This document shows, piece by piece, positions 1 through 64,000 of a stretch of DNA of 64,000 nucleotides. The stretch's first letter is position 1. Every line of letters starts with the position of its first letter. A program made the translations under genes and the position numbers. The stretch is from contig NZ_JBKBHM010000002.1 of NCBI RefSeq assembly GCF_046297615.1, positions 91,437 to 155,436 of the forward strand, read 5' to 3'. The notes beneath the pieces were generated by a model that saw only the letters and a program-made list of their open reading frames with translations, was not told the origin of the DNA and ran no database searches. The stretch comes from Limnobacter sp. GTDB taxonomy: Bacteria > Pseudomonadota > Gammaproteobacteria > Burkholderiales > Burkholderiaceae_B.

Positions 1-118
1 GGGACTCACCCGGCAGCGGTGTTTCATCGATCGAAGGGGAGATGCACTGGAAGGGCAGGCGCAGACGTTCCAGCATTTCTCGGCGATAACGTGAGCTGGA
101 TGCCAGGATGAGTTGCAT
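1..118 (-). CDS. Maf-like nucleoside triphosphate pyrophosphatase, N-terminal fragment (gene runs off the window's left edge)
   Basis: The reverse complement from ATG at 118 reads MQLILASSSRYRREMLERLRLPFQCISPSIDETPLPGES, a typical Maf/YceF N-terminus. It sits divergent to yceD-rpmF, as in many proteobacteria. Confidence 0.6.
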   Translation of the reverse strand, partial: MQLILASSSRYRREMLERLRLPFQCISPSIDETPLPGES

Positions 119-202
119 GATGGCCTTGAAATTGCGGTTGAAATTTTGACATGGCGCGTTTAGCACGGTATTATCGCGCGTTTCGTCGCTTTTCTATTCT
201 GC

Positions 203-775
203 ATGCGGGCCAAAGCCTTTGAAAAAGATCTGCAGGAATTCGATGCTTGGTCCTTTTGCAAGACCGGTGGAATTCTGGGCAGCCAGGGGCATCTGCTGCA
301 GTTTCCGCGTCTGACCGACCCCTCTGGGCCCTTGTTGGGTGCCGAAGTGTCCGAATGGGAAGTTCGGGGTCGTGTGAACGCGAAATCCGAATGTGTTCTG
401 ACCTTCAGCGGTCACTTTGCCGCGCAGTTTCCTTGCGTGATTTGCAATGGCCCGGTTCATGATCAAATCCGGTTTTTTCGAAACCTGATCCTGAAAACTT
501 CGGAATCCGAAGCAGATGCCTATGATCAGGACGCCTTGGACGACGACACCGACGTGGTTTGCTGCGCAGGTGCTGTAAACTTACGCGATTGGTTAGAAGA
601 CGAAATGTTGCTGGCTTGCCCCATGTTTTCGCGTCATGAAACATGCGAGCATGTGGCCCAAAGTCAGCCACCCGAGATTCGCGCGCTTCAGGAGGACACT
701 GCTGAAGAACAAGCGCTTGACGTACAGCGTCCCTTTGCAAACTTGAGCGATCTGCTCAAGGCCCGCAAAAAGTAA
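203..775 (+). CDS. yceD: YceD/DUF177 family protein (large-subunit rRNA accumulation protein)
   Basis: 190-aa acidic ORF directly upstream of rpmF-plsX, which is the conserved yceD position. It has the C-terminal Cys/His cluster typical of DUF177. Confidence 0.75.
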   Translation: MRAKAFEKDLQEFDAWSFCKTGGILGSQGHLLQFPRLTDPSGPLLGAEVSEWEVRGRVNAKSECVLTFSGHFAAQFPCVICNGPVHDQIRFFRNLILKTSESEADAYDQDALDDDTDVVCCAGAVNLRDWLEDEMLLACPMFSRHETCEHVAQSQPPEIRALQEDTAEEQALDVQRPFANLSDLLKARKK

Positions 776-798
776 TTTAAATTGTTTGGAGCTCAATC

Positions 799-981
799 AT
801 GGCCGTTCAACAAAACAAAAAGTCCCCGTCCAAGCGCGGTATGCACCGTTCGCACCAACACTTGTCAGCGCCTACTTTGTCCGCTGACTCCGGTTCCGGT
901 GAAACACACCTGCGTCACCACATCAGCCCCAACGGCATGTACCGTGGAAAAAAGGTTGTTAAAACCAAAGCTGACGAATAA
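799..981 (+). CDS. rpmF: 50S ribosomal protein L32
   Basis: [19 protein letters not shown]... is the canonical L32 N-terminus. The ORF is 60 aa and precedes plsX. Confidence 0.95.
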
Positions 982-1044
982 AACCAATAAAAAACAAACA
1001 GGCAACTGCAGTCTGTTGCCGTGAAACCATAAGGGCTAGAACGA

Positions 1045-2103
1045 ATGGTTCGCATTGCGATTGATTGCATGGGTGGAGACCACGGACTTTCCGTGACTGT
1101 GCCGGCTTGTTTGCGTTTCCTCAAGGAATTTGACGACGTCGAGCTCATCCTCGTCGGTCGTCAAGCCGAGGTGGAATCAGCACTCCAGCGCAAAAAGGCG
1201 CTGGAGCATCCTCGCATCACCATTCGACACGCCAGTGAGGTTGTTGCCATGGATGAGCCTCCCGCTCAAGCCCTGCGCAACAAAAAAGATTCTTCCATTC
1301 GCGTCAGTGCCAATCTGGTCAAGGAAGAGCTGGCCAGTGCATTCGTCAGTGCCGGTAACACCGGTGCGCTCATGGCTATTTCCCGTTTCGTGCTCAAAAC
1401 CCTGGACGGAATTGATCGTCCTGCCATTGCCTCATCGTTGCCCAACCAGAAAGGTTCCGGTACTTTGATGTTGGACTTGGGTGCCAACGTGGATTGTGAT
1501 CCAGAACATCTTTTCCAGTTTGCGGTCATGGGTTCCGCCTTTGTTCGTGCCACCGATTCGATTGACAAGCCCACCGTTGGGCTGTTGAACATCGGCGAAG
1601 AGGTGATCAAAGGCAACGATGTGGTCAAGCGCGCGGCCGAGCTGTTGCGCGCCAGCGAGCTGAACTTCTACGGCAACGTCGAAGGCAATAACATCTACGA
1701 AGGCACCACCGATGTCGTGGTGTGCGATGGATTTGTGGGCAATGTGGCCCTCAAAACCTCGGAGGGGCTGGCCCGCATGTTGGGCGACATCATCAAGACG
1801 GAGTTCAAGAAAGGCCTGTGGCCCAAGATTGCTGCGGTGTTTGCCGCGCCAGTGCTGCTTCGATTCAAAAAAAGGGTGGACCACCGCCGCTACAACGGAG
1901 CCGCCCTGCTTGGGCTTAAAGGGATTGTGATCAAAAGCCACGGTTCAGCCGATGCTTACGCCTTTTACCATGCGATCAAACGGGCTTACGACGCCTCCAA
2001 CTCCAGTTTGTTGGACAGTATTCGTACCACCATGTCGCACTATGCTGTGTCCAAGCCTGATTCAGCCGGAGAGGGAGAAGCATTGGCTTCAGCCGAGGCA
2101 TAA
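1045..2103 (+). CDS. plsX: Phosphate acyltransferase PlsX
   Basis: [14 protein letters not shown] start and 352 aa length. Synteny rpmF-plsX-fabH. Confidence 0.95.
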
Positions 2104-2119
2104 ACCAAAAAGTGTTTGA

Positions 2120-3097
2120 ATGCCTTCATACAGTTCTATCCTTGGCACGGGGTCTTACCTGCCGAGGAGGGTGGTTAGCAATCAGGCTTTAACTGATGAG
2201 TTGGCCGCCCGTGGCGTTGAAACCAGCGCCGAATGGATCAAAACTCGCACTGGTATCGAGCAGAGGCACATTGCAGCTGCCGATGAGAGCAATGTATTCA
2301 TGGCCACAGAAGCGGCCAAGCGTGCGTTAGCCAGTGCTGGGGCCGATGTTGCCAACGTCGATCTCATCGTCTTGGCCACCTCTACGGCCGATCAAATTTT
2401 TCCCTCAGCCGCCTGTGGTGTGCAAGCCGCCTTGGGCGCGCGCCGAGCCATGGCCTTTGATCTGCAGGCTGTGTGCAGTGGGTTTGTTTATGCGCTGACC
2501 GTGGCCAACGCCATGATTCGCTCTGGCCAGGTCGCCAATGCCCTGGTCATCGGTTCTGAGGTGTTTACCCGCCTGATGGACTGGAGCGACAGGACAACCT
2601 GTGTTCTGTTTGGAGATGGCGCCGGGGCCGTGTACCTTCAGGCCACCCCCGAGCCTGGCATTCTGGGCTGTGACCTGCATGCCAATGGCGAGCTGGGCTG
2701 TATTCTGAATGCGGACGGTCGCGTCGAAGGCGGACAAGTTGTGGGAGACCCTTTCCTGCGAATGGATGGTCAGGCTGTGTTTAAGCAGGCGGTGTCGGTG
2801 CTGGGCAACAGCGCTACAACGCTTTGCGAGAGCCTTAATTTTCCGCTGCAAAGCCTTGATTTCATTGTGCCTCATCAAGCCAACGTACGTATCCTGCAAT
2901 CCGTGGCCAAGAAGCTGAGCCTAAGGCCTGAGCAAGTGGTGGTCACGGTCGATCAGCATGGCAACACCTCGGCAGCTTCTGTGCCGTTGGCCTTGGACGT
3001 CGCCGTGCGTTCGGGACGAATTCAGAAGGGTCACCATGTGCTGTTGCAAGGCGTGGGAGGGGGCTTCACATGGGGAAGTGTCCTCGTTCGCATGTAA
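2120..3097 (+). CDS. fabH: 3-oxoacyl-ACP synthase III
   Basis: Active-site context AVCSGF, HQAN motif and GGGFTWG C-terminus. Position is in the fab cluster. Confidence 0.95.
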
Positions 3098-3139
3098 AAT
3101 AGTGCCACAATAAATGACTAAATTCACATCCTCAAAAGC

Positions 3140-4081
3140 ATGAGTCAACGCATCGCGTTTCTTTTTCCCGGGCAGGGCTCCCAATCGGTGGGTATGCTGG
3201 GGGCATTTGCCGCAGCGCCGGAATATTCTGGCCTGCTTCAACAATTGGGTTCAACCGCCTCAAGTGCATTGGGTCAAGACTTGCTTGCCCTGATTGAGCA
3301 AGGCCCCGCAGAAACCCTGAATCTGACAGTGAACACCCAGCCGGCCATGTTGCTGGCTGATGTGCTGGTGTTCGAAGCCTGGAAGCTGGCTGGCGGTTCG
3401 CTGCCCGCGATGGTGGCAGGTCACTCTCTGGGTGAGTACGCTGCTTTGGTGGCCGCTGGGGCCATTACTTTGGATGCGGGGCTGCGCACAGTACGCGTAC
3501 GTGCCCAGGCCATGCAGGATGCAGTGCCGGTTGGTGAAGGTGGCATGGCAGCCATTCTTGGGTTGAGTGATGAGCAAGTGATTCAGGCTTGTGCGCAAGC
3601 CGTTGAGCGTGGGTTGGTGGCTCAGGCCGTTAACTTCAATGCACCCAGTCAGGTCGTGATTGCTGGATGTGCACAAGGCGTGAAAGTGGCCTGCGAAGCT
3701 TCGAAGGCCCTAGGAGCCAAGCGTGCCTTGGAGTTGCCGGTGTCTGCCCCCTTTCATTCAAGTTTGATGAAGCCTGCCGCAGACCGCCTTGCCGTGCATT
3801 TGGCAGGTGTTGAAATCAGCTCCCCAGCGTACCCTGTGGTCAACAACATCGACGTGGCCACGCCCTCAGTGCCGGAGCAAATCCGCGACGCTTTGGTGCG
3901 CCAAGCCTACGGCCCTGTGCGTTGGGTTGAAACCATTCAGGCCATGGAGAAAGCGGGAGCCACCTTGTTTGTCGAGTGCGGCCCTGGCAAAGTGCTGGCC
4001 GGTCTGGTCAAGCGCATCAGCCAAGTGCCTGTGGTCAGCATCAATGACCCCGCCAGTATTCAAGCTGCTTTGTTCGCGTAA
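3140..4081 (+). CDS. fabD: Malonyl-CoA:ACP transacylase
   Basis: FLFPGQGSQ and GHSLGEY active-site motifs. Confidence 0.95.
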   Translation: MSQRIAFLFPGQGSQSVGMLGAFAAAPEYSGLLQQLGSTASSALGQDLLALIEQGPAETLNLTVNTQPAMLLADVLVFEAWKLAGGSLPAMVAGHSLGEYAALVAAGAITLDAGLRTVRVRAQAMQDAVPVGEGGMAAILGLSDEQVIQACAQAVERGLVAQAVNFNAPSQVVIAGCAQGVKVACEASKALGAKRALELPVSAPFHSSLMKPAADRLAVHLAGVEISSPAYPVVNNIDVATPSVPEQIRDALVRQAYGPVRWVETIQAMEKAGATLFVECGPGKVLAGLVKRISQVPVVSINDPASIQAALFA

Positions 4082-4112
4082 GCGGACCGCCCAATTCAGG
4101 AGAATCTGATCC

Positions 4113-4859
4113 ATGTTTGATTTGAACGGCAAGGTTGCTCTGGTCTCCGGCGCAAGTCGGGGCATTGGGCGTGAAATAGCCATGACACTGGCCAAAGCTG
4201 GTGCTGTGGTCGTCGGCACCGCAACCTCGGAAAGCGGCGCAGCGTCGATCACCGAAGCCCTGCAAGGGCAGGGTTTCAAAGGGGTTGGCGCGGTCATGAA
4301 TGTGACTGACCCAGCCCAAGTTGAAGCGCTGTTTGAACGCATTGCGGCGGAATTCGGGCCTTTGGCCATTTTGGTCAACAATGCGGGCATCACCCGTGAC
4401 CAGTTGGCCATGCGAATGAAAGACGACGATTGGGATGCTGTCATTCAAACCAATTTGACGGCCAATTTTAGGTTGGCCAAGTTGGCCATGAAGCCCATGA
4501 TGAAGCAGCGTCATGGGCGGATCATCAACATCACTTCGGTGGTTGGCACCTCGGGTAATCCGGGGCAAGCCAATTACGCGGCGGCCAAAGCTGGTGTCAC
4601 GGGAATGACAAAAGCGTTGGCCCGTGAGCTTGGAAGCCGCAATATCACTGTAAACTGTGTCGCACCCGGGTTTATCCAGACAGACATGACTGATGCGCTG
4701 TCCGAGAATCAGGTGGAGCAGTTGAAACAACAAATTCCGTTGGGTCGGATGGGGCAGGTTGGAGACATCGCAGCAGCGGTGTTGTACTTGGCCAGTGACC
4801 AGGCGGGGTATGTCACAGGCACCACGTTGCACGTCAATGGCGGCATGTGGATGGGCTGA
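4113..4859 (+). CDS. fabG: 3-oxoacyl-ACP reductase
   Basis: SDR motifs: TGASRGIG-like GASRGIG, NNAG, YAAAK. C-terminus is HVNGGMWM. Confidence 0.95.
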   Translation: MFDLNGKVALVSGASRGIGREIAMTLAKAGAVVVGTATSESGAASITEALQGQGFKGVGAVMNVTDPAQVEALFERIAAEFGPLAILVNNAGITRDQLAMRMKDDDWDAVIQTNLTANFRLAKLAMKPMMKQRHGRIINITSVVGTSGNPGQANYAAAKAGVTGMTKALARELGSRNITVNCVAPGFIQTDMTDALSENQVEQLKQQIPLGRMGQVGDIAAAVLYLASDQAGYVTGTTLHVNGGMWMG

Positions 4860-4940
4860 TGGCCAGGCGGTGGAATAAGAAACGTCACATTGCTTGGTTA
4901 CACTCTTTCGATTTTTATTTAAACCCACGGAGGCTCCGTA

Positions 4941-5180
4941 ATGGAAAACATTGAACAGCGCGTTAAAAAGATTGTGGCCGAGCAGCTCGGCGTCAAAGAA
5001 GAGGAAATCAAGAACGAATCCTCTTTCGTCGATGATCTGGGCGCTGATTCCTTGGACACAGTGGAACTGGTAATGGCTCTGGAAGAAGAGTTTGAGACCG
5101 AGATCCCTGACGAAGAAGCCGAGAAAATCACGACCGTTCAACAGGCGATTGATTACGTCAAATCCAACTCCAAAGCCTGA
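4941..5180 (+). CDS. acpP: Acyl carrier protein
   Basis: 79 aa with the [12 protein letters not shown] phosphopantetheine attachment motif. Confidence 0.97.
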
Positions 5181-5199
5181 TTTCGGCTTTGTGGTGTCC

Positions 5200-5225
5200 A
5201 AACCCGGCCTGAACAGGTCGGGTTT
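5200..5225 (+). terminator. Stem-loop between acpP and fabF (possible partial terminator or attenuator)
   Basis: aaacccgGCC-tgaaca-GGTcgggttt forms a roughly 10-bp stem with one G-U pair. It is followed by a T-containing tract. Confidence 0.35.
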
Positions 5226-5261
5226 GTTGCTATTGATACACGTAAAAACACGGGAGGGACT

Positions 5262-6500
5262 GTGAGCCGTAGACGTGTAGTAATTACGGGCTTGGGTATA
5301 GTCAGTCCGGTCGGTAACAGCGTGGATGAAGCCTGGAAGAACCTCGTAGAAGGTCGTTCTGGCATTTCAACCATTTCCAAATTCGATGTTGAGCCTTTGG
5401 GCGTCAAAATCGCGGGTGAAGTCCGCAATTTCGATGTGGCTCAATACATTCCGGGCAAGGAAGCCGGGCGGATGGATACCTTCATCCACTACGGGCTTGC
5501 CGCAGGCATTCAAGCGTTCAAGGACTCTGGCCTTGAAGTAACTGAGCTGAATGCAGAACGCATTGGCGTGAGCATTGGCTCGGGCATTGGTGGTCTTCCC
5601 ATGATTGAAGACACCCATTCTGAATTGATCAACAAAGGCTATCGCCGCATTTCCCCTTTCTTTGTTCCCGGCAGCATCATCAACATGATCTCCGGTCACA
5701 TGTCCATCATGCACGGGCTGAAAGGGCCCAACATTGCGATGGTGACGGCCTGTACCACAGGTACCCATTCGATTGGCGAAGCGGCCCGAATCATCAAGTA
5801 CGGCGATGCCGACGTGATGGTTGCCGGTGGTGCTGAGTCGACCGTATCACCCTTGGGCATTGGTGGGTTTGCGGCCATGCGGGCGCTTTCCACACGCAAT
5901 GACGACCCGGCGGCCGCCAGCCGCCCGTGGGACAAAGACCGTGACGGTTTTGTGCTGGGCGAGGGCGCAGGCGTGGTGGTGCTTGAAGAGTATGAGCATG
6001 CGAAAGCCCGGGGTGCGCGCATTTACGGTGAATTGGTTGGCTACGGCATGAGTGCAGACGCCAGCCACATGACGGCGCCCTGCGCTGACGGTGATGGCGC
6101 TGCGCGTTGCATGTCGGCTGCACTTCGCGATGCCGGCATGAATCCGCAGGACGTGCATTACCTGAATGCGCATGGCACCTCAACGCCGCTCGGCGACGTG
6201 GCTGAAACCATGGCCGTCAAGAGGGCTTTGGGTGACCATGCCTACAAGACCGTGGTCAATTCAACCAAGAGCATGACCGGTCACCTGTTGGGTGCTGCGG
6301 GCGGTATTGAGGCTGTGTTCACCAGCCTGGCCGTGTATCACCAAGTGTCGCCCCCCACCATCAACCTGCTGGAGGCTGGCGAAGGGTGTGATTTGGACTA
6401 TTGCGCCAACACTGCGCGTGACATGACCATCAAGCTGGCTTTGTCCAACTCTTTTGGTTTCGGTGGTACCAACGGTACTTTGGCCGTGGCTCGCGTTTGA
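5262..6500 (+). CDS. fabF: 3-oxoacyl-ACP synthase II
   Basis: GTG start preceded by GGGAGGGA. Motifs seen: [28 protein letters not shown]. Confidence 0.95.
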
Positions 6501-6900
6501 TTGTTGTTGACTGTGACCATTGACACCCTGGACCCTCTACCCCCTGAGTTTCTGGAAATCCAGATGGATCAATGGTCTGCAGTCCGCCGGTTGGCGGGCT
6601 GGGCGTTGGCTCCCTTGGGCATTCAGGTTGGCTTGCGTTCCAGACACCTGCGCTTTGAGTGGGGCGGTGGTTTGAGTCCCAAGCTTTTTGTTGCCCCGTC
6701 TCACCGTGCGTCAGTGTGGAGCAGAATCCGCCTGAACGGGTTCTGGTTCGTCGCAGGCCACACTTTTGTCTCCACTTCCCTAGGTCTTCTCCACGTCCCG
6801 GCCTCCCGGGGCGTGAGTGGTCGCCTGCGTTTGTTGTCCCGCCAATTCGAACGCCATGAGTCAAACACCTCATGGGGTTTGCGTGTCTGGGAGGGCTTGC

Positions 6901-7503
6901 ATGTCCTCCGATAAAGACGAAGACTTCCTGATTGTTCAACGGGTGCAGGCGGGTGATCAAAAGGCCTTCAACCTCTTGGTCTCCAAGTACCACAGACGGG
7001 TTGGGCGTTTGCTCAGCCGCATGGTTAAAAATCAGGAAGACATTGAAGAAGTCGTCCAGGAGACCTTCATTAAGGCTTACCGCGCGATTGGTAATTTCCG
7101 GGGTGACAGCGCTTTCTACACCTGGATTTACCGCATCGCCATCAACACGGCCAAAAACCTGCTCGTCAACCAGGGCAAGCGGCCAACCACCTTAAAAGAG
7201 GGGGTTGATGAGGATGGTGAAACTTTTGAAGACAATCTCGCTCTTAGCAACATAGACACGCCAGAATCGCTCTACCAAACGAAGCAGATCGGTGAGGCGG
7301 TCAATGCGGCCATGGAAGATTTGCCAGAGGACTTACGGACGGCAATTGTCATGCGCGAGATAGATGGTTTAAGTTATGACGAGATTGCTCAGGTTATGGG
7401 GTGCCCCATAGGCACTGTGCGGTCACGTATTTTCAGGGCGCGAGAGGCAATTGCCGAACGAATCAAGCCCCTGTTGGACCCCAAGGGGGGCAAGCGTTGG
7501 TGA
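6901..7503 (+). CDS. rpoE: ECF RNA polymerase sigma factor sigma-E
   Basis: Internal ATG at 6901 gives MSSDKDEDFLIVQRVQAGDQKAFNLLVSKY..., a sigma-70 region 2/4 ECF pattern. It is followed by an anti-sigma gene and rseB. Confidence 0.9.
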   Translation: MSSDKDEDFLIVQRVQAGDQKAFNLLVSKYHRRVGRLLSRMVKNQEDIEEVVQETFIKAYRAIGNFRGDSAFYTWIYRIAINTAKNLLVNQGKRPTTLKEGVDEDGETFEDNLALSNIDTPESLYQTKQIGEAVNAAMEDLPEDLRTAIVMREIDGLSYDEIAQVMGCPIGTVRSRIFRAREAIAERIKPLLDPKGGKRW

Positions 7504-7517
7504 AGGTTGGATTGAAC

Positions 7518-8165
7518 ATGAGCACTCAGGAAATGGTTTCCGCTTTGCTGGATGGCGAGCTGGACGATTCTCAGTTGGACGGGCTGTTGAGCCGATGGGA
7601 TACTGAGTGCGACGAAGTGTGGCGTACCATGGCTTTAACCGCTGATCTGCTGCGATCCACTGAACTGGCCCAGTTCGATGACGCAGGTTTCATGAGCCGG
7701 TTTGAGGCGCGTTTGGCCCAAGAACCCGTGGTCATTGCCCCGGAGGCCCGCAACAGGCTGCGGTCCCGTTTTTTGACTGGTGTTCGCCGCAACTGGCTGA
7801 ATGCCCGTGCAGTGGCCACTGTGGCAGCCGTCGGTTTTGTGTCGCTGGCTGTTCATCAGTTTGTGCCCACACTGGACAATCAATCCGTCGCGGCACACGG
7901 CCACGTGGCTGTCCAGCAGACGGTGTCAGACGATGAATTGGCCCTGTGGCAGGAATACTTCCTGGCGCACCAGCATTACGGTGCACGTGGTGGCTTGGCT
8001 GTGGTGTCTCCCATCGCTCGGGCTGAGGCTGAAAACCCACAATTTCAGGGCGGCCGGGCAAGCAGCGCCGCCCCCGACGAGTCGGCTGACTGGATGAATG
8101 TGTGGCAAGCCAACTCGACTGCATCGGCTGGCCCGCAGATTCGTCCGGCGGCTTTTGGGCAGTAA
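7518..8165 (+). CDS. Anti-sigma-E factor (RseA/MucA-like)
   Basis: MSTQEMVSALLDGELDD matches the RseA N-terminal motif. There is one central hydrophobic segment, and the gene lies between rpoE and rseB. Confidence 0.7.
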   Translation: MSTQEMVSALLDGELDDSQLDGLLSRWDTECDEVWRTMALTADLLRSTELAQFDDAGFMSRFEARLAQEPVVIAPEARNRLRSRFLTGVRRNWLNARAVATVAAVGFVSLAVHQFVPTLDNQSVAAHGHVAVQQTVSDDELALWQEYFLAHQHYGARGGLAVVSPIARAEAENPQFQGGRASSAAPDESADWMNVWQANSTASAGPQIRPAAFGQ

Positions 8166-8169
8166 ATCC

Positions 8170-9147
8170 ATGATCATGTCTGCCTTGAGAGTGTCTCTGT
8201 CGGCCGGTGTGCTTGCGCTGGTCACGCTTGTGGCCCCTGCGCATGCTCAGCCCGATTTGTGGGTGGTTCTTCTCCAAAGTCAGGAGCAGGCGAAGGCCCT
8301 GAATTACTCGGGTTTGCTGCTCAACCAGTCCGGCGAGTTTTCTCAATCCAGCAAGTTGCACCATCAAGTGACCCAGACCGGTGAGTTTGAGGTGCTAGAA
8401 CGGTTGGATGGTCAGCCTGCCCGCTGGATCCGTCAGAACGACGAGATTCAATGCGTATTGCCCGACCGAAAGTTGGTGCTGACCGAACGCCGGCAGAGCA
8501 GTGCGTCTTTGTTTCCACGGCTTACATCCCTGAAAGATTCAATTTCCGAGCTGGACAAGCTGTACACCATTTCCGAGTTGCCCTCTCGGCGCGTGGCAGG
8601 GCGTTCATCCCGAGTCATTCAACTTAAACCCCGGGATGACATGCGTTATGAGTACCGTTTTTATCTGGACCGTCAGAAAAGCCTGCTGATGCGCACTGAA
8701 CTCTATTCGTCTCGCGGTGATCTGCTTGAGCATGTGGGCTTCACCGAGATTGACTTTGAGCCTGATGAAACGCTCAAGCCCGAGAAGTTTCCTGCTGGCC
8801 AAGGCTGGAGGACGGCCACGACTGAAGTGGTTCCCGTGAAGGATGCTGAACTGGCTTACTCCCTGCCTGACATTTTGGCGGGTTTCAAAAGGGCCAGCAC
8901 CTTGTGCCGCATCAAGGGTTCGGACAAGCAGGTTCAACAGACCGTGTTCAGTGATGGCCTGTCGTCTTTGTCGGTGTTCGTGCAGCGGGCCCCCGACGGT
9001 CAGGCTGCACCCACTGCGCCGATGAGTCACGGTGCTGTGAATTCAAAATCCGAGGTTCAATCCCAGCACCGGGTGACGGTGATGGGTGAAGTGCCGGAAA
9101 AAACCATCAATTTATTCATGAAATCAGTGCGTTGGAAGTCCCAATAA
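8170..9147 (+). CDS. rseB: Sigma-E regulatory protein RseB/MucB
   Basis: Signal peptide MIMSALRVSLSAGVLALVTLVAPAHA. Length and position match MucB/RseB. Confidence 0.8.
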   Translation: MIMSALRVSLSAGVLALVTLVAPAHAQPDLWVVLLQSQEQAKALNYSGLLLNQSGEFSQSSKLHHQVTQTGEFEVLERLDGQPARWIRQNDEIQCVLPDRKLVLTERRQSSASLFPRLTSLKDSISELDKLYTISELPSRRVAGRSSRVIQLKPRDDMRYEYRFYLDRQKSLLMRTELYSSRGDLLEHVGFTEIDFEPDETLKPEKFPAGQGWRTATTEVVPVKDAELAYSLPDILAGFKRASTLCRIKGSDKQVQQTVFSDGLSSLSVFVQRAPDGQAAPTAPMSHGAVNSKSEVQSQHRVTVMGEVPEKTINLFMKSVRWKSQ

Positions 9148-9164
9148 GAATAAGGATCACATTC

Positions 9165-10610
9165 ATGTTTCAGATTCGACGTGTTGTACTGGGCGCCTGT
9201 TTGATGCAGGCCGTTGCCCTGACTGGCTTGACCATGGCCATTCCTGAGCCCGTTCAGGCCGCAGCCCGTGACCTGCCCGATTTTGCCGATTTGGTGGAGC
9301 GTGTTGGCCCTGCTGTGGTGAACATTCGCACCACGCAGAAAATGGCCGAGAACCCCCGGGGAGCGGTACCCAACATCCCGGGCATGGACCCCAATGACCC
9401 GTTTTTCGAATTTTTCCGTCGTTTCATGCCCCCTGGTGCGCAGCAGGCCCCTCGTGGCGGCCGTCAAGAGCGTGAGGTGCCCAGCGGGGTAGGGTCGGGG
9501 TTTGTCATTGATGCCGAAGGCTATGTGCTGACCAACCACCATGTGGTCGATGGTGCGGAATCCATCATCGTGACCTTTCCAGACAAGCGGGAATTCAAAG
9601 CCAAAGTGATTGGGTCGGACCAGCGCACCGACGTGGCTTTGGTGAAGATTGAAGGCAAAGGCTTTCCAACCTTGCGCATTGGCGATGTCACCAAGACGAA
9701 AGTAGGTCAATGGGTGGTGGCGATCGGCTCGCCTTTTGGTCTGGAAAGTTCAGTGACCGCGGGCATTATCAGTGCCAAAGGGCGGGACACCGGGGAGTAT
9801 TTGCCCTTCATTCAAACCGATGTGGCGGTGAACCCCGGTAACTCCGGCGGCCCCTTGTTGAACCTGGATGGCGATGTGATTGGTATCAACAGCCAGATCT
9901 ACAGTCGAACCGGCGGCTTCATGGGCATTTCTTTCGCGATTCCCATCGATGAAGCGATGCGTGTGGCCAAGCAATTGCGTGAAACCGGGAAGGTGAGCCG
10001 TGGCCGCATTGGTGTGGGAATCGGTGAAGTGGACAAAGATGTTGCCAAGGCACTGGGCTTGGCCAATGCTCAAGGTGCCTTGGTAGGCTCGGTCACCAAG
10101 GACAGTCCGGCTGACAAAGCCGGCGTGATTGCAGGGGACATCATTACTCGATTCGATGGCAAGAAAGTGGACAAAGCCTCTGATTTGCCGAGAATTGTTG
10201 GGGACACGAAGCCTGGTTCCAAGGTGACCATCACTGTGTGGCGTAAAGGGTCTGAAAAGACCCTGCCCATCACTGTGGCCGAGTTTGAAACGGACACTGC
10301 CAAGGCTGCTGCAACACCCAAAAAGCCTGAGCCTGCCGAGGCTGACCGCTTGGGCTTGTCGGTCACTGACCCAACCGATGCAGAACGCAAAGCCTTGAAC
10401 GCCACGGGCGGGGTTGTGGTGCGCGCTGTGCAAGGCGCAGCGGCTGCGGCAGGCATCAACTCGGGTGATTTGATCCTTCAGTTGGGGCGGCAGGACATTG
10501 CCTCGGCCAAACAATTCAATGAGGTAGTCAAAGGCCTGGCCAAAGGGCAACCCGTCCCGGTTCTGGTGCGCCGTGGTGACAACTCTTTCTTTGTGGTCGT
10601 GACCCCGTGA
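9165..10610 (+). CDS. Periplasmic serine endoprotease DegP/MucD (trypsin-like domain plus 2 PDZ domains)
   Basis: Motifs TNHHVV, DVALVK and GNSGGPL form the catalytic triad context. Two PDZ-like segments are present, and the gene follows rseB. Confidence 0.9.
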   Translation: MFQIRRVVLGACLMQAVALTGLTMAIPEPVQAAARDLPDFADLVERVGPAVVNIRTTQKMAENPRGAVPNIPGMDPNDPFFEFFRRFMPPGAQQAPRGGRQEREVPSGVGSGFVIDAEGYVLTNHHVVDGAESIIVTFPDKREFKAKVIGSDQRTDVALVKIEGKGFPTLRIGDVTKTKVGQWVVAIGSPFGLESSVTAGIISAKGRDTGEYLPFIQTDVAVNPGNSGGPLLNLDGDVIGINSQIYSRTGGFMGISFAIPIDEAMRVAKQLRETGKVSRGRIGVGIGEVDKDVAKALGLANAQGALVGSVTKDSPADKAGVIAGDIITRFDGKKVDKASDLPRIVGDTKPGSKVTITVWRKGSEKTLPITVAEFETDTAKAAATPKKPEPAEADRLGLSVTDPTDAERKALNATGGVVVRAVQGAAAAAGINSGDLILQLGRQDIASAKQFNEVVKGLAKGQPVPVLVRRGDNSFFVVVTP

Positions 10611-10652
10611 ATGGCTGGGATCGAGTAAAATAAAGAGTTTTCGAGATTCTTT

Positions 10653-10676
10653 GGGGGCAGCAATGCCCCTTTCTTC
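10653..10676 (+). terminator. Intrinsic terminator-like hairpin after degP
   Basis: ggggca-gcaa-tgcccc stem-loop followed by tttcttc, immediately before the lepA ATG. Confidence 0.4.
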
Positions 10677-12479
10677 ATGATGCAGATGCAGCACATCCGG
10701 AATTTTTCCATCATTGCCCACATCGACCACGGCAAGTCGACGCTGGCCGACCGCTTGATTCAAAAATGTGGTGGCTTGAGCGACCGCGAAATGGACGAGC
10801 AGGTGCTTGATTCGATGGACATTGAGCGAGAGCGCGGCATCACCATCAAGGCACAGACTGCGGCTTTGACCTACAAGGCCAAGGACGGCAACACTTATTT
10901 GCTCAACCTGATCGACACCCCGGGGCACGTGGACTTTTCCTACGAAGTCAGCCGTTCTCTGTCGGCGTGTGAGGGGGCATTGCTGGTGGTGGATGCGTCC
11001 CAAGGCGTGGAGGCACAAACGGTGGCCAATTGCTACACCGCCATTGAGTTGGGTGTAGAGGTGTTGCCTGTGTTGAACAAGATGGATTTGCCTCAAGCGG
11101 ACCCTGACACTGCCAAAACCGAGATTGAGGATGTGATCGGTATTGATGCCCTTGAGGCTGTGCCCATTTCCGCCAAAACCGGCATGGGCATTGAAGATGT
11201 GTTGGAGCTGGTGGTCAACAAGGTACCCCCGGCCCGTGGTTCACGCGAGGCGCCCCTGCAAGCCCTAATTATCGACAGCTGGTTTGACAACTACGTGGGC
11301 GTGGTCATGTTGGTCCGTGTGGTCAACGGTGTGCTGAACCGCAAAGACAAGATCAAACTGATGGCCACAGGCGACACCTACCTGGCCGAGGATTTGGGTG
11401 TGTTCACGCCCAAGTCGGTCGCCCGTGACAGCCTGTCTGCCGGCGAAGTGGGCTACATCAACGCAGGCATCAAGGAATTGGCCAGCGCCAAGGTGGGGGA
11501 CACAGTCACATTGGCCCAGCACCCCGCAAAAGAGCCTTTGCCCGGCTTTAAGGAGGTGCAGTCTCAGGTGTTTGCAGGTTTGTTTCCCGTGGAAGCGAAC
11601 CAGTATGAAGCGCTGCGGGAGGCGCTCGACAAGCTCAAACTGAACGACGCTGCCCTGAATTACGAACCTGAAGTGTCGCAGGCGCTGGGCTTTGGCTTCC
11701 GTTGCGGCTTTCTGGGCATGCTTCACATGGACATTGTTCAGGAACGCCTGGAACGTGAGTTCGACATGGACCTGATTACCACAGCCCCCACTGTGGTGTA
11801 TGAGGTGGTGCAGCGAGACGGTACCATCGTTCGTGTGGACAACCCCTCAAAAATGCCAGACCTGAGCCGCCTTGATGAAATTCGCGAGCCTATCGTGACG
11901 GTGAATCTGTTGATGCCTCAAGAGTACGTTGGCTCGGTGATGACACTGTGCCAGCAGCGCCGTGGGGTTCAAACCAACATGGTGTACCACGGCCGGCAGG
12001 TTCGTCTGACCTTTGACATGCCCATGGCGGAGATCGTCCTGGACTTTTTTGACAAGCTGAAGTCCACTTCAAGGGGCTATGCCTCCATGGACTACGCGTT
12101 CAAGGAATACCGGGCTGCCGACATTGTGAAGGTGGACATGCTGATTAACGGTGAAAAAGTGGATGCATTGTCCATCATGGTTCACCGGGCCAACTCGCAG
12201 TTCCGTGGCCGGGCCGTGGCCGCGAAAATGCGTGAAATCATTTCCCGTCAGATGTTTGATGTGGCGATTCAAGCGGCCATCGGTGCCAACATCATCGCCC
12301 GTGAAACCGTAAAAGCCTTGCGCAAGAACGTGCTGGCCAAGTGTTATGGCGGCGATATTTCCCGCAAGAAGAAGCTGCTTGAGAAGCAGAAGGCGGGTAA
12401 AAAACGCATGAAGCAGGTGGGTAACGTTGAAATTCCTCAGGAAGCATTCCTGGCCATTCTTCAAGTGGAAGACAAGTAA
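10677..12479 (+). CDS. lepA: Elongation factor 4
   Basis: [20 protein letters not shown] and DTPGHVDF GTPase motifs. 600 aa, followed by lepB. Confidence 0.97.
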
Positions 12480-12481
12480 AC

Positions 12482-13348
12482 ATGAATTTTTCCCTGATCC
12501 TGTTCACGCTGGTTCTGTTCACCGGGTTCTTCTATGTGTTGGACCTGATGGTGTTCAAGCCCCGTCGGCGGCTGGCGGCGCAGCAGGCTGTTCAGACAGC
12601 CTCGCGTGGCGTGAACATGACTGCTGATGTCGAAAAGCGCTTGGTCAGCGAACACATGCGCCAGCCCTTGTGGCTGGAGTACAGCGCGAGTTTTTTCCCC
12701 GTCATCCTGTTTGTATTCGTGTTGCGTTCATTCGTGGTCGAGCCGTTCAAGATTCCTTCCGGGTCCATGATTCCCACGCTGCTGATCGGTGACCTGATTC
12801 TGGTGAACAAATTCGCCTACGGCATTCGTTTGCCCATCATTGACAAGAAAGTGGTGCCCTTGGGCGACCCCAAGCGTGGTGATGTGGTGGTGTTCCGCTA
12901 CCCGATGGACCCCTCTCTGGACTACATCAAGCGCGTGGTTGGTGTGGGCGGTGATGTGGTGGAGTACAAAAACAAGCGGCTTTTGATCAATGGCAAACCC
13001 TTGGCCGTACAGCCCATGGACAAGTATTACGACCCGGACACCTTCACTTATTCAATCCAGTACCGAGAAAAACTGGGCGAGGTGACTCACCGGGTGTTGA
13101 ACGATGAAGATGTTCCACCTTACGTGATGGGCGCTCAGGACTTTCCCAACCGCGACCAATGCACATTCGATGTCACCGGGTTCCGCTGCGTAGTGCCCAA
13201 AGGGCAGTACTTCATGATGGGCGACAACCGGGACAATTCCAGTGACAGCCGGATTTGGGGTTTTGTGCAGGATCGCCAGATTGTGGGCAAGGCCTTCATG
13301 GTGTGGATGAACTTCAATGATTTGTCCCGCATTGGGCGTTTCCACTAA
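12482..13348 (+). CDS. lepB: Signal peptidase I
   Basis: SGSMIPTL (catalytic Ser), KRVVGVGGD and GDNRDNSSDSR boxes. Confidence 0.93.
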   Translation: MNFSLILFTLVLFTGFFYVLDLMVFKPRRRLAAQQAVQTASRGVNMTADVEKRLVSEHMRQPLWLEYSASFFPVILFVFVLRSFVVEPFKIPSGSMIPTLLIGDLILVNKFAYGIRLPIIDKKVVPLGDPKRGDVVVFRYPMDPSLDYIKRVVGVGGDVVEYKNKRLLINGKPLAVQPMDKYYDPDTFTYSIQYREKLGEVTHRVLNDEDVPPYVMGAQDFPNRDQCTFDVTGFRCVVPKGQYFMMGDNRDNSSDSRIWGFVQDRQIVGKAFMVWMNFNDLSRIGRFH

Positions 13349-13362
13349 CTTGGGCGCGTACC

Positions 13363-14064
13363 GTGGCTGAACCTCTGCTGAATGCAGCCCAACAGGCGCT
13401 GCAGGAGGCCCTGGGCCACCGGTTCGCCCGAACAGACCTCTTCCTTCAAGCGTTGACCCACCGAAGCTTTGGCGCCGTTCATTACGAACGGCTTGAATTT
13501 CTGGGGGACAGCATTCTGAACTGTGCAGTGTCGGACCTGTTGTACCGACGTCATGTGGATCTTGACGAAGGGCAGTTGTCCCGTGTCCGTTCGCATCTGG
13601 TTCGGCAGGACACGCTGGCCAGCCTCGGTCGCCGTTTGAATCTGCCTGAATGCATGCGCGTTGGGGCCGGTGAGAGGCGACAGGGTTTTGAGCTCAAAGA
13701 CAGCATAGTGGCCGACTGCCTTGAGGCCCTGATTGGTGCCGTGGCGCTGGACAGCAGTTTTGACGCGGCCAGCGCGTGCGTATTGGCACTGATGACACCG
13801 GTACTGGATGCGACCCCGCTGAACACCTTGGGTAAAGATGCAAAAACCCGCTTGCAAGAGTTGCTTCAGGGCCGCAGACTGGAGTTGCCCGTCTACCGGG
13901 TGCTTGTTGAAGGGGGTACCCAAAGCTCGCCTCATTTCCAGGTGGAATGTGACGTTCAAGCCTTGGGTCTGAAGTCGGAGGGCTTAGGTACCTCACGAAA
14001 AACTGCGGAGCAGAGCGCAGCGCAAGCTGTTCTTAACGAATTGGAAGGAAAACAGGCAAGTTGA
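13363..14064 (+). CDS. rnc: Ribonuclease III
   Basis: ERLEFLGDS signature plus a C-terminal dsRBD. GTG start. Confidence 0.93.
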   Translation: MAEPLLNAAQQALQEALGHRFARTDLFLQALTHRSFGAVHYERLEFLGDSILNCAVSDLLYRRHVDLDEGQLSRVRSHLVRQDTLASLGRRLNLPECMRVGAGERRQGFELKDSIVADCLEALIGAVALDSSFDAASACVLALMTPVLDATPLNTLGKDAKTRLQELLQGRRLELPVYRVLVEGGTQSSPHFQVECDVQALGLKSEGLGTSRKTAEQSAAQAVLNELEGKQAS

Positions 14065-14966
14065 ACTCAGAGACGACCAGCAAATGTGGCGCCATTGCCG
14101 TGGTGGGCCGCCCCAATGTGGGCAAATCAACGCTGATGAATGGCTTGATTGGTGAGCACTTGTCCATCACCTCGTCCAAACCGCAGACCACCCGTCACCG
14201 AGTGACCGGTGTAGTGACCGAGCCTGTGGACGGAACCCCCACCCAATTTGTGTTCGTAGACACGCCTGGTTTTCAGACCAAACATTCCAACGCACTGAAT
14301 AAAACCATGAACCGCTCGGTGCTTACAGCCTTGGCGGATGTGAATGTGGTGCTGTGGGTTATTGAGCAAGGCAAGCTTGGGCCTGCGGATTTGAAGGTGC
14401 TGGAGCTGTGCCCAAAGTCGGTGCCGCTGATTGCGGTGGTCAACAAGGTTGACCTGCTCAAAGACAAAGGCGAGGTGTTGCCCTTTCTGCAAAAGATCAG
14501 TGGGTTGCGTGAGTTTGCCGCCATTGTTCCGGTGAGTGCACAAGCCGAAAAAAATCTGGACAGCCTGCGCAGTGCGATTGCCAAAGAGCTGCCGGAACAG
14601 CCGTTCTTCTTTGAAGAAGACATGCTGACAGACAGGCCCGAGAAGTTTTTGGCCGCCGAGCGTATTCGCGAGAAACTGTTTCGTTTGGTGGGCGACGAGT
14701 TGCCTTACACCTGCACGGTGGTGATTGACCAATTTGTCATCGAAGAAGGGCGTCGGGTTATTCATGCGTCTATTCTGGTGGACCGCGACAACCACAAAGC
14801 CATGATCATCGGCAAAGGTGGAGAAAAGCTCAAACGCATTGCGTCGGAAGCACGCGCCGACATGGAACGCCTGTTCGATGGGTCTGTACACCTTGAAACC
14901 TGGGTGAAGGTGCGCAGCGGTTGGGCCGACAACGCCGGTTTGCTTCAGAGCCTGGGTTATGAATAA
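14061..14966 (+). CDS. era: GTPase Era
   Basis: GRPNVGKST, DTPG and NKVD motifs, with a KH domain C-terminus. The start overlaps the rnc stop. Confidence 0.95.
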   Translation: MNSETTSKCGAIAVVGRPNVGKSTLMNGLIGEHLSITSSKPQTTRHRVTGVVTEPVDGTPTQFVFVDTPGFQTKHSNALNKTMNRSVLTALADVNVVLWVIEQGKLGPADLKVLELCPKSVPLIAVVNKVDLLKDKGEVLPFLQKISGLREFAAIVPVSAQAEKNLDSLRSAIAKELPEQPFFFEEDMLTDRPEKFLAAERIREKLFRLVGDELPYTCTVVIDQFVIEEGRRVIHASILVDRDNHKAMIIGKGGEKLKRIASEARADMERLFDGSVHLETWVKVRSGWADNAGLLQSLGYE

Positions 14967-14971
14967 GCGGT

Positions 14972-15718
14972 TTGACCCGGGGTGCGATCGTGGCTTTGCA
15001 GGGCGCTGACACGGCATTTGTCCTTCACAGTGTGCCTTACAAGGAAACCAGCCTGATTGTGGAGCTGTTTTGCCGTGAGCATGGCCGTTTGCCGGTGGTG
15101 GCCAAAGGTGCGAAAAGGCCACATTCCGCGTTGCGTTCGGTTCTGGTGAGTTTTCAGCCTTTGCAGGTGCGCTTTAGCGGGCGTGGTGAAGTCAAAACCC
15201 TGACCCATGCCGAATGGCTGGGTGGAATGTTGCCGCCTGTGGACAAAGCCTTGTTCTCCGCCTACTACCTCAATGAATTGTTGATGCGTGGCTTGAGCCG
15301 CGAGGACAGCCATGAAGGGCTGTTCGATGTGTATTCCAACACTTTGGCGAACCTTTGTCAGGGTGTGGATGTGACTGTGTGCGTGCGAACCTTTGAGATT
15401 GAATTGCTCAGGGAACTGGGGTTTGGTCTGGATTGGGAGAGCGATGCGCAGGGGCAACCGATCAGCGCTGAGTCAGACTATGTCTGGTTCAATGAGCGGG
15501 GTTGGACCCCCACAAACGGGTTAAGTGTGCACGAGCAGCAGGCCTTGGTCGTTGAACAGGCCGTGCCCGGGCAAGTCATCGTGAATGCAGGGCAGCATGG
15601 TGTGGGTAAAACCGAAGCCTTGGCCCTGAAACCTGTGACTCGGAAACTGTTGAACGCCCATGTGGCGCCAAACGGTTTGCTGGCCAGGAATTGGATGGAG
15701 CAGTTGTTGAAATCATGA
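14972..15718 (+). CDS. recO: DNA repair protein RecO
   Basis: [19 protein letters not shown] is a RecO N-terminal OB-fold pattern. Synteny era-recO-pdxJ. The exact start is uncertain. Confidence 0.85.
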
Positions 15719-16455
15719 TTGAACTGGGTGTGAATATCGATCACGTGGCCACCATTCGCCAAGCAAGGCGTGGCCACGAACCTGACCCGTTGCAAGCCGC
15801 TCTGTTGGCCGAGCAGTATGGTGCAGACGCAATCACTGTGCATGTGCGTGAAGACCGCAGGCACATGCAGGATGTAGATGTGCGGGCCATTCGTCCCCAG
15901 TTGGCCACACGCATGAATTTTGAATGCGCGGTGGTGGAGGAAATGTTGAGGCTGGTTGAGGAAGTTCAGCCTCAGGATGTTTGTCTGGTGCCTGAACGCC
16001 GCGAAGAGGTCACCACCGAAGGTGGGCTGGATGTGATTGGTGGATTCCACCCCGTGGGGGCCGCAGTGGCCCGTTTGCAGAGCCAGGGTATGCGGGTGTC
16101 GCTGTTCATCGACCCAGACCTGGCGCAAATTGAAGCGGCTTTGAAGACTGGTGCCAAAGCCATTGAGTTGCACACCGGCCGGTATGCGCATGCCGTTGGC
16201 GGGCAGGTGCAACATGAACTGGACCGTTTGGTGAAAGCTGCCAACTTTGCGGCATCGGAAGGCTTGCGGGTGAATGCGGGGCATGGTTTGAACTTTCAGA
16301 ATGTTCAGCCGGTCGCAGCCATTGAAACGATTTCCGAATTGAACATTGGGCACAGCATTGTGGCCAACGCGGTGTTCATGGGGTGGGAGAATGCCATCAA
16401 AACCATGAAGCGGTTGATGATCGAGGCCCGGGTGGCCAAAATCCGACCTCGCTGA
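15715..16455 (+). CDS. pdxJ: Pyridoxine 5'-phosphate synthase
   Basis: [18 protein letters not shown] start, with an ATGA overlap with the recO stop. Confidence 0.93.
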
Positions 16456-16457
16456 CT

Positions 16458-16910
16458 ATGAGTACCTTGTACGGCTTGGGGTGTGATTTGCTGGACGCAG
16501 CGAGGGTGGATGCACTGTTGAACGACCATGGTGAGCGGTTTGTTCAACGCATTTTGACTGACGCTGAGCGCAGCGAATTTGAGCGGCGCGGCGGTGCACA
16601 AAGCCGTCGTGGTGTGTTGTACCTCGCGACGCGGTATGCAGCCAAGGAAGCCTTGGCCAAGGCGTGGGGCACGGGAATCGGGAAGGAGTTGTCGTTTCAG
16701 GATGTCAGTGTTCTGAACGACGAGGCAGGGCGCCCTGTGTGTGTGCCCGCTGATGCATTGAAGTTGAAATTGGCCCAAAGGGGCTGTGAGGTACTGGTGT
16801 CCCTGAGTGACGAGCAAACCATGGTGATGGCCACGGTGATGTTGGTGCCCCAATCGGACAGGCCTCGATTGAACCATGAACAACTCTCTACAAGAAAGGA
16901 AGAGCAATGA
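16458..16910 (+). CDS. acpS: Holo-ACP synthase
   Basis: The internal ATG gives MSTLYGLGCDLLDAARV... with FAAKEALAKA-like YAAKEALAKAWG. Position follows pdxJ. Confidence 0.85.
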   Translation: MSTLYGLGCDLLDAARVDALLNDHGERFVQRILTDAERSEFERRGGAQSRRGVLYLATRYAAKEALAKAWGTGIGKELSFQDVSVLNDEAGRPVCVPADALKLKLAQRGCEVLVSLSDEQTMVMATVMLVPQSDRPRLNHEQLSTRKEEQ

Positions 16911-17935
16911 ACCTGGGACCCTTGATCATCGGTTTGACTGGTCCGCAGTTGAGTGGACAAGACATTGAGCGTATTCAGAGCCCCTCTGTGGGCGGCTTGA
17001 TTCTCTTCACGCGCAATTTTCAGTCCCGTGATCAGTTGATCGAGTTGGTTCAGTCCATTCGCCAGCACGGGGGTGTTGGCAAGCCCGTGTTCGTCGATCA
17101 CGAAGGGGGGCGGGTGCAACGTTTCCGTGATGGATTCACAGCCATCCCATCCATGCGTGCCATTGGGCGGCGTGCGGAGGCCGATTTTGACGATGGCTTG
17201 AAGTTGGCGCGTGAAGCGGGCTTTGTGATGGCTTCAGAACTGCGGGCCTGCGGGATTGACATGAGTTTTGCGCCTGTACTTGACCTGGATTGGGGCAACA
17301 GCGAGATCATTGGTGACCGGTCATTCAGCTCGGACCCCCGCGTGGTGTCCCGACTGGCTTCGGCCCTGATGCATGGCATGGCGCTGGCAGGTATGCAGGG
17401 TTGCGGCAAGCATTTCCCCGGCCATGGGTGGGTCAAGCTGGACAGTCACCTTGCCTTGCCTCAAGACAACCGGGCGCTCAGCGACATTCTGTCGGCCGAC
17501 GCCTTGCCTTACCTGTACAACAATGCATTGAACATGGCCAGCATCATGCCGGCGCATGTGGTGTATTCCGAGGTGGATCACAAGCCGGCCTGTTTTTCGC
17601 GCATCTGGATTCAGGATGTATTGCGCGTGAAGTTGGGTTATGACGGTGCTGTGATCAGCGATGACCTGGACATGGTGGGTGCCCACGGCGAGGGTGATAT
17701 CCGCGCCCGCGCATCGGCGGCCCTGAAGGCCGGCTGTGATGCAGTGCTGGCGTGCAATAACTTTGACGACATCGCAGCACTTGTGAACGACCCTGTGCCC
17801 GAAACCCAGCAAAACGTGGCTTTGCGCACGCGCCGCTTGGGCCGCCTTTTGGGTGCACAACCCTCCATGAACTGGGCGGAATTGCGGTCCAGCTACAGCT
17901 ACCAGTCCGCCTTGGAGCGCATTTCACAGGTGTGA
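16907..17935 (+). CDS. nagZ: Beta-N-acetylhexosaminidase (peptidoglycan recycling)
   Basis: GH3 motifs: VDHEGGRVQRF, KHFPGHG, ISDDLDM. ATGA overlap with acpS. Confidence 0.9.
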   Translation: MNLGPLIIGLTGPQLSGQDIERIQSPSVGGLILFTRNFQSRDQLIELVQSIRQHGGVGKPVFVDHEGGRVQRFRDGFTAIPSMRAIGRRAEADFDDGLKLAREAGFVMASELRACGIDMSFAPVLDLDWGNSEIIGDRSFSSDPRVVSRLASALMHGMALAGMQGCGKHFPGHGWVKLDSHLALPQDNRALSDILSADALPYLYNNALNMASIMPAHVVYSEVDHKPACFSRIWIQDVLRVKLGYDGAVISDDLDMVGAHGEGDIRARASAALKAGCDAVLACNNFDDIAALVNDPVPETQQNVALRTRRLGRLLGAQPSMNWAELRSSYSYQSALERISQV

Positions 17936-17979
17936 TGGGTCTTTTGCGGAGCCCCGTCAACTGGCCTGGGCCTCCAAAG

Positions 17980-18017
17980 AAAAAGCCCGCCGACGACACC
18001 TGTCGGGCGGGCTTTTT
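17980..18017. terminator. Bidirectional rho-independent terminator between convergent nagZ and the PPIase gene
   Basis: aaaaa-GCCCGCCGAC-gacacct-GTCGGGCGGGC-ttttt. It is a GC stem with one bulge, an A-run on the left and a T-run on the right. Confidence 0.6.
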
Positions 18018-18055
18018 ATTGGACAGCTAGCGCTGCTTGCTGTGACTTGCTTGGC

Positions 18056-18838
18056 TTACTTGACTTTTGCGCTGCTGATCAGTTTTTCCTGATAAGCCTG
18101 CCACTTTTCTTCCATCATGCGTTGTTCGAGTTGTGGGCGAACTTGCTCCAGTGCAGGAGGCTGGGTGTCGCGCACATCAGCCAACAGGATAACGTGATAA
18201 CCGAATTGGCTCTTGACCGGTGCCTTGGTGTATTCACCTTTTTTCAGGGTCACCATGACTTGGCTGAACTCGGGCACAAAGCTGTTGGGGTTGGCCCAGT
18301 CCAAATCACCACCATTGGGTGCTGAACCTGGGTCTTTGGATTCGGCCTTGGCCAGGTCCGCAAACTTTGCACCTTTGTCGAGCTTGGCGATCAGTGCTTT
18401 GGCTGCGTCTTCACTGGGCACCAGAATATGGCTGGCGCGGTACTCGGAACCCCCCATCATTTGAGCGATCTTTTTGTACTGGTCTTTCACTTCAGCATCG
18501 CTGGGGCGGTTGCTGGCAAAGTAGTCTTCGCGCAGGGCATTGGCCAAAATGGCTTGGTTCATCATTTGAACCTGATATTTCACGTCATTTTTGCTGGCCA
18601 GGCCTTTTTTAACCGCCTCTTGCTTCAGAACTTCCTGCTTGATCAGTTCCTGACGAATCATGGAGCGCATCTCAGGCGTGGGTGCTTGGCCTCGTTTGCC
18701 TTGCTCGCGCACGATGAAGTCCAGCATTTCGCTGGGGATGGACTGGCCGTTGACCAAGGCTGCGTTTTGAGCAAACGCTGGGGCTGCAGTGGCAATCAAT
18801 GTGGCCAGCACAGTGGCCTTCAGGGTGTGTTTCAACAT
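18056..18838 (-). CDS. Periplasmic parvulin-type peptidyl-prolyl cis-trans isomerase (PpiC/SurA-like)
   Basis: Signal peptide MLKHTLKATVLATLIATAAPAFA. Rotamase segment ASHILV...GGDLDW...FGYHVI. Confidence 0.8.
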   Translation of the reverse strand: MLKHTLKATVLATLIATAAPAFAQNAALVNGQSIPSEMLDFIVREQGKRGQAPTPEMRSMIRQELIKQEVLKQEAVKKGLASKNDVKYQVQMMNQAILANALREDYFASNRPSDAEVKDQYKKIAQMMGGSEYRASHILVPSEDAAKALIAKLDKGAKFADLAKAESKDPGSAPNGGDLDWANPNSFVPEFSQVMVTLKKGEYTKAPVKSQFGYHVILLADVRDTQPPALEQVRPQLEQRMMEEKWQAYQEKLISSAKVK

Positions 18839-18857
18839 AATCAAACCTTGTGTCTTC

Positions 18858-19142
18858 TCAGGAAATTGTCTTGGTGTTGTCGTCGATTCCAGCCATGTCA
18901 ATGGCCAGCGCGTGAATTTCTCGATTCATCCAATCTGACACCGCATCATACACGAGCCGATGCCGGGCCAAAGTGGCCAGCCCGGTGAACCGGGGGCTTT
19001 TGACTTTGATGCGGAAATGTCGCCCGCCAGACTTTGCACCTTCATGGCCTGCATGCAGATGCGACTCATCGGTCACTTCAACCCAAGTGGCTTGCAGCCG
19101 TTCCATGACACGGGCTTTCAACTGCTCTGCGGAGATGCTCAT
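18858..19142 (-). CDS. BolA family transcriptional regulator
   Basis: HLHAGH...HFRIKVKSPRFTG...RHRLVY BolA pattern. The start (MSISAEQ) overlaps the yciB stop with ATGA. Confidence 0.8.
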   Translation of the reverse strand: MSISAEQLKARVMERLQATWVEVTDESHLHAGHEGAKSGGRHFRIKVKSPRFTGLATLARHRLVYDAVSDWMNREIHALAIDMAGIDDNTKTIS

Positions 19143-19765
19143 TGGGCGTTGTCCCCCGGCGTTGCCATGTGTTTGGACATGTAAACCCCTTGCCCAACCA
19201 CGAACAGGATGGTGGCCCCCAGAGACCCAAAGAGTTTGAAATCCACCCAGATGTCGGTTGAAAAATTGTAGGCCACCAACACATTGAGCACCGCCATCAA
19301 CAGGAAGAAGGCCACCCAGGACCACAGCAGTTTGCCCCAGGCAGCGGGGGGCAGGTCAACCTGACCCTTCATCATCAACTCCACCGGGTTTTTCCGCAGG
19401 GCATAAGCCACCAGAAAACCCAGCGCCATAGCCACGTAAAGCACGGTGGGTTTGAGCTTGATGAAGGTCTCATTCTGAAACACCAGCGTGGCACCCCCAA
19501 AAACGACAATCAGGGCCAAGCCCACCCATTGCATGTTTTCCACCGGTTTGCCCATCAGGCGTTGCACCACAATTTGAACCACGGTGATAGCGATGGCCAC
19601 GACTGTGGCCAGCAGGATGGGCACCTGCGAGGCCTGCAGTGTGACTGTGGACACGGCCCCCACTACGGGGGCGATGAGTGCCAGGGCTTGATCGGGTTGG
19701 TGGCCGGCCCATTTGAAACTGACGAAGAACAGAACAATGGGTAGAAAATCGAGCAATAATTTCAC
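19139..19765 (-). CDS. yciB: Intracellular septation protein A (YciB/IspZ)
   Basis: MKLLLDFLPIVLFFVSFKW start and five hydrophobic helices. About 200 aa. Confidence 0.85.
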   Translation of the reverse strand: MKLLLDFLPIVLFFVSFKWAGHQPDQALALIAPVVGAVSTVTLQASQVPILLATVVAIAITVVQIVVQRLMGKPVENMQWVGLALIVVFGGATLVFQNETFIKLKPTVLYVAMALGFLVAYALRKNPVELMMKGQVDLPPAAWGKLLWSWVAFFLLMAVLNVLVAYNFSTDIWVDFKLFGSLGATILFVVGQGVYMSKHMATPGDNAQ

Positions 19766-19789
19766 GGTGTATTTTGAATAGTGGACCAG

Positions 19790-20203
19790 TCAGGCTGACT
19801 GGTCGTTGGCGAAAGGTTCGAAAGCAAGGCTGACGGAGTTGATGCAGTAACGCAGCCCAGTCGGTGGCGGTCCGTCGTTGAAGACATGCCCAAGGTGGGC
19901 GTCACAGATGCGGCAAGTCACTTCCGTGCGAATCATGCCATAACTGCGGTCCACGTGTTCCTCGATATGGTTTGGGTTCAAAGGTGCGAAATAGCTGGGC
20001 CATCCGCAACCAGCGTCAAACTTGGTGTCGGAGGCGAACAAAGGGGTTCCACAGCAGATGCATCGGTAAATGCCGGGCTCGTGATGGTCCCAGTAGTGTC
20101 CGGTGAAGGCCCGTTCAGTGCCCTTTTTGCGGGTGACTTCGTAGCTCATCGGGGTAAGCTCTTCGCGCCATTGGGCATCGGTTTTGGTGACTTTGTCGGT
20201 CAT
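19790..20203 (-). CDS. msrB: Peptide-methionine (R)-S-oxide reductase
   Basis: CxxC...CxxC zinc site ([25 protein letters not shown]) and the GWPSY motif. Confidence 0.93.
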
Positions 20204-20227
20204 GGTTTTTCCTTTGTTTAAGGCTGC

Positions 20228-21829
20228 TCAGGACGAACAGCTCAGCACCAGGCTGCGTGCCCATTCCGGCGGCGCATTCGTATATTCGTCCGGTTGCGTG
20301 TTGCCGTAAGGGTCTGACAGCGCAGCAAACAATTTGTTCAGTGGTTCAAGCTGGTCTTGCTGGGCAGCCTCAATCACTTCCTGCAACAGATGGTTGCGGG
20401 CAACCACCGCAGGGTTGATGTGGTCAAGTTGTTCACCTGTGGTGGTGCTGTCTGCACCGAAAGCCTGCTGTGCAGCCAGCCAACGCGATAGCCAGGCCTG
20501 GCCATTTTCAACATGGGCCTGGTTACCCAGGCTCAGCGCAAACGCGCCGTGCCGCTGCCAACTGGACCAGTTTTCAGCCATCGGCAAGCGGGGGTTCAGG
20601 GCACTGAGTGAGCGGAAGAACCGGGTCATGTCCAAGGTGTTTTCATGCAGCCAGTTCAAGGTGTATTCAATGAATTCGTCATGTTCGGGTTTGGCCGGGG
20701 TATTGGCCAAACTGTGCACCCACTCGATGGCCGCCGCAGGGTGGGATGAAAAATCGGGCCTTGGGCCGTCAGTGTTCCGCCACAGGCCGAGTTTGGCCGC
20801 AAACACTTGGCTGTGAACCCGATGGAATTCTTCGGCAAAGCGGTCAAGGCGGGCTTGGTACTCGGATTGTTCTGCGGGAACAATCTGCGCCAACGCGTGG
20901 GCCAGGGCATGCAGGTTCCAGTGGGCCACGGCAGGTTGATTGCGGTAGCTGTAACGGCCACGGTCATCAGAATGGTTACAGATGTGATTGATGTCAAAGT
21001 TGTCCAGAAACCCGTAGGGCCCATAATCAATGGTTAAACCCAGCAGGGACATGTTGTCCGTGTTCATCACCCCATGGCAAAAACCCACGGCCTGCCACAG
21101 GGCTACCATGCGGGCCGTGCGCAGTGCCACCGTTTCAAACCAGTCCAAGGCCACTTGAGTGATGTCGGCTTCAGGGTTGTCCGGGGCATTCAGTTCCGGG
21201 TGATGTTGTGCAATGTGCCAAACCAGCAATTCACGAAGGGCCGCATGCTGGTTGGAATAGGCAAAAAATTCAATGTGACCAAAGCGAAGGAAACTTTCAC
21301 TGACCCGGCACACAATGGCCGCAGTCTCGGTGGTTTCGCGGAACACCGGGTCGTGGCTGGCGGTCAGGCTCAGTGCGCGGGTTGTGGGAATACCCAGGTG
21401 ATGCATTGCGTGGCTGGCGAGGTATTCCCGGATGGATGAGCGCAACACGGCTCGGCCGTCCGCGTGGCGGGAGTAGGGGGTGGGCCCTGCGCCTTTGAGT
21501 TGCAGTTGGTGGTACGCACCCTGGCTGCGTACCTCGCCGATCAGGAGTGCGCGGCCGTCACCCAACTGCGGAACAAACACGCCAAACTGGTGGCCACAGT
21601 ACACGCTGGCCAGTGCGTCATAGCCAGCAAGTGGGTGTGAACCACTGAGCACGCCCAAGGTGCCGGGGTTGCTCAAAAGGTCGTCAATACCCAGCTCATC
21701 GGCCAGTTTGCCGTTGGCGTGAAGCAAGCGTGCTGGCGTGCGCCATGGGGTGGCCGGGACGCGGGTCACGAAGGGCGCGCCCAAGCTTGCGTATTCATGA
21801 ACCAAAACAGTGTGGTTAAGGCGAAACAA
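20228..21829 (-). CDS. selO: Protein adenylyltransferase SelO (YdiU)
   Basis: Motifs GHQFG...QLGDGRA, LKGAGPTPYSR, GDGRAVLRSSIREYL, HGVMNTDNMS. The start is placed at in-frame TTG 21829 because the upstream 66 codons of the ORF have no SelO counterpart. The start remains uncertain. Confidence 0.85.
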   Translation of the reverse strand: MFRLNHTVLVHEYASLGAPFVTRVPATPWRTPARLLHANGKLADELGIDDLLSNPGTLGVLSGSHPLAGYDALASVYCGHQFGVFVPQLGDGRALLIGEVRSQGAYHQLQLKGAGPTPYSRHADGRAVLRSSIREYLASHAMHHLGIPTTRALSLTASHDPVFRETTETAAIVCRVSESFLRFGHIEFFAYSNQHAALRELLVWHIAQHHPELNAPDNPEADITQVALDWFETVALRTARMVALWQAVGFCHGVMNTDNMSLLGLTIDYGPYGFLDNFDINHICNHSDDRGRYSYRNQPAVAHWNLHALAHALAQIVPAEQSEYQARLDRFAEEFHRVHSQVFAAKLGLWRNTDGPRPDFSSHPAAAIEWVHSLANTPAKPEHDEFIEYTLNWLHENTLDMTRFFRSLSALNPRLPMAENWSSWQRHGAFALSLGNQAHVENGQAWLSRWLAAQQAFGADSTTTGEQLDHINPAVVARNHLLQEVIEAAQQDQLEPLNKLFAALSDPYGNTQPDEYTNAPPEWARSLVLSCSS

Positions 21830-21958
21830 ATTCCAGTCCTGCGATATAGTGTGCCAAACATGGAGTCTGCACGTGATGCATGGGCAGACCCGCCAGAGGT
21901 CATTGTAGACCCGGTGTGATGTCCACAGAGACCATCTTATTGCGAGGAGACCCACAAG

Positions 21959-23596
21959 ATGCACGGTTTGATGATGAACATGCCCCTGCTGATTTCGTCC
22001 ATTCTGGACCATGCGGAGCGGCATCACCCCACCATTGAGATTGTTTCACGCCGCACCGAGGGTGATATTCATCGAACGAACTGGGGGCAGGTGGCCAAGC
22101 GCTCCCGCCAGTTGGCCAGTCAGCTTCAGTCTGCGGGTGTGCAGGCCGGTGAGAATATCGCCACTCTGGCCTGGAACGGCTACCGCCACGTCGAAGTTTA
22201 TTACGCGGTTTCGGGCATGGGCGCGGTGGTGCACACCCTGAACCCTCGCCTGTTTCCTGAGCAGTTGGTGTACATCATCAACCATGCCAAAGACACCACG
22301 CTGTTTTTCGATTCTACATTTGCCCCGTTGGTGAAGGCCATTGCGCCGGCCTGCCCAACGGTCAAGCGCTGGATCCAGATGTGTGATGAGCAAGCCATGC
22401 CTGCAGAGCCAGCCGTGGCTGGCTGCCTGAATTACGAACAGTTTCTGGCGGGCGGTTCAGCCGACTACGCATGGCCTGTGCTGGATGAGAACAGTGCCTG
22501 TGGCCTGTGTTACACCTCGGGCACGACAGGTAACCCCAAGGGCGCTTTGTATTCTCACCGCTCCACAGTGCTGCACGCGATGGCAGCCTGTACGCCTGAC
22601 GCCTTGGGCATCAGCAGCCGGGACACCGTGCTGCCGGTCGTGCCGATGTTCCATGTGAACGCCTGGGGCTTGCCCTACATTGGCGCCATGGTGGGTGCAA
22701 AAATGGTGATGCCAGGCGGCGCGCTGGATGGTGCGTCCATCTACACCCTGATGGAAGAAGAGAAGGTGAACATTTCTGCAGGTGTGCCCACGGTGTGGCT
22801 GGGCCTGCTTAACTATGTGCAGCAAAACAAGCTGAAGTTCTCTACTTTCAACCGCACGGTGATTGGTGGGTCAGCTGCACCCCCCGCGATGATTCGAACC
22901 CTCAACGACTTGGGTGTTGAGGTGATTCATGCGTGGGGTATGACCGAGTTGTCCCCATTGGGTACGGTGTGCCGCTTGAAAGCCAAGCATGCCGATTTGC
23001 CCCGTGAGGCGCAGCAAAAGGTTCTCGAAAAGCAGGGTGTGGCTATCTACGGCGTGGACATCAAGATTGTCAATGACGAAGAGGAAGAACTGCCTTGGAA
23101 TGGCGAGGCCTTCGGTGACTTGCTGGTGCGTGGGCACTGGGTGGTTTCCGGGTATTACGGTGGCGATGGTCAAAACGCCTTCAGCCGCGACAAGCAGGGG
23201 CGTTTGTGGTTCCGGACTGGCGATGTGTCCAAGATTGACGCCGACGGTTTCATGCAGATCACAGACCGCAGCAAGGATGTGATCAAGTCCGGAGGCGAGT
23301 GGATCAGCTCCATCGACCTGGAAAACGTGGCGATGTCCCACCCTGCTGTGCATGAGGCGGCTGTGATTTCCGCGCGCCACCCCAAATGGGATGAGCGCCC
23401 GTTGCTGGTGGTTGTGAAAAAGCCTGATGCACAGGTAAGCCGGGAGGATTTGCTGGCCTTCTACCAAGGCAAGGTGGCCAAGTGGAGTATTCCGGATGAT
23501 GTGGCGTTTGTGGATGAATTGCCGCACACCGCCACCGGTAAAATTCAGAAGTTGAAACTGCGTGAGCAGTTCAAGGACCATGTGTTGCCTGCTTAA
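21959..23596 (+). CDS. AMP-dependent acyl-CoA synthetase (fatty-acid--CoA ligase)
   Basis: [14 protein letters not shown]-binding signature, GWFRTGD-like WFRTGD, and a C-terminal GKIQK. Confidence 0.85.
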
Positions 23597-23693
23597 TGCA
23601 TTCAACACGCAGTTCACCCAATTCGGCCTCGGCTGCCTGATGCAGCCGGGGCGTTTGAATCCGATTAATTAGAAACCATGACGGATTAGTCTC

Positions 23694-23996
23694 GTGATCA
23701 AGCACATTGTTTTTTGGCAGTTGAAGGATGAAGCCGCTGGCAACAGCCGTGAAGTGAACAAGCAGTTGGTGAAAGAAAAGCTCATGACCTGTGCATCCAT
23801 CGTGCCCGGTATTCTTGAGTTTGAAGTGGGTTTGGGCGGTGGCGATTTGGAATGCACCTATGACGTGGTGTTGTATTCCGTGTTTGCCGATAAAGCAGCG
23901 TTGGACGCTTATGCCGTGCATCCAACACACGAGGCCATCAAAGCATTCATTGGCGAAGTTCGCAGCGCCCGCCAGTGTATGGATTACGAAGTCTGA
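23694..23996 (+). CDS. Dabb / stress-responsive alpha-beta barrel domain protein
   Basis: 100 aa. IKHIVFWQLKDE...YDVVLYSVFADKAALDAYAVHPTH is the typical Dabb pattern. Confidence 0.75.
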   Translation: MIKHIVFWQLKDEAAGNSREVNKQLVKEKLMTCASIVPGILEFEVGLGGGDLECTYDVVLYSVFADKAALDAYAVHPTHEAIKAFIGEVRSARQCMDYEV

Positions 23997-24757
23997 AGCG
24001 TCAACTCAAAACGTGCGGTGCTTTGCACCGTGCCATCCGCGGCGTAAGAACGTTCTTGCAGTTCGAGTTGACCGTCGCGTCTGAAACGAACCACCGTGCT
24101 TGACCGTGTGCCGTAGCTCGGCGACACAATCTTGATGCTGGACAGGCGCCGCTCCCATTCCAGCGGAATGCCGGTGGATGGTAAAGCGTCGTCATCGGCC
24201 AAGGTGGTGTCTTCAAGCACTGCGAACAGGTGATCGATCGTGGATGCGTTACCGCTGTGGCCCAGTGCGGCGTCCAGCGCCTGATTCAAGCGCAGCATTT
24301 TTGGCCACGTGCTGTTCAGCGACCCATTGGACAGCACCTGAATGCCCGCTTTCACAGGCTGTGGCGGGGTGTCATCTTGGTTGCTGCTCACCAAACCGTG
24401 TAGTGAATGCAGGTTCAAGGTGAGTAAGTTAAACCCCGAGAATTCCTTGTATCGCGATGCGGGTACGGGCTCATTGTTCAGAGCATCCCACACCAGTTTT
24501 CCTCGGGTGGGTGCGCTGTCTGGCTTGTTCAGCGAGGGGTTGCGCACATTGGTCAGCAAGGCCAGCAGGCCCCTTGAATTCACACCCATCCAGGTGCCGC
24601 CCGATTGTTCGTCCAAGCCCGCGTAAATTTGAAGGCCATGGCTGCCGGCCCAGCGTTGCAGGGGCAGGGTGGGGCGGTGGTGGAATTCATCTCGGTTGGC
24701 CACGCAAACCACCGGGTATTCTTCCTCGGGGCGAATGGCCCATGCGGCTATGCACAT
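23984..24757 (-). CDS. NRDE family protein (TANGO2/DUF833)
   Basis: N-terminal MCIAAW...VANRDEFHHRP contains the name-giving NRDE motif. Confidence 0.75.
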   Translation of the reverse strand: MCIAAWAIRPEEEYPVVCVANRDEFHHRPTLPLQRWAGSHGLQIYAGLDEQSGGTWMGVNSRGLLALLTNVRNPSLNKPDSAPTRGKLVWDALNNEPVPASRYKEFSGFNLLTLNLHSLHGLVSSNQDDTPPQPVKAGIQVLSNGSLNSTWPKMLRLNQALDAALGHSGNASTIDHLFAVLEDTTLADDDALPSTGIPLEWERRLSSIKIVSPSYGTRSSTVVRFRRDGQLELQERSYAADGTVQSTARFELTLQTS

Positions 24758-25062
24758 GCCTGAAACACCTCGACGTGGCGGGCGGGTCGACTTTCCGGTG
24801 CGGGCCAGTGCTGCAGGAAGACTTCCGCGGTCAGGTTGCTGAGTTCATCCAAAAAAGGCTTCACCTCGGTGCCATCGGGCAGGCTGTAGGTTTCCATCAA
24901 GGTCAGCATACCCGGTGTGTTGTCCAGCCTTTCGCAGAGTTGGCAGTCAGGGGCATTCGCAGAACTCAGGCGCAGGGCATCGAACAGGGCCTTGCTGGCG
25001 TTTTTTGCCATTTGGCTTTCTGCCCCATGCACCTTGAAGTACACGTACACCTGAATACCCAC
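24748..25062 (-). CDS. Small conserved hypothetical protein (DUF4936-like)
   Basis: About 100 aa, with a VYVYFKV... start and a ...LMETY segment. I recall this pattern for DUF4936 next to ygfZ in Burkholderiales, but that is not verified. Confidence 0.5.
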   Translation of the reverse strand: MGIQVYVYFKVHGAESQMAKNASKALFDALRLSSANAPDCQLCERLDNTPGMLTLMETYSLPDGTEVKPFLDELSNLTAEVFLQHWPAPESRPARHVEVFQACA

Positions 25063-25073
25063 TGGTTTACCCC

Positions 25074-25994
25074 TTATTGGCCTTCGAACAGATTGCCCTT
25101 GGCCTGTACATCGTAATGCATGCCTAACACCGTCAGCGGTACCGACTCTTGCTCGCCTCGAACTTCAAACCGCGCCTCGCGGGCGGTGGCCTCATCCAAG
25201 GGCAATTCCACCAACAGTTCAGACTGGGCGCCTGCAAACACGGCTGTGACGACTTGCCCGACGGGTTCGTTGTCTTTGCCCACCAACCACACATCAGCAC
25301 CCGCAGGCACGGCGCTTGGCGCCTGTGCGCGAAGGCTGCGGCGTTTCACCTTGCCCAGGTAATGGCTTCGGGCAACCACCTCTTGGCCTGGGTAGCACCC
25401 TTTGCTGAACGACACGCCACCCACCAAATCCCAGTTCACTGCTTGGGGTACAAACAGTTCCACGGTGGCCTGGCTGACGTAGGCCAAACCCAATTCATTC
25501 AAGGCTTGCTCAAAGGCGTCATCCGCGTAAGGCCCTTGTACAGCGGCATTTGCTGCCGATTTTCGGGCGCGAATCACTGGCACCGATCCAGTGCTTTGTG
25601 GCCGCAGGTGCATGACTACAGAGCCGTCTTCCGACCAAGTCGCACCCATCGGTTGAAGGCCCGATTCGGCTGCTGATTCTCGGCAAAACTCAAGGCTGAA
25701 TTCCGTACTGGCGTCTCGAACCTTGCACTTGCTGCGCAACACAAACATGGACAACCGCTTGACCAAAGCGGGCAACACGTCGGCGCGGGTGAACAGCAGC
25801 ACAGTCTCGCCCTGACGCACTGCGAAGAAGGTGCCTAACAGGCGGCCCTTGGCCGTGCATAACCCAGCCAAGCGAACTTGATTGGCCTGAAGATTCACAA
25901 TGTCATTGGTCAGTTGGGCGTGCAGGAACTGGGCGGCGTCTGGGCCCTCCACTGCGATGGTGCCCCAACGGTGCAATAGACCGATTTGATCCAT
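25074..25994 (-). CDS. ygfZ: Folate-binding Fe-S cluster repair / tRNA-modifying protein YgfZ
   Basis: KGCYPGQEVVARSHYLGKVKRR signature. The N-terminal half is aminomethyltransferase-like. Confidence 0.8.
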   Translation of the reverse strand: MDQIGLLHRWGTIAVEGPDAAQFLHAQLTNDIVNLQANQVRLAGLCTAKGRLLGTFFAVRQGETVLLFTRADVLPALVKRLSMFVLRSKCKVRDASTEFSLEFCRESAAESGLQPMGATWSEDGSVVMHLRPQSTGSVPVIRARKSAANAAVQGPYADDAFEQALNELGLAYVSQATVELFVPQAVNWDLVGGVSFSKGCYPGQEVVARSHYLGKVKRRSLRAQAPSAVPAGADVWLVGKDNEPVGQVVTAVFAGAQSELLVELPLDEATAREARFEVRGEQESVPLTVLGMHYDVQAKGNLFEGQ

Positions 25995-26138
25995 GTCTTG
26001 ATCCTTCAAATAAACAGGGGTGCTGCGCCAAACCAAGGCCTTGATTCAGGGTTCGCGTCAAGGCAGGTCTGGTCAATCCCGTTATCATAGGTCCTTCCGG
26101 CAATCGGTGACACGGACAACAGGCCGCTGGCCTGAAAT

Positions 26139-27221
26139 TTGACATGCATCACCGGCCCATTCATTTGCAGAGAGACCACACCGGTGGCCAAAAAACGTTC
26201 CAAAGTGCGCCAAAACAACCGTGCCATTCAAACCCTGTCCAGACGGATGCTGCGCTACGCCGCCCTGGCTGTGCTGTTCACGGGCTTGGCGGTCTGGGGC
26301 TGGTTGACATTGCCACTGGACCGCAGCCCCGGCGACTTGGATGTCCATGTCAGCACCGGCCAAGGCGCGCGCGCGATCGCCGAGGAGTTGCGGGCCCAGG
26401 GTTTGATGGTGAATCCAAACTTGTTCGTGCTGGTGGCCCGCTTCAGTGGCGTGGCCTCGCAACTGAAGGCCGGGCGCTATGAAATTCCGCCGGGGTTGTC
26501 CACGCTTGATTTGGCCAACCTGCTGAGCAAAGGCAGTGCCAAGTTAAGCAGCATTGCATTGGTTGAGGGGTTCAATGCCCGTGAGCTGTTGGCGAAACTG
26601 CGCGCCCATCCCGATTTGGTGGATGACTATGAAGGATTGGACGAGCGCGCCATTGCCCAGCGCTTGAACCTGGAGGGGGGCAGCCTGGAGGGCTGGATAT
26701 ACCCTGACACCTATCGGTTTTCACCGGGTTCAAAGCTGTCGTCCTTTTTGGCCAGAGCCACACGGTTGCAGCAGCAGGTTTTGACGCAGGCCTGGTCACA
26801 ACGCGTGCAGGGGCTTCCGCTGAACAGCCCTTACGAAGCGCTTGTGTTGGCGTCCATTGTTGAAAAAGAAACCGGACGTGCGCAGGACAGGCCCAAAGTG
26901 GCCAGTGTTTTTGTCAACCGCTTAAGGCTGGGCATGATGCTTCAGACAGACCCAACAGTCATTTATGGTGTAGGTCCCGAGTTCGATGGCAACCTCACCC
27001 GCAAGCACTTGCAAACCGACACGCCCTACAACAGCTACACACGCACTGGTTTGCCGCCCACGCCGATAGCCAATCCAGGCAAGGCCGCCTTGTTTGCAAC
27101 CGTTCGGCCCGAGGAAACCCGATACTTGTACTTCGTGGCGAAGGGCGATGGGTCCAGCCATTTCAGCAAAGATTTGAACGAACACAACAACGCAGTGCGT
27201 AAATACCAATTGGGGCGATGA
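26139..27221 (+). CDS. mltG: Endolytic murein transglycosylase MltG (YceG)
   Basis: N-terminal TM helix, and a YceG core with ASIVEKE and DPTVIYG motifs. The start is ambiguous among TTG 26139, GTG 26184 and ATG 26247. Confidence 0.85.
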   Translation: MTCITGPFICRETTPVAKKRSKVRQNNRAIQTLSRRMLRYAALAVLFTGLAVWGWLTLPLDRSPGDLDVHVSTGQGARAIAEELRAQGLMVNPNLFVLVARFSGVASQLKAGRYEIPPGLSTLDLANLLSKGSAKLSSIALVEGFNARELLAKLRAHPDLVDDYEGLDERAIAQRLNLEGGSLEGWIYPDTYRFSPGSKLSSFLARATRLQQQVLTQAWSQRVQGLPLNSPYEALVLASIVEKETGRAQDRPKVASVFVNRLRLGMMLQTDPTVIYGVGPEFDGNLTRKHLQTDTPYNSYTRTGLPPTPIANPGKAALFATVRPEETRYLYFVAKGDGSSHFSKDLNEHNNAVRKYQLGR

Positions 27222-27222
27222 C

Positions 27223-27876
27223 GTGTTGAACAACCAGAACCGTGGGCGTTTGATCAGTTTTGAGGGGGTTGATGGGGCGGGCAAATCCAGCCACATGGCC
27301 CGGGTCAAGGCTCATCTGGAAAGCTTGGGCCTGACTTGTGTGCAAACCCGCGAACCGGGTGGCACCCCCGTGGGAGAGGCCATTCGTGCCCTCGTGCTTC
27401 ATCACGACATGGACATCAACACTGAATTGTTGTTGATGTATGCGGCCCGTCGTCAACACGTGGCCGAACTGATCGAACCTGCTTTGAGCCGAGGTGCCTG
27501 GGTCATTACTGACCGTTTTGAGGACAGCAGTTTTGCCTATCAATCCAGCGCGGGCGGCGCAGTGTGGGAGCAATGCGTGGCGCTGAGCAAATGGGCCCTT
27601 CAGGGCTTTGAGCCTGACCTGACTTTCCTGTTTGACTTACCCGTTGAGGTATCCAAAGCGCGGGTTCAGGCCCGAGGTGCCGATTCAGACAAGTTTGAAG
27701 CCAAGCCAGACGCCTATTTCGAAGATGTGCGCGCCGGTTTCCTGAAGCGGGCGCAGTTGAACCCACGTCGTATCCGCGTGATCAACGCCCAAGAGCCGGA
27801 AGAGCGGGTAGGGGAGCGGGTGCTGGCCGAATTGGATCATTTCATGACCACCCATCAAGTTAAGGCCAAGGCATGA
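27223..27876 (+). CDS. tmk: Thymidylate kinase
   Basis: ISFEGVDGAGKS P-loop, TREPGGT and DRF motifs. Confidence 0.92.
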   Translation: MLNNQNRGRLISFEGVDGAGKSSHMARVKAHLESLGLTCVQTREPGGTPVGEAIRALVLHHDMDINTELLLMYAARRQHVAELIEPALSRGAWVITDRFEDSSFAYQSSAGGAVWEQCVALSKWALQGFEPDLTFLFDLPVEVSKARVQARGADSDKFEAKPDAYFEDVRAGFLKRAQLNPRRIRVINAQEPEERVGERVLAELDHFMTTHQVKAKA

Positions 27877-28865
27877 GTGCGCCATGGCTTGAAAGGGCGG
27901 GCAAGCAACTGGACACGCTGTTGGCCAGTACCACTGCGCCCGTGGTGCTGCATGGGCAACAGGCCTTTGGTTTGTTTGAACTGGCCCAAGAGCGCATTGC
28001 AGCCCTGCTGTGCGAGGCCCGAGTTGGACAGCAGGCCTGCGGCACTTGCCACGCCTGTGCCATGCGTTTGGCCCATCATCACCCCGATTGCCGGGTGTTG
28101 CTGCCCGACGCAGTGGCGCTGGGTATGGGGCTTGAACGGGACATCAAAAGCGGAACCAAACCCAGCCAGGAATTGCGGATTGATGACGTGCGCGAACTGC
28201 AGGGGTTTTTTTCTACCAGCTCAACGCGTGGCCAGGAGCGTTACCTCTTGGTCTACCCATTCGATGCACTGAACCTGAACACCGCCAACGCCTTGCTCAA
28301 AGTGCTTGAAGAACCGCCGCATGGCCTGCGTTTTGTACTGGTTGGGCAACGGATCGAAAACCTGTTGCCCACCATCCGTTCACGTTGCCAGTTGCTGGAT
28401 GCGGCGTTGCCATCAGAGACAGAGCGTGTGAAATGGCTGGAGGGGCAGGGTGTCAGCCAAGCCGATGTGGCCCTAAGCCTGGCTGCGGGTGACCCTTTTT
28501 CAGCCTTGAAGCTTAGCCGCGACGAGCCCGACGCTCTGGCCTTGCGCAAGCAGTGGCTGGAGTGGTTGGCCCAACCACAATCCTTGGGCTCCCTGCCGGC
28601 AGGCCTGGACAAACTGCCCTTGTGGGTGGCGATGGAACTGGCCATGTTGTTGAATCACGATTGCGCTTCGGTCAACCAAGGCGGGAAGGCGATGCATTTC
28701 CCTTGGCTTGCCCCCAAGCTGTTGTGGGCCAAGCAAAGTAACTTGCTTCAACTGTCGCGTGTTTACACCGCGATTCAGGGCGAGTTCAGGCTTGCCCATC
28801 ACCCCATCAACCCCCGATTGGCGCTGGAATTCATTGCCCAGCAATGGCACACTCTGGTCAAGTAA
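27873..28865 (+). CDS. holB: DNA polymerase III delta' subunit
   Basis: CxxCxxC zinc module (CGTCHAC), NALLKVLEEPP, and TIRSRCQ sensor motif. Follows tmk. Confidence 0.85.
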   Translation: MSAPWLERAGKQLDTLLASTTAPVVLHGQQAFGLFELAQERIAALLCEARVGQQACGTCHACAMRLAHHHPDCRVLLPDAVALGMGLERDIKSGTKPSQELRIDDVRELQGFFSTSSTRGQERYLLVYPFDALNLNTANALLKVLEEPPHGLRFVLVGQRIENLLPTIRSRCQLLDAALPSETERVKWLEGQGVSQADVALSLAAGDPFSALKLSRDEPDALALRKQWLEWLAQPQSLGSLPAGLDKLPLWVAMELAMLLNHDCASVNQGGKAMHFPWLAPKLLWAKQSNLLQLSRVYTAIQGEFRLAHHPINPRLALEFIAQQWHTLVK

Positions 28866-28887
28866 ACCGCTTTGAGCGTACCCACAC

Positions 28888-29256
28888 ATGAACTCAACCA
28901 GCACCCCCAAAGAATCTGCGCGCCCGTGGATGTTGTCTCTGAGCTTGACGGACAAAGTCACCGCGGCTCAGCTCTACATGCCGCATGTCAAAGGAGGAGG
29001 GGTTTTTGTTGAAACCGACAAAGCCTATGAACTGGGTGACCCGGTGTTCGTGTTGCTGACCATCGGCGATGAGGGGCGGAAGTTCCCAGTCAATGGACGC
29101 GTCGTCTGGGTGTGCGGCCCCAACGCGCGGGGCGACAAACCCCAGGGGATTGGTGTGCAGTTTCCCAAAGATGACAGCGGTGAAGGCGCAAAACTGGCGA
29201 TTGAACAAATGATTGGTAAAATGCAGGCTTCGCTGAAGAAAACGGCCACCCTGTAG
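28888..29256 (+). CDS. PilZ domain protein
   Basis: 122 aa. GGVFV...VVW...GIGVQF resembles type IV pilus PilZ. The tmk-holB-pilZ synteny is as described for Pseudomonas. Confidence 0.75.
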   Translation: MNSTSTPKESARPWMLSLSLTDKVTAAQLYMPHVKGGGVFVETDKAYELGDPVFVLLTIGDEGRKFPVNGRVVWVCGPNARGDKPQGIGVQFPKDDSGEGAKLAIEQMIGKMQASLKKTATL

Positions 29257-30029
29257 TGTTTACCGACTCCCATTGCCATCTCGACTTTCCCGGACTGATC
29301 GAACAACTCCCTGACTTGCTTGAGCGCATGCGCCAGGCCAAGGTCACCCGCGCCCTGTGCATCTCGGTCCAACTGGAAGACTTTCCCAAAGTGCATGAAC
29401 TTGCCTTGGCCCATGAATCGTTGTGGGCCACAGCGGGCGTGCACCCCGATTACGAGGACATCGCCGAGCCCACCGAAGAGATTCTTCTGGACTTGGCCAG
29501 CAAACCCAAAGTCATCGGTATTGGTGAAACCGGCTTGGACTATTACCGACTCAAAGGTGATTTGACCTGGCAGCGTAACCGTTTTCGCACCCACATTCGC
29601 GCCGCAAAACGTTGCAATAAGCCATTGATTGTTCACACCCGCAATGCCGGTGAAGACACCTTGGCGATTTTGAAAGAAGAGGGCGCTCAAGCGTGTGGCG
29701 GCATCATTCACTGCTTCACCGAAACGCTGGATTTTGCCAAGGCGGCGCTCGACCTGGGCTTTTACCTGTCCTTCTCTGGCATCGTGACCTTCAAGAACGC
29801 GGCTGACCTGCGCGAAGTGGCGCGTTACACGCCCATGGATCGAATTCTGATTGAAACCGATTCGCCTTACTTGGCCCCGGTGCCTCATCGCGGGAAAACC
29901 AATGAGCCCAGCTTTGTCCCTCATGTGGCCGAGTCGCTGGCCCGGGAAAAGGGCTTGAGTGTGGAAGAAGTCGGTGTTCAAACCACCCAAAACTTCAACA
30001 CACTGTTCCGTTTGGCGCCGCAAGCGTGA
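29256..30029 (+). CDS. TatD family metal-dependent DNase/hydrolase
   Basis: FTDSHCHLDF start. Motifs GETGLDY, VHTR, IETDSPYL. Confidence 0.9.
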   Translation: MFTDSHCHLDFPGLIEQLPDLLERMRQAKVTRALCISVQLEDFPKVHELALAHESLWATAGVHPDYEDIAEPTEEILLDLASKPKVIGIGETGLDYYRLKGDLTWQRNRFRTHIRAAKRCNKPLIVHTRNAGEDTLAILKEEGAQACGGIIHCFTETLDFAKAALDLGFYLSFSGIVTFKNAADLREVARYTPMDRILIETDSPYLAPVPHRGKTNEPSFVPHVAESLAREKGLSVEEVGVQTTQNFNTLFRLAPQA

Positions 30030-30037
30030 TTGCCCTG

Positions 30038-30724
30038 ATGACACGGCCTTTCATTCCAACCTATGTGCTTTGTTCAGCCCTGTGTGTTCTGGCTGCGCCG
30101 GCATGGGCAGGCACTTGGGACGATGTCATTACCTACACCAAGATGGACCAGGCCAACCGTCTGAAACCCTTGTTATTGAGGGGCGTCGACCCCAACACCC
30201 TCGCCGACGATGGCACTCCAATTCTGATGCTGGCCATGCAGAACGAGTCAGTCGAGGTAGTCAACCTGTTGTTGACTGTGGGAAAACTCGACCCCAACTT
30301 GGCTGACCTCAAAGGCGAAACGCCACTGATGTTGGCTGCCAATGCCAATCGGCTGGATTGGGTTCAGGCGCTGCTTAAACGGGGTGCCAACCTTGGAGAA
30401 GACGGCCAGTGGACCGCCTTGCATTACGCGGCCAGCAAAGGCTACCTGAGTGTGGTCGAGGCTTTGTTGATAGGCGGTGCGGCGATTGATATTCGCTCGC
30501 CAAACAGCACCACGCCCATCATGATGGCGGCCCGCAGTGGGCAGGAAGACATGGTTAGGCTGCTGATCAAACGTGGTGCGGACACCAGTGTCGTCAACGA
30601 CGCGGGTTACAACGCGGCTGGCTATGCCTTGAAAGCCCAAAAAAAGGAGTTGGCCTTTGAGATTATGAGGCGTGACCGGGAGCTGCGTCGCCAACGCCTG
30701 CAAACCAACAAAGGCTCTGAATAA
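30038..30724 (+). CDS. Secreted ankyrin-repeat protein
   Basis: Signal peptide ...CVLAAPAWA. Repeated G-TPLM-AA--G-----LL--GA units (ANK repeats). Confidence 0.8.
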   Translation: MTRPFIPTYVLCSALCVLAAPAWAGTWDDVITYTKMDQANRLKPLLLRGVDPNTLADDGTPILMLAMQNESVEVVNLLLTVGKLDPNLADLKGETPLMLAANANRLDWVQALLKRGANLGEDGQWTALHYAASKGYLSVVEALLIGGAAIDIRSPNSTTPIMMAARSGQEDMVRLLIKRGADTSVVNDAGYNAAGYALKAQKKELAFEIMRRDRELRRQRLQTNKGSE

Positions 30725-31134
30725 GCGTCAGGCCAACAGAACCACCAACAGCTCGACTGCGTCCCTGAAATCAAAGAATGCATGCACTGCAGCTTGTGCC
30801 CACTCAGGGTAAACGGCGGACATGCAAAGAAGATAGAACATGAGTTTGTGCACTTGAAACCTCGCGCAGACCATCAGCCTTGAACAGGTTTAACGGCACC
30901 TTGACGTGTCTGCGGGATGACATGAATGGGTGTGGGTACCCTGTTTTCATCTGCCCTCAATAATTCGCATAATTTGTATTATGTAAACTTATATTGGGTA
31001 TAGGCCTAAAGCACCTTTGCATAGCCCTGCGCCTGCCCGGCCCCTTTTGTTCTCACGGTGCCAGTTTTTAATCCACCTTGCCTGCTTCACAAGTACCATA
31101 GCGGTGTGTCATATACCGCGTGTCGTTAATCCCT

Positions 31135-33120
31135 ATGAATCGTGTATCGCTACTGAGTACGATTGCTGCGTTGCTCAGCGTTTTTGCATCCTCTGCTTGG
31201 TCGGCTGACCATCGTTTGGTTGTACGTTTTAAAGACGCGGATACCGGTCGGCTGTCGGCCAGTCAGTCGTACGACTATATTCAGGCGCGCGCCAAAAGCC
31301 GCGTTGAAAGCCTGGCTCGCGGTAATCGCATGGATGTGCGGTTTCTTCGCCCGTTTGAGAACAACAGCGCTGTGGCCGTCGTACCCGGCACCGAAAATGT
31401 TCAACAGGTGCTTCAACGTCTCCGTTCAGACCCCAATGTGCTTGATGTACAGGTCGACAGGCGTATTCGCCTGCATGCACAGTCGCCCTTGGTTGGTGTG
31501 TTGAACAGCCTCGATCCTTCGCTGCGTTCTCGCTCGTGGTTTCATCAGGACTTGGCTTCTCAGCGTGCTTCCATCAATACAGGCGCCATTTGGGCCAACT
31601 TCCATGGCACCAGCCCAACCGTGATTGCGGTTGTGGACACAGGCGTGTTGCCTTCACACCCTGCCTTGAAAGGCCATTTGCTGCCCGGTTATGACTTCGT
31701 AACCGACCCCTTCATTGCCAATGACGGCACGGCTGGCACCAATAGCCGGGATGCAGACCCGACAGACCCGGGTGATGCCCGTTCTTTGACGGATGTATCC
31801 ACCGACACGGCCTGCGGGCCGGTTAGTTCATCCACCTGGCATGGCACGTTTGTGTCCGCCTTATTGGCCGGCAACCCCGCTGTATCCGAAGGTATTTTTT
31901 CGGTGAATTGGAATGCAGTCGTGTTGCCTATTCGTGTGTTGGGCAAATGCGGTGGGTTTTCCACCGACTTGGCCGACGGTATACGTTGGGCCGCAGGTTT
32001 GCCCGTGGCGGGTGTGCCAGCCAACCCCTTCCCAGCCAAGGTGATTAACTTAAGCCTGGGCACTGATGGTGTGTGCAATGCTGGCATTGAAGGTGCCGCG
32101 GTGAGCGCAGCCAGGGCGGCGGGCTCCCTGGTTGTGGTGGCCACAGGCAATCAAAGCGGTACGTCTGATTCCCCCGCCAACTGCCCCGGTGCTTTTGCCG
32201 TGGCAGCGGTGGACCAAGAAGGTTTGAAGGCCGGTTACAGCAATGCAGATTCGTTTGTTCAATTGGTTGCCCCCGGGGGTGACGCCGCTTTCCCCATCTG
32301 GAGTGCGTCAAACACAGGCCCAACCACGGCGTTGACAAACACCTACGCCACCAAAATTGGCACCAGCTTTGCAGCGCCCATGGTGTCTGGCGCTGCGGGC
32401 ATGTTGCTGTCCTTGAACGGTGGGTTGAGCGTCTCGGCGGTTGAATCCTTGTTGAAGTCCACTGCCCGTCCATTCATCAGCGTGTCCGGGCGCGCTCAAT
32501 GCACCTCCGCGTTGGTGACGGGTAGTTGCGTGTGCAATGCGTCGTTTTGCGGCGCTGGCATGCTGGACGTGGCCAATCTCATCAACACCCAGCGCTCTGG
32601 CGGTTTAACCAACCTCTTCTCCAACACGGGTTCGGTCATTCCTCCCGGTCAAACACGCACCTTTTCCGCCGCGGGCAGCATCAACGCTGCGGGTGTGGAA
32701 CAAACTGCAGTCTCTTTCAGCGTGAGCAACGTGCAAGTGGCCGCTGGTTCCTCAGCGCAACCTGGTTTGGCAATCTCAGGCACATCGGTGGACGTCACAG
32801 CCCCGTCGGGTGTTCAAGCGTTTGATTTGGTGGCCAAAGTCGAAGGTGGCCGAACCAGTATCGTGTCCATTGTGGTTGAAAACCCTGGAAACACCTCAAC
32901 CACCCTGCTGACCGCCCTGCTCTCCCCGCTCTTGAATGCGTCTACCGTGTTCGATCCCAATATTGTGGGCGGCGGCGGTGCTTCGGGTCCAGTCACGGAT
33001 TCCGGTTCTTCACCGGCCGGTGGTGGGGGTTCAGGTGGCGGGGGTGGCCATTTGGGTGTCTTGGGCTTGTTGGGCTTGGCCTTGGGGCTTGCAATGTTGA
33101 AGCGCAGGCGTGTTGTTTAA
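31135..33120 (+). CDS. S8 family (subtilisin-like) serine peptidase with a C-terminal sorting-signal-like tail
   Basis: Signal peptide. Catalytic triad contexts are AVVDTGV (Asp), HGTFVSAL (His) and GTSFAAPMVSGAAG (Ser). The C-terminus is a Gly-rich tract, then a hydrophobic helix, then KRRR. Confidence 0.85.
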   Translation: MNRVSLLSTIAALLSVFASSAWSADHRLVVRFKDADTGRLSASQSYDYIQARAKSRVESLARGNRMDVRFLRPFENNSAVAVVPGTENVQQVLQRLRSDPNVLDVQVDRRIRLHAQSPLVGVLNSLDPSLRSRSWFHQDLASQRASINTGAIWANFHGTSPTVIAVVDTGVLPSHPALKGHLLPGYDFVTDPFIANDGTAGTNSRDADPTDPGDARSLTDVSTDTACGPVSSSTWHGTFVSALLAGNPAVSEGIFSVNWNAVVLPIRVLGKCGGFSTDLADGIRWAAGLPVAGVPANPFPAKVINLSLGTDGVCNAGIEGAAVSAARAAGSLVVVATGNQSGTSDSPANCPGAFAVAAVDQEGLKAGYSNADSFVQLVAPGGDAAFPIWSASNTGPTTALTNTYATKIGTSFAAPMVSGAAGMLLSLNGGLSVSAVESLLKSTARPFISVSGRAQCTSALVTGSCVCNASFCGAGMLDVANLINTQRSGGLTNLFSNTGSVIPPGQTRTFSAAGSINAAGVEQTAVSFSVSNVQVAAGSSAQPGLAISGTSVDVTAPSGVQAFDLVAKVEGGRTSIVSIVVENPGNTSTTLLTALLSPLLNASTVFDPNIVGGGGASGPVTDSGSSPAGGGGSGGGGGHLGVLGLLGLALGLAMLKRRRVV

Positions 33121-33247
33121 GTCAACAATATGGCTAACTGCTTGTTTTTGAATTAAAACAACAGTAGAAGTGATCCACCAATTCATTACATCAGTCAATG
33201 GTAAAGTTTAATTGCTGACCTACAGGTTAGTAATTTTGTTGTAACTG

Positions 33248-33478
33248 ATGAGGTTGATCATGAAATCACTCACTTCGTACCCCGGCGTACTTACCCTGTT
33301 GCTGGTGGCTGCAGGTCTGTTTATCAACGGACTGGTTGATTACATTAACTACGAAATGGCCAGCGCCAGCGTATTGGGCGCGTTCAGTTGCCTGATTTCT
33401 GCCATGGTTTTGGTGGGCGTTTACGAGTTTCGTAACTACCGCGACCGCCACAAAAGCCTGCCTTCCTCCAAGTCATAA
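33248..33478 (+). CDS. Small two-TM membrane protein, function unknown
   Basis: 76 aa with two clear hydrophobic helices. It is followed by a terminator hairpin. No family was recognised. Confidence 0.45.
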   Translation: MRLIMKSLTSYPGVLTLLLVAAGLFINGLVDYINYEMASASVLGAFSCLISAMVLVGVYEFRNYRDRHKSLPSSKS

Positions 33479-33501
33479 CTTGGGGCTGTAGAGGGTTCAA
33501 G

Positions 33502-33530
33502 CAGGCCGTTTGCACGGCCTGTTTGGCTTT
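33502..33530 (+). terminator. Rho-independent terminator
   Basis: caggccgt-ttgc-acggcctg is a perfect 8-bp stem, followed by tttggcttta. Confidence 0.5.
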
Positions 33531-33532
33531 AT

Positions 33533-34657
33533 TCAGCGGTTTGGTGTGCTTTTCTGAATGGTTTTCGGCAAAGTTGATGCAGGGTTGTCCGGAATTTTTG
33601 AGGACTGTTGGGCTGCAATCACGGCCTGCAAGTTCTTCTGGGTGCTCAGCGTGAGGGAATCTTTGTCCCCGAGCGCGTCTTTGCGGATCACGTAAGCACG
33701 GCTTAGTGCTTTCTCGGCCCGCTGAAGGTCCCCTGCCCTGTAAAGAACAACACCCAGGTTGTTCAACGACTGGCTGGTGCGAATGTCATTCGGGCCGAAC
33801 ACGGCCTGCCTGATTTCGAACGCCGTTTGGTAATTCACAGCCGCGTTCTTCAATTCATCGTCACGCATTTGCAGTGTGCCGAGAAAAGTCAGCACTTCGG
33901 CCGACACCGATTCCCGCTTCAGGTTATCTGTGGTGCCTACAATCTCGGCCAGGGCCAAAAAGCCCGCTTTGGCGTCCGCTTCCTTGTTCATGTCCAGCAA
34001 ACCGACCGCTTGATTCATCCGGGTTTCGATGGTGCGCGGATGCACCCTGCCCAAACGGATCTCATGAATGATTCTGGAGCGCTGAAAGGCTGCAAGCGCC
34101 TTCTCGGGTTGGTTCTGAAGCGCGTAGAACGTCCCAAGGGCATCCTGCAACACCCCCGCAGGCATGCTGAATCGGCCATTGTCGCGTTCAATGCGGCGTA
34201 TGGTGCTGTCCAGCAAATTTTGCGCTTCTTTCGGTTGCTCAAGCTGAACCAAGGTTTGTGCCATCAACACTTGCAGCCTCGCCCACTGCTCGCTGCCCAC
34301 TGGGTCAGCTTTTCCGGGGGTAATGTACTGGGCCGCTTCATTCCAGGTGTTCAGCGCCAGTCGGGGTTCGTTCTGGGCCAGATAGGCCTTGCCCAGCGTT
34401 TCAAGCACCGACAGACGCCTTTGACGAGTGATGGGGACAGTCAGCTCGTTGCGACAGGTGTCAACCGTAGCGCTCAGGCTTTGTTCTGAAAAACTCGACT
34501 CACAACGGCTGACCGTGGTGGATGTCCCACTTTGGGCCATGGCCGATGGGTGGGCCAACACCATGGCACCTGCCAAGGCTGCGGGCCAAAGCACACGCGC
34601 TGTCAGGGTCGAAAAACGCGCAGCCGTGTTGGCCTGCGTGATGAAGGATTGGGGCAT
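33533..34657 (-). CDS. Secreted tetratricopeptide (TPR) repeat protein
   Basis: Signal peptide ...AHPSAMA. Multiple TPR-like units (A-Y/F-A-G--- patterns, e.g. LNNLGVVLYRAGDLQRAEKAL). Confidence 0.7.
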   Translation of the reverse strand: MPQSFITQANTAARFSTLTARVLWPAALAGAMVLAHPSAMAQSGTSTTVSRCESSFSEQSLSATVDTCRNELTVPITRQRRLSVLETLGKAYLAQNEPRLALNTWNEAAQYITPGKADPVGSEQWARLQVLMAQTLVQLEQPKEAQNLLDSTIRRIERDNGRFSMPAGVLQDALGTFYALQNQPEKALAAFQRSRIIHEIRLGRVHPRTIETRMNQAVGLLDMNKEADAKAGFLALAEIVGTTDNLKRESVSAEVLTFLGTLQMRDDELKNAAVNYQTAFEIRQAVFGPNDIRTSQSLNNLGVVLYRAGDLQRAEKALSRAYVIRKDALGDKDSLTLSTQKNLQAVIAAQQSSKIPDNPASTLPKTIQKSTPNR

Positions 34658-34765
34658 TCAGACTCGTCCAGTGATCAGATCTCGTTGTTGTATTTGAGCG
34701 CCGCGACTAAAACCATTTGACGCCATGGGCAGTACAAATGACATGTGAATGCACGATCGTTAATC

Positions 34766-34993
34766 ATGTCCAGCCCTACCTCACCGCTCAACCCTGTTGA
34801 AAATCTCGGCCAGAAGTTTGAAACTTTGGCCGTGGTTGATAGACTAATTGAGGAGAATCAGGCGCTCAGGCATGAGCTTACAATAAAAACGCAACGATTA
34901 AGGACACTTCAAAAAGCCGTACACGCCTTTTTGATGCAGTCCGACGACGAGGGGTCCACCGCTTTGCTCATGCAGTTGAGCCGGGAGGTTTGA
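34766..34993 (+). CDS. Small coiled-coil protein, function unknown
   Basis: 75 aa from ATG 34766, with heptad-like LIEENQALRHELTIKTQRLRTLQKAV. Its stop abuts the next ATG (TGAATG). Confidence 0.4.
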   Translation: MSSPTSPLNPVENLGQKFETLAVVDRLIEENQALRHELTIKTQRLRTLQKAVHAFLMQSDDEGSTALLMQLSREV

Positions 34994-35464
34994 ATGGCAG
35001 ATTTTGATTTCAACGAATGGGCCAATCTGCATGCTGTAGACCCTGAGGCCTTCGACGCCCGCAAAGACGCCGTGTTGGCCCAATTGGTTGAACGCACTGC
35101 GCCTGAAAACCGTCTCGGCATGGAACAGGCCTTGTTCCGCATACGCATGAATCAGGAACGTGCCAAAAGCCCACTCCAATCTGCCATGCAGGCCAACAAA
35201 CTGATGTGGGAATCGTTTGGTGTGTTGCGTCAGCAGTTGGAGCAATTGACCGAGGCCACCGCTGAAAGCACGGCCCATCAAGCCCCTGTGCTGAAACGCG
35301 GCAGCAACCGGCTGCGTTTGATCAACCCGGACTCCCCGGAGTTGGCCGATTCAACCACCACCATGGCTGGCGCGGCTGTATCGTCCGTGGTTGAAACCCA
35401 GCAGCCGGCTGTTCCAAGCGCTAAAGTCCTGGCTTTCAGGGCTTCAAACAAACCCGTCCACTGA
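34994..35464 (+). CDS. DUF3135-like hypothetical protein
   Basis: FDFNEWANLHAVDPEAFDARKDAVLAQL... resembles my recollection of DUF3135, which is not verified. It is coupled to the preceding small ORF. Confidence 0.5.
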   Translation: MADFDFNEWANLHAVDPEAFDARKDAVLAQLVERTAPENRLGMEQALFRIRMNQERAKSPLQSAMQANKLMWESFGVLRQQLEQLTEATAESTAHQAPVLKRGSNRLRLINPDSPELADSTTTMAGAAVSSVVETQQPAVPSAKVLAFRASNKPVH

Positions 35465-36149
35465 CGGACACGCTGTTCTGGCTGCTGCCTGCAGCCGCCG
35501 ACACTTCCATGCCCGACTTGGCCATCATGTCGGCTGAGGCGGCGTACATGCGCCCCACCATGGGTACAGGGCGCCCGCCTTGTTCATCATTGATGCTCAA
35601 TTCCGCCAAGGTGTAACCGCTGCGCGAAAAGCCCTGCGCCACCAGTTGGGCTTTGGTCTGGAATTCCTTCATGGCTTCTTGCAACAGTTTGGCCCTGCTG
35701 GCCTCCAGCGTTGCCTGGCTGGGAAAGTATTCCAGGTTGCTCAGGGTCAAACCATCCGCCACTTTCAGTGCGCCCTGGGTTTTCAGGGCCTGCACTTTCA
35801 TTTCAAAGGACAATGTGCCGATGGCTTGCCAAGTGCTGATGGTCCTGTCCTTGTTGGTGTATTGGGGGAAGGTCTGAATGTTGTTGCGGATCTTGCTGAC
35901 CTCTGGGTTCTTGCTCAGGTTGGTGATGGATGTCTCCAAGGCCTTGTTCACTGCGCCCATGGCTTCGGCCGCCTGCGGCGTCTGAACTTGTATCTGCCAG
36001 TTCAGGCGAACCATGTCGTTGCTGATTTCTTCCTGGCTGCTCGCGGTCAGTTGGGCTGCCGGCAGTTTGTCGCACTGATCGGCCAAGGCGTTGGTGCTTA
36101 CGCCCAAAGCGAGCAGCACAGTCAAGGAGAGTGGGTTCAGTTTCATCAA
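35436..36149 (-). CDS. SIMPL domain (DUF541/YggE-like) periplasmic protein
   Basis: Signal peptide MMKLNPLSLTVLLALGVSTNALA. Size and composition are typical of SIMPL proteins. The assignment is tentative. Confidence 0.6.
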   Translation of the reverse strand: MMKLNPLSLTVLLALGVSTNALADQCDKLPAAQLTASSQEEISNDMVRLNWQIQVQTPQAAEAMGAVNKALETSITNLSKNPEVSKIRNNIQTFPQYTNKDRTISTWQAIGTLSFEMKVQALKTQGALKVADGLTLSNLEYFPSQATLEASRAKLLQEAMKEFQTKAQLVAQGFSRSGYTLAELSINDEQGGRPVPMVGRMYAASADMMAKSGMEVSAAAGSSQNSVSVSGRVCLKP

Positions 36150-36311
36150 GTGGTCCTGTAAGGTGGTGGGAATCAGACAATCGAATGCCCTGTGCGGGTG
36201 TGCTGTCGGACATTCATGCCCGGTGCACTGGTCCCGTTGTTACAATAAGTTTTGGCTGTTTTAAACCGGCCGCACTTCAAACTTAACGCAAAAACGGACT
36301 GGCGTGCTGAC

Positions 36312-37388
36312 ATGGCGGAGTCGTCAAAACAATACAAAACCCTAGTCAGTATCCTGTTCACCGTACTCATCGTACTGGGCGCAGCAGTGGTGCTCAAACC
36401 GTTTTTGCTGGCCATTTTGTGGGCGGCCATTATTGCCACCGCGTTCTGGCCTTTGCATCAACACATCCGTGGCCGTTTCCCCGGGCGTAAAAATCTGCCA
36501 GCGTTTACCAGCACACTGGTGGTGGCCCTGCTGTTGGTCGGCCCGATGATCGCCCTCTTCGCTTTCATGGTGTTCGATGTGCTGGAAATTCTCGATTTCT
36601 TGCGAACCGCCGACACCGAGGGGGTAACGCGTCCGAAATGGCTGGCCCAAGTGCCACTGTTTGGTGATGTGCTGGTTGGGCTGTGGAGAAAGTATTTGAG
36701 TGTTCCACGGCAAATCACCGGCTTGTTGCGTGAAAGCCTGTCGCAGCCACTCACCCTGCTGCAAAGCACAGTGTCCTTGCTGTTTGTGGATTTCTTCAGC
36801 CGTGTCGCCACCCTGTTTTTTGCCTTGTGGGTCTTGTTCTTCTGTTTTCGCGATGGCTCGTCCATCACCATTCGGCTCAACCGAATTGGTACGGAATGGT
36901 TGGGCGCTCGGTGGCGGCCCTATGTCTCGCACATGCCCCCTGCCCTGCGGGCCGCGGTGAACGGTTTGGTGATTGTCAGCTTTGCCGAGGCCGTTATTTT
37001 GTCGGCACTGTTTTATGTGTGTGGGGTGTTTGCCCCGGTTATTTTTGGCACGGCCACAGCCTTGATCGCGTTCATTCCCATGGCTGCCCCGGCTTTGTTG
37101 GGCATTCTGGGTATGGTGCTGATTCTGTCGGGCAATGGTGGTGAAGCCATTGTGCTGATGACCACCGGCATGTTGGTCGTGATGGTGGCCGACTACCTCA
37201 TTCGGCCTTTGCTGATTCAAGGCGGTACCCACCTTCCCTTCCTGGCCGTGTTATTTGGGGTGTTTGGTGGTGTGATTACCATGGGCATGGTTGGCCTGAT
37301 CATCGGCCCGGTCCTGTTGGTGTTGCTGGTGGTGTTTTTTGATGAAGCCTCGCACCCAGCCCCACGTGATACCCTTGCCGACAAATGA
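36312..37388 (+). CDS. AI-2E family transporter (PerM/YhhT-like permease)
   Basis: Multi-pass membrane protein with the typical KPFLLAILWAAIIA start region and a C-terminal G-rich helix pattern. Confidence 0.8.
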   Translation: MAESSKQYKTLVSILFTVLIVLGAAVVLKPFLLAILWAAIIATAFWPLHQHIRGRFPGRKNLPAFTSTLVVALLLVGPMIALFAFMVFDVLEILDFLRTADTEGVTRPKWLAQVPLFGDVLVGLWRKYLSVPRQITGLLRESLSQPLTLLQSTVSLLFVDFFSRVATLFFALWVLFFCFRDGSSITIRLNRIGTEWLGARWRPYVSHMPPALRAAVNGLVIVSFAEAVILSALFYVCGVFAPVIFGTATALIAFIPMAAPALLGILGMVLILSGNGGEAIVLMTTGMLVVMVADYLIRPLLIQGGTHLPFLAVLFGVFGGVITMGMVGLIIGPVLLVLLVVFFDEASHPAPRDTLADK

Positions 37389-37450
37389 ACCGCAAGAGTG
37401 CCTGAGACACATTCCTGCCCAGCTTTAATCCATTCCATCGAGAGCGCACT

Positions 37451-38701
37451 ATGAATGCAGCCAACACCCCCCGTTTTCCGGACCGAATCGGTACACCCTT
37501 GTCACCCACTGCCGTCAAGGTGATGTTGCTGGGCAGCGGCGAGCTGGGCAAAGAAGTCATCATCGCGTTTCAGCGTTTGGGTGTCGAAGTGATTGCTGTC
37601 GACCGTTATGCGGATGCGCCAGGCCACCAAGTGGCCCATCGGGCCCATGTGATCGACATGACTGACGCTCACCAATTGAAACAGTTGATTGCGCAAGAGC
37701 GCCCCCACATTGTGGTGCCGGAAATTGAAGCCATTGCCACCCCCGCCTTGAAAGAACTCGAAGCCCAAGGCACCGTCCGTGTAGTGCCCACAGCCAACGC
37801 CGCTTGGCTAACCATGAACCGGGAGGGAATTCGCCGTTTGGCAGCAGAGGAGTTGGGCTTGGCGTGTTCGCGGTATGCCTTTGCCGATGACTTTGCCACC
37901 TTGAAGAAGGCGGTTGAAGTGGGGCTGGATGGGAAGCCCGCGATTGGATACCCCTGCATCATCAAGCCAGTGATGTCGTCGTCGGGTAAGGGGCAATCCA
38001 AAGTAGACAGCGCCGACGAGCTGCAGGCCGCTTGGGATTACGCAGGCAGCGCGGGCCGAGTGAATGCCGGAAGAGTCATTGTGGAGTCAGTGGTTCACTT
38101 CGATTACGAGATCACGCTGCTCACGGTGCGCAGCCGTGAGGCGGGTGGTCAAGCGATTGTCACCAGTTATTGCGAACCCGTGGGCCATGTACAGGTCAGT
38201 GGCGACTATGTGGAAAGCTGGCAGCCGCAGGCCATGTCCACCGCAGCACTGGGCATTGCAAAAGCCATGGCCGACAAAGTGACCACGGCCTTGGGTGGTA
38301 CGGGTTTGTTCGGCGTGGAAATGTTTGTGAAAGGCGATGAGGTGTGGTTTTCGGAAGTCAGCCCTCGCCCTCACGACACTGGCATGGTCACCATGATTAC
38401 CCAGTGGCAAAACGAGTTTGAACTGCATGCCCGCGCAATTTTAGGACTGCCGGTGGATGTCACTTTGAAAACACCCGGTGCCAGCGCGGTGATTTACGGC
38501 GGCATGGAAGCCCAAGGCATTGCCTTTGAAGGCGTGGCCCAGGCGCTTGAGGAGCCGGGCACTGATTTGCGGTTGTTTGGCAAACCCGAATCGTTTGCGA
38601 AACGACGCATGGGTGTGGCTTTGGCCCGTGACCCCGATGTCAACGAGGCCCGTGCCAAAGCCAAGCGGGCCGTAGCCCGCGTGAAGCCGGTTCGCCCGTA
38701 A
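37451..38701 (+). CDS. purT: Formate-dependent phosphoribosylglycinamide formyltransferase
   Basis: ATP-grasp. [31 protein letters not shown]. Confidence 0.93.
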
Positions 38702-38705
38702 GCGC

Positions 38706-40304
38706 TTAGTGAAGGCCTTGGCTTTGTCGGTATTCGTCGTAGGTGCCGCGGTAATCGACAAGGCCATCTTCCCGCATTTCAATGATGCGGGTGGCCACAC
38801 CCTCAATAAACTGACGGTCATGGGACACGATGAACACCGTGCCTTCAAACTTTTCCAGGGCGTACTGCAGGCTTTCAATGCTTTCCATGTCCAAGTGGTT
38901 GGTGGGTTCGTCCATCAACAGCACGTTGTGACGGCCCAGCATCAAGCGGCCAAACACCAATCGGTTTTTCTCACCGCCTGAACACACTTTTGCCTGCTTG
39001 GTGATGTCGTCCTGAGAAAACAGCAGGCGGCCCAGAATGCTTCGAATGGCTTGGTCGTCATCGCCTTCCTGCGCGTAACGCTCAACCCATTGCGTCAGGT
39101 TGTGGTTGCCTTGGAATTCATCGCTCACGTCCTGCGCCATGTAGCCGCGGTTGGCGTTTTCGGACCATTTCACTTCACCGCCTGTGGGCTCCATCACACC
39201 AGCCAACAGCTTGAGCAAGGTTGTTTTACCCGTACCGTTGCCACCCACAATGCCCACTTTGTCGCCCGCTTCAATCATCAGGTTGAGTTTGCGAATAACT
39301 GAGTTGTCGCCATAGGCGTGGGACACGTTTTCAAGCTCCACAGCCAGCCTGTGCATTTTCTTGGCTTGCTCAAACCGGATAAACGGGTTTTGGCGCGAAG
39401 ATGGCTTAAGCACCACCGTGTCCGCCTTGATCTTTTCAATTTGCTTTTGGCGCGAGGTGGCTTGGCGGGCCTTTGACTTGTTGGCTGCAAATCGGCGAAC
39501 GAAATCCTGCAGGTCTGAAATCCGTTCCTTGGCACGCGCATTGGCGGCCTGGGCGCGTTCGCGGGCTTGGGCCGCGGCTAACATGTAGTCGTCATAGTTG
39601 CCGGGAACAACCTGCAGCGTGCCATAGTCCAGGTCGGCCATGTGAGTGCACACGGCATTCAGAAAGTGGCGGTCGTGGGAAATGATGATCATGGTGCTCT
39701 CGTAATCGTTGAGCACATCTTCCAGCCAGGCAATGGTGTTGATGTCCAGGTTGTTGGTGGGTTCGTCCAGCAGCAACACATCGGGTTTCGAAAACAGGGC
39801 CTGCGCCAGCAGAACACGCAGCTTCCAGCCCGGTGCAATTTCGCTCATCAAGCCGTTGTGCTGTTCAGTGGGAATGCCCGCGCCCAACAACAACTGCCCT
39901 GCCCTGGCCTCGGCTTCATAGCCACCGTACTCGGCATACACCGTCTCAAGCTCGGCGGCGCGCATATAGTCTTCGTCGGTGGCTTCGGGGTTGGCATACA
40001 GGGCGTCGCGCTCGGTCATGGCGCCCCACATTTCCTTGTGGCCCATCATCACCACATCCAGCACGCGAAAGTCTTCATAGGCAAACTGGTCTTGGCTCAG
40101 TTTGCCCAATCGGACGTTTGGGTCTACCACCACGGTGCCGTGAGTGGGTTCCAAATCGCCCCCGAGAATTTTCATCAATGTTGATTTACCGCACCCGTTG
40201 GCCCCAATCAGGCCATAGCGGTTACCATCGCCAAATTTGGCATTGATGTTTTCAAACAGGGGTTTGGCACCAAATTGAATGGTGATGTTGGCAGCAGTTA
40301 ACAT
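38706..40304 (-). CDS. ybiT: ABC-F family ATPase YbiT
   Basis: Collinear by eye with E. coli YbiT throughout: ...[33 protein letters not shown]..., two ABC cassettes, and no TM segments. Confidence 0.92.
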
Positions 40305-40332
40305 GGGGAATCAGCGGTTCAAAAGTGAAAAT

Positions 40333-41379
40333 TCAAAGTGTTTGGGTCAGCACGCAGCGCAGGCTGTGGTTCAGGTTGTCGTCCACATCGTGTTCAATGG
40401 ACAGCACCGCGTTAACGCCCTGGTAAAAACAGGCCTTTGGCCGCACGTGCCCAAACGGAAAGTTGCTCAGTATGGCAGGGGCAGGTTTGTTGCCGAGGCT
40501 TAACTTCTCGTGTACACATGCAATGGCGTCGTTCAGGGCATAACCACCATCGTGCTCATGGGGTTTGGGCTCACTGAACTGGCCGAGAATGATGGCCTTT
40601 TGTTGCTGCAATACACCGGCATGCAGCAACTGCATCAGCATTCGTTCAATCTTGTACACCGGCTCATTCACGTCTTCCAGAATCAGAATGCCGCCTTCCA
40701 TATTTGGCCAATGCGGGGTGCCCAACAGGCTGGTCAACATCACCAAATTGCCGCCCCACGCTGGCCCTTCCAGACGTACCGAGCCCGCCCTGCCTTGGTG
40801 AAAGCCACTGGTCCAAGGCACTTCGACACGGCCTTCAAACACCGCTTCTTCAAAGTGACGGTAGGTGGTGGGCGACACACCTGCCTCATCGCCAAAGTCG
40901 AAACACACCATGGGGCCATGCAAAAGGCGCAGGCTGCTTAAAGCTGCGCTGTCACCCGATGTTTGGGCCAAGCCCAGCCTCGCCAACAAAGGGTCTGCCG
41001 TAGTGTGCTTGGCTTGCAGGTTTCGGCTGGCATTCAACAGCGCCAGTTGCAAGGCGGTCACATCGCTGTGGCCACACAAGGTCAACCCCTGCGCAACCAT
41101 GGCCTCACACCAGCGCTGCAAAGGCATTTGGCCCAACAGTCGGCTTAGGCCGTACCCACCGCGCGAGGCCATGATGGTGGCTGGCCCCGGGTGATGAAAG
41201 GCGGTGTCCAGCGCTGCAAGGCGTTCCTCGTCATTGCCGGCAAAACGATGTACCCGCAGGCGGGTCTGGGGTGTTTCGCTGACTTCGAAGCCAGCCTGTT
41301 GCAAGGCGGCAATGCCACGGTCCAGCGCACTGGCATCGGTCAGCGCACCGCTGGGCGAGCACACCAGAATCTGGTTCAT
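40333..41379 (-). CDS. LD-carboxypeptidase (peptidase S66, LdcA-like)
   Basis: Internal start MNQILVCSPSG.... Motifs seen: SRGGYG, GHSDVT, FPFGH. ATGA overlap with the tadA stop. Confidence 0.8.
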   Translation of the reverse strand: MNQILVCSPSGALTDASALDRGIAALQQAGFEVSETPQTRLRVHRFAGNDEERLAALDTAFHHPGPATIMASRGGYGLSRLLGQMPLQRWCEAMVAQGLTLCGHSDVTALQLALLNASRNLQAKHTTADPLLARLGLAQTSGDSAALSSLRLLHGPMVCFDFGDEAGVSPTTYRHFEEAVFEGRVEVPWTSGFHQGRAGSVRLEGPAWGGNLVMLTSLLGTPHWPNMEGGILILEDVNEPVYKIERMLMQLLHAGVLQQQKAIILGQFSEPKPHEHDGGYALNDAIACVHEKLSLGNKPAPAILSNFPFGHVRPKACFYQGVNAVLSIEHDVDDNLNHSLRCVLTQTL

Positions 41380-42152
41380 AAGTAGTCCTTCCATGGGCGC
41401 ACGGCTTGCCCTCGACAATAGTTCACCACACTCGTCAATACAGCCACCTGACGGGTGGAATCTTCCCACGTGTTCACAGCGCCCGATTCCAACAGGGCTT
41501 CAATCCGTTGCGCCGCCTGTTCAAGCCCAAGCTCAAGCAGGTCTGCTGGCGTGTGAAACCCCAGCCCTTCCAGCAATGCCAGTGTGCCCTTGTTCACATT
41601 CGGCAGGTCAGCCAAGCGGGCCATGTCGCTGACGGCTTGTTCTCGGTCGCTGCGGCGGGCTTTGAAAAAGGCCTGCAGCAGTTGCTGGCTTTCATCGGCC
41701 ATACAACCGCATTCAAAGGTGCAAGGGTGCCAAGCCTCCGACTGCTCCAGCAGGTTCAATGCGTCGTGCAGATTGGTGTTGAAGCGCGATTGCTCAGCGC
41801 CAATCACCACCCTGCCAATTCGAGCATGCAAAATGGCGCCCAGGCACATCAAACAGGGTTGCAGGGTCACATACAAGGTCACATCAGCGCCAAGGCGGCT
41901 GTTGCCCACCTTGGCACAGGCCGCCACGATGGCATTGATTTCCGCATGCCCACACGGGTTGTTGCTGCCCACGGTGGTGTTTTTTCCATGGGCCAGAACG
42001 CGGTCAGTGCCTTGGACCAGCACCGCGCCTATCGGCACTTCTCCACTTTTGGCGGCTTCCTTGGCTTGTCCCAGTGCTACCGCCATCCAAGCCAAGTCAA
42101 CGGAAGACCTCGGCCCATCAGCCTGAAATTCACTGAGACTGAATTTGCTCAC
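41376..42152 (-). CDS. tadA: tRNA-specific adenosine deaminase TadA with an extra C-terminal domain of about 90 aa
   Basis: CGHAEINAI and PCLMCLGAI zinc-binding deaminase motifs. At 258 aa it is clearly longer than a standalone TadA. Confidence 0.85.
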   Translation of the reverse strand: MSKFSLSEFQADGPRSSVDLAWMAVALGQAKEAAKSGEVPIGAVLVQGTDRVLAHGKNTTVGSNNPCGHAEINAIVAACAKVGNSRLGADVTLYVTLQPCLMCLGAILHARIGRVVIGAEQSRFNTNLHDALNLLEQSEAWHPCTFECGCMADESQQLLQAFFKARRSDREQAVSDMARLADLPNVNKGTLALLEGLGFHTPADLLELGLEQAAQRIEALLESGAVNTWEDSTRQVAVLTSVVNYCRGQAVRPWKDYL

Positions 42153-42191
42153 GGTTGCCTCGCCTTGTGACCAGGCTCATGAAATGAGCTT

Positions 42192-42207
42192 GATTATTCC
42201 ACTCGAT
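42192..42207. repeat. Degenerate copy of the guaA 3' terminus (candidate att remnant)
   Basis: gattattcc-actcgat here compares with gatcactcccactcaat at 48921-48937: 13/17 identical with one 1-nt gap. Its reverse complement reads ATCGAGTGG-AATAA, close to an IEWE-stop guaA ending. Confidence 0.3.
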
Positions 42208-42317
42208 CATAAATAGTCAAACAAACCATATAAATCAAAGCCTTACTAAAGGCATCTCAATAAGCGCCTTGAACAATACCATATTCAGCTCCTCAACACT
42301 TGGCTGATCCCAAGGCT

Positions 42318-44924
42318 TCAGGCCAACTTTGCTGCTCCCTGACGCTGCCGAAGGCTGTCCGCCCAGGCCGCCAATGAATCAATCTCTGCCGTCAATGCTT
42401 CTGGCCTCGGTAGAGGACGGTTCAACGCAGCAGCGGCGCTATGCAGCAGTTCAGAACAGCGACCATATCCGTCTCGCATAGCTTCGCAATCGGGAACCGT
42501 GATCGCGGTCAGCTTGACCAAGCCAGGCGTTTTCACCTCATTGGGCAATCGTCTGAGGACATGCCCGACAACTTCTTCAACCGCGATCTCCCACGTATCG
42601 CGCAACGTCGCGGCAATTGATTTGACGGACCTTCGCCATTCGTCGTGATTGCCTTGCTCGAAATGGTAGCGTTCACCCGCAAGCTGATTTCTCAGACTAG
42701 TGGTGATGTCACTAACTCGACGCGCTTTGAATGGCGGTTCGCTGCGGCAAAAGCCTGCCTTGTCAGCACCCCGGCTAATGGAGCTAATGGCAACTGGCGG
42801 CTTAGGCTGCGCATCGTCAGCCGCGCGATTCAACTCGAACAGGAACGCAAGGTCATGAGTGAAAACGATGACCTGGCGATGAGCGGCTTCAGCAACCAAG
42901 CGTTTAGCTACCGCCTCCCGGTGCATGTGGTCGAGCGAAGAAACTGGATCATCAAAGACGATGCTCGACTTATTTTCCGTGGTGGCGAGTTCAGCCATGA
43001 ACGCAGCCAGAGCAACGCAGCGATATTCACCTTCGCTCAGGACCTGCCCCACTGCGGCAGTGGGTTTCCTCGTAAATGCGACCTTGAAGCGGGGAATGCC
43101 CTGAACGCTGTTTTGCTGGCGAAACTCCACGGCAAGGCCAGCGATCTCAAAACTCGCCACCTCACGAGCGAACTGTGCGCGAAGTGCATCAGTCACTAGC
43201 GCCTGTGCGATCTCCGTGCTCTTCGTGGTAGTACGATTAGTGGTTGTGTCGCGTTGGGCCGCCTCAAGCCGCGCGATTTGCTTCTGACGTTCAATTTCAG
43301 CGAGAACATCGGCTTTGATACCATCAAGCCATTTCCGATCCGCAAGCTCGCCTTTTTCGACAAGCAAGGCAGCACGAGCTGGAGAACCCGCCTCAGCAGT
43401 AAGGGCGTTCACCCGAACCTCAACGCCCGCTGCTTGATCGATCAGCGCCTGACGCGAATATTCCGTGACGTGCACGTCAATAGCGGCGCTTGGATTCGCG
43501 TGGCGTCGCCTGATCTGGCGATGACGCCACAGGGCGCGTATGGTCGCGCCCTTGATCGCCAGCGCTAAGGCGTCCTGACGCAGATCGTCGCGGACGGTCG
43601 CCACAATGTCCGCAAGCTCGGCCAACGAAATAGTCTCCCCCTTGAACGTTGCCAGTGCCTGGTCGTACACCAGGCGCGCAGCCACAGCACGTTGCTGGCT
43701 ATCGTCGCGCACAAAAGTCTCGAAGCGATTGAGTCGATCGGCAGCGACGGGCGTCAACTCCTGCTGGCAAAGCACACATACGCAGCCAGGTTCTATGACG
43801 GGGAAGCGCCGTTCAGGATAGGCTTCCATGTCCGAGAATGCCCGGGCACTGGCCCATAGCGTCTGCCAAACCTCCGACCCAATTTGCGGCAGCGGTTCGT
43901 CACGGAAAAGCGCACTGGAAGCAGCTTCTGCTGCCCGGCGCGCGGCATCGCTATCAATGGCATGGCGGCGCAGGTTATCGGCGGTCTCGTCGCCGATCGA
44001 AGCAAACAGCCGGTCCAGGCGCGCAATGTACCCGTCAACCTTGGCCTTCAACGCCGTAAGTTGGCGCGCCGCGCGAGCCGGATCACCCGCCAGGTCCGCC
44101 GCGAGTTGAGCCAATCTGTCTTGCTCTGCTTGCGTCAGCGTGGCCAATGCTTCGACTGTCGCCGGGGCAGTGTTGGCTGTGAGCCTGGCCATGAGCTTAC
44201 CGACCGTTGTGTCCTTCCCGCATGCAGGTGTTCTGATCGCTTCGGGCGTTTGCGCCTTTATCTGCTCAATCTCGGCTGCTAGCTTGTCCTTGATGGACTT
44301 ACAAAGCTGCGCCAACGCACCTAGCAGTTTGAGCGGAAACGGCGTGTAAGCCACGTCGTTCGTATCGTCCACGTGGACGTTCGCGGTACGGGAATCGAAG
44401 ACACTGATGCCGGAAAGTGCAGTGTCGGCAGCCTGTCCAAGCCGCCAAGCGCATGTACGATTCTGCCCGCCGACCGCGTATTCAATCGTGGCGCTGGGCG
44501 TGCCTGGTGCGGCGTCATAGATATCGGGGCCGATCTCCTCGCCTCGGCCATTCATTCGGGCGCGGCATACCTTTTTAAGAATCCGCGCGTAACCAGATTT
44601 TCCCGATCCGTTGTCGCCATAGATGATTGTTAAACCGACACGGTGGAGCGTGAGCTTTTGGTCGGGGGCCAAGGCGTTGACATGCCGGACTCCATGCACT
44701 TGTCGCAGATAGACTTCTCCTTGATCGCGGTTCGGGCCGCGAAGGTGCTCCGCTTCCAGCGGAACTGCCGGATTGTCACCCTTGCAGATGGACGCCAGTT
44801 CGTCGATCTCAGCTGGCCCCAGCGCCGCTTGCGTTGCAAGTCGGCGTAGTGCATCGCGTTGCCAACCCGGACCATCAAAAGACCACGTAAGGATGTTGGC
44901 CAGCGCCTCCGCCTCTGTCGTCAT
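42318..44924 (-). CDS. AAA_13-type (PrrC/RloC-like) coiled-coil ABC ATPase
   Basis: Walker A GDNGSGKS, signature LSEGE, Walker B IVFDDPVSSLD, H-loop VFTHD. A long Ala/Arg/Leu-rich helical insert carries CVCVLCQQEL (CxxCxQxL). The start is placed at ATG 44924 (MTTEAEAL...), which overlaps the stop of the upstream 77-aa ORF. Confidence 0.8.
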   Translation of the reverse strand: MTTEAEALANILTWSFDGPGWQRDALRRLATQAALGPAEIDELASICKGDNPAVPLEAEHLRGPNRDQGEVYLRQVHGVRHVNALAPDQKLTLHRVGLTIIYGDNGSGKSGYARILKKVCRARMNGRGEEIGPDIYDAAPGTPSATIEYAVGGQNRTCAWRLGQAADTALSGISVFDSRTANVHVDDTNDVAYTPFPLKLLGALAQLCKSIKDKLAAEIEQIKAQTPEAIRTPACGKDTTVGKLMARLTANTAPATVEALATLTQAEQDRLAQLAADLAGDPARAARQLTALKAKVDGYIARLDRLFASIGDETADNLRRHAIDSDAARRAAEAASSALFRDEPLPQIGSEVWQTLWASARAFSDMEAYPERRFPVIEPGCVCVLCQQELTPVAADRLNRFETFVRDDSQQRAVAARLVYDQALATFKGETISLAELADIVATVRDDLRQDALALAIKGATIRALWRHRQIRRRHANPSAAIDVHVTEYSRQALIDQAAGVEVRVNALTAEAGSPARAALLVEKGELADRKWLDGIKADVLAEIERQKQIARLEAAQRDTTTNRTTTKSTEIAQALVTDALRAQFAREVASFEIAGLAVEFRQQNSVQGIPRFKVAFTRKPTAAVGQVLSEGEYRCVALAAFMAELATTENKSSIVFDDPVSSLDHMHREAVAKRLVAEAAHRQVIVFTHDLAFLFELNRAADDAQPKPPVAISSISRGADKAGFCRSEPPFKARRVSDITTSLRNQLAGERYHFEQGNHDEWRRSVKSIAATLRDTWEIAVEEVVGHVLRRLPNEVKTPGLVKLTAITVPDCEAMRDGYGRCSELLHSAAAALNRPLPRPEALTAEIDSLAAWADSLRQRQGAAKLA

Positions 44925-45154
44925 ACACCCAAGCCTCTCAATCTGTGTCCACCATCTGTACCATGCTTCTCTAGATAGCGGCTCAAAGCATCGGATAGTA
45001 TCTCCCCTGGCTGCCATCTATAGTGCTCACTAATGCTCTTTGTTCTGACATGAGCAGGTGGAGCGAAATCGTACCCTGTGGCTGCTAATCCGGCTTCCCC
45101 TTCCGTAGTGATGAAAAAAGGTTCAGTTTTGTTGTCTTGGTGCGACTGAGTCAT
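44921..45154 (-). CDS. Small hypothetical protein (77 aa), translationally coupled to the ATPase
   Basis: A strong SD (AAGAGGAAAGAAC) lies immediately upstream of ATG 45154. Its stop TGA overlaps the ATPase ATG (GTATGA). No family was recognised. Confidence 0.45.
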   Translation of the reverse strand: MTQSHQDNKTEPFFITTEGEAGLAATGYDFAPPAHVRTKSISEHYRWQPGEILSDALSRYLEKHGTDGGHRLRGLGV

Positions 45155-45260
45155 GTTCTTTCCTCTTGACGCTCATCTACCTAGCCCCGCCCCCAGGTAT
45201 CGATTGGGATGGCAAAGAGCGGTGCCACCGAACAAATGCGAAACGCAGGAAAGTTATGCT

Positions 45261-46280
45261 TTAACGTGTCTTGTACTCGCGGATACGTGTGTGTTCGGTG
45301 AGAAGGGGCATCGTGGCAAGCGTGAAGACCTTGCCATCGGTAGCCTGCAAGAGCCGGCGCATGTCCTCGCGTCGGACTTTGAAGCCGCGCCCTGCGATGC
45401 AAGCGATAACGTCGTAGTCTTTCCGACTCTCGTCGCGCAACGAGCGCAGACGCTGTACTCGCGCCACCTTGTCGCGGGCAGTGCCGTCGTCCTCGGTCAG
45501 CTTGGCCTCGATTAAGGCAACCGGATTGAACTCGTCGGGTATGATGAAGTCTGGAGCCTGGTCAAAGCCGTTGATGCGCTCTGCGCGCTTGGTCTCACGG
45601 AAGCTCACTTTCGCCGCGGTCAGTACGTCCTTGATGGCTCCCTCAACGACTTCGCCCACGCGCTCGCTCACGGCATCACGGTGCGATGCAAATGGGCGCC
45701 CGAGGAAACGCTCGTATAGCAGGACTGCGTAAGGCACCCCGAGGTCTGCAATCGGCTGCAGGCTTTTGATACCTTCCTTCGTGTCCACCTTGTCGAGTCG
45801 ATGTAAAACGGCGAGATTCTCAGGGCCAGCACCTACCATGAGCGTTTCAACGCCAGCCCTAATCATGGCCCGCAAGCGCTGGTCGGTCAGCGTTGCCCCC
45901 AGAACACGAGGGGTCAGGGGCTTTAGTCGGATGTTTCGGTCCATGGTGCGCGCTGCGCCTTGATCAACTCGCACACCGGTGCGCTCGGTCGTTACGTAGG
46001 CCCACTCAGGCGGGGTGAAACCGAGGATGGCCCTGAAGACGATGAAGGCAATCGGAGCAGCGACTATTGCAGCTTCAACGCTAGCCGTGTTCACGGTGGT
46101 GAAGTCGTTTGTTGCCTTTTTCAGGGTCTGATAACCCTTCTCGAAGGTGGCGTAATCGGTGAAGCCCTCCCCTCTCGGCATTTCGAGAAAACTGGACTGC
46201 AGCTCCCCGAACACTTCATCGACCAGCGCATCAAAAGACAGCGACGGGTCTGCGTAGTCGGCCTCAAAACGTAATGGCAT
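45261..46280 (-). CDS. Putative PD-(D/E)xK restriction endonuclease
   Basis: APDFIIPDEFNPVALIEAKLTEDDGTARDK fits a PD...(D/E)xK core. A GGGGAG SD lies 8 nt upstream of the ATG. The start overlaps the methyltransferase 3' end by 17 nt. Confidence 0.6.
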   Translation of the reverse strand: MPLRFEADYADPSLSFDALVDEVFGELQSSFLEMPRGEGFTDYATFEKGYQTLKKATNDFTTVNTASVEAAIVAAPIAFIVFRAILGFTPPEWAYVTTERTGVRVDQGAARTMDRNIRLKPLTPRVLGATLTDQRLRAMIRAGVETLMVGAGPENLAVLHRLDKVDTKEGIKSLQPIADLGVPYAVLLYERFLGRPFASHRDAVSERVGEVVEGAIKDVLTAAKVSFRETKRAERINGFDQAPDFIIPDEFNPVALIEAKLTEDDGTARDKVARVQRLRSLRDESRKDYDVIACIAGRGFKVRREDMRRLLQATDGKVFTLATMPLLTEHTRIREYKTR

Positions 46281-48456
46281 TGGCTTGCTCCCCGTTCATT
46301 TTGTTATTGCGCTGCATGTCGATTGTTTCAGTCGCCTGCGCTGCATCCAAAACTACGCTAACGTCTTCGACTGTAGCGATGCTGTCCATGGTTAGGCGAA
46401 TGGTCTCCAACTTCTCGGCTGTTGGCCTCGATGAATTCCAGCTCGGCCGCAGCTTCCAAATCGCCATGCGGGAGATATGCCCGAAGGCAATGCATCGGAT
46501 GTCACCAGCCGTCGGTTTCATGCCCGCAGCGGTCAATTCGGCCAGTTCATTCGTCATCAGCGCCGCGAGCTGCGCAGCGTTTTCGACCAGAGTGTGAAGC
46601 GGCGCAGCGATGGTGTCGCGGCAGACAAATACCGTATCGACGATGGATGAGCCGGTGCCGTGAATGTGAATCGAACCGCCCATCTCGGCTGGGCAAGGCA
46701 GAGAAGCCGAGCAGGTCAGGCCCGCATCTAGGATGCCCATGGCCGCTGCAAGATAAGCCTCCTGCTTGTTGTGGTGGTAGGTGAATACTAGCGGTGCACC
46801 CGGCTTGAGGGCTGCAGCCATCCGGCTGTAAACAGCAGCCAAGCCTTCAGCAAAGTGCTCAATGTCGCGCTCCGCCGTCTCGTTGCCGGTTAGCTCGTCA
46901 TGGTGCCGCGTGGTCTCTAGCTCCAAGCCAGGAAACTCCTCGCCCATCAGCTTGCGCAGCCACACATAGCAGAACTGCATCAGCTCTCCGTACTGAACCA
47001 TGCCAAAGTAAGGCGGGTCAGTGAACACAGCATCAAGGCTAAGCGGGGCAAGTTCGGCCTCTGTCGATGAGGAGCAGCGGATGTCGATGGATCGCATTGG
47101 CGCATCGTGCCGGTGTGGGTGCTTTTCCCCAATCCACTCGCCCGAGATGTAGTGTATGGTTTTTTTCTTGCCGTTGAACATTACCTCAAACGGCTCGGTG
47201 CAGTACTCCTTAGCTTTGGTGTACTTCTCCGTAATATTAACCCATCCACCGGAGCCGACAGGCTTGCCTCCCCCGTTGCGAATGCCGAGAAAGTTGGACT
47301 CCACTTGTACATAGCCCACAGGGAACCCATGAATCGAGAACACGTCCAGCGACTTAAGCGCCATCGTGTCGTATCGGCACAGCATGTTCTGGTAGCGCAA
47401 TAGATCGGAAAAATTGGTAGCCAGCGCGCGGCGTACACGCTGATCTTTCACGCCTGCGATGAAGCGAGCGCTGGTCTCCAGCGCAAGAAGCTGCCGAGAG
47501 TTGAACAATTCGCGGAAGCGCTCATAGCCCCAACGGTGCAGGCGTGAGCTTTCGTCGCCCTCGGGGATAAGGTCATCAGGCACGAAGGATGGGTGCATCC
47601 GCTTCCATGCCCCCGCTGCTGCTTCAGCGCGCGCCAGGTCATCAGCATCGGGTTTCTTGAACAATCGCCCTGGCCGGTCTCGAAGGTCGGGGTTATAGTA
47701 CTCCATCGCGAAGAGCCGATGTGTCGGCGGACCTTCACCTTGGAACGGTGTGGCGTTCACATGCCCACAGTGCGGGCAGACACATTTGTTGCGCTTCACC
47801 GGGCCTTCTGTCTTGAGCTGCACGCCGCAGCCACACTTTCCAGGGTTTTTGGGGTCAGCAACCTCGTTGAGGTCGCCGCAGGAGTGGCACACAAGAACAT
47901 AGGCTGGGTGCCGGGAATTCTCGGCCACTGTGTAGCCAGGGAACAGGTCGAAGCCACTGCCGCAGGCGCTACAGATACCTGTTTTGACCCACAGAAAATA
48001 TTTGACATCGGCATCTGGACGGCCAGTCACCGGGCAGCGCGTCTTGTAGAGCTCGCCAATCGCCTGCTCAAGGTGCTGGGCTAAGAGGGTGGTTGCCTTC
48101 GCGTAGGCTCCGAGATCGAGCGCGTCGATTTCCTCGCGCACTACCCAAGCTGACATCGGATTGATGTCCAATCCGACGACGTTGCAACCCAGCCGGTTCG
48201 CCTCCAACAGCGGCGTCCCACCACCCATGAACGGGTCCGCGACGATTCGCCCCTCGAAATGGTTATTGTTGTAGTAAGTGTGCTCGACGTACTCGTTTCC
48301 AAACTCCGACAGGATCAAGCCGCGAAAAAGCGTGCCCGGCCTACGGGCAAACCACTTATGTACAGCGATGATCGGCCGGTAATTCTGTTGAATCTGCTTC
48401 TCGCGCAGCGCAAGCGCTGCGATGAATCTGATGCTGTAGTTATCTTCGATGCTCAT
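46264..48456 (-). CDS. DNA methyltransferase (N6-A/N4-C type) with a DUF1156-like N-terminus and two zinc ribbons
   Basis: HKWFARRP motif, ADPFMGGGT (motif I) and FTDPPYF (motif IV). There are two CxxC...CxxC clusters between them. The start is placed at ATG 48456 (MSIEDNY...). Confidence 0.8.
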   Translation of the reverse strand: MSIEDNYSIRFIAALALREKQIQQNYRPIIAVHKWFARRPGTLFRGLILSEFGNEYVEHTYYNNNHFEGRIVADPFMGGGTPLLEANRLGCNVVGLDINPMSAWVVREEIDALDLGAYAKATTLLAQHLEQAIGELYKTRCPVTGRPDADVKYFLWVKTGICSACGSGFDLFPGYTVAENSRHPAYVLVCHSCGDLNEVADPKNPGKCGCGVQLKTEGPVKRNKCVCPHCGHVNATPFQGEGPPTHRLFAMEYYNPDLRDRPGRLFKKPDADDLARAEAAAGAWKRMHPSFVPDDLIPEGDESSRLHRWGYERFRELFNSRQLLALETSARFIAGVKDQRVRRALATNFSDLLRYQNMLCRYDTMALKSLDVFSIHGFPVGYVQVESNFLGIRNGGGKPVGSGGWVNITEKYTKAKEYCTEPFEVMFNGKKKTIHYISGEWIGEKHPHRHDAPMRSIDIRCSSSTEAELAPLSLDAVFTDPPYFGMVQYGELMQFCYVWLRKLMGEEFPGLELETTRHHDELTGNETAERDIEHFAEGLAAVYSRMAAALKPGAPLVFTYHHNKQEAYLAAAMGILDAGLTCSASLPCPAEMGGSIHIHGTGSSIVDTVFVCRDTIAAPLHTLVENAAQLAALMTNELAELTAAGMKPTAGDIRCIAFGHISRMAIWKLRPSWNSSRPTAEKLETIRLTMDSIATVEDVSVVLDAAQATETIDMQRNNKMNGEQANAITF

Positions 48457-48922
48457 GGCCTGCTTATTATGTTCGGTGGCACTACACCACAGTGCTTGTG
48501 GATCTTCCGCGATACACCACAATGGAAAGCCTAGTCGGCGATATAGAGACCTTCACGGTCCTTTTCCTTGTAGAGCTTGTCTCTCAGCTTCAGGTAACAC
48601 AGCTTGGTATCGGGCAGTATGGTATTCCCCCTGATTGGCTCCGAATACCATGATCTGGGAGTAATCTACCCTGAGATAAAAACATAATGAAATCAATTTT
48701 TTGAGGTTTATAAATACCGCGATTTCCAAAAAATGGCTACCTGATATCGATAACATCTCATGGCACCAAAACATTCAATGCCTGTCATCATGCCATGACA
48801 AAACAGTGATTGGCGGTGCCAAAGATTGCCGGCCAATACCTTACACGATTACAAAAATCCCGCGGCTGCCTGAGTAGTTGTGTTCTCGTGCTACTAAGTG
48901 CCAGCCACGACTAGACGCCGGA

Positions 48923-50545
48923 TCACTCCCACTCAATGGTTGCTGGCGGTTTGCCCGATACGTCGTAGACCACGCGGTTCACGCCTTTCACCTCGTTGAT
49001 GATGCGGTTAGACACCCGGCCCAGCAAGGCGTAAGGCAGGTGCGCCCAATGGGCGGTCATGAAATCCTGCGTTTGCACCGCGCGGATGGCAACCACGTAT
49101 TCATAAGTGCGGCCATCACCCATCACCCCCACCGATTTCACTGGCAGGAAGACTGCGAAGGCTTGGCTGGTCAGGTCGTACCAGCTTTTACCCACTTCAG
49201 CGGCTTTGCACAGGCCCGCTGCAGCATCGGCCTCGGTGGCCTTGGTGTTGCGCAATTCTTCGATGAACACCGCATCGGCCAACTGGAGGATTTCTGCGTA
49301 CTCTGCTTTCACTTCGCCCAGAATACGAACGCCCAAACCAGGGCCTGGGAACGGGTGGCGGTAAACCATTTCAGGGTCGAGGCCCAGTTCCACGCCCAGC
49401 TTGCGCACCTCGTCCTTGAACAGGTCGCGCAATGGCTCCAGCAGTTTGAGGTTCAAGGTATCAGGCAGGCCGCCCACGTTGTGGTGGCTTTTGATGTTGG
49501 TGGCCTTGCCGGTTTTTGCGCCAGCCGATTCAATCACATCCGGGTAAATGGTGCCTTGCGCCAGCCATTTGGCGTTTTTGCGCAGGCCCGCCTCGCGCTG
49601 GAATACATCCACGAAGGCTTTGCCGATAATTTTGCGTTTGGCTTCAGGGTCGCTGACACCGGTCAACTGGCCCATGAATTCCTCGGTCGCGTTCACGTGC
49701 ACCACACGAACGCCCAAATGTTTGGCGAATGTCTCCATCACCTGCTCGCCTTCTTTGTAGCGCAGCAGGCCATGGTCAACAAACACGCAGGTGAGTTGGT
49801 CACCGATGGCCCGGTGAATCAGGGCCGCAGCCACGGAAGAGTCAACACCGCCGGACAGGCCGAGAATGACCTCATCGCTGCCCACCTGTGCACGAATGCG
49901 TTCAATGGCTTCATCAATGAAGCTGGGCATGGACCAATCGCCGTTGCAGCCGCAGATGTCGCGCACAAAGCGGGTCAGCAAGGCGGTGCCCTGCTTCGTG
50001 TGTGTCACTTCCGGGTGGAATTGGACGGCGTAGAAACGGCGATCTTCATCGGCCATACCCGCGATTGGGCATGAGGGGGTTGAGGCCATCAACTTAAAGC
50101 CCGGGGGCATTTCAGTGACTTTGTCACCGTGGCTCATCCACACGTCAAGCAGGCCATGGCCGTCCGCGTTGCGGTGGTCGTCAATGCCGTCCAGCAAACG
50201 GGTGTGGCCATGCGCCCGAACCTGGGCATGGCCGAACTCACGCACCTTGCCCGGTTCAACTTTCCCGCCCAGTTGCTGAGCCATGGTTTGCATGCCGTAG
50301 CAAATGCCCAGCACCGGTACACCCAAGGTGAACACCAGTTCCGGCGCTTTGTCGGTGGATTCTTCGTAGGCCGACTGATGGCTGCCGGACAAAATGATGC
50401 CGTTGGCCCCATAGGCCTGAATACGGGCTGGGTCAGCGTCGCAGGGCAGAATTTCACAGAATACACCGGCCTCGCGGACACGGCGGGCGATCAATTGAGT
50501 GACCTGTGAACCGAAGTCCAGCACCAGAATTTTTTGATGATTCAT
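48923..50545 (-). CDS. guaA: GMP synthase (glutamine-hydrolysing)
   Basis: [21 protein letters not shown], and a C-terminal ...PPATIEWE. Confidence 0.97.
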
Positions 50546-50566
50546 GATCAGAATGACACGTTGATT

Positions 50567-51556
50567 TCAGTAAATTGAGGACAGAGAGTCCAGCAGCGCA
50601 TCAATGCCTTCTGCATTGAAAATCGCCCTGTCCAACACATTGATCCTGCATTCCAGGTTCACCTGGATGCCCTTGCTTTCGGCGGTGAACTGCCTGAACG
50701 CGGCCGACAAGGCGGGCAGCCGTTCACGCAAATCGCTGACACTGAGCCCCGGGCACACGGCCAAGCCAAGGCCGTCGCGCACCTCGCCCAAGCTGCTGGA
50801 GTCAGGCAGATGTTCACGCACCAGCGCATGGGTAAAGCGGCGAAACTCCACCACACGCTCCGACCCAAACCGCATACACAAGCCGGAAAGGTCGGCCAGC
50901 TCAAAGGTCATCAACCCCAAGGGCACGCCTTTAAGGGCTGTGTCCACGGTTTCCACGTCAAGCACTGCCCGAAGGCCGCCCTTGTTCCACACACCCAACA
51001 TGGGTTCAAGCAAAGCAGCCCGTTCGTTTTCACTCAGGCTGAACACCAAGCGCCTGGCGGCGCTGTTTGGGGGGGCTTGGGCGATCAGCAGGCTGACCCA
51101 GGCTGCATAGTCGGACAGGTCTTGCCTGTCCTGCATGCTAAAGCCGCGTGGCGCGTAGTCCAGCAAACACAGGGTTCCAAGGGCATGCCCTTGGTCATCG
51201 CGGATGGGATGGCCTGCATAAAAGCGGATTTTGGGGTCAAGCACCACCAAGGGGTTGTCTGCAAAACGCGAATCTTCCAGTGCGTTGGGCACCACCAGCG
51301 TGTTGTCCATCGCCACCGCATGCCCACAAAATGAGAGTTCCCGCGGTGTTGCACATGCGCTTAACCCTTGGTTGGACTTGAACCATTGGCAGGATTCGTG
51401 CACCAAGGACACAAGCGACACAGCGACATTGAAATGTCGACGCGCCAGCCGGGTGACCCGGTCAAAGCGCGCCTCGGCAGGGCTATACATCAACCCGAGG
51501 CCCTTGAGGGCAGCAAGTCGTGCCCCTTCGTTGGCGGGTGTCTCGGGTATCAGCAT
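50567..51556 (-). CDS. GAF domain protein with a degenerate GGDEF-like C-terminal domain
   Basis: The N-terminal GAF pattern is NEGARLAAL...FDRVTRLA...FCGHAV...RFYAGHPI...GTLCLLD. The C-terminal half aligns by eye to a GGDEF fold but has RDGLG in place of GGDEF. Confidence 0.75.
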   Translation of the reverse strand: MLIPETPANEGARLAALKGLGLMYSPAEARFDRVTRLARRHFNVAVSLVSLVHESCQWFKSNQGLSACATPRELSFCGHAVAMDNTLVVPNALEDSRFADNPLVVLDPKIRFYAGHPIRDDQGHALGTLCLLDYAPRGFSMQDRQDLSDYAAWVSLLIAQAPPNSAARRLVFSLSENERAALLEPMLGVWNKGGLRAVLDVETVDTALKGVPLGLMTFELADLSGLCMRFGSERVVEFRRFTHALVREHLPDSSSLGEVRDGLGLAVCPGLSVSDLRERLPALSAAFRQFTAESKGIQVNLECRINVLDRAIFNAEGIDALLDSLSSIY

Positions 51557-51570
51557 GGCCCAGGCCTGTG

Positions 51571-53428
<1,858 letters not shown>

Positions 53429-53432
<4 letters not shown>

Positions 53433-53872
53433 CCGTGAAGGCTCTCGGCGCGCTTGATGAAGCTGTCCACGAAGCTGTTGGCGATCAGGTGAAACACCGG
53501 GCCAACCAGTTGTTCCAACACCTTGCTGGAGAATTCGTAGTCCAGCCGGAATTCGACCTTGCAGGCGTCTTCTGTCAGTGCCAGGAAGCGCCACTCGCCC
53601 CGCAATTCCCGAAAAGGGCCGTCCACCAAGCTCATGTGAATGGCGTGGTGGGGTTCCAGGCGGTTCAGGGTGCAAAAACTCTGCTTGACCCCCTTGAAGT
53701 TGATTTCAACCGCTGCTTTTTCCGTCAATGGCTCGGTTTCTTCCGCATGGCCTGCACTGCACCAAGGCAGAAACTGAGGGTAGTCCCCGACTTTGCGCAC
53801 CAAGTCGTACATCAAGTGGGCGGGATAGGTAACCAAAACGGACTTTTCAACAGTGGCCATGGGCTCTTGCAA
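53429..53872 (-). CDS. ratA: SRPBCC/RatA family protein (ribosome association toxin RatA / CoQ-binding)
   Basis: About 145 aa START-like fold pattern (YPQFLPWC). It lies divergent to smpB, as in E. coli. Confidence 0.8.
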
Positions 53873-53988
53873 GGCTTAAGGCGCCTGCGAACAAGGTAAA
53901 CTCTCAATTTTAACCGGTTTTCCGCTGTGAAGCGCGATGGCCGTTGTACACCCACTTCAGACGATGCCTTGGCATCGGTCCCACACTC

Positions 53989-54438
53989 ATGAGTATCGTT
54001 CAAAACAAAAAGGCTGGATTCGATTATTTCATCGAAGAAACTTATGAAGCCGGCGTGGTGCTGGAGGGCTGGGAGGTGAAAGCGATTCGCGCTGGTCGGG
54101 CGCAAATCAAGGAAGCCCACATCATTGTGCGCAATGGCGAATTGTGGCTGCTTAACAGCCACATCACACCGCTGAATAGCGCGTCAACACATGTTCGCCC
54201 CGACACCATTCGGACTCGCAAGCTACTGCTGAAGAAGCAAGACATCAACCGCTTGATTGGCAAGGTTGAACAGCGCGGCTTTGCCTTGGTGCCGCTTGAT
54301 TTCCATTACAAGAATGGCCGTATCAAGTGCAGCATGGCACTGGCCAAGGGCAAGAAGCAGCATGACAAACGTGACACGCTTCGCGACAAGGACTGGAAAC
54401 GTGAGCAGGAACGGTTGATGAAGGTTCACCGAACCTGA
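53989..54438 (+). CDS. smpB: SsrA-binding protein
   Basis: The internal ATG gives [34 protein letters not shown]..., the canonical SmpB start. Confidence 0.93.
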
Positions 54439-54446
54439 GAGCGCGC

Positions 54447-55568
54447 TTACGGGCGCTTTTGGTTCAGCCGGGTTGAAAAGTCGTTGGCCAACTCGGTTTC
54501 CGGTTTAGCCCTTAGGGTGCCCGAACGGCCGGGCCGCCACTGTGAGGCTTTTTTTGCCAGGGCGGTTAACTCGCGGCTAGCCATGCGCCACGCGCGAATG
54601 GCCTCGGGCAGCACCTCGTTAATGAACCACCCTTCGAGCTTTTGTGCGGCCATTTGCCCCCGGGCCAATGCAGCGGCGCCACGCGGGTGTTGCTTGATGA
54701 ACTGACCAACGGCCTGGCGTGCTGGCTTTATGTCAGCTTTGACTGCTTTTGTTATTGGTTTCTCTTGAACATCCGCTGTGCCTTGGCCAAGCCCCAACCA
54801 GGGCTGCAAGGCCTGAACCACCACGGTTTTCACCTGGCCGATGGATTCAATGGGTGTGCTTTCTAGCACGCTGCCCTCGTCCACCACATGCAGGCAATGG
54901 AAACCCAAGCCCTGCCCACACCACTGCCCGGTGATTTCCCGGGCGCTCAGCTCAAGCACTGGCAAGCCGTTCGCTTGCGAAAAGGCTTTGCTTGCAATCA
55001 CTGTGAGTTGGTGCTGGCGCATCCAGTCCATGATCAGGGCAGCCCGGCCATCCGATGACTTTGCGATGGCATTGAACGCGGCGTCGCTGATGGCCAGTGT
55101 CCACGGCAACTGGTTCAGGCCGTTCAGCCCCGAAGGCTGATTGAGCAAGTCGTACAAAGCCTGCGGTTCCAGCAGGGTCAGAATTTGGCTGGGGTCAAGG
55201 GCATGGCCCGGTGTGTGGCACAGCGCCAGCAAATCATCGGTCATTTCCGCGATGCGCTCGCTGGTTAAGCCAGGCCAAGGCAGCCGGGCAGCAAGCATGA
55301 GCCGGCGAAGGTCGTCCGCCCCATTCAAACCCAATGATTGCACAGTGCTGCTAATGCTGGCGCGCCCAACCGCACAGTCCAACAGCTTGGCCATGGTTGG
55401 GTTAACCGGCGGGGCACCCTCGGCCGCTGCTGGGGGGGTTACCAGCAATTGAAGCTGGCGGCACATCAACGCGCTGGTTGAACAGCCTTGCTGGGCGGCC
55501 AACGTCTTGAGTTGGGCCAGCAATTCGCTGTCAATGCTTAACCTGAACTGTGTTTGTGGACCTGACAT
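54447..55568 (-). CDS. Hypothetical protein (373 aa) with a possible ribbon-helix-helix-like N-terminus
   Basis: Long ORF with coding-like composition. No family was recognised. The N-terminus FRLSIDSELLAQLKTLAAQQGCSTSALMCRQL is RHH/CopG-like. Confidence 0.5.
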   Translation of the reverse strand: MSGPQTQFRLSIDSELLAQLKTLAAQQGCSTSALMCRQLQLLVTPPAAAEGAPPVNPTMAKLLDCAVGRASISSTVQSLGLNGADDLRRLMLAARLPWPGLTSERIAEMTDDLLALCHTPGHALDPSQILTLLEPQALYDLLNQPSGLNGLNQLPWTLAISDAAFNAIAKSSDGRAALIMDWMRQHQLTVIASKAFSQANGLPVLELSAREITGQWCGQGLGFHCLHVVDEGSVLESTPIESIGQVKTVVVQALQPWLGLGQGTADVQEKPITKAVKADIKPARQAVGQFIKQHPRGAAALARGQMAAQKLEGWFINEVLPEAIRAWRMASRELTALAKKASQWRPGRSGTLRAKPETELANDFSTRLNQKRP

Positions 55569-55678
55569 TGCCTAATAACCCAAGCTTCTGAACCTAGCAG
55601 TTAGTGGGTGGCAATTGTTTGCAACAGGTTCCCTGAAAGGCCAGCCCCACCAGTGCAGGTGAGGCCGATTCAATAGGC

Positions 55679-56593
55679 TTATTGGCCCGGTTTGCCCTGT
55701 TGAACAATCTGCATGGCCGTGGCAACCATGGTGCCCATGTTGGACAGGTCACCCGGCAAAATCAAGGTGTTGCCTTGCTTGGCCACATTGGCAAAGGCTT
55801 GAATGTACTGCTCCGCCACTTTCAGGTTCACGGCCTGGTTGCCGCCCGGTTCGTTGACGGCTGCGCCCACCTTGCGCAGGGCGTCTGCGGTTGCGTTGGC
55901 GATTTCAAGAATCGCAGCAGCTTCACCTTGGGCTTTGTTGATGGAGGCGATGCGGTCACCTTCGGAGCGTGCAATGGACGATTCCCGCTCACCGGTGGCG
56001 ATGTTGATCTGCTCCTGTTTGCGGCCCTCGGAGGCCGCAATCAGTGCCCTCTTTTCCCGTTCTGCAGTAATCTGGGCTTGCATGGCCTGAAGAATTTCAC
56101 GCGGTGGGGTGAGGTCTTTGATTTCATAGCGCAGCACTTTCACACCCCAGTTCAAGGCCGCTTCATCCAGGGCATTCACGATGGCCGCGTTGATCATGTC
56201 GCGCTCTTCGAATGTTTTGTCCAGTTCCAGTTTGCCGATGACCGACCGCAGTGTGGTCTGCGCCAGTTGGGTTACTGCGCTGATGTAGTCGCTGGAGCCG
56301 TAACTGGCTCGCATGGGGTCAGTCACCTGAAAGTACAGAATGCCGTCCACTTGCAGTTGGGTGTTGTCTTTGGTGATACAGACTTGGCTGGGCACATCCA
56401 GGGGAATTTCCTTCAGGCTGTGGCGATAGGACACACGCTCCACAAAAGGAACCAGAAAATTCAGACCGGCCTGCATGGTCCGGTCATACTTACCCAGACG
56501 CTCAACCACCCACGCGCTTTGCTGGGGCACGATACGAACCGCTTGGGCAATGACCACCAAGGCCAGAACGAGTATAACCAGTGAGACTTCCAT
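55679..56593 (-). CDS. SPFH/Band 7 (stomatin-like) protein
   Basis: N-terminal TM helix, then VPQQSAWVVERLGKY...TKDN...RYEIKD, the SPFH pattern. Paired with NfeD. Confidence 0.88.
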   Translation of the reverse strand: MEVSLVILVLALVVIAQAVRIVPQQSAWVVERLGKYDRTMQAGLNFLVPFVERVSYRHSLKEIPLDVPSQVCITKDNTQLQVDGILYFQVTDPMRASYGSSDYISAVTQLAQTTLRSVIGKLELDKTFEERDMINAAIVNALDEAALNWGVKVLRYEIKDLTPPREILQAMQAQITAEREKRALIAASEGRKQEQINIATGERESSIARSEGDRIASINKAQGEAAAILEIANATADALRKVGAAVNEPGGNQAVNLKVAEQYIQAFANVAKQGNTLILPGDLSNMGTMVATAMQIVQQGKPGQ

Positions 56594-56630
56594 GCGAAGT
56601 GTCCTTCAGTGTGGGTTGTTTGCAGAGGGT

Positions 56631-57047
56631 TCAGGCTTGGGCCTGACGCTTGAGCTTGAGCACATTCAGATCGATCGACTCGATGACATGAACGCCGGGT
56701 TGGGCTTGTGCATCCAGGCTTTGTGCAGACCATTGTGCCCCGCGATAGTTCACTTTGGTGTGGCCTTGTTCGTTCCACGCCTCAACCACCACCGTGTTGC
56801 CAAGGTCGAGCTGTGAATGGTCGGCGGCGGCAGGCTGCCCTGCCCGGCTCGATTTCAAGGCCCAGGTGGCCAACAAGGCAAACACGGCCGATACAGTCAG
56901 TTGAATGGGAAAGCTGTAGCCCAAATAAGCGGCAGCGGAACCGAGCAAGGCGCCCACCGCCACCAACATCAGATAGAAGGTGCCGGTGGTTAGCTCGGCG
57001 ATGAGCAACACACCGGCCAGAACCAGCCACAGTGAATAATCAGTCAT
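56631..57047 (-). CDS. NfeD family membrane protein
   Basis: Three or four TM helices plus a C-terminal OB-like soluble domain. Upstream partner of the SPFH gene. Confidence 0.8.
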   Translation of the reverse strand: MTDYSLWLVLAGVLLIAELTTGTFYLMLVAVGALLGSAAAYLGYSFPIQLTVSAVFALLATWALKSSRAGQPAAADHSQLDLGNTVVVEAWNEQGHTKVNYRGAQWSAQSLDAQAQPGVHVIESIDLNVLKLKRQAQA

Positions 57048-57075
57048 GGTTCTCCTTCATTGCGGGTACGACGGT

Positions 57076-59493
57076 TCAGGATTGGGCTGCCCGCTTTTGG
57101 CGGTCAGCCAGTTTTTGCCAAGTGTCCACCACGGTGTCCGGGTTCAGCGAAATGGACTCTATGCCTTCGGCGGCCAGCCACAACGCGAAGTCAGGGTGGT
57201 CCGAAGGGCCCTGGCCGCAAATGCCCACGTACTTGCCTTGGTTCTTGCAGGCAGTAATCGCCTTGCTCAGCAGGGCGCGAACAGCCGGGTCGCGTTCATC
57301 AAAATCGGCAGCCAACAGGTCCAGACCAGAATCGCGGTCCAAGCCCAGGGTGAGCTGGGTCAGGTCGTTGGACCCAACGGAGAAGCCGTCGAAATATTCC
57401 AGGAACTGGTCCGCCAACACTGCGTTGGACGGCACTTCGCACATCATGATCAGCTTCAGGCCGTTTTCGCCACGCTTAAGCCCTTTGCGGCTGAGCAGGT
57501 CCACAACGCGGGCAGCTTGGTTCAGCGTCCGCACGAATGGAATCATGATCTGGACGTTGTCCAGGCCCATCTGCTCACGGACCCGTTTCAAGGCCAGGCA
57601 TTCCATCTCGAAACACTCCGAGAATTCTTCGGAAATGTAGCGTGCAGCACCCCTGAAACCCAACATCGGGTTTTCTTCTTCAGGTTCGTAACGGCTGCCA
57701 CCAATCAGCTTGCGGTACTCATTGGACTTGAAATCGGACATGCGCACGATCACCGGCTTGGGGTAGAACGCCGCTGCAATGGTGGCCACGCCTTCGGCCA
57801 GTTTGTCCACAAAGAATGCCACTGGGCTGGCATGGCCACGGGCCACACTTTCCACGGCCTTTTTCAGGTCGGCGTCCACATTGGGGTAATCGAGAATCGC
57901 CTTGGGGTGGATACCGATGGCGTTGTTGATGATGAATTCAAGGCGGGCCAAACCAACGCCTTTGTTGGGCAACTGGCTGAATTCAAAGGCCAACTGAGGG
58001 TTGCCCACGTTCATCATGATTTTGACGGGAATCTCGGGAAGCTCGCCACGCCTGACTTCGGTCACCTCCGTTTCCAGCAAGCCTTCGTAGATGTTGCCCG
58101 TGTCGCCCTCAGCACAACTCACCGTCACCAGCATGCCTTCCTTGAGCTTGTCGGTGGCATCGCCGCAACCCACCACAGCGGGAATACCCAATTCCCGCGC
58201 AATGATGGCGGCGTGACAGGTGCGCCCGCCCCGGTTGGTGACAATGGCAGCGGCGCGTTTCATCACCGGTTCCCAGTTGGGGTCGGTCATGTCGGTGACC
58301 AGCACATCGCCAGCTTGTACACGGTCCATTTCCGCTGCGTCGTTGATCACGCGCACTGGGCCTGAACCAATCTTCTGCCCGATGGCGCGGCCAGAACTAA
58401 GCACCGACGAGTTGCCTTTGAGCTTGTAGCGCAACTGAACATCGCTGCTCTTCTGGCTGTTCACGGTTTCAGGGCGGGCCTGGAGAATGTAGATTTTGCC
58501 GTCGCCGCCGTCTTTACCCCACTCGATGTCCATGGGGCGGCCATAGTGCTTCTCGATAATCAGGGCGTACTTGGCCAGTTCAATCACGTCTTGGTCGGTC
58601 AGCGAATAGCGGTTGCGCAATTCTGCGGGTACGTCCACAGTGCGCACGCTTTTGCCGGTTTCCTTGTTCAGGTCAAACTCCATCTTGATGAGTTTGGAGC
58701 CAATTTGACGGCGAATAATGGGGTATTTGCCCGAGCGCAAGGTGGGCTTGAACACGTAGAACTCGTCTGGGTTAACTGCGCCCTGAACCACTGTTTCGCC
58801 CAGGCCATAGCTGGAGGTGATAAACACCACGTCCTCAAAGCCGCTTTCGGTGTCCAAAGTGAACATCACCCCGGCTGAACCCAAGTCGCTGCGTACCATG
58901 CGTTGAATACCGGCGCTCAGGGCCACGTCAGCATGGGCGAACCCTTTGTGTACGCGGTAAGAAATGGCGCGGTCGTTGTACAGGGAGGCAAACACCTCCT
59001 TGATTTTGTCCAGCACGTCCTCAATACCGTTCACGTTGAGGAAGGTTTCCTGTTGGCCTGCGAACGAGGCATCAGGCAAGTCTTCAGCCGTGGCGGATGA
59101 GCGAACAGCCACGGAAATGTCGCCACCGCTTTGCGCCATCATCTGGGCATAGTGGTCACGGATGGCTTGTTCAAGGTCGGCCGGCAACGGTGCCTGCACA
59201 ACCCACTGGCGAATTTCTGCGCCAGCCTGGGTCAATGCCCGCACGTCATCGACGTTCAGGGCATCTAGTTTGGCGTTGATGCGCTCGACCAGGTTGTTGG
59301 ATTTCAGGAATTCGCGAAAGGCGTGGGCTGTGGTGGCAAAACCGCCTGGAACCCGCACGCCGGTCTCGGCCAGTTGGGAAATCATCTCTCCCAAGGAGGA
59401 GTTTTTACCGCCGACAATTTCTACATCATCCATTCGCAGTTGTTCGAATGGAATTACCAAGGCCTCTGCTGGATTGGTCTGTGCAATTGACAT
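57076..59493 (-). CDS. ppsA: Phosphoenolpyruvate synthase
   Basis: 805 aa. [34 protein letters not shown] (phospho-His), and a PEP-utilising C-terminal domain. Confidence 0.97.
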
Positions 59494-59629
59494 GTTTTAT
59501 ACCCCGAGCTTCAAATGAAATAAGGCATGTGACCCCGGGCTGCGCCGCATCCCTTATTTCACCTGTTATTTTTCTCTATGATTGTAACTCTAACCCGCAT
59601 TTGTCGCAGTGCTGCCCCGGAGAGGCCTG

Positions 59630-60466
59630 ATGTCAGAAAATATTCCTCAGGAACGAACAGTGGTTTTTGTGTCTGATGGCACGGGCATTACAGCCGAAAC
59701 TTTAGGCCATTCCGTGTTGTCCCAGTTTGAGGGCATACGGTTCAAGCAGGTGCGTATTCCCTTCATCGATTCTGAAGTGAAAGCCATTTCGGCCAAGCAG
59801 CGAATTGACGACATTGCGGTGTACGACGGCATGAAACCCATCGTGTTCAGCACCTTGGTGAACCCCATGATCAACGAGGTGGTTCACAAGGCCAACGGCG
59901 TGTTCATGGACTTGTTCCTGAAATTCGTTGAGCCGCTGGAAAATGAATTGGGCGTAAAGAGCACCCACCGAATTGGGCGTTCACACACCATTGCTGACAA
60001 CGAGCAGTATAAAAACCGGATTGAGGCCATCAACTACACCCTGGCTCACGATGACGGTCAGACCGACAAGGACTTGGCGGCGGCTGATGTCATTTTGGTT
60101 GGGGTTTCCCGTTCCGGAAAAACGCCCACCAGCCTTTACTTGGCGATGCAATATGGCGTAAAAGCAGCCAACTACCCCTTGATTCCCGAAGACTTCGAAC
60201 GGGGAGAGTTGCCCGTGGCGTTGCCCCAATACAAAAACAAGATTTTTGGCCTGTCCATTTCCCCGGAGCGTTTGAGCGAAATCCGCAATGAACGCCGCCC
60301 CGGCAGCCATTACGCCTCTCTGGAGAACTGCAAAAAAGAGGTGAAGGCGGCTGAATTCATGATGCGCCGTGAAGGCATTCATTGGCTCAGCTCCACCAGC
60401 AAATCCATTGAAGAAATCTCGACCACCATCCTTCAGCAGTTGAACCTCGGTTCGCCGATCTACTGA
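59630..60466 (+). CDS. ppsR: PEP synthase regulatory protein (bifunctional kinase/pyrophosphorylase)
   Basis: [12 protein letters not shown] and [15 protein letters not shown] motifs. Divergent from ppsA. Confidence 0.9.
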
Positions 60467-60478
60467 ACGCGAACGGCC

Positions 60479-62230
60479 TTAAAACAGGCTGGCCTGAGGG
60501 TCTTCTTTTGGTAAGCCATCTTCGGGGGTATCACCGGTTTTTCGCCGAGTGCGCGCAAGGCCGTTGCGGTTGGGGTTTCTGGACCCATGCTTTTGATAAA
60601 CCCGCTTGGCTTCTGCCTCATACCCTGATTGATGGCGTGATTGGGTCAGCCGGGCCCTGGCCTCGGCGATTGCAGTGTCCGGGTTGACAATGGGTTGAGG
60701 ATAATCAACCCCAGCTTGATACCCACAGTCCATGGCAATCAATGCAGGCGTGGCCCACGGGGCGCTTCGGTACTCAGCAGGAAGTTTGGCCAACGCAGGA
60801 ATCCAGCGCGCGATGAAGACACCTTGAGGGTCATGGTCCATGGCCTGTTTCACGGGGTTGTAAATTCTCAGGGTGTTGATGCCAGTTACCCCGCTTTGCA
60901 TCTGAAACTGCGGGTAGTGAATGCCGGGTTCGTAATCCAGAAATTCGCGTGCCAGCAGCGGCGCGGTGTGTCGCCAGTCCAGCCAAAGCTGATAGCTGGC
61001 AAAGGCCACCAGCATCGCCCGCATGCGAAAGTTCACCCACCCTGTGGCTTTGAGCATGCGCATACACGCGTCAATCATCGGAAAACCTGTGCAGCCGTTG
61101 ATCCAAGCATCCAGCCTGGCTTTTTCGTCAGCGCTTAATGGCCCGCTGTTGCGCAAATGGTCCAAGCCCCGGTGGGCTGCGTGAAACTCCAGCTCGGGTT
61201 CCGACTCGAGTTTCTGAATGAAATGGCAGTGCCAGTGCAAGCGGCTTTCGAACGATTTTATGGATTGCAGCCAATGTCTGGCCGAGGGATGTCGAACATC
61301 CGACAAGCCCAACCAATGCTGCCTGGCCTGCCACAGTGCATGGACCACTTCACGAATGGACATCACTCCGTAGGCCAGATAAGGGGACAAACGTGAGCAT
61401 GCAGATTCTGCAGTCAACGGGCTGGACATTTCCCTTCGGTAATGCTCACCGCGCTGAGTCAAAAACTCGTGAAGCAGCCCCTCGGCCGCTGCTCTGCCCC
61501 CTCGCTGCCGAGCCGGTTTGTCTTGCCAGTCTTGTTGTGTCAGCGGTTTCGCAAGCCAGTCTGCGGGCCAATCGTCTTGAGAGGGCGGCTCACCATCGCA
61601 ACCCCAAAGGACGCGATGGCGCAAGGACGCCAGTGCACTTTCGATTTGGTTGACGGCTTGGGCTTGAGTCAGTGCTGAACGAACAGTCCATGAAGGCACC
61701 GGCAGGGGTTGGCTCTGCATGGTCTGGTCCCACAGGGCTGACCAATTGTCACGGTTGTTGAGTCGCCTGACCACCCCGTTGCTTGGGACTTCAAGCCATT
61801 CCCATCCCCGGTCTTTGCACACCTGGGCCACGGCGATGTCGCGCTGGTAACTGGCCCAGTTGCCGGTTTCTTCATGGCTGTAGAGGCGCACCCGGTGAAA
61901 CTGCTCGGCCAGCGCATGCAGGCACGGTGGAATGTCTTCGTTCACGAGAACAAGCGGCACCCTACCCGGCAGTTGTTGCCTGAGTGCTTGAAGGCACTCG
62001 GTGGCAAACCCGGTGTGCTGTGCCGCACAGTCTGGCGATGCCAGCAAGGTGGGCTCATAGGCATACACCAATGCCAGGGCACCACCCTCCTGAGCTTGCC
62101 GCGCCAAGGCGTGGGTCAGCGGCAAGTGGTCGCTCAGCCTCAAGTCCTTCTTGAGCCAGACCAAATGCAATTCGGTTCGAGTGGTGTGTTTGGCGGAACT
62201 GCGAATCATCGTCACTGCATTGAAGCACAT
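60479..62230 (-). CDS. Cryptochrome/photolyase family protein
   Basis: VWLKKDLRLSDH, SRLSPYLAYG, TGFPMIDACMRML..GW.N.R.R. The start is ambiguous (ATG 62230 or 62209), and the subfamily was not resolved. Confidence 0.8.
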   Translation of the reverse strand: MCFNAVTMIRSSAKHTTRTELHLVWLKKDLRLSDHLPLTHALARQAQEGGALALVYAYEPTLLASPDCAAQHTGFATECLQALRQQLPGRVPLVLVNEDIPPCLHALAEQFHRVRLYSHEETGNWASYQRDIAVAQVCKDRGWEWLEVPSNGVVRRLNNRDNWSALWDQTMQSQPLPVPSWTVRSALTQAQAVNQIESALASLRHRVLWGCDGEPPSQDDWPADWLAKPLTQQDWQDKPARQRGGRAAAEGLLHEFLTQRGEHYRREMSSPLTAESACSRLSPYLAYGVMSIREVVHALWQARQHWLGLSDVRHPSARHWLQSIKSFESRLHWHCHFIQKLESEPELEFHAAHRGLDHLRNSGPLSADEKARLDAWINGCTGFPMIDACMRMLKATGWVNFRMRAMLVAFASYQLWLDWRHTAPLLAREFLDYEPGIHYPQFQMQSGVTGINTLRIYNPVKQAMDHDPQGVFIARWIPALAKLPAEYRSAPWATPALIAMDCGYQAGVDYPQPIVNPDTAIAEARARLTQSRHQSGYEAEAKRVYQKHGSRNPNRNGLARTRRKTGDTPEDGLPKEDPQASLF

Positions 62231-62261
62231 GGGGGAGCGTTCTGCGCATTCCCCTCGTCGT

Positions 62262-63119
62262 TCAAGTGTATCGGCGCTGTCGCATTTGTTCAAACAGACA
62301 GATTGCAACGCTGCCTGCCACATTCAAGCTTTCGATGTGGCTGTTTTGGGGAATATTCACCCTCAGGTTCGCCCTGTTCAGCCACGCGGGCCGTACGCCC
62401 TGCCCTTCATGACCAAACACCCAAATGCCCGGTCTTTTCAGTGCACTGGTGTACAGGTCAACGCTGGGTGCTTGAAGGCTGGTGACTCGCACCTCGGGGC
62501 GGCTGCCCTTGGGTGTGTCATCCAATGCCTGCTCAACGGCCTGTGCATCCAGCAGGTTCAATGCCCATTGGGCCCCCATGCCAGCACGCAGTGCTTTGTC
62601 ACCCCAGGCCCAGGCACAATCGTCAGTGCAGGCCACCTGTTGCACACCAGCCGCTGCACAAGTGCGAAGTATGGTGCCCAGGTTGCCCGGGTCCTGAATG
62701 CCGTCCAGCACAACGACATCTTGGGTGAGGTCCAAAGCTGCCTGGGAGTCGCGCCACTTCACCACCAGCAAGGGGCCGGGCGACTGTTCAAGCCGACTGA
62801 ATTTTCGGTAGACATGATCGGGCACGGTGATGACATTCAATTCGTGTTGCCCTTGCTTGCCTCGTGCCAAACCCTCTTGGTTCAGCAAGGCCAGCAATCT
62901 TGGCCACTCGGGGTGCTTGGGAATGTCATCGGGCAAAATCACCAAATCCACCGAGCTGGGCCGGTGCATGAGAACCGCCTCAGCCAGGTGTAGGCCTTCT
63001 GCGGCTGCAACACCTTGAGACTTCATGCTGGACACTGAACCCAGCACTTTGCCCAGATTTTTCAGGAACTCGTTCTGCAGCGATTCAATCCGCCGGTAAT
63101 TCAACCCGTGTGTCACCAA
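62262..63119 (-). CDS. TrmH/SpoU family RNA 2'-O-methyltransferase
   Basis: SpoU motifs LDGIQDPGNLG, VFGHEGQG, SLNVAG. The non-ATG start overlaps the rnhB stop. Confidence 0.8.
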   Translation of the reverse strand: MVTHGLNYRRIESLQNEFLKNLGKVLGSVSSMKSQGVAAAEGLHLAEAVLMHRPSSVDLVILPDDIPKHPEWPRLLALLNQEGLARGKQGQHELNVITVPDHVYRKFSRLEQSPGPLLVVKWRDSQAALDLTQDVVVLDGIQDPGNLGTILRTCAAAGVQQVACTDDCAWAWGDKALRAGMGAQWALNLLDAQAVEQALDDTPKGSRPEVRVTSLQAPSVDLYTSALKRPGIWVFGHEGQGVRPAWLNRANLRVNIPQNSHIESLNVAGSVAICLFEQMRQRRYT

Positions 63120-63796
63120 AGGTCTCCTTGTTGGGTGGCCAGCGCCTGCCGCACCGGGCCAAAACTGCGCCGGTGAATGGGGCTCGCGCCGTGGCGGGCC
63201 AGCATTTCCAAATGCAGAGGTGTTGGGTAGCCCATGTGCACCTCGATGCCATACTGGGGGTAAAGGGTGGCTTGGGCCTTACACCAGCGGTCACGGTGAA
63301 CTTTGGCCACAATTGAGGCTGCTGAAACAGCGGGGATCTTCGCATCTCCTTTAACCACGGCGACACTTGGATAGGGCCAGGCCGGTAAGCGATTGCCATC
63401 CACTGCAACTAGTACGGATTCCTTCTGTAGCCCAAGTTTGGCCATCAGCGTATCCACAGCCTTGTGCATGGCCAAGAGGCTGGCCTGCAAAATGTTCAGG
63501 CGATCAATCTCTTCCACAGAACTTTCAGCGACAGCCCAGGCGTGTTCGTCTTGAGTGATCTGTTCGTACAGCCGCTCGCGTTGCTGGGGTTTCAGCGTTT
63601 TCGAACAGGCCAGGCCCTCTGGCCAAGGCTCAGCCAACAGCGCCACAGCACCGGCTGCAACGGGCCCGCACAATGGGCCCCTCCCTGCTTCATCCACACC
63701 GATGAGGGTTAAACCTCTTTCTTGGGCCAAGCTTCGAACCTCATCCCAAGTCCAGTCGGTCTTCAATCGCGCCGTTTTTCGTTCAGGCTTGGCCAT
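63113..63796 (-). CDS. rnhB: Ribonuclease HII
   Basis: GVDEAGRGPLCGPV and DSK-type VKGDAK...ASIVAK motifs. Confidence 0.93.
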   Translation of the reverse strand: MAKPERKTARLKTDWTWDEVRSLAQERGLTLIGVDEAGRGPLCGPVAAGAVALLAEPWPEGLACSKTLKPQQRERLYEQITQDEHAWAVAESSVEEIDRLNILQASLLAMHKAVDTLMAKLGLQKESVLVAVDGNRLPAWPYPSVAVVKGDAKIPAVSAASIVAKVHRDRWCKAQATLYPQYGIEVHMGYPTPLHLEMLARHGASPIHRRSFGPVRQALATQQGDLW

Positions 63797-64000
63797 GGCC
63801 TACTCGCCCCTGATTCAGGGTATTCAGAATGACTTCGGCTGCAATGTCACCTGATGGGCGCAACAGGGCCTGATGCTGATCCAGAAACGAAGACTCAAGC
63901 CGCTGGCGATTGGCATCATCATCCAACTGGAACAAGGTGGCTTCAGCCAGGGCTTGGGGTGTGGCTGCCTGCTGAATCAGCTCAGGCACCGCGAACTCAC
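63783..64000 (-). CDS. lpxB: Lipid-A-disaccharide synthase, C-terminal fragment (continues beyond the window)
   Basis: The translated tail ...PELIQQAATPQALAEA...QHQALL... is LpxB-like. lpxB-rnhB synteny. Confidence 0.7.
   Translation of the reverse strand, partial: EFAVPELIQQAATPQALAEATLFQLDDDANRQRLESSFLDQHQALLRPSGDIAAEVILNTLNQGRVGHGQA

Follow-up and report, generated by a model that had tools for sequence, protein, structure and literature searches.

The described systems closest to the one considered here are RloC, of the Geobacillus kaustophilus / Acinetobacter baylyi type, and PrrC of the E. coli EcoprrI locus. RloC proteins were collected in a screen for ABC motifs, a CXXC motif and the pattern Arg-X3-Glu-X36-52-His (Davidov and Kaufmann, 2008; PMC2610378). 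Cleavage of tRNA anticodon loops with excision of the wobble nucleotide, activation by ATP and DNA, and silencing by the zinc hook are known for GkaRloC only, and mutation of its triad abolishes both nuclease activity and toxicity (PMC2610378). In PrrC the triad consists of Arg320, Glu324 and His356 (PMC2610378), in agreement with an earlier note on this DNA. PrrC is a protein of about 400 aa in which an ABC ATPase N-domain is followed by a C-terminal domain with the R-x3-E...H arrangement. It is always encoded inside a type Ic hsd locus (hsdMSR), which silences it, and acts as a back-up when restriction fails.

Here we analyze an ATPase gene in the window, i.e., the whole stretch of 64,000 nucleotides of Limnobacter sp. 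DNA, and compare it with these systems.

The ATPase gene and its neighbourhood

A methyltransferase, a probable PD-ExK nuclease, a 77-aa ORF and the ATPase follow one another like the genes of an operon, with the ATPase gene at the end. This three- to four-gene island sits between guaA and tadA and contains:

46264..48522 (-), DUF1156-related DNA methyltransferase; likely start M23, nt 48456, ~730 aa
45261..46280 (-), 339-aa protein (p339), probable PD-(D/E)xK restriction endonuclease, motif IIPD...EAK
44921..45154 (-), conserved 77-aa ORF, possible partner or regulator; its stop codon and the ATPase start share the letters ATGA
42318..44924 (-), RloC-like ABC ATPase gene, 868 aa plus stop (from homologue lengths, the PADLOC match and AF2)

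The earlier note gave the right end coordinate, 44924, but numbered the protein from an ORF start at nt 45017 (899 aa). The latter is an ORF-calling artefact: nearly all homologues among the 120 matches listed are about 868 aa long, and the stop codon of the conserved ORF upstream overlaps the M32 codon in the letters ATGA. The true start is therefore M32 of the 899-aa ORF (nt 44924), which yields 868 aa, and the gene occupies 42318-44924. Residue numbers such as R806, E810, H859 and C414 are counted throughout from the 45017 ORF start (899-aa numbering). The AF2 model of the full-length ATPase has a mean pLDDT of 86.8.

The 77-aa ORF was found intact, in the same position and with 42-57% identity in nine loci, where substitutions in the three codon positions numbered 680/671/1176. 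Its counterpart in pACMV2 is a RefSeq hypothetical protein of 74 aa with a 4-nt overlap. This ORF is translationally coupled to the ATPase gene, and it is missing in many members of the clade.

The methyltransferase matches Pfam N6_N4_Mtase, PADLOC HmaB (3e-23) and NCBIfam DUF1156_antiphage (3e-26, far under the curated cut-off), while its DUF1156 match is below the gathering cut-off. For p339, whose gene overlaps that of the methyltransferase by 17 nt, no significant match was found among families or in the PDB, and the nuclease call comes from the PD...EAK motif only. This pair accompanies the ATPase in one of 51 homologue loci (L012, with a methyltransferase homologue of 730 aa), and was thus rejected as a fixed partner of the ATPase.

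Of 36 loci, 25-27 have an R-M module directly upstream of the clade ATPase, mostly encoded on the same strand as the latter. The modules belong to at least ten types that have no protein in common; about a quarter of the clade loci have no such module. The clade is patchy and horizontally spread: members from Xanthomonas, Bordetella, Pseudomonas, Acidithiobacillus, Burkholderia and Sphingobium show 77-93% identity, and others occur on conjugative plasmids. The gene is split or truncated at about six of the 51 loci with a homologue, which is what one would expect of a toxin that is costly to its host.

Scans of the island for promoters, terminators and repeats gave counts no higher than in shuffled sequence, and no att-like direct repeats were found flanking 42.2-48.9 kb. 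Neither an Mre11/SbcD partner nor a gene for a kleisin or an effector subunit was found near the ATPase.

Structure of the ATPase

The features of the ATPase outside its C-terminal tail are as follows (residues in 899-aa numbering unless stated otherwise):

44742..44924 (-), N-terminal 3-helix domain, residues 32-92 (AF2 helices 4-15, 20-31 and 37-48)
44595-44618 (-), Walker A GDNGSGKS, residues 134-141, read in the sequence
43152..44339 (-), segmented coiled-coil insert in the ABC head, ~400 aa (AF2 helices 196-591, 868-aa numbering)
43755-43784 (-), CVCVLCQQEL, residues 412-421
43767..43778 (-), CxxC zinc-hook motif C414-V-L-C417 at the apex of the coiled coil
42852..43040 (-), region from the signature to the H-loop (LSEGE, IVFDDPVSSLD, VFTHD)
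43026-43040 (-), ABC signature LSEGE, residues 660-664
42930-42962 (-), Walker B/D-loop IVFDDPVSSLD, residues 686-696
42852-42866 (-), H-loop VFTHD, residues 718-722

The protein is an ABC ATPase of the Rad50/SMC kind, and its catalytic motifs are intact. Each of GDNGSGKS, LSEGE, IVFDDPVSSLD and VFTHD occurs in the sequence and is invariant or nearly so in homologues (G134, G139 and K140 of Walker A are invariant). The best Foldseek matches of the full-length model are Rad50, SMC and JetC. As in Rad50/SbcC and the SMC ATPases (Wadjet JetC, Lamassu LmuB), an ABC head is combined with a long antiparallel coiled coil and a CxxC hook, and the LmuB HMM also matches weakly; on the other hand, the coiled coil is far shorter here, and an effector-like C-terminal domain and the N-terminal 3-helix domain are fused to the head. 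Pfam AAA_13 (PF13166) scores 64.1 bits, above its gathering threshold of 36, but this match covers only residues 414-775 (profile positions 258-608 of 713), with the tail outside it. The RecF and SMC_N profiles match weakly. A search of PDB sequences with the whole ATPase revealed no relative of solved structure, the best matches being marginal ones to SMC3.

C414 and C417 are invariant in 72 sequences, and in the AF2 model the CxxC motif is located between helices 351-368 and 392-429. The positions of GDNGSGKS and IVFDDPVSSLD in the earlier note proved exact. The motif CVCVLCQQEL that it reported is also present, although the interval assigned to it there, 43767-43784, spans CVCVLC only. The helical insert is shorter than it had estimated, about 400 aa and not about 500 aa.

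The same note had left a region of about 100 aa before the P-loop without a family. According to the AF2 model, about 60 aa of it form a separate 3-helix domain, whereas the remainder consists of strands of the ABC head. W45, W52, A56, L57 and R58 of the small domain are conserved. Scans of Pfam, NCBIfam and PADLOC assigned it to no family besides PDC-S06, and there was no Pfam match.

Relationship with RloC and PrrC

The PADLOC HMM PDLC04891 of PDC-S06 aligns residues 39-892 with its positions 4-856 of 858 (E=1.5e-184). The PDC-S06 umbrella also takes in canonical RloC, the 'wobble nucleotide-excising tRNase'. All three sequence features of the 2008 screen were found in the ATPase: the ABC motifs, CXXC, and R806-X3-E810-X48-H859. 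The earlier note had pointed out that the His lies at +49 here against +32 in PrrC; this is so, and the spacing (X48) falls inside the RloC range of X36-52. The Ser that frequently, though not obligatorily, precedes the His in RloC is absent, since H859 follows L858; a conserved Ser is found at -4 (S855).

A link to the 2008 collection is provided by Swit_4992, which corresponds to entry 30 of its orthologue table (Table S1) by organism, length of 881 aa and an upstream carbamoyltransferase. In BLASTP it aligns with the ATPase end to end at 31% identity (E=2e-96) with the R, E and H residues in register; it matches the same PADLOC HMM and shares the CxxCQQ form. In Swit_4992 Ser does precede the triad His. 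Table S1 lists other proteins of about 870 aa as well, from Nitrobacter, Rhodobacterales HTCC2150, Chlorobium limicola, Pelobacter and Erwinia.

The ATPase has much in common with RloC: an ABC head into which a coiled coil is inserted, with a CxxC zinc hook at its apex; an all-alpha C-domain with R-x3-E and, some 40-50 residues further on, an invariant His preceded by a basic residue at a distance of 5-6; the location of sensor and effector in a single polypeptide; and a mobile, patchy distribution under PDC-S06. The linear layout of canonical RloC is R695-x3-E699...R733-x6-H740, compared with R806-x3-E810...K/R853-x5-H859 here. There are also clear differences. Canonical RloC has Walker A at residues 36-43 and no N-terminal 3-helix domain, whereas here an extra one of ~60-65 aa is present. 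Linkage in cis to an R-M module is seen at about 70% of the loci of this clade, whereas for RloC overall 8 of 72 were reported (PMC2610378), and the closest relatives have the translationally coupled 77-aa ORF. JGI names the clade 'EcfA2' and not RloC.

The C-domains could not be linked by HMM or by profile-profile comparison. In hhalign, the C-domain against that of canonical RloC gave a probability of 0.2%, and with the full-length proteins only the region from the signature to the H-loop was aligned (94% probability). It should be noted that the canonical RloC/PrrC nuclease profile used in the comparison was from Bacteroidota. The canonical RloC set was seeded by a bridge fragment (P0271), and the proteins retrieved with it are those that JGI names 'wobble nucleotide-excising tRNase'. 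The fragment itself was found with the OCR'd Jpred figure of the 2008 supplement as a query; this GkaRloC query is unreliable because P0271, 29% identical and of bridge use only, was its single match. The match of the PADLOC PrrC HMM to canonical RloC includes part of the nuclease domain, whereas in the protein studied here it is confined to residues 635-725 of the ATPase part.

By its sequence features, the ATPase is a divergent variant of the RloC type that represents a distinct, little-studied clade of ~868-aa proteins; a literature search revealed no experimental study of any member. The description 'divergent RloC-like' in the earlier note is borne out by the features of the 2008 screen and by the homology with Swit_4992, while no connection was obtained between the tail and the PrrC/RloC nuclease. 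PrrC identity was rejected by architecture (868 aa with a ~400-aa insert, whereas PrrC has neither coiled coil nor zinc hook) and by context (neighbours other than hsdMSR), although PrrC is likewise encoded in or beside an R-M locus. Hma, MADS and Lamassu were also rejected as only local matches to the ATPase or the methyltransferase were found (PADLOC).

The C-terminal tail

The tail contains the following features:

42321..42743 (-), C-terminal all-alpha domain, residues 759-899 (~140 aa; AF2, conservation), putative HEPN-like RNase effector
LRDTWE, residues 805-810
42600-42602 (-), R806 codon
42588-42590 (-), E810 codon
LLHS, residues 857-860
42441-42443 (-), H859 codon

The numbering of R806, E810 and H859 in the earlier note is correct, with the His in LLHS at +49 from the Glu of LRDTWE. 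When the 170-aa tail is shuffled, the bare pattern R-x3-E-x36-52-H still turns up 27% of the time and hence means nothing by itself. However, in 71 homologues, mostly 29-55% identical, R806 and H859 never vary and E810 reaches a conservation of at least 95%; only six tail positions (R806, W809, E810, R823, D843 and H859) attain this level of at least 95%. K/R853 is conserved as well, as R in 30 of 65 sequences (46%) and K in 19 (29%); in the same sequences H859 is 100% and E810 97% conserved. When modelled alone, the domain is confidently all-alpha (pLDDT 94.7, five helices), and one of its helices displays R806, E810 and E814 as an i/i+4/i+8 stripe. The possibility that this is just the generic AAA_13 helical tail, raised in the earlier note, is countered by this stripe and by the invariant charged and polar residues. 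The domain was found in 729 representative clusters (50% identity) and, among full-length matches, always at the C-terminus of proteins of ~860-900 aa.

Searches for a family were negative. Pfam gave no match to the tail; scans of NCBIfam and PADLOC with the tail alone gave no family besides PDC-S06 of PADLOC; its profile found no relative among PDB sequences, and a BFVD fold search returned nothing. The two comparisons suggested in the earlier note, a Foldseek search and an alignment with the PrrC/RloC nuclease domain, led to the same outcome. The latter gave no link by either HMM or profile-profile comparison, and Foldseek gave nothing at E<=0.001. All Foldseek matches had E>=0.06 and TM 0.3-0.5 and were generic four-helix bundles that mixed HEPN, FAT, catenin and designed proteins. 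Among the 50 best PDB matches by fold, 10 were HEPN proteins, again weak (best E=0.06-0.08, TM 0.33-0.51).

The HEPN RNases (HepT; the HEPN domains of AF_0298, TM0613 and sacsin) have a core that is a four-helix up-down bundle, an Rx4-6H motif and a conserved acidic residue. The tail may have counterparts of these: it is a helical bundle of ~130-140 aa, its conserved basic-x5-His stands where the third long helix comes to its end, and a helix before that one bears a conserved acidic residue; HEPN structures also recur among the best fold matches. However, none of these matches is significant, no Pfam HEPN model matches the tail, and Arg of the putative Rx4-6H motif is only 46% conserved. RNase activity of the tail is only inferred, because HMM, profile-profile and fold searches provide no firm link to a nuclease. 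By analogy with the relatives described above, the tail with its invariant Arg/Glu/His set probably acts as a suicide RNase.

Possible mode of action

Considering these data together, we find somewhat better than even support for an RloC-type 'second-line' anti-phage effector, whose RNase tail would cut tRNA anticodon loops by analogy with Geobacillus RloC. A dimer may be kept silent by the zinc hook, and possibly also by the 77-aa protein. It would sense a signal at the DNA level, for which DNA ends or the failure or inhibition of restriction are candidates, and binding or hydrolysis of ATP would then free the C-terminal domains. These would function as a metal-independent, HEPN-like RNase, for which an active site is predicted where R806/E810 of helix 2 come together with K/R853-x5-H859 of the last part of helix 3. 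Cleavage of anticodon loops would shut down translation in the infected cell.

It is somewhat unlikely that the tail is instead non-catalytic, a regulatory or docking domain comparable with the Rad50/SMC heads that bind Mre11 or kleisin. The protein would then be a DNA-sensing, SMC-like ATPase acting through another nuclease. This could be the restriction enzyme encoded next to it, or a partner that binds to the patch of invariant polar residues or is recruited by the 77-aa protein. The tight linkage with R-M nucleases and the coupling to a small ORF are in line with such a role, but a specific docking partner is unlikely because the upstream modules share no common protein; besides, about a quarter of the loci are without a module and many clade members without the 77-aa ORF. 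As to the tail itself, it has no detectable homology to any nuclease family, and protein-binding bundles (FAT, alpha-catenin) score equal to the HEPN folds; against this, Arg, Glu, His and Asp residues that are invariant and exposed on a helix surface point rather to catalysis, and the same motif is catalytic in GkaRloC (PMC2610378). Quite improbable, in our opinion, is a nuclease or other toxin that differs from an anticodon nuclease, i.e., one that cleaves mRNA, rRNA or DNA or binds nucleotides. The sole experimentally studied relatives with such an architecture cut tRNA anticodon loops and the sequence bears no sign of a metal-dependent DNase fold. In favour of this reading, some HEPN-type domains cut mRNA indiscriminately and others bind without catalysis (PMC3710099), the distance between the tail and the PrrC/RloC nuclease is too great for substrate specificity to be inherited by homology, and the invariant D843 and R823 have no stated counterpart in the classical triad. 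A housekeeping DNA-repair ATPase of the SbcC/RecN kind, having no role in defence, is very improbable: the structural likeness to Rad50 and SMC and the weak RecF and SMC_N matches are set against the patchy horizontal spread (77-93% identity across genera, and conjugative plasmids), the absence of Mre11/SbcD nearby, the position of the gene behind an R-M pair in the guaA-tadA island, and the listing of the family as a defence candidate by PADLOC.

A broader version of the effector reading, which we consider unlikely, can also be proposed. The tail may be an unrecognised RNase domain, either a HEPN branch diverged past detection or an independent invention of the Arg/Glu/His set, and together with the 77-aa protein it may constitute a portable toxin-silencer cassette that attaches behind practically any type of R-M system and fires when the latter is inhibited or when restriction makes or leaves DNA ends. 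Unlike PrrC with its single enzyme, such a cassette would be a generic 'R-M failure alarm'.

Significance

New here are the habitual place of the clade directly downstream of varied R-M modules and the conserved coupled 77-aa ORF. RloC has been assumed to act alone via an internal switch, and PrrC is tied to one specific type I enzyme. The clade is intermediate, having the RloC architecture yet residing habitually behind many unrelated R-M systems, and it therefore offers a test of how a Rad50-like sensor can guard restriction in general. If the tail is an RNase, it would be a further nuclease domain, one that escapes the HMM libraries now in use. The clade is widespread (729 clusters), yet annotated only as 'AAA family ATPase' or as a PADLOC candidate. 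If a function were assigned to it, the annotation of many genomes would change, and predictions of resistance to phage therapy would be affected.

Gene and predicted architecture of the ATPase

The minus-strand ORF 42318–45017 codes for 899 aa, and its numbering is used here unless the 868-aa numbering is indicated. The real start codon of the ATPase gene is M32 (nt 44924), since a length of ~868 aa is shared by almost all of the 120 homologues listed and a conserved upstream ORF overlaps this ATG via ATGA; the earlier note had itself ended the gene at this coordinate. All motifs quoted there were found, one copy each, at the positions it gave.

Motifs of the ATPase
134–141 (nt 44595–44618), minus strand: GDNGSGKS, Walker A
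412–421, minus strand: CVCVLCQQEL, CxxC hook
660–664, minus strand: LSEGE, ABC signature
686–696 (nt 42930–42962), minus strand: IVFDDPVSSLD
718–722, minus strand: VFTHD
805–810, minus strand: LRDTWE
857–860, minus strand: LLHS

Across 72 aligned sequences neither the ATPase motifs nor the two hook cysteines vary; the same alignment was the input for a full-length AF2 model (mean pLDDT 86.8).

Domains in the AF2 model (868-aa numbering)
4–48: small 3-helix N-terminal domain
Two halves either side of the helical insert: ABC head
196–591: segmented antiparallel helices, ~400 aa
C383/C386 (C414/C417 in the 899-aa numbering): at the turn of the antiparallel helices
737–864: five-helix C-terminal domain (the tail)

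Foldseek matched the whole model to Rad50, cohesin, condensin, SMC and JetC, while Pfam revealed AAA_13 (residues 414–775) and SMC_N and nothing else.

Relation to RloC and PrrC

The HMM PDLC04891 of the PADLOC defence candidate PDC-S06 matches the protein over its full length (E=1.5e-184); no experimental characterisation was found in the papers mentioning PDC-S06. Canonical RloC, represented by proteins with the JGI name "wobble nucleotide-excising tRNase", also falls under PDC-S06, via different HMMs (04886, 04887, 04890, 04894–04898) than the clade studied here (04888, 04891–04893). It should be mentioned that the HMMs PDLC04886–04898 lump at least two groups, whose cross-matches are confined to the ATPase region. 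HMM 04892 covers our protein only as far as residue 728, which hints at C-terminal domain swapping between sub-clades.

The PADLOC PrrC HMM aligns through the whole nuclease domain of canonical RloC, whose consensus tail NNMRKFLE...RVINEYSH contains R-x3-E and, ~40 residues later, R-x6-H. In the window protein and its clade the match of this HMM is confined to the ATPase region. Full-length hhalign against canonical RloC was limited to the stretch from the signature to the H-loop (94%), and the two C-terminal domains gave 0.2%. Thus, profile methods do not recognise the tail as belonging to the RloC/PrrC nuclease domain, to whose triad the earlier note had likened its R-x3-E...H arrangement.

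The screen of Davidov and Kaufmann looked for ABC motifs, CXXC and "Arg-X3-Glu-X36-52-His" (PMC2610378), and all three are present here, with a spacing of X48. Entry 30 of their Table S1, from Sphingomonas wittichii RW1, is 881 aa long and has a carbamoyltransferase flank (PMC2610378). Swit_4992 of plasmid pSWIT02 has exactly 881 aa, directly follows a carbamoyltransferase gene and matches the same PADLOC HMM as the window protein; the two align end to end (31% identity, E=2e-96), including the N-terminal domain, the CVLCQQ hook, LRDTYE and ...SH. The clade was therefore already among the RloC orthologues in 2008, and, judged from its sequence, the window protein is an RloC in the original sense of that screen. 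The designation "divergent RloC-like" is supported by these features and the Swit_4992 homology, but homology of the tail to the PrrC/RloC nuclease is not. RloC proteins tested so far come from Geobacillus and Acinetobacter only (PMC2610378).

On pSWIT02 (L052, 9745–15420) Swit_4992 is adjoined by an HD phosphohydrolase, an Abi-family protein and a metallophosphoesterase; a second ABC ATPase, likewise of 881 aa and with GajA/PtuA-like matches at its N-terminus, completes this small plasmid-borne defence island.

Conservation and fold of the tail

The PrrC triad R320/E324/H356, as given in the earlier note, agrees with the literature (PMC2610378). The pattern R-x3-E-x36-52-H occurs in 27% of shuffled 170-aa tails, so alone it is no more than chance; it is conservation across homologues that gives R806/E810/H859 more weight. 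Among 71 homologues, most of them 29–55% identical to the query, the tail has just six positions with at least 95% conservation: R806, W809, E810, R823, D843 and H859. A purely structural helical tail would instead keep hydrophobic residues. According to the alignment and the model, a single helix carries an i/i+4/i+8 polar stripe of R806, E810 and E814. Six positions before H859 there is a partly conserved basic residue (of 65 sequences, 30 have R and 19 have K), which makes a basic-x5-His arrangement. A tail-only search of 1.84 billion representatives returned 729 clusters; among full-length matches the tail is always C-terminal, in proteins of ~860–900 aa.

Residues 759–899 modelled alone reached a pLDDT of 94.7 and a pTM of 0.87. 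In the fold search proposed in the earlier note, Foldseek against the PDB returned nothing at E≤0.001 (BFVD gave nothing at all), and the top 50 PDB matches were up-down helical bundles, ten of them HEPN proteins (including 2hsb, E=0.078; 1wol; 1o3u; 3o10; 1ufb; and the HepT entries 7bxo, 6m6w and 6m6u, TM up to 0.51) and the rest FAT/PAT, alpha-catenin, cytochrome b562 and designed bundles. The predicted fold is compatible with the assignment of PrrC/RloC to HEPN by Anantharaman et al. (PMC3710099), without demonstrating it.

Beyond the architecture, motif integrity, conservation pattern and genomic linkage demonstrated here, the protein is very probably an RloC-clade defence ATPase, and we lean towards an RNase effector in its tail. 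A non-catalytic docking domain, with the tail binding rather than cutting, seems less likely. Less likely still is a variant of the RNase model in which the tail acts on a different substrate, and a housekeeping repair ATPase appears highly improbable.

Genomic context

The gene lies on an island of ~6.7 kb between guaA and a tadA-like gene (42153–48922), where no integrase or flanking repeats were found.

Gene order on the minus strand
guaA
45261–48522, minus strand: DUF1156-related DNA methyltransferase (likely start M23, nt 48456) and 339-aa protein
44921–45154, minus strand: 77-aa ORF, translationally coupled by an ATGA overlap with the ATPase start codon
42318–44924, minus strand: ATPase
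41376–42152, minus strand: tadA-like deaminase, 258 aa

In the 339-aa protein a PD...EAK motif is present and no family was detected. Its gene overlaps that of the methyltransferase by 17 nt; the two are probably a type II-like restriction-modification (R-M) pair with a putative uncharacterised endonuclease. The tadA-like protein is extended at its C-terminus by ~80 aa, which TfoX_C and Cdd1 (helix-hairpin-helix-like) match weakly; this is unusual for a tRNA adenosine deaminase. Several homologous loci are likewise beside guaA (L002, L006, L018, L024, L042), and RloC of Acinetobacter ADP1 is flanked by GMP synthase in the 2008 table (PMC2610378); it appears that defence cassettes of this kind have repeatedly landed downstream of guaA.

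The 77-aa ORF is intact, 42–57% identical and in the same position in nine loci with the closest ATPase homologues, ending in ATGA over the ATPase start in every one. Its substitutions by codon position (680/671/1176) show a third-position excess, and RefSeq lists its homologue on Acidiphilium plasmid pACMV2 as a hypothetical protein of 74 aa, overlapping by 4 nt. Family searches gave no match. More distant clade members lack it, and there the upstream gene abuts the ATPase. Since it accompanies the ATPase across different R-M contexts, the mobile unit of the sub-clade is a two-gene cassette; speculatively, the small protein might act as silencer or adaptor.

In total 51 homologous loci from reference genomes were compared, of which 36 had 3 kb or more of sequence upstream. 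The R-M pair of the window recurred in one of the 51 (L012); a 30% identical methyltransferase is also present on pACMV2. A methyltransferase or restriction module was immediately upstream of the ATPase in 25–27 of the 36, usually on the same strand and with short gaps; the remaining loci had conjugation or housekeeping contexts.

Upstream modules
MmeI-like methyltransferase, PLD, helicase and T5orf172: 10 loci
Eco57I-like fusion, ~1050 aa: 3 loci
Eco57I methyltransferase and T5orf172-ResIII: 3 loci
C5 methyltransferase and Eco29kI: 3 loci, plus 1 on the opposite strand
Methyltransferase and 339-aa pair of the window: 1 locus
Type I-like: 1 locus
Type III-like: 1 locus
Dam-like: 1 locus
N6 methyltransferase: 1 locus
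BglII: 1 locus
SNF2 and DUF4391: 1 locus

The four-gene module (L001, 2603–9708; also L002, L004, L013–L016, L022, L040, L042) encodes an MmeI-like methyltransferase, a PLD-like protein, a DEAD/ResIII helicase and a T5orf172/MUG113 protein of ~930, ~350, ~700 and ~420 aa, respectively. The last of these gave no PADLOC match, and the module may be an uncatalogued restriction system.

PrrC occurs only with type Ic systems. This clade stands behind many R-M types, and its linkage contrasts with the 8 of 72 RloC genes found within R-M loci in 2008 (PMC2610378). The ATPase gene is mobile, as homologues 77–93% identical occur across several proteobacterial classes and on conjugative plasmids. It is split into two ORFs or truncated in ~6 of the 51 loci (L034, L035, L042, L046, L048, L032), which fits a costly or toxic gene.

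As its family is catalogued as PDC-S06 and was listed with RloC in 2008, the protein does not represent a new category. Four features set it apart as a distinct variant, and no prior description of them in RloC was found in the searchable literature: current nuclease models do not recognise the tail, an N-terminal domain is added, R-M systems of many types are habitually linked in cis, and a small ORF is coupled to the gene. By analogy with the biochemistry of Geobacillus kaustophilus RloC (PMC2610378), the zinc hook would keep the ATPase dimer silent, DNA, especially DNA ends, and ATP hydrolysis would switch it on, and a metal-independent RNase in the tail would then cleave tRNA anticodon loops, aborting infection. 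The R-M linkage suggests a trigger connected with restriction, such as inhibited restriction or the DNA ends that restriction produces.
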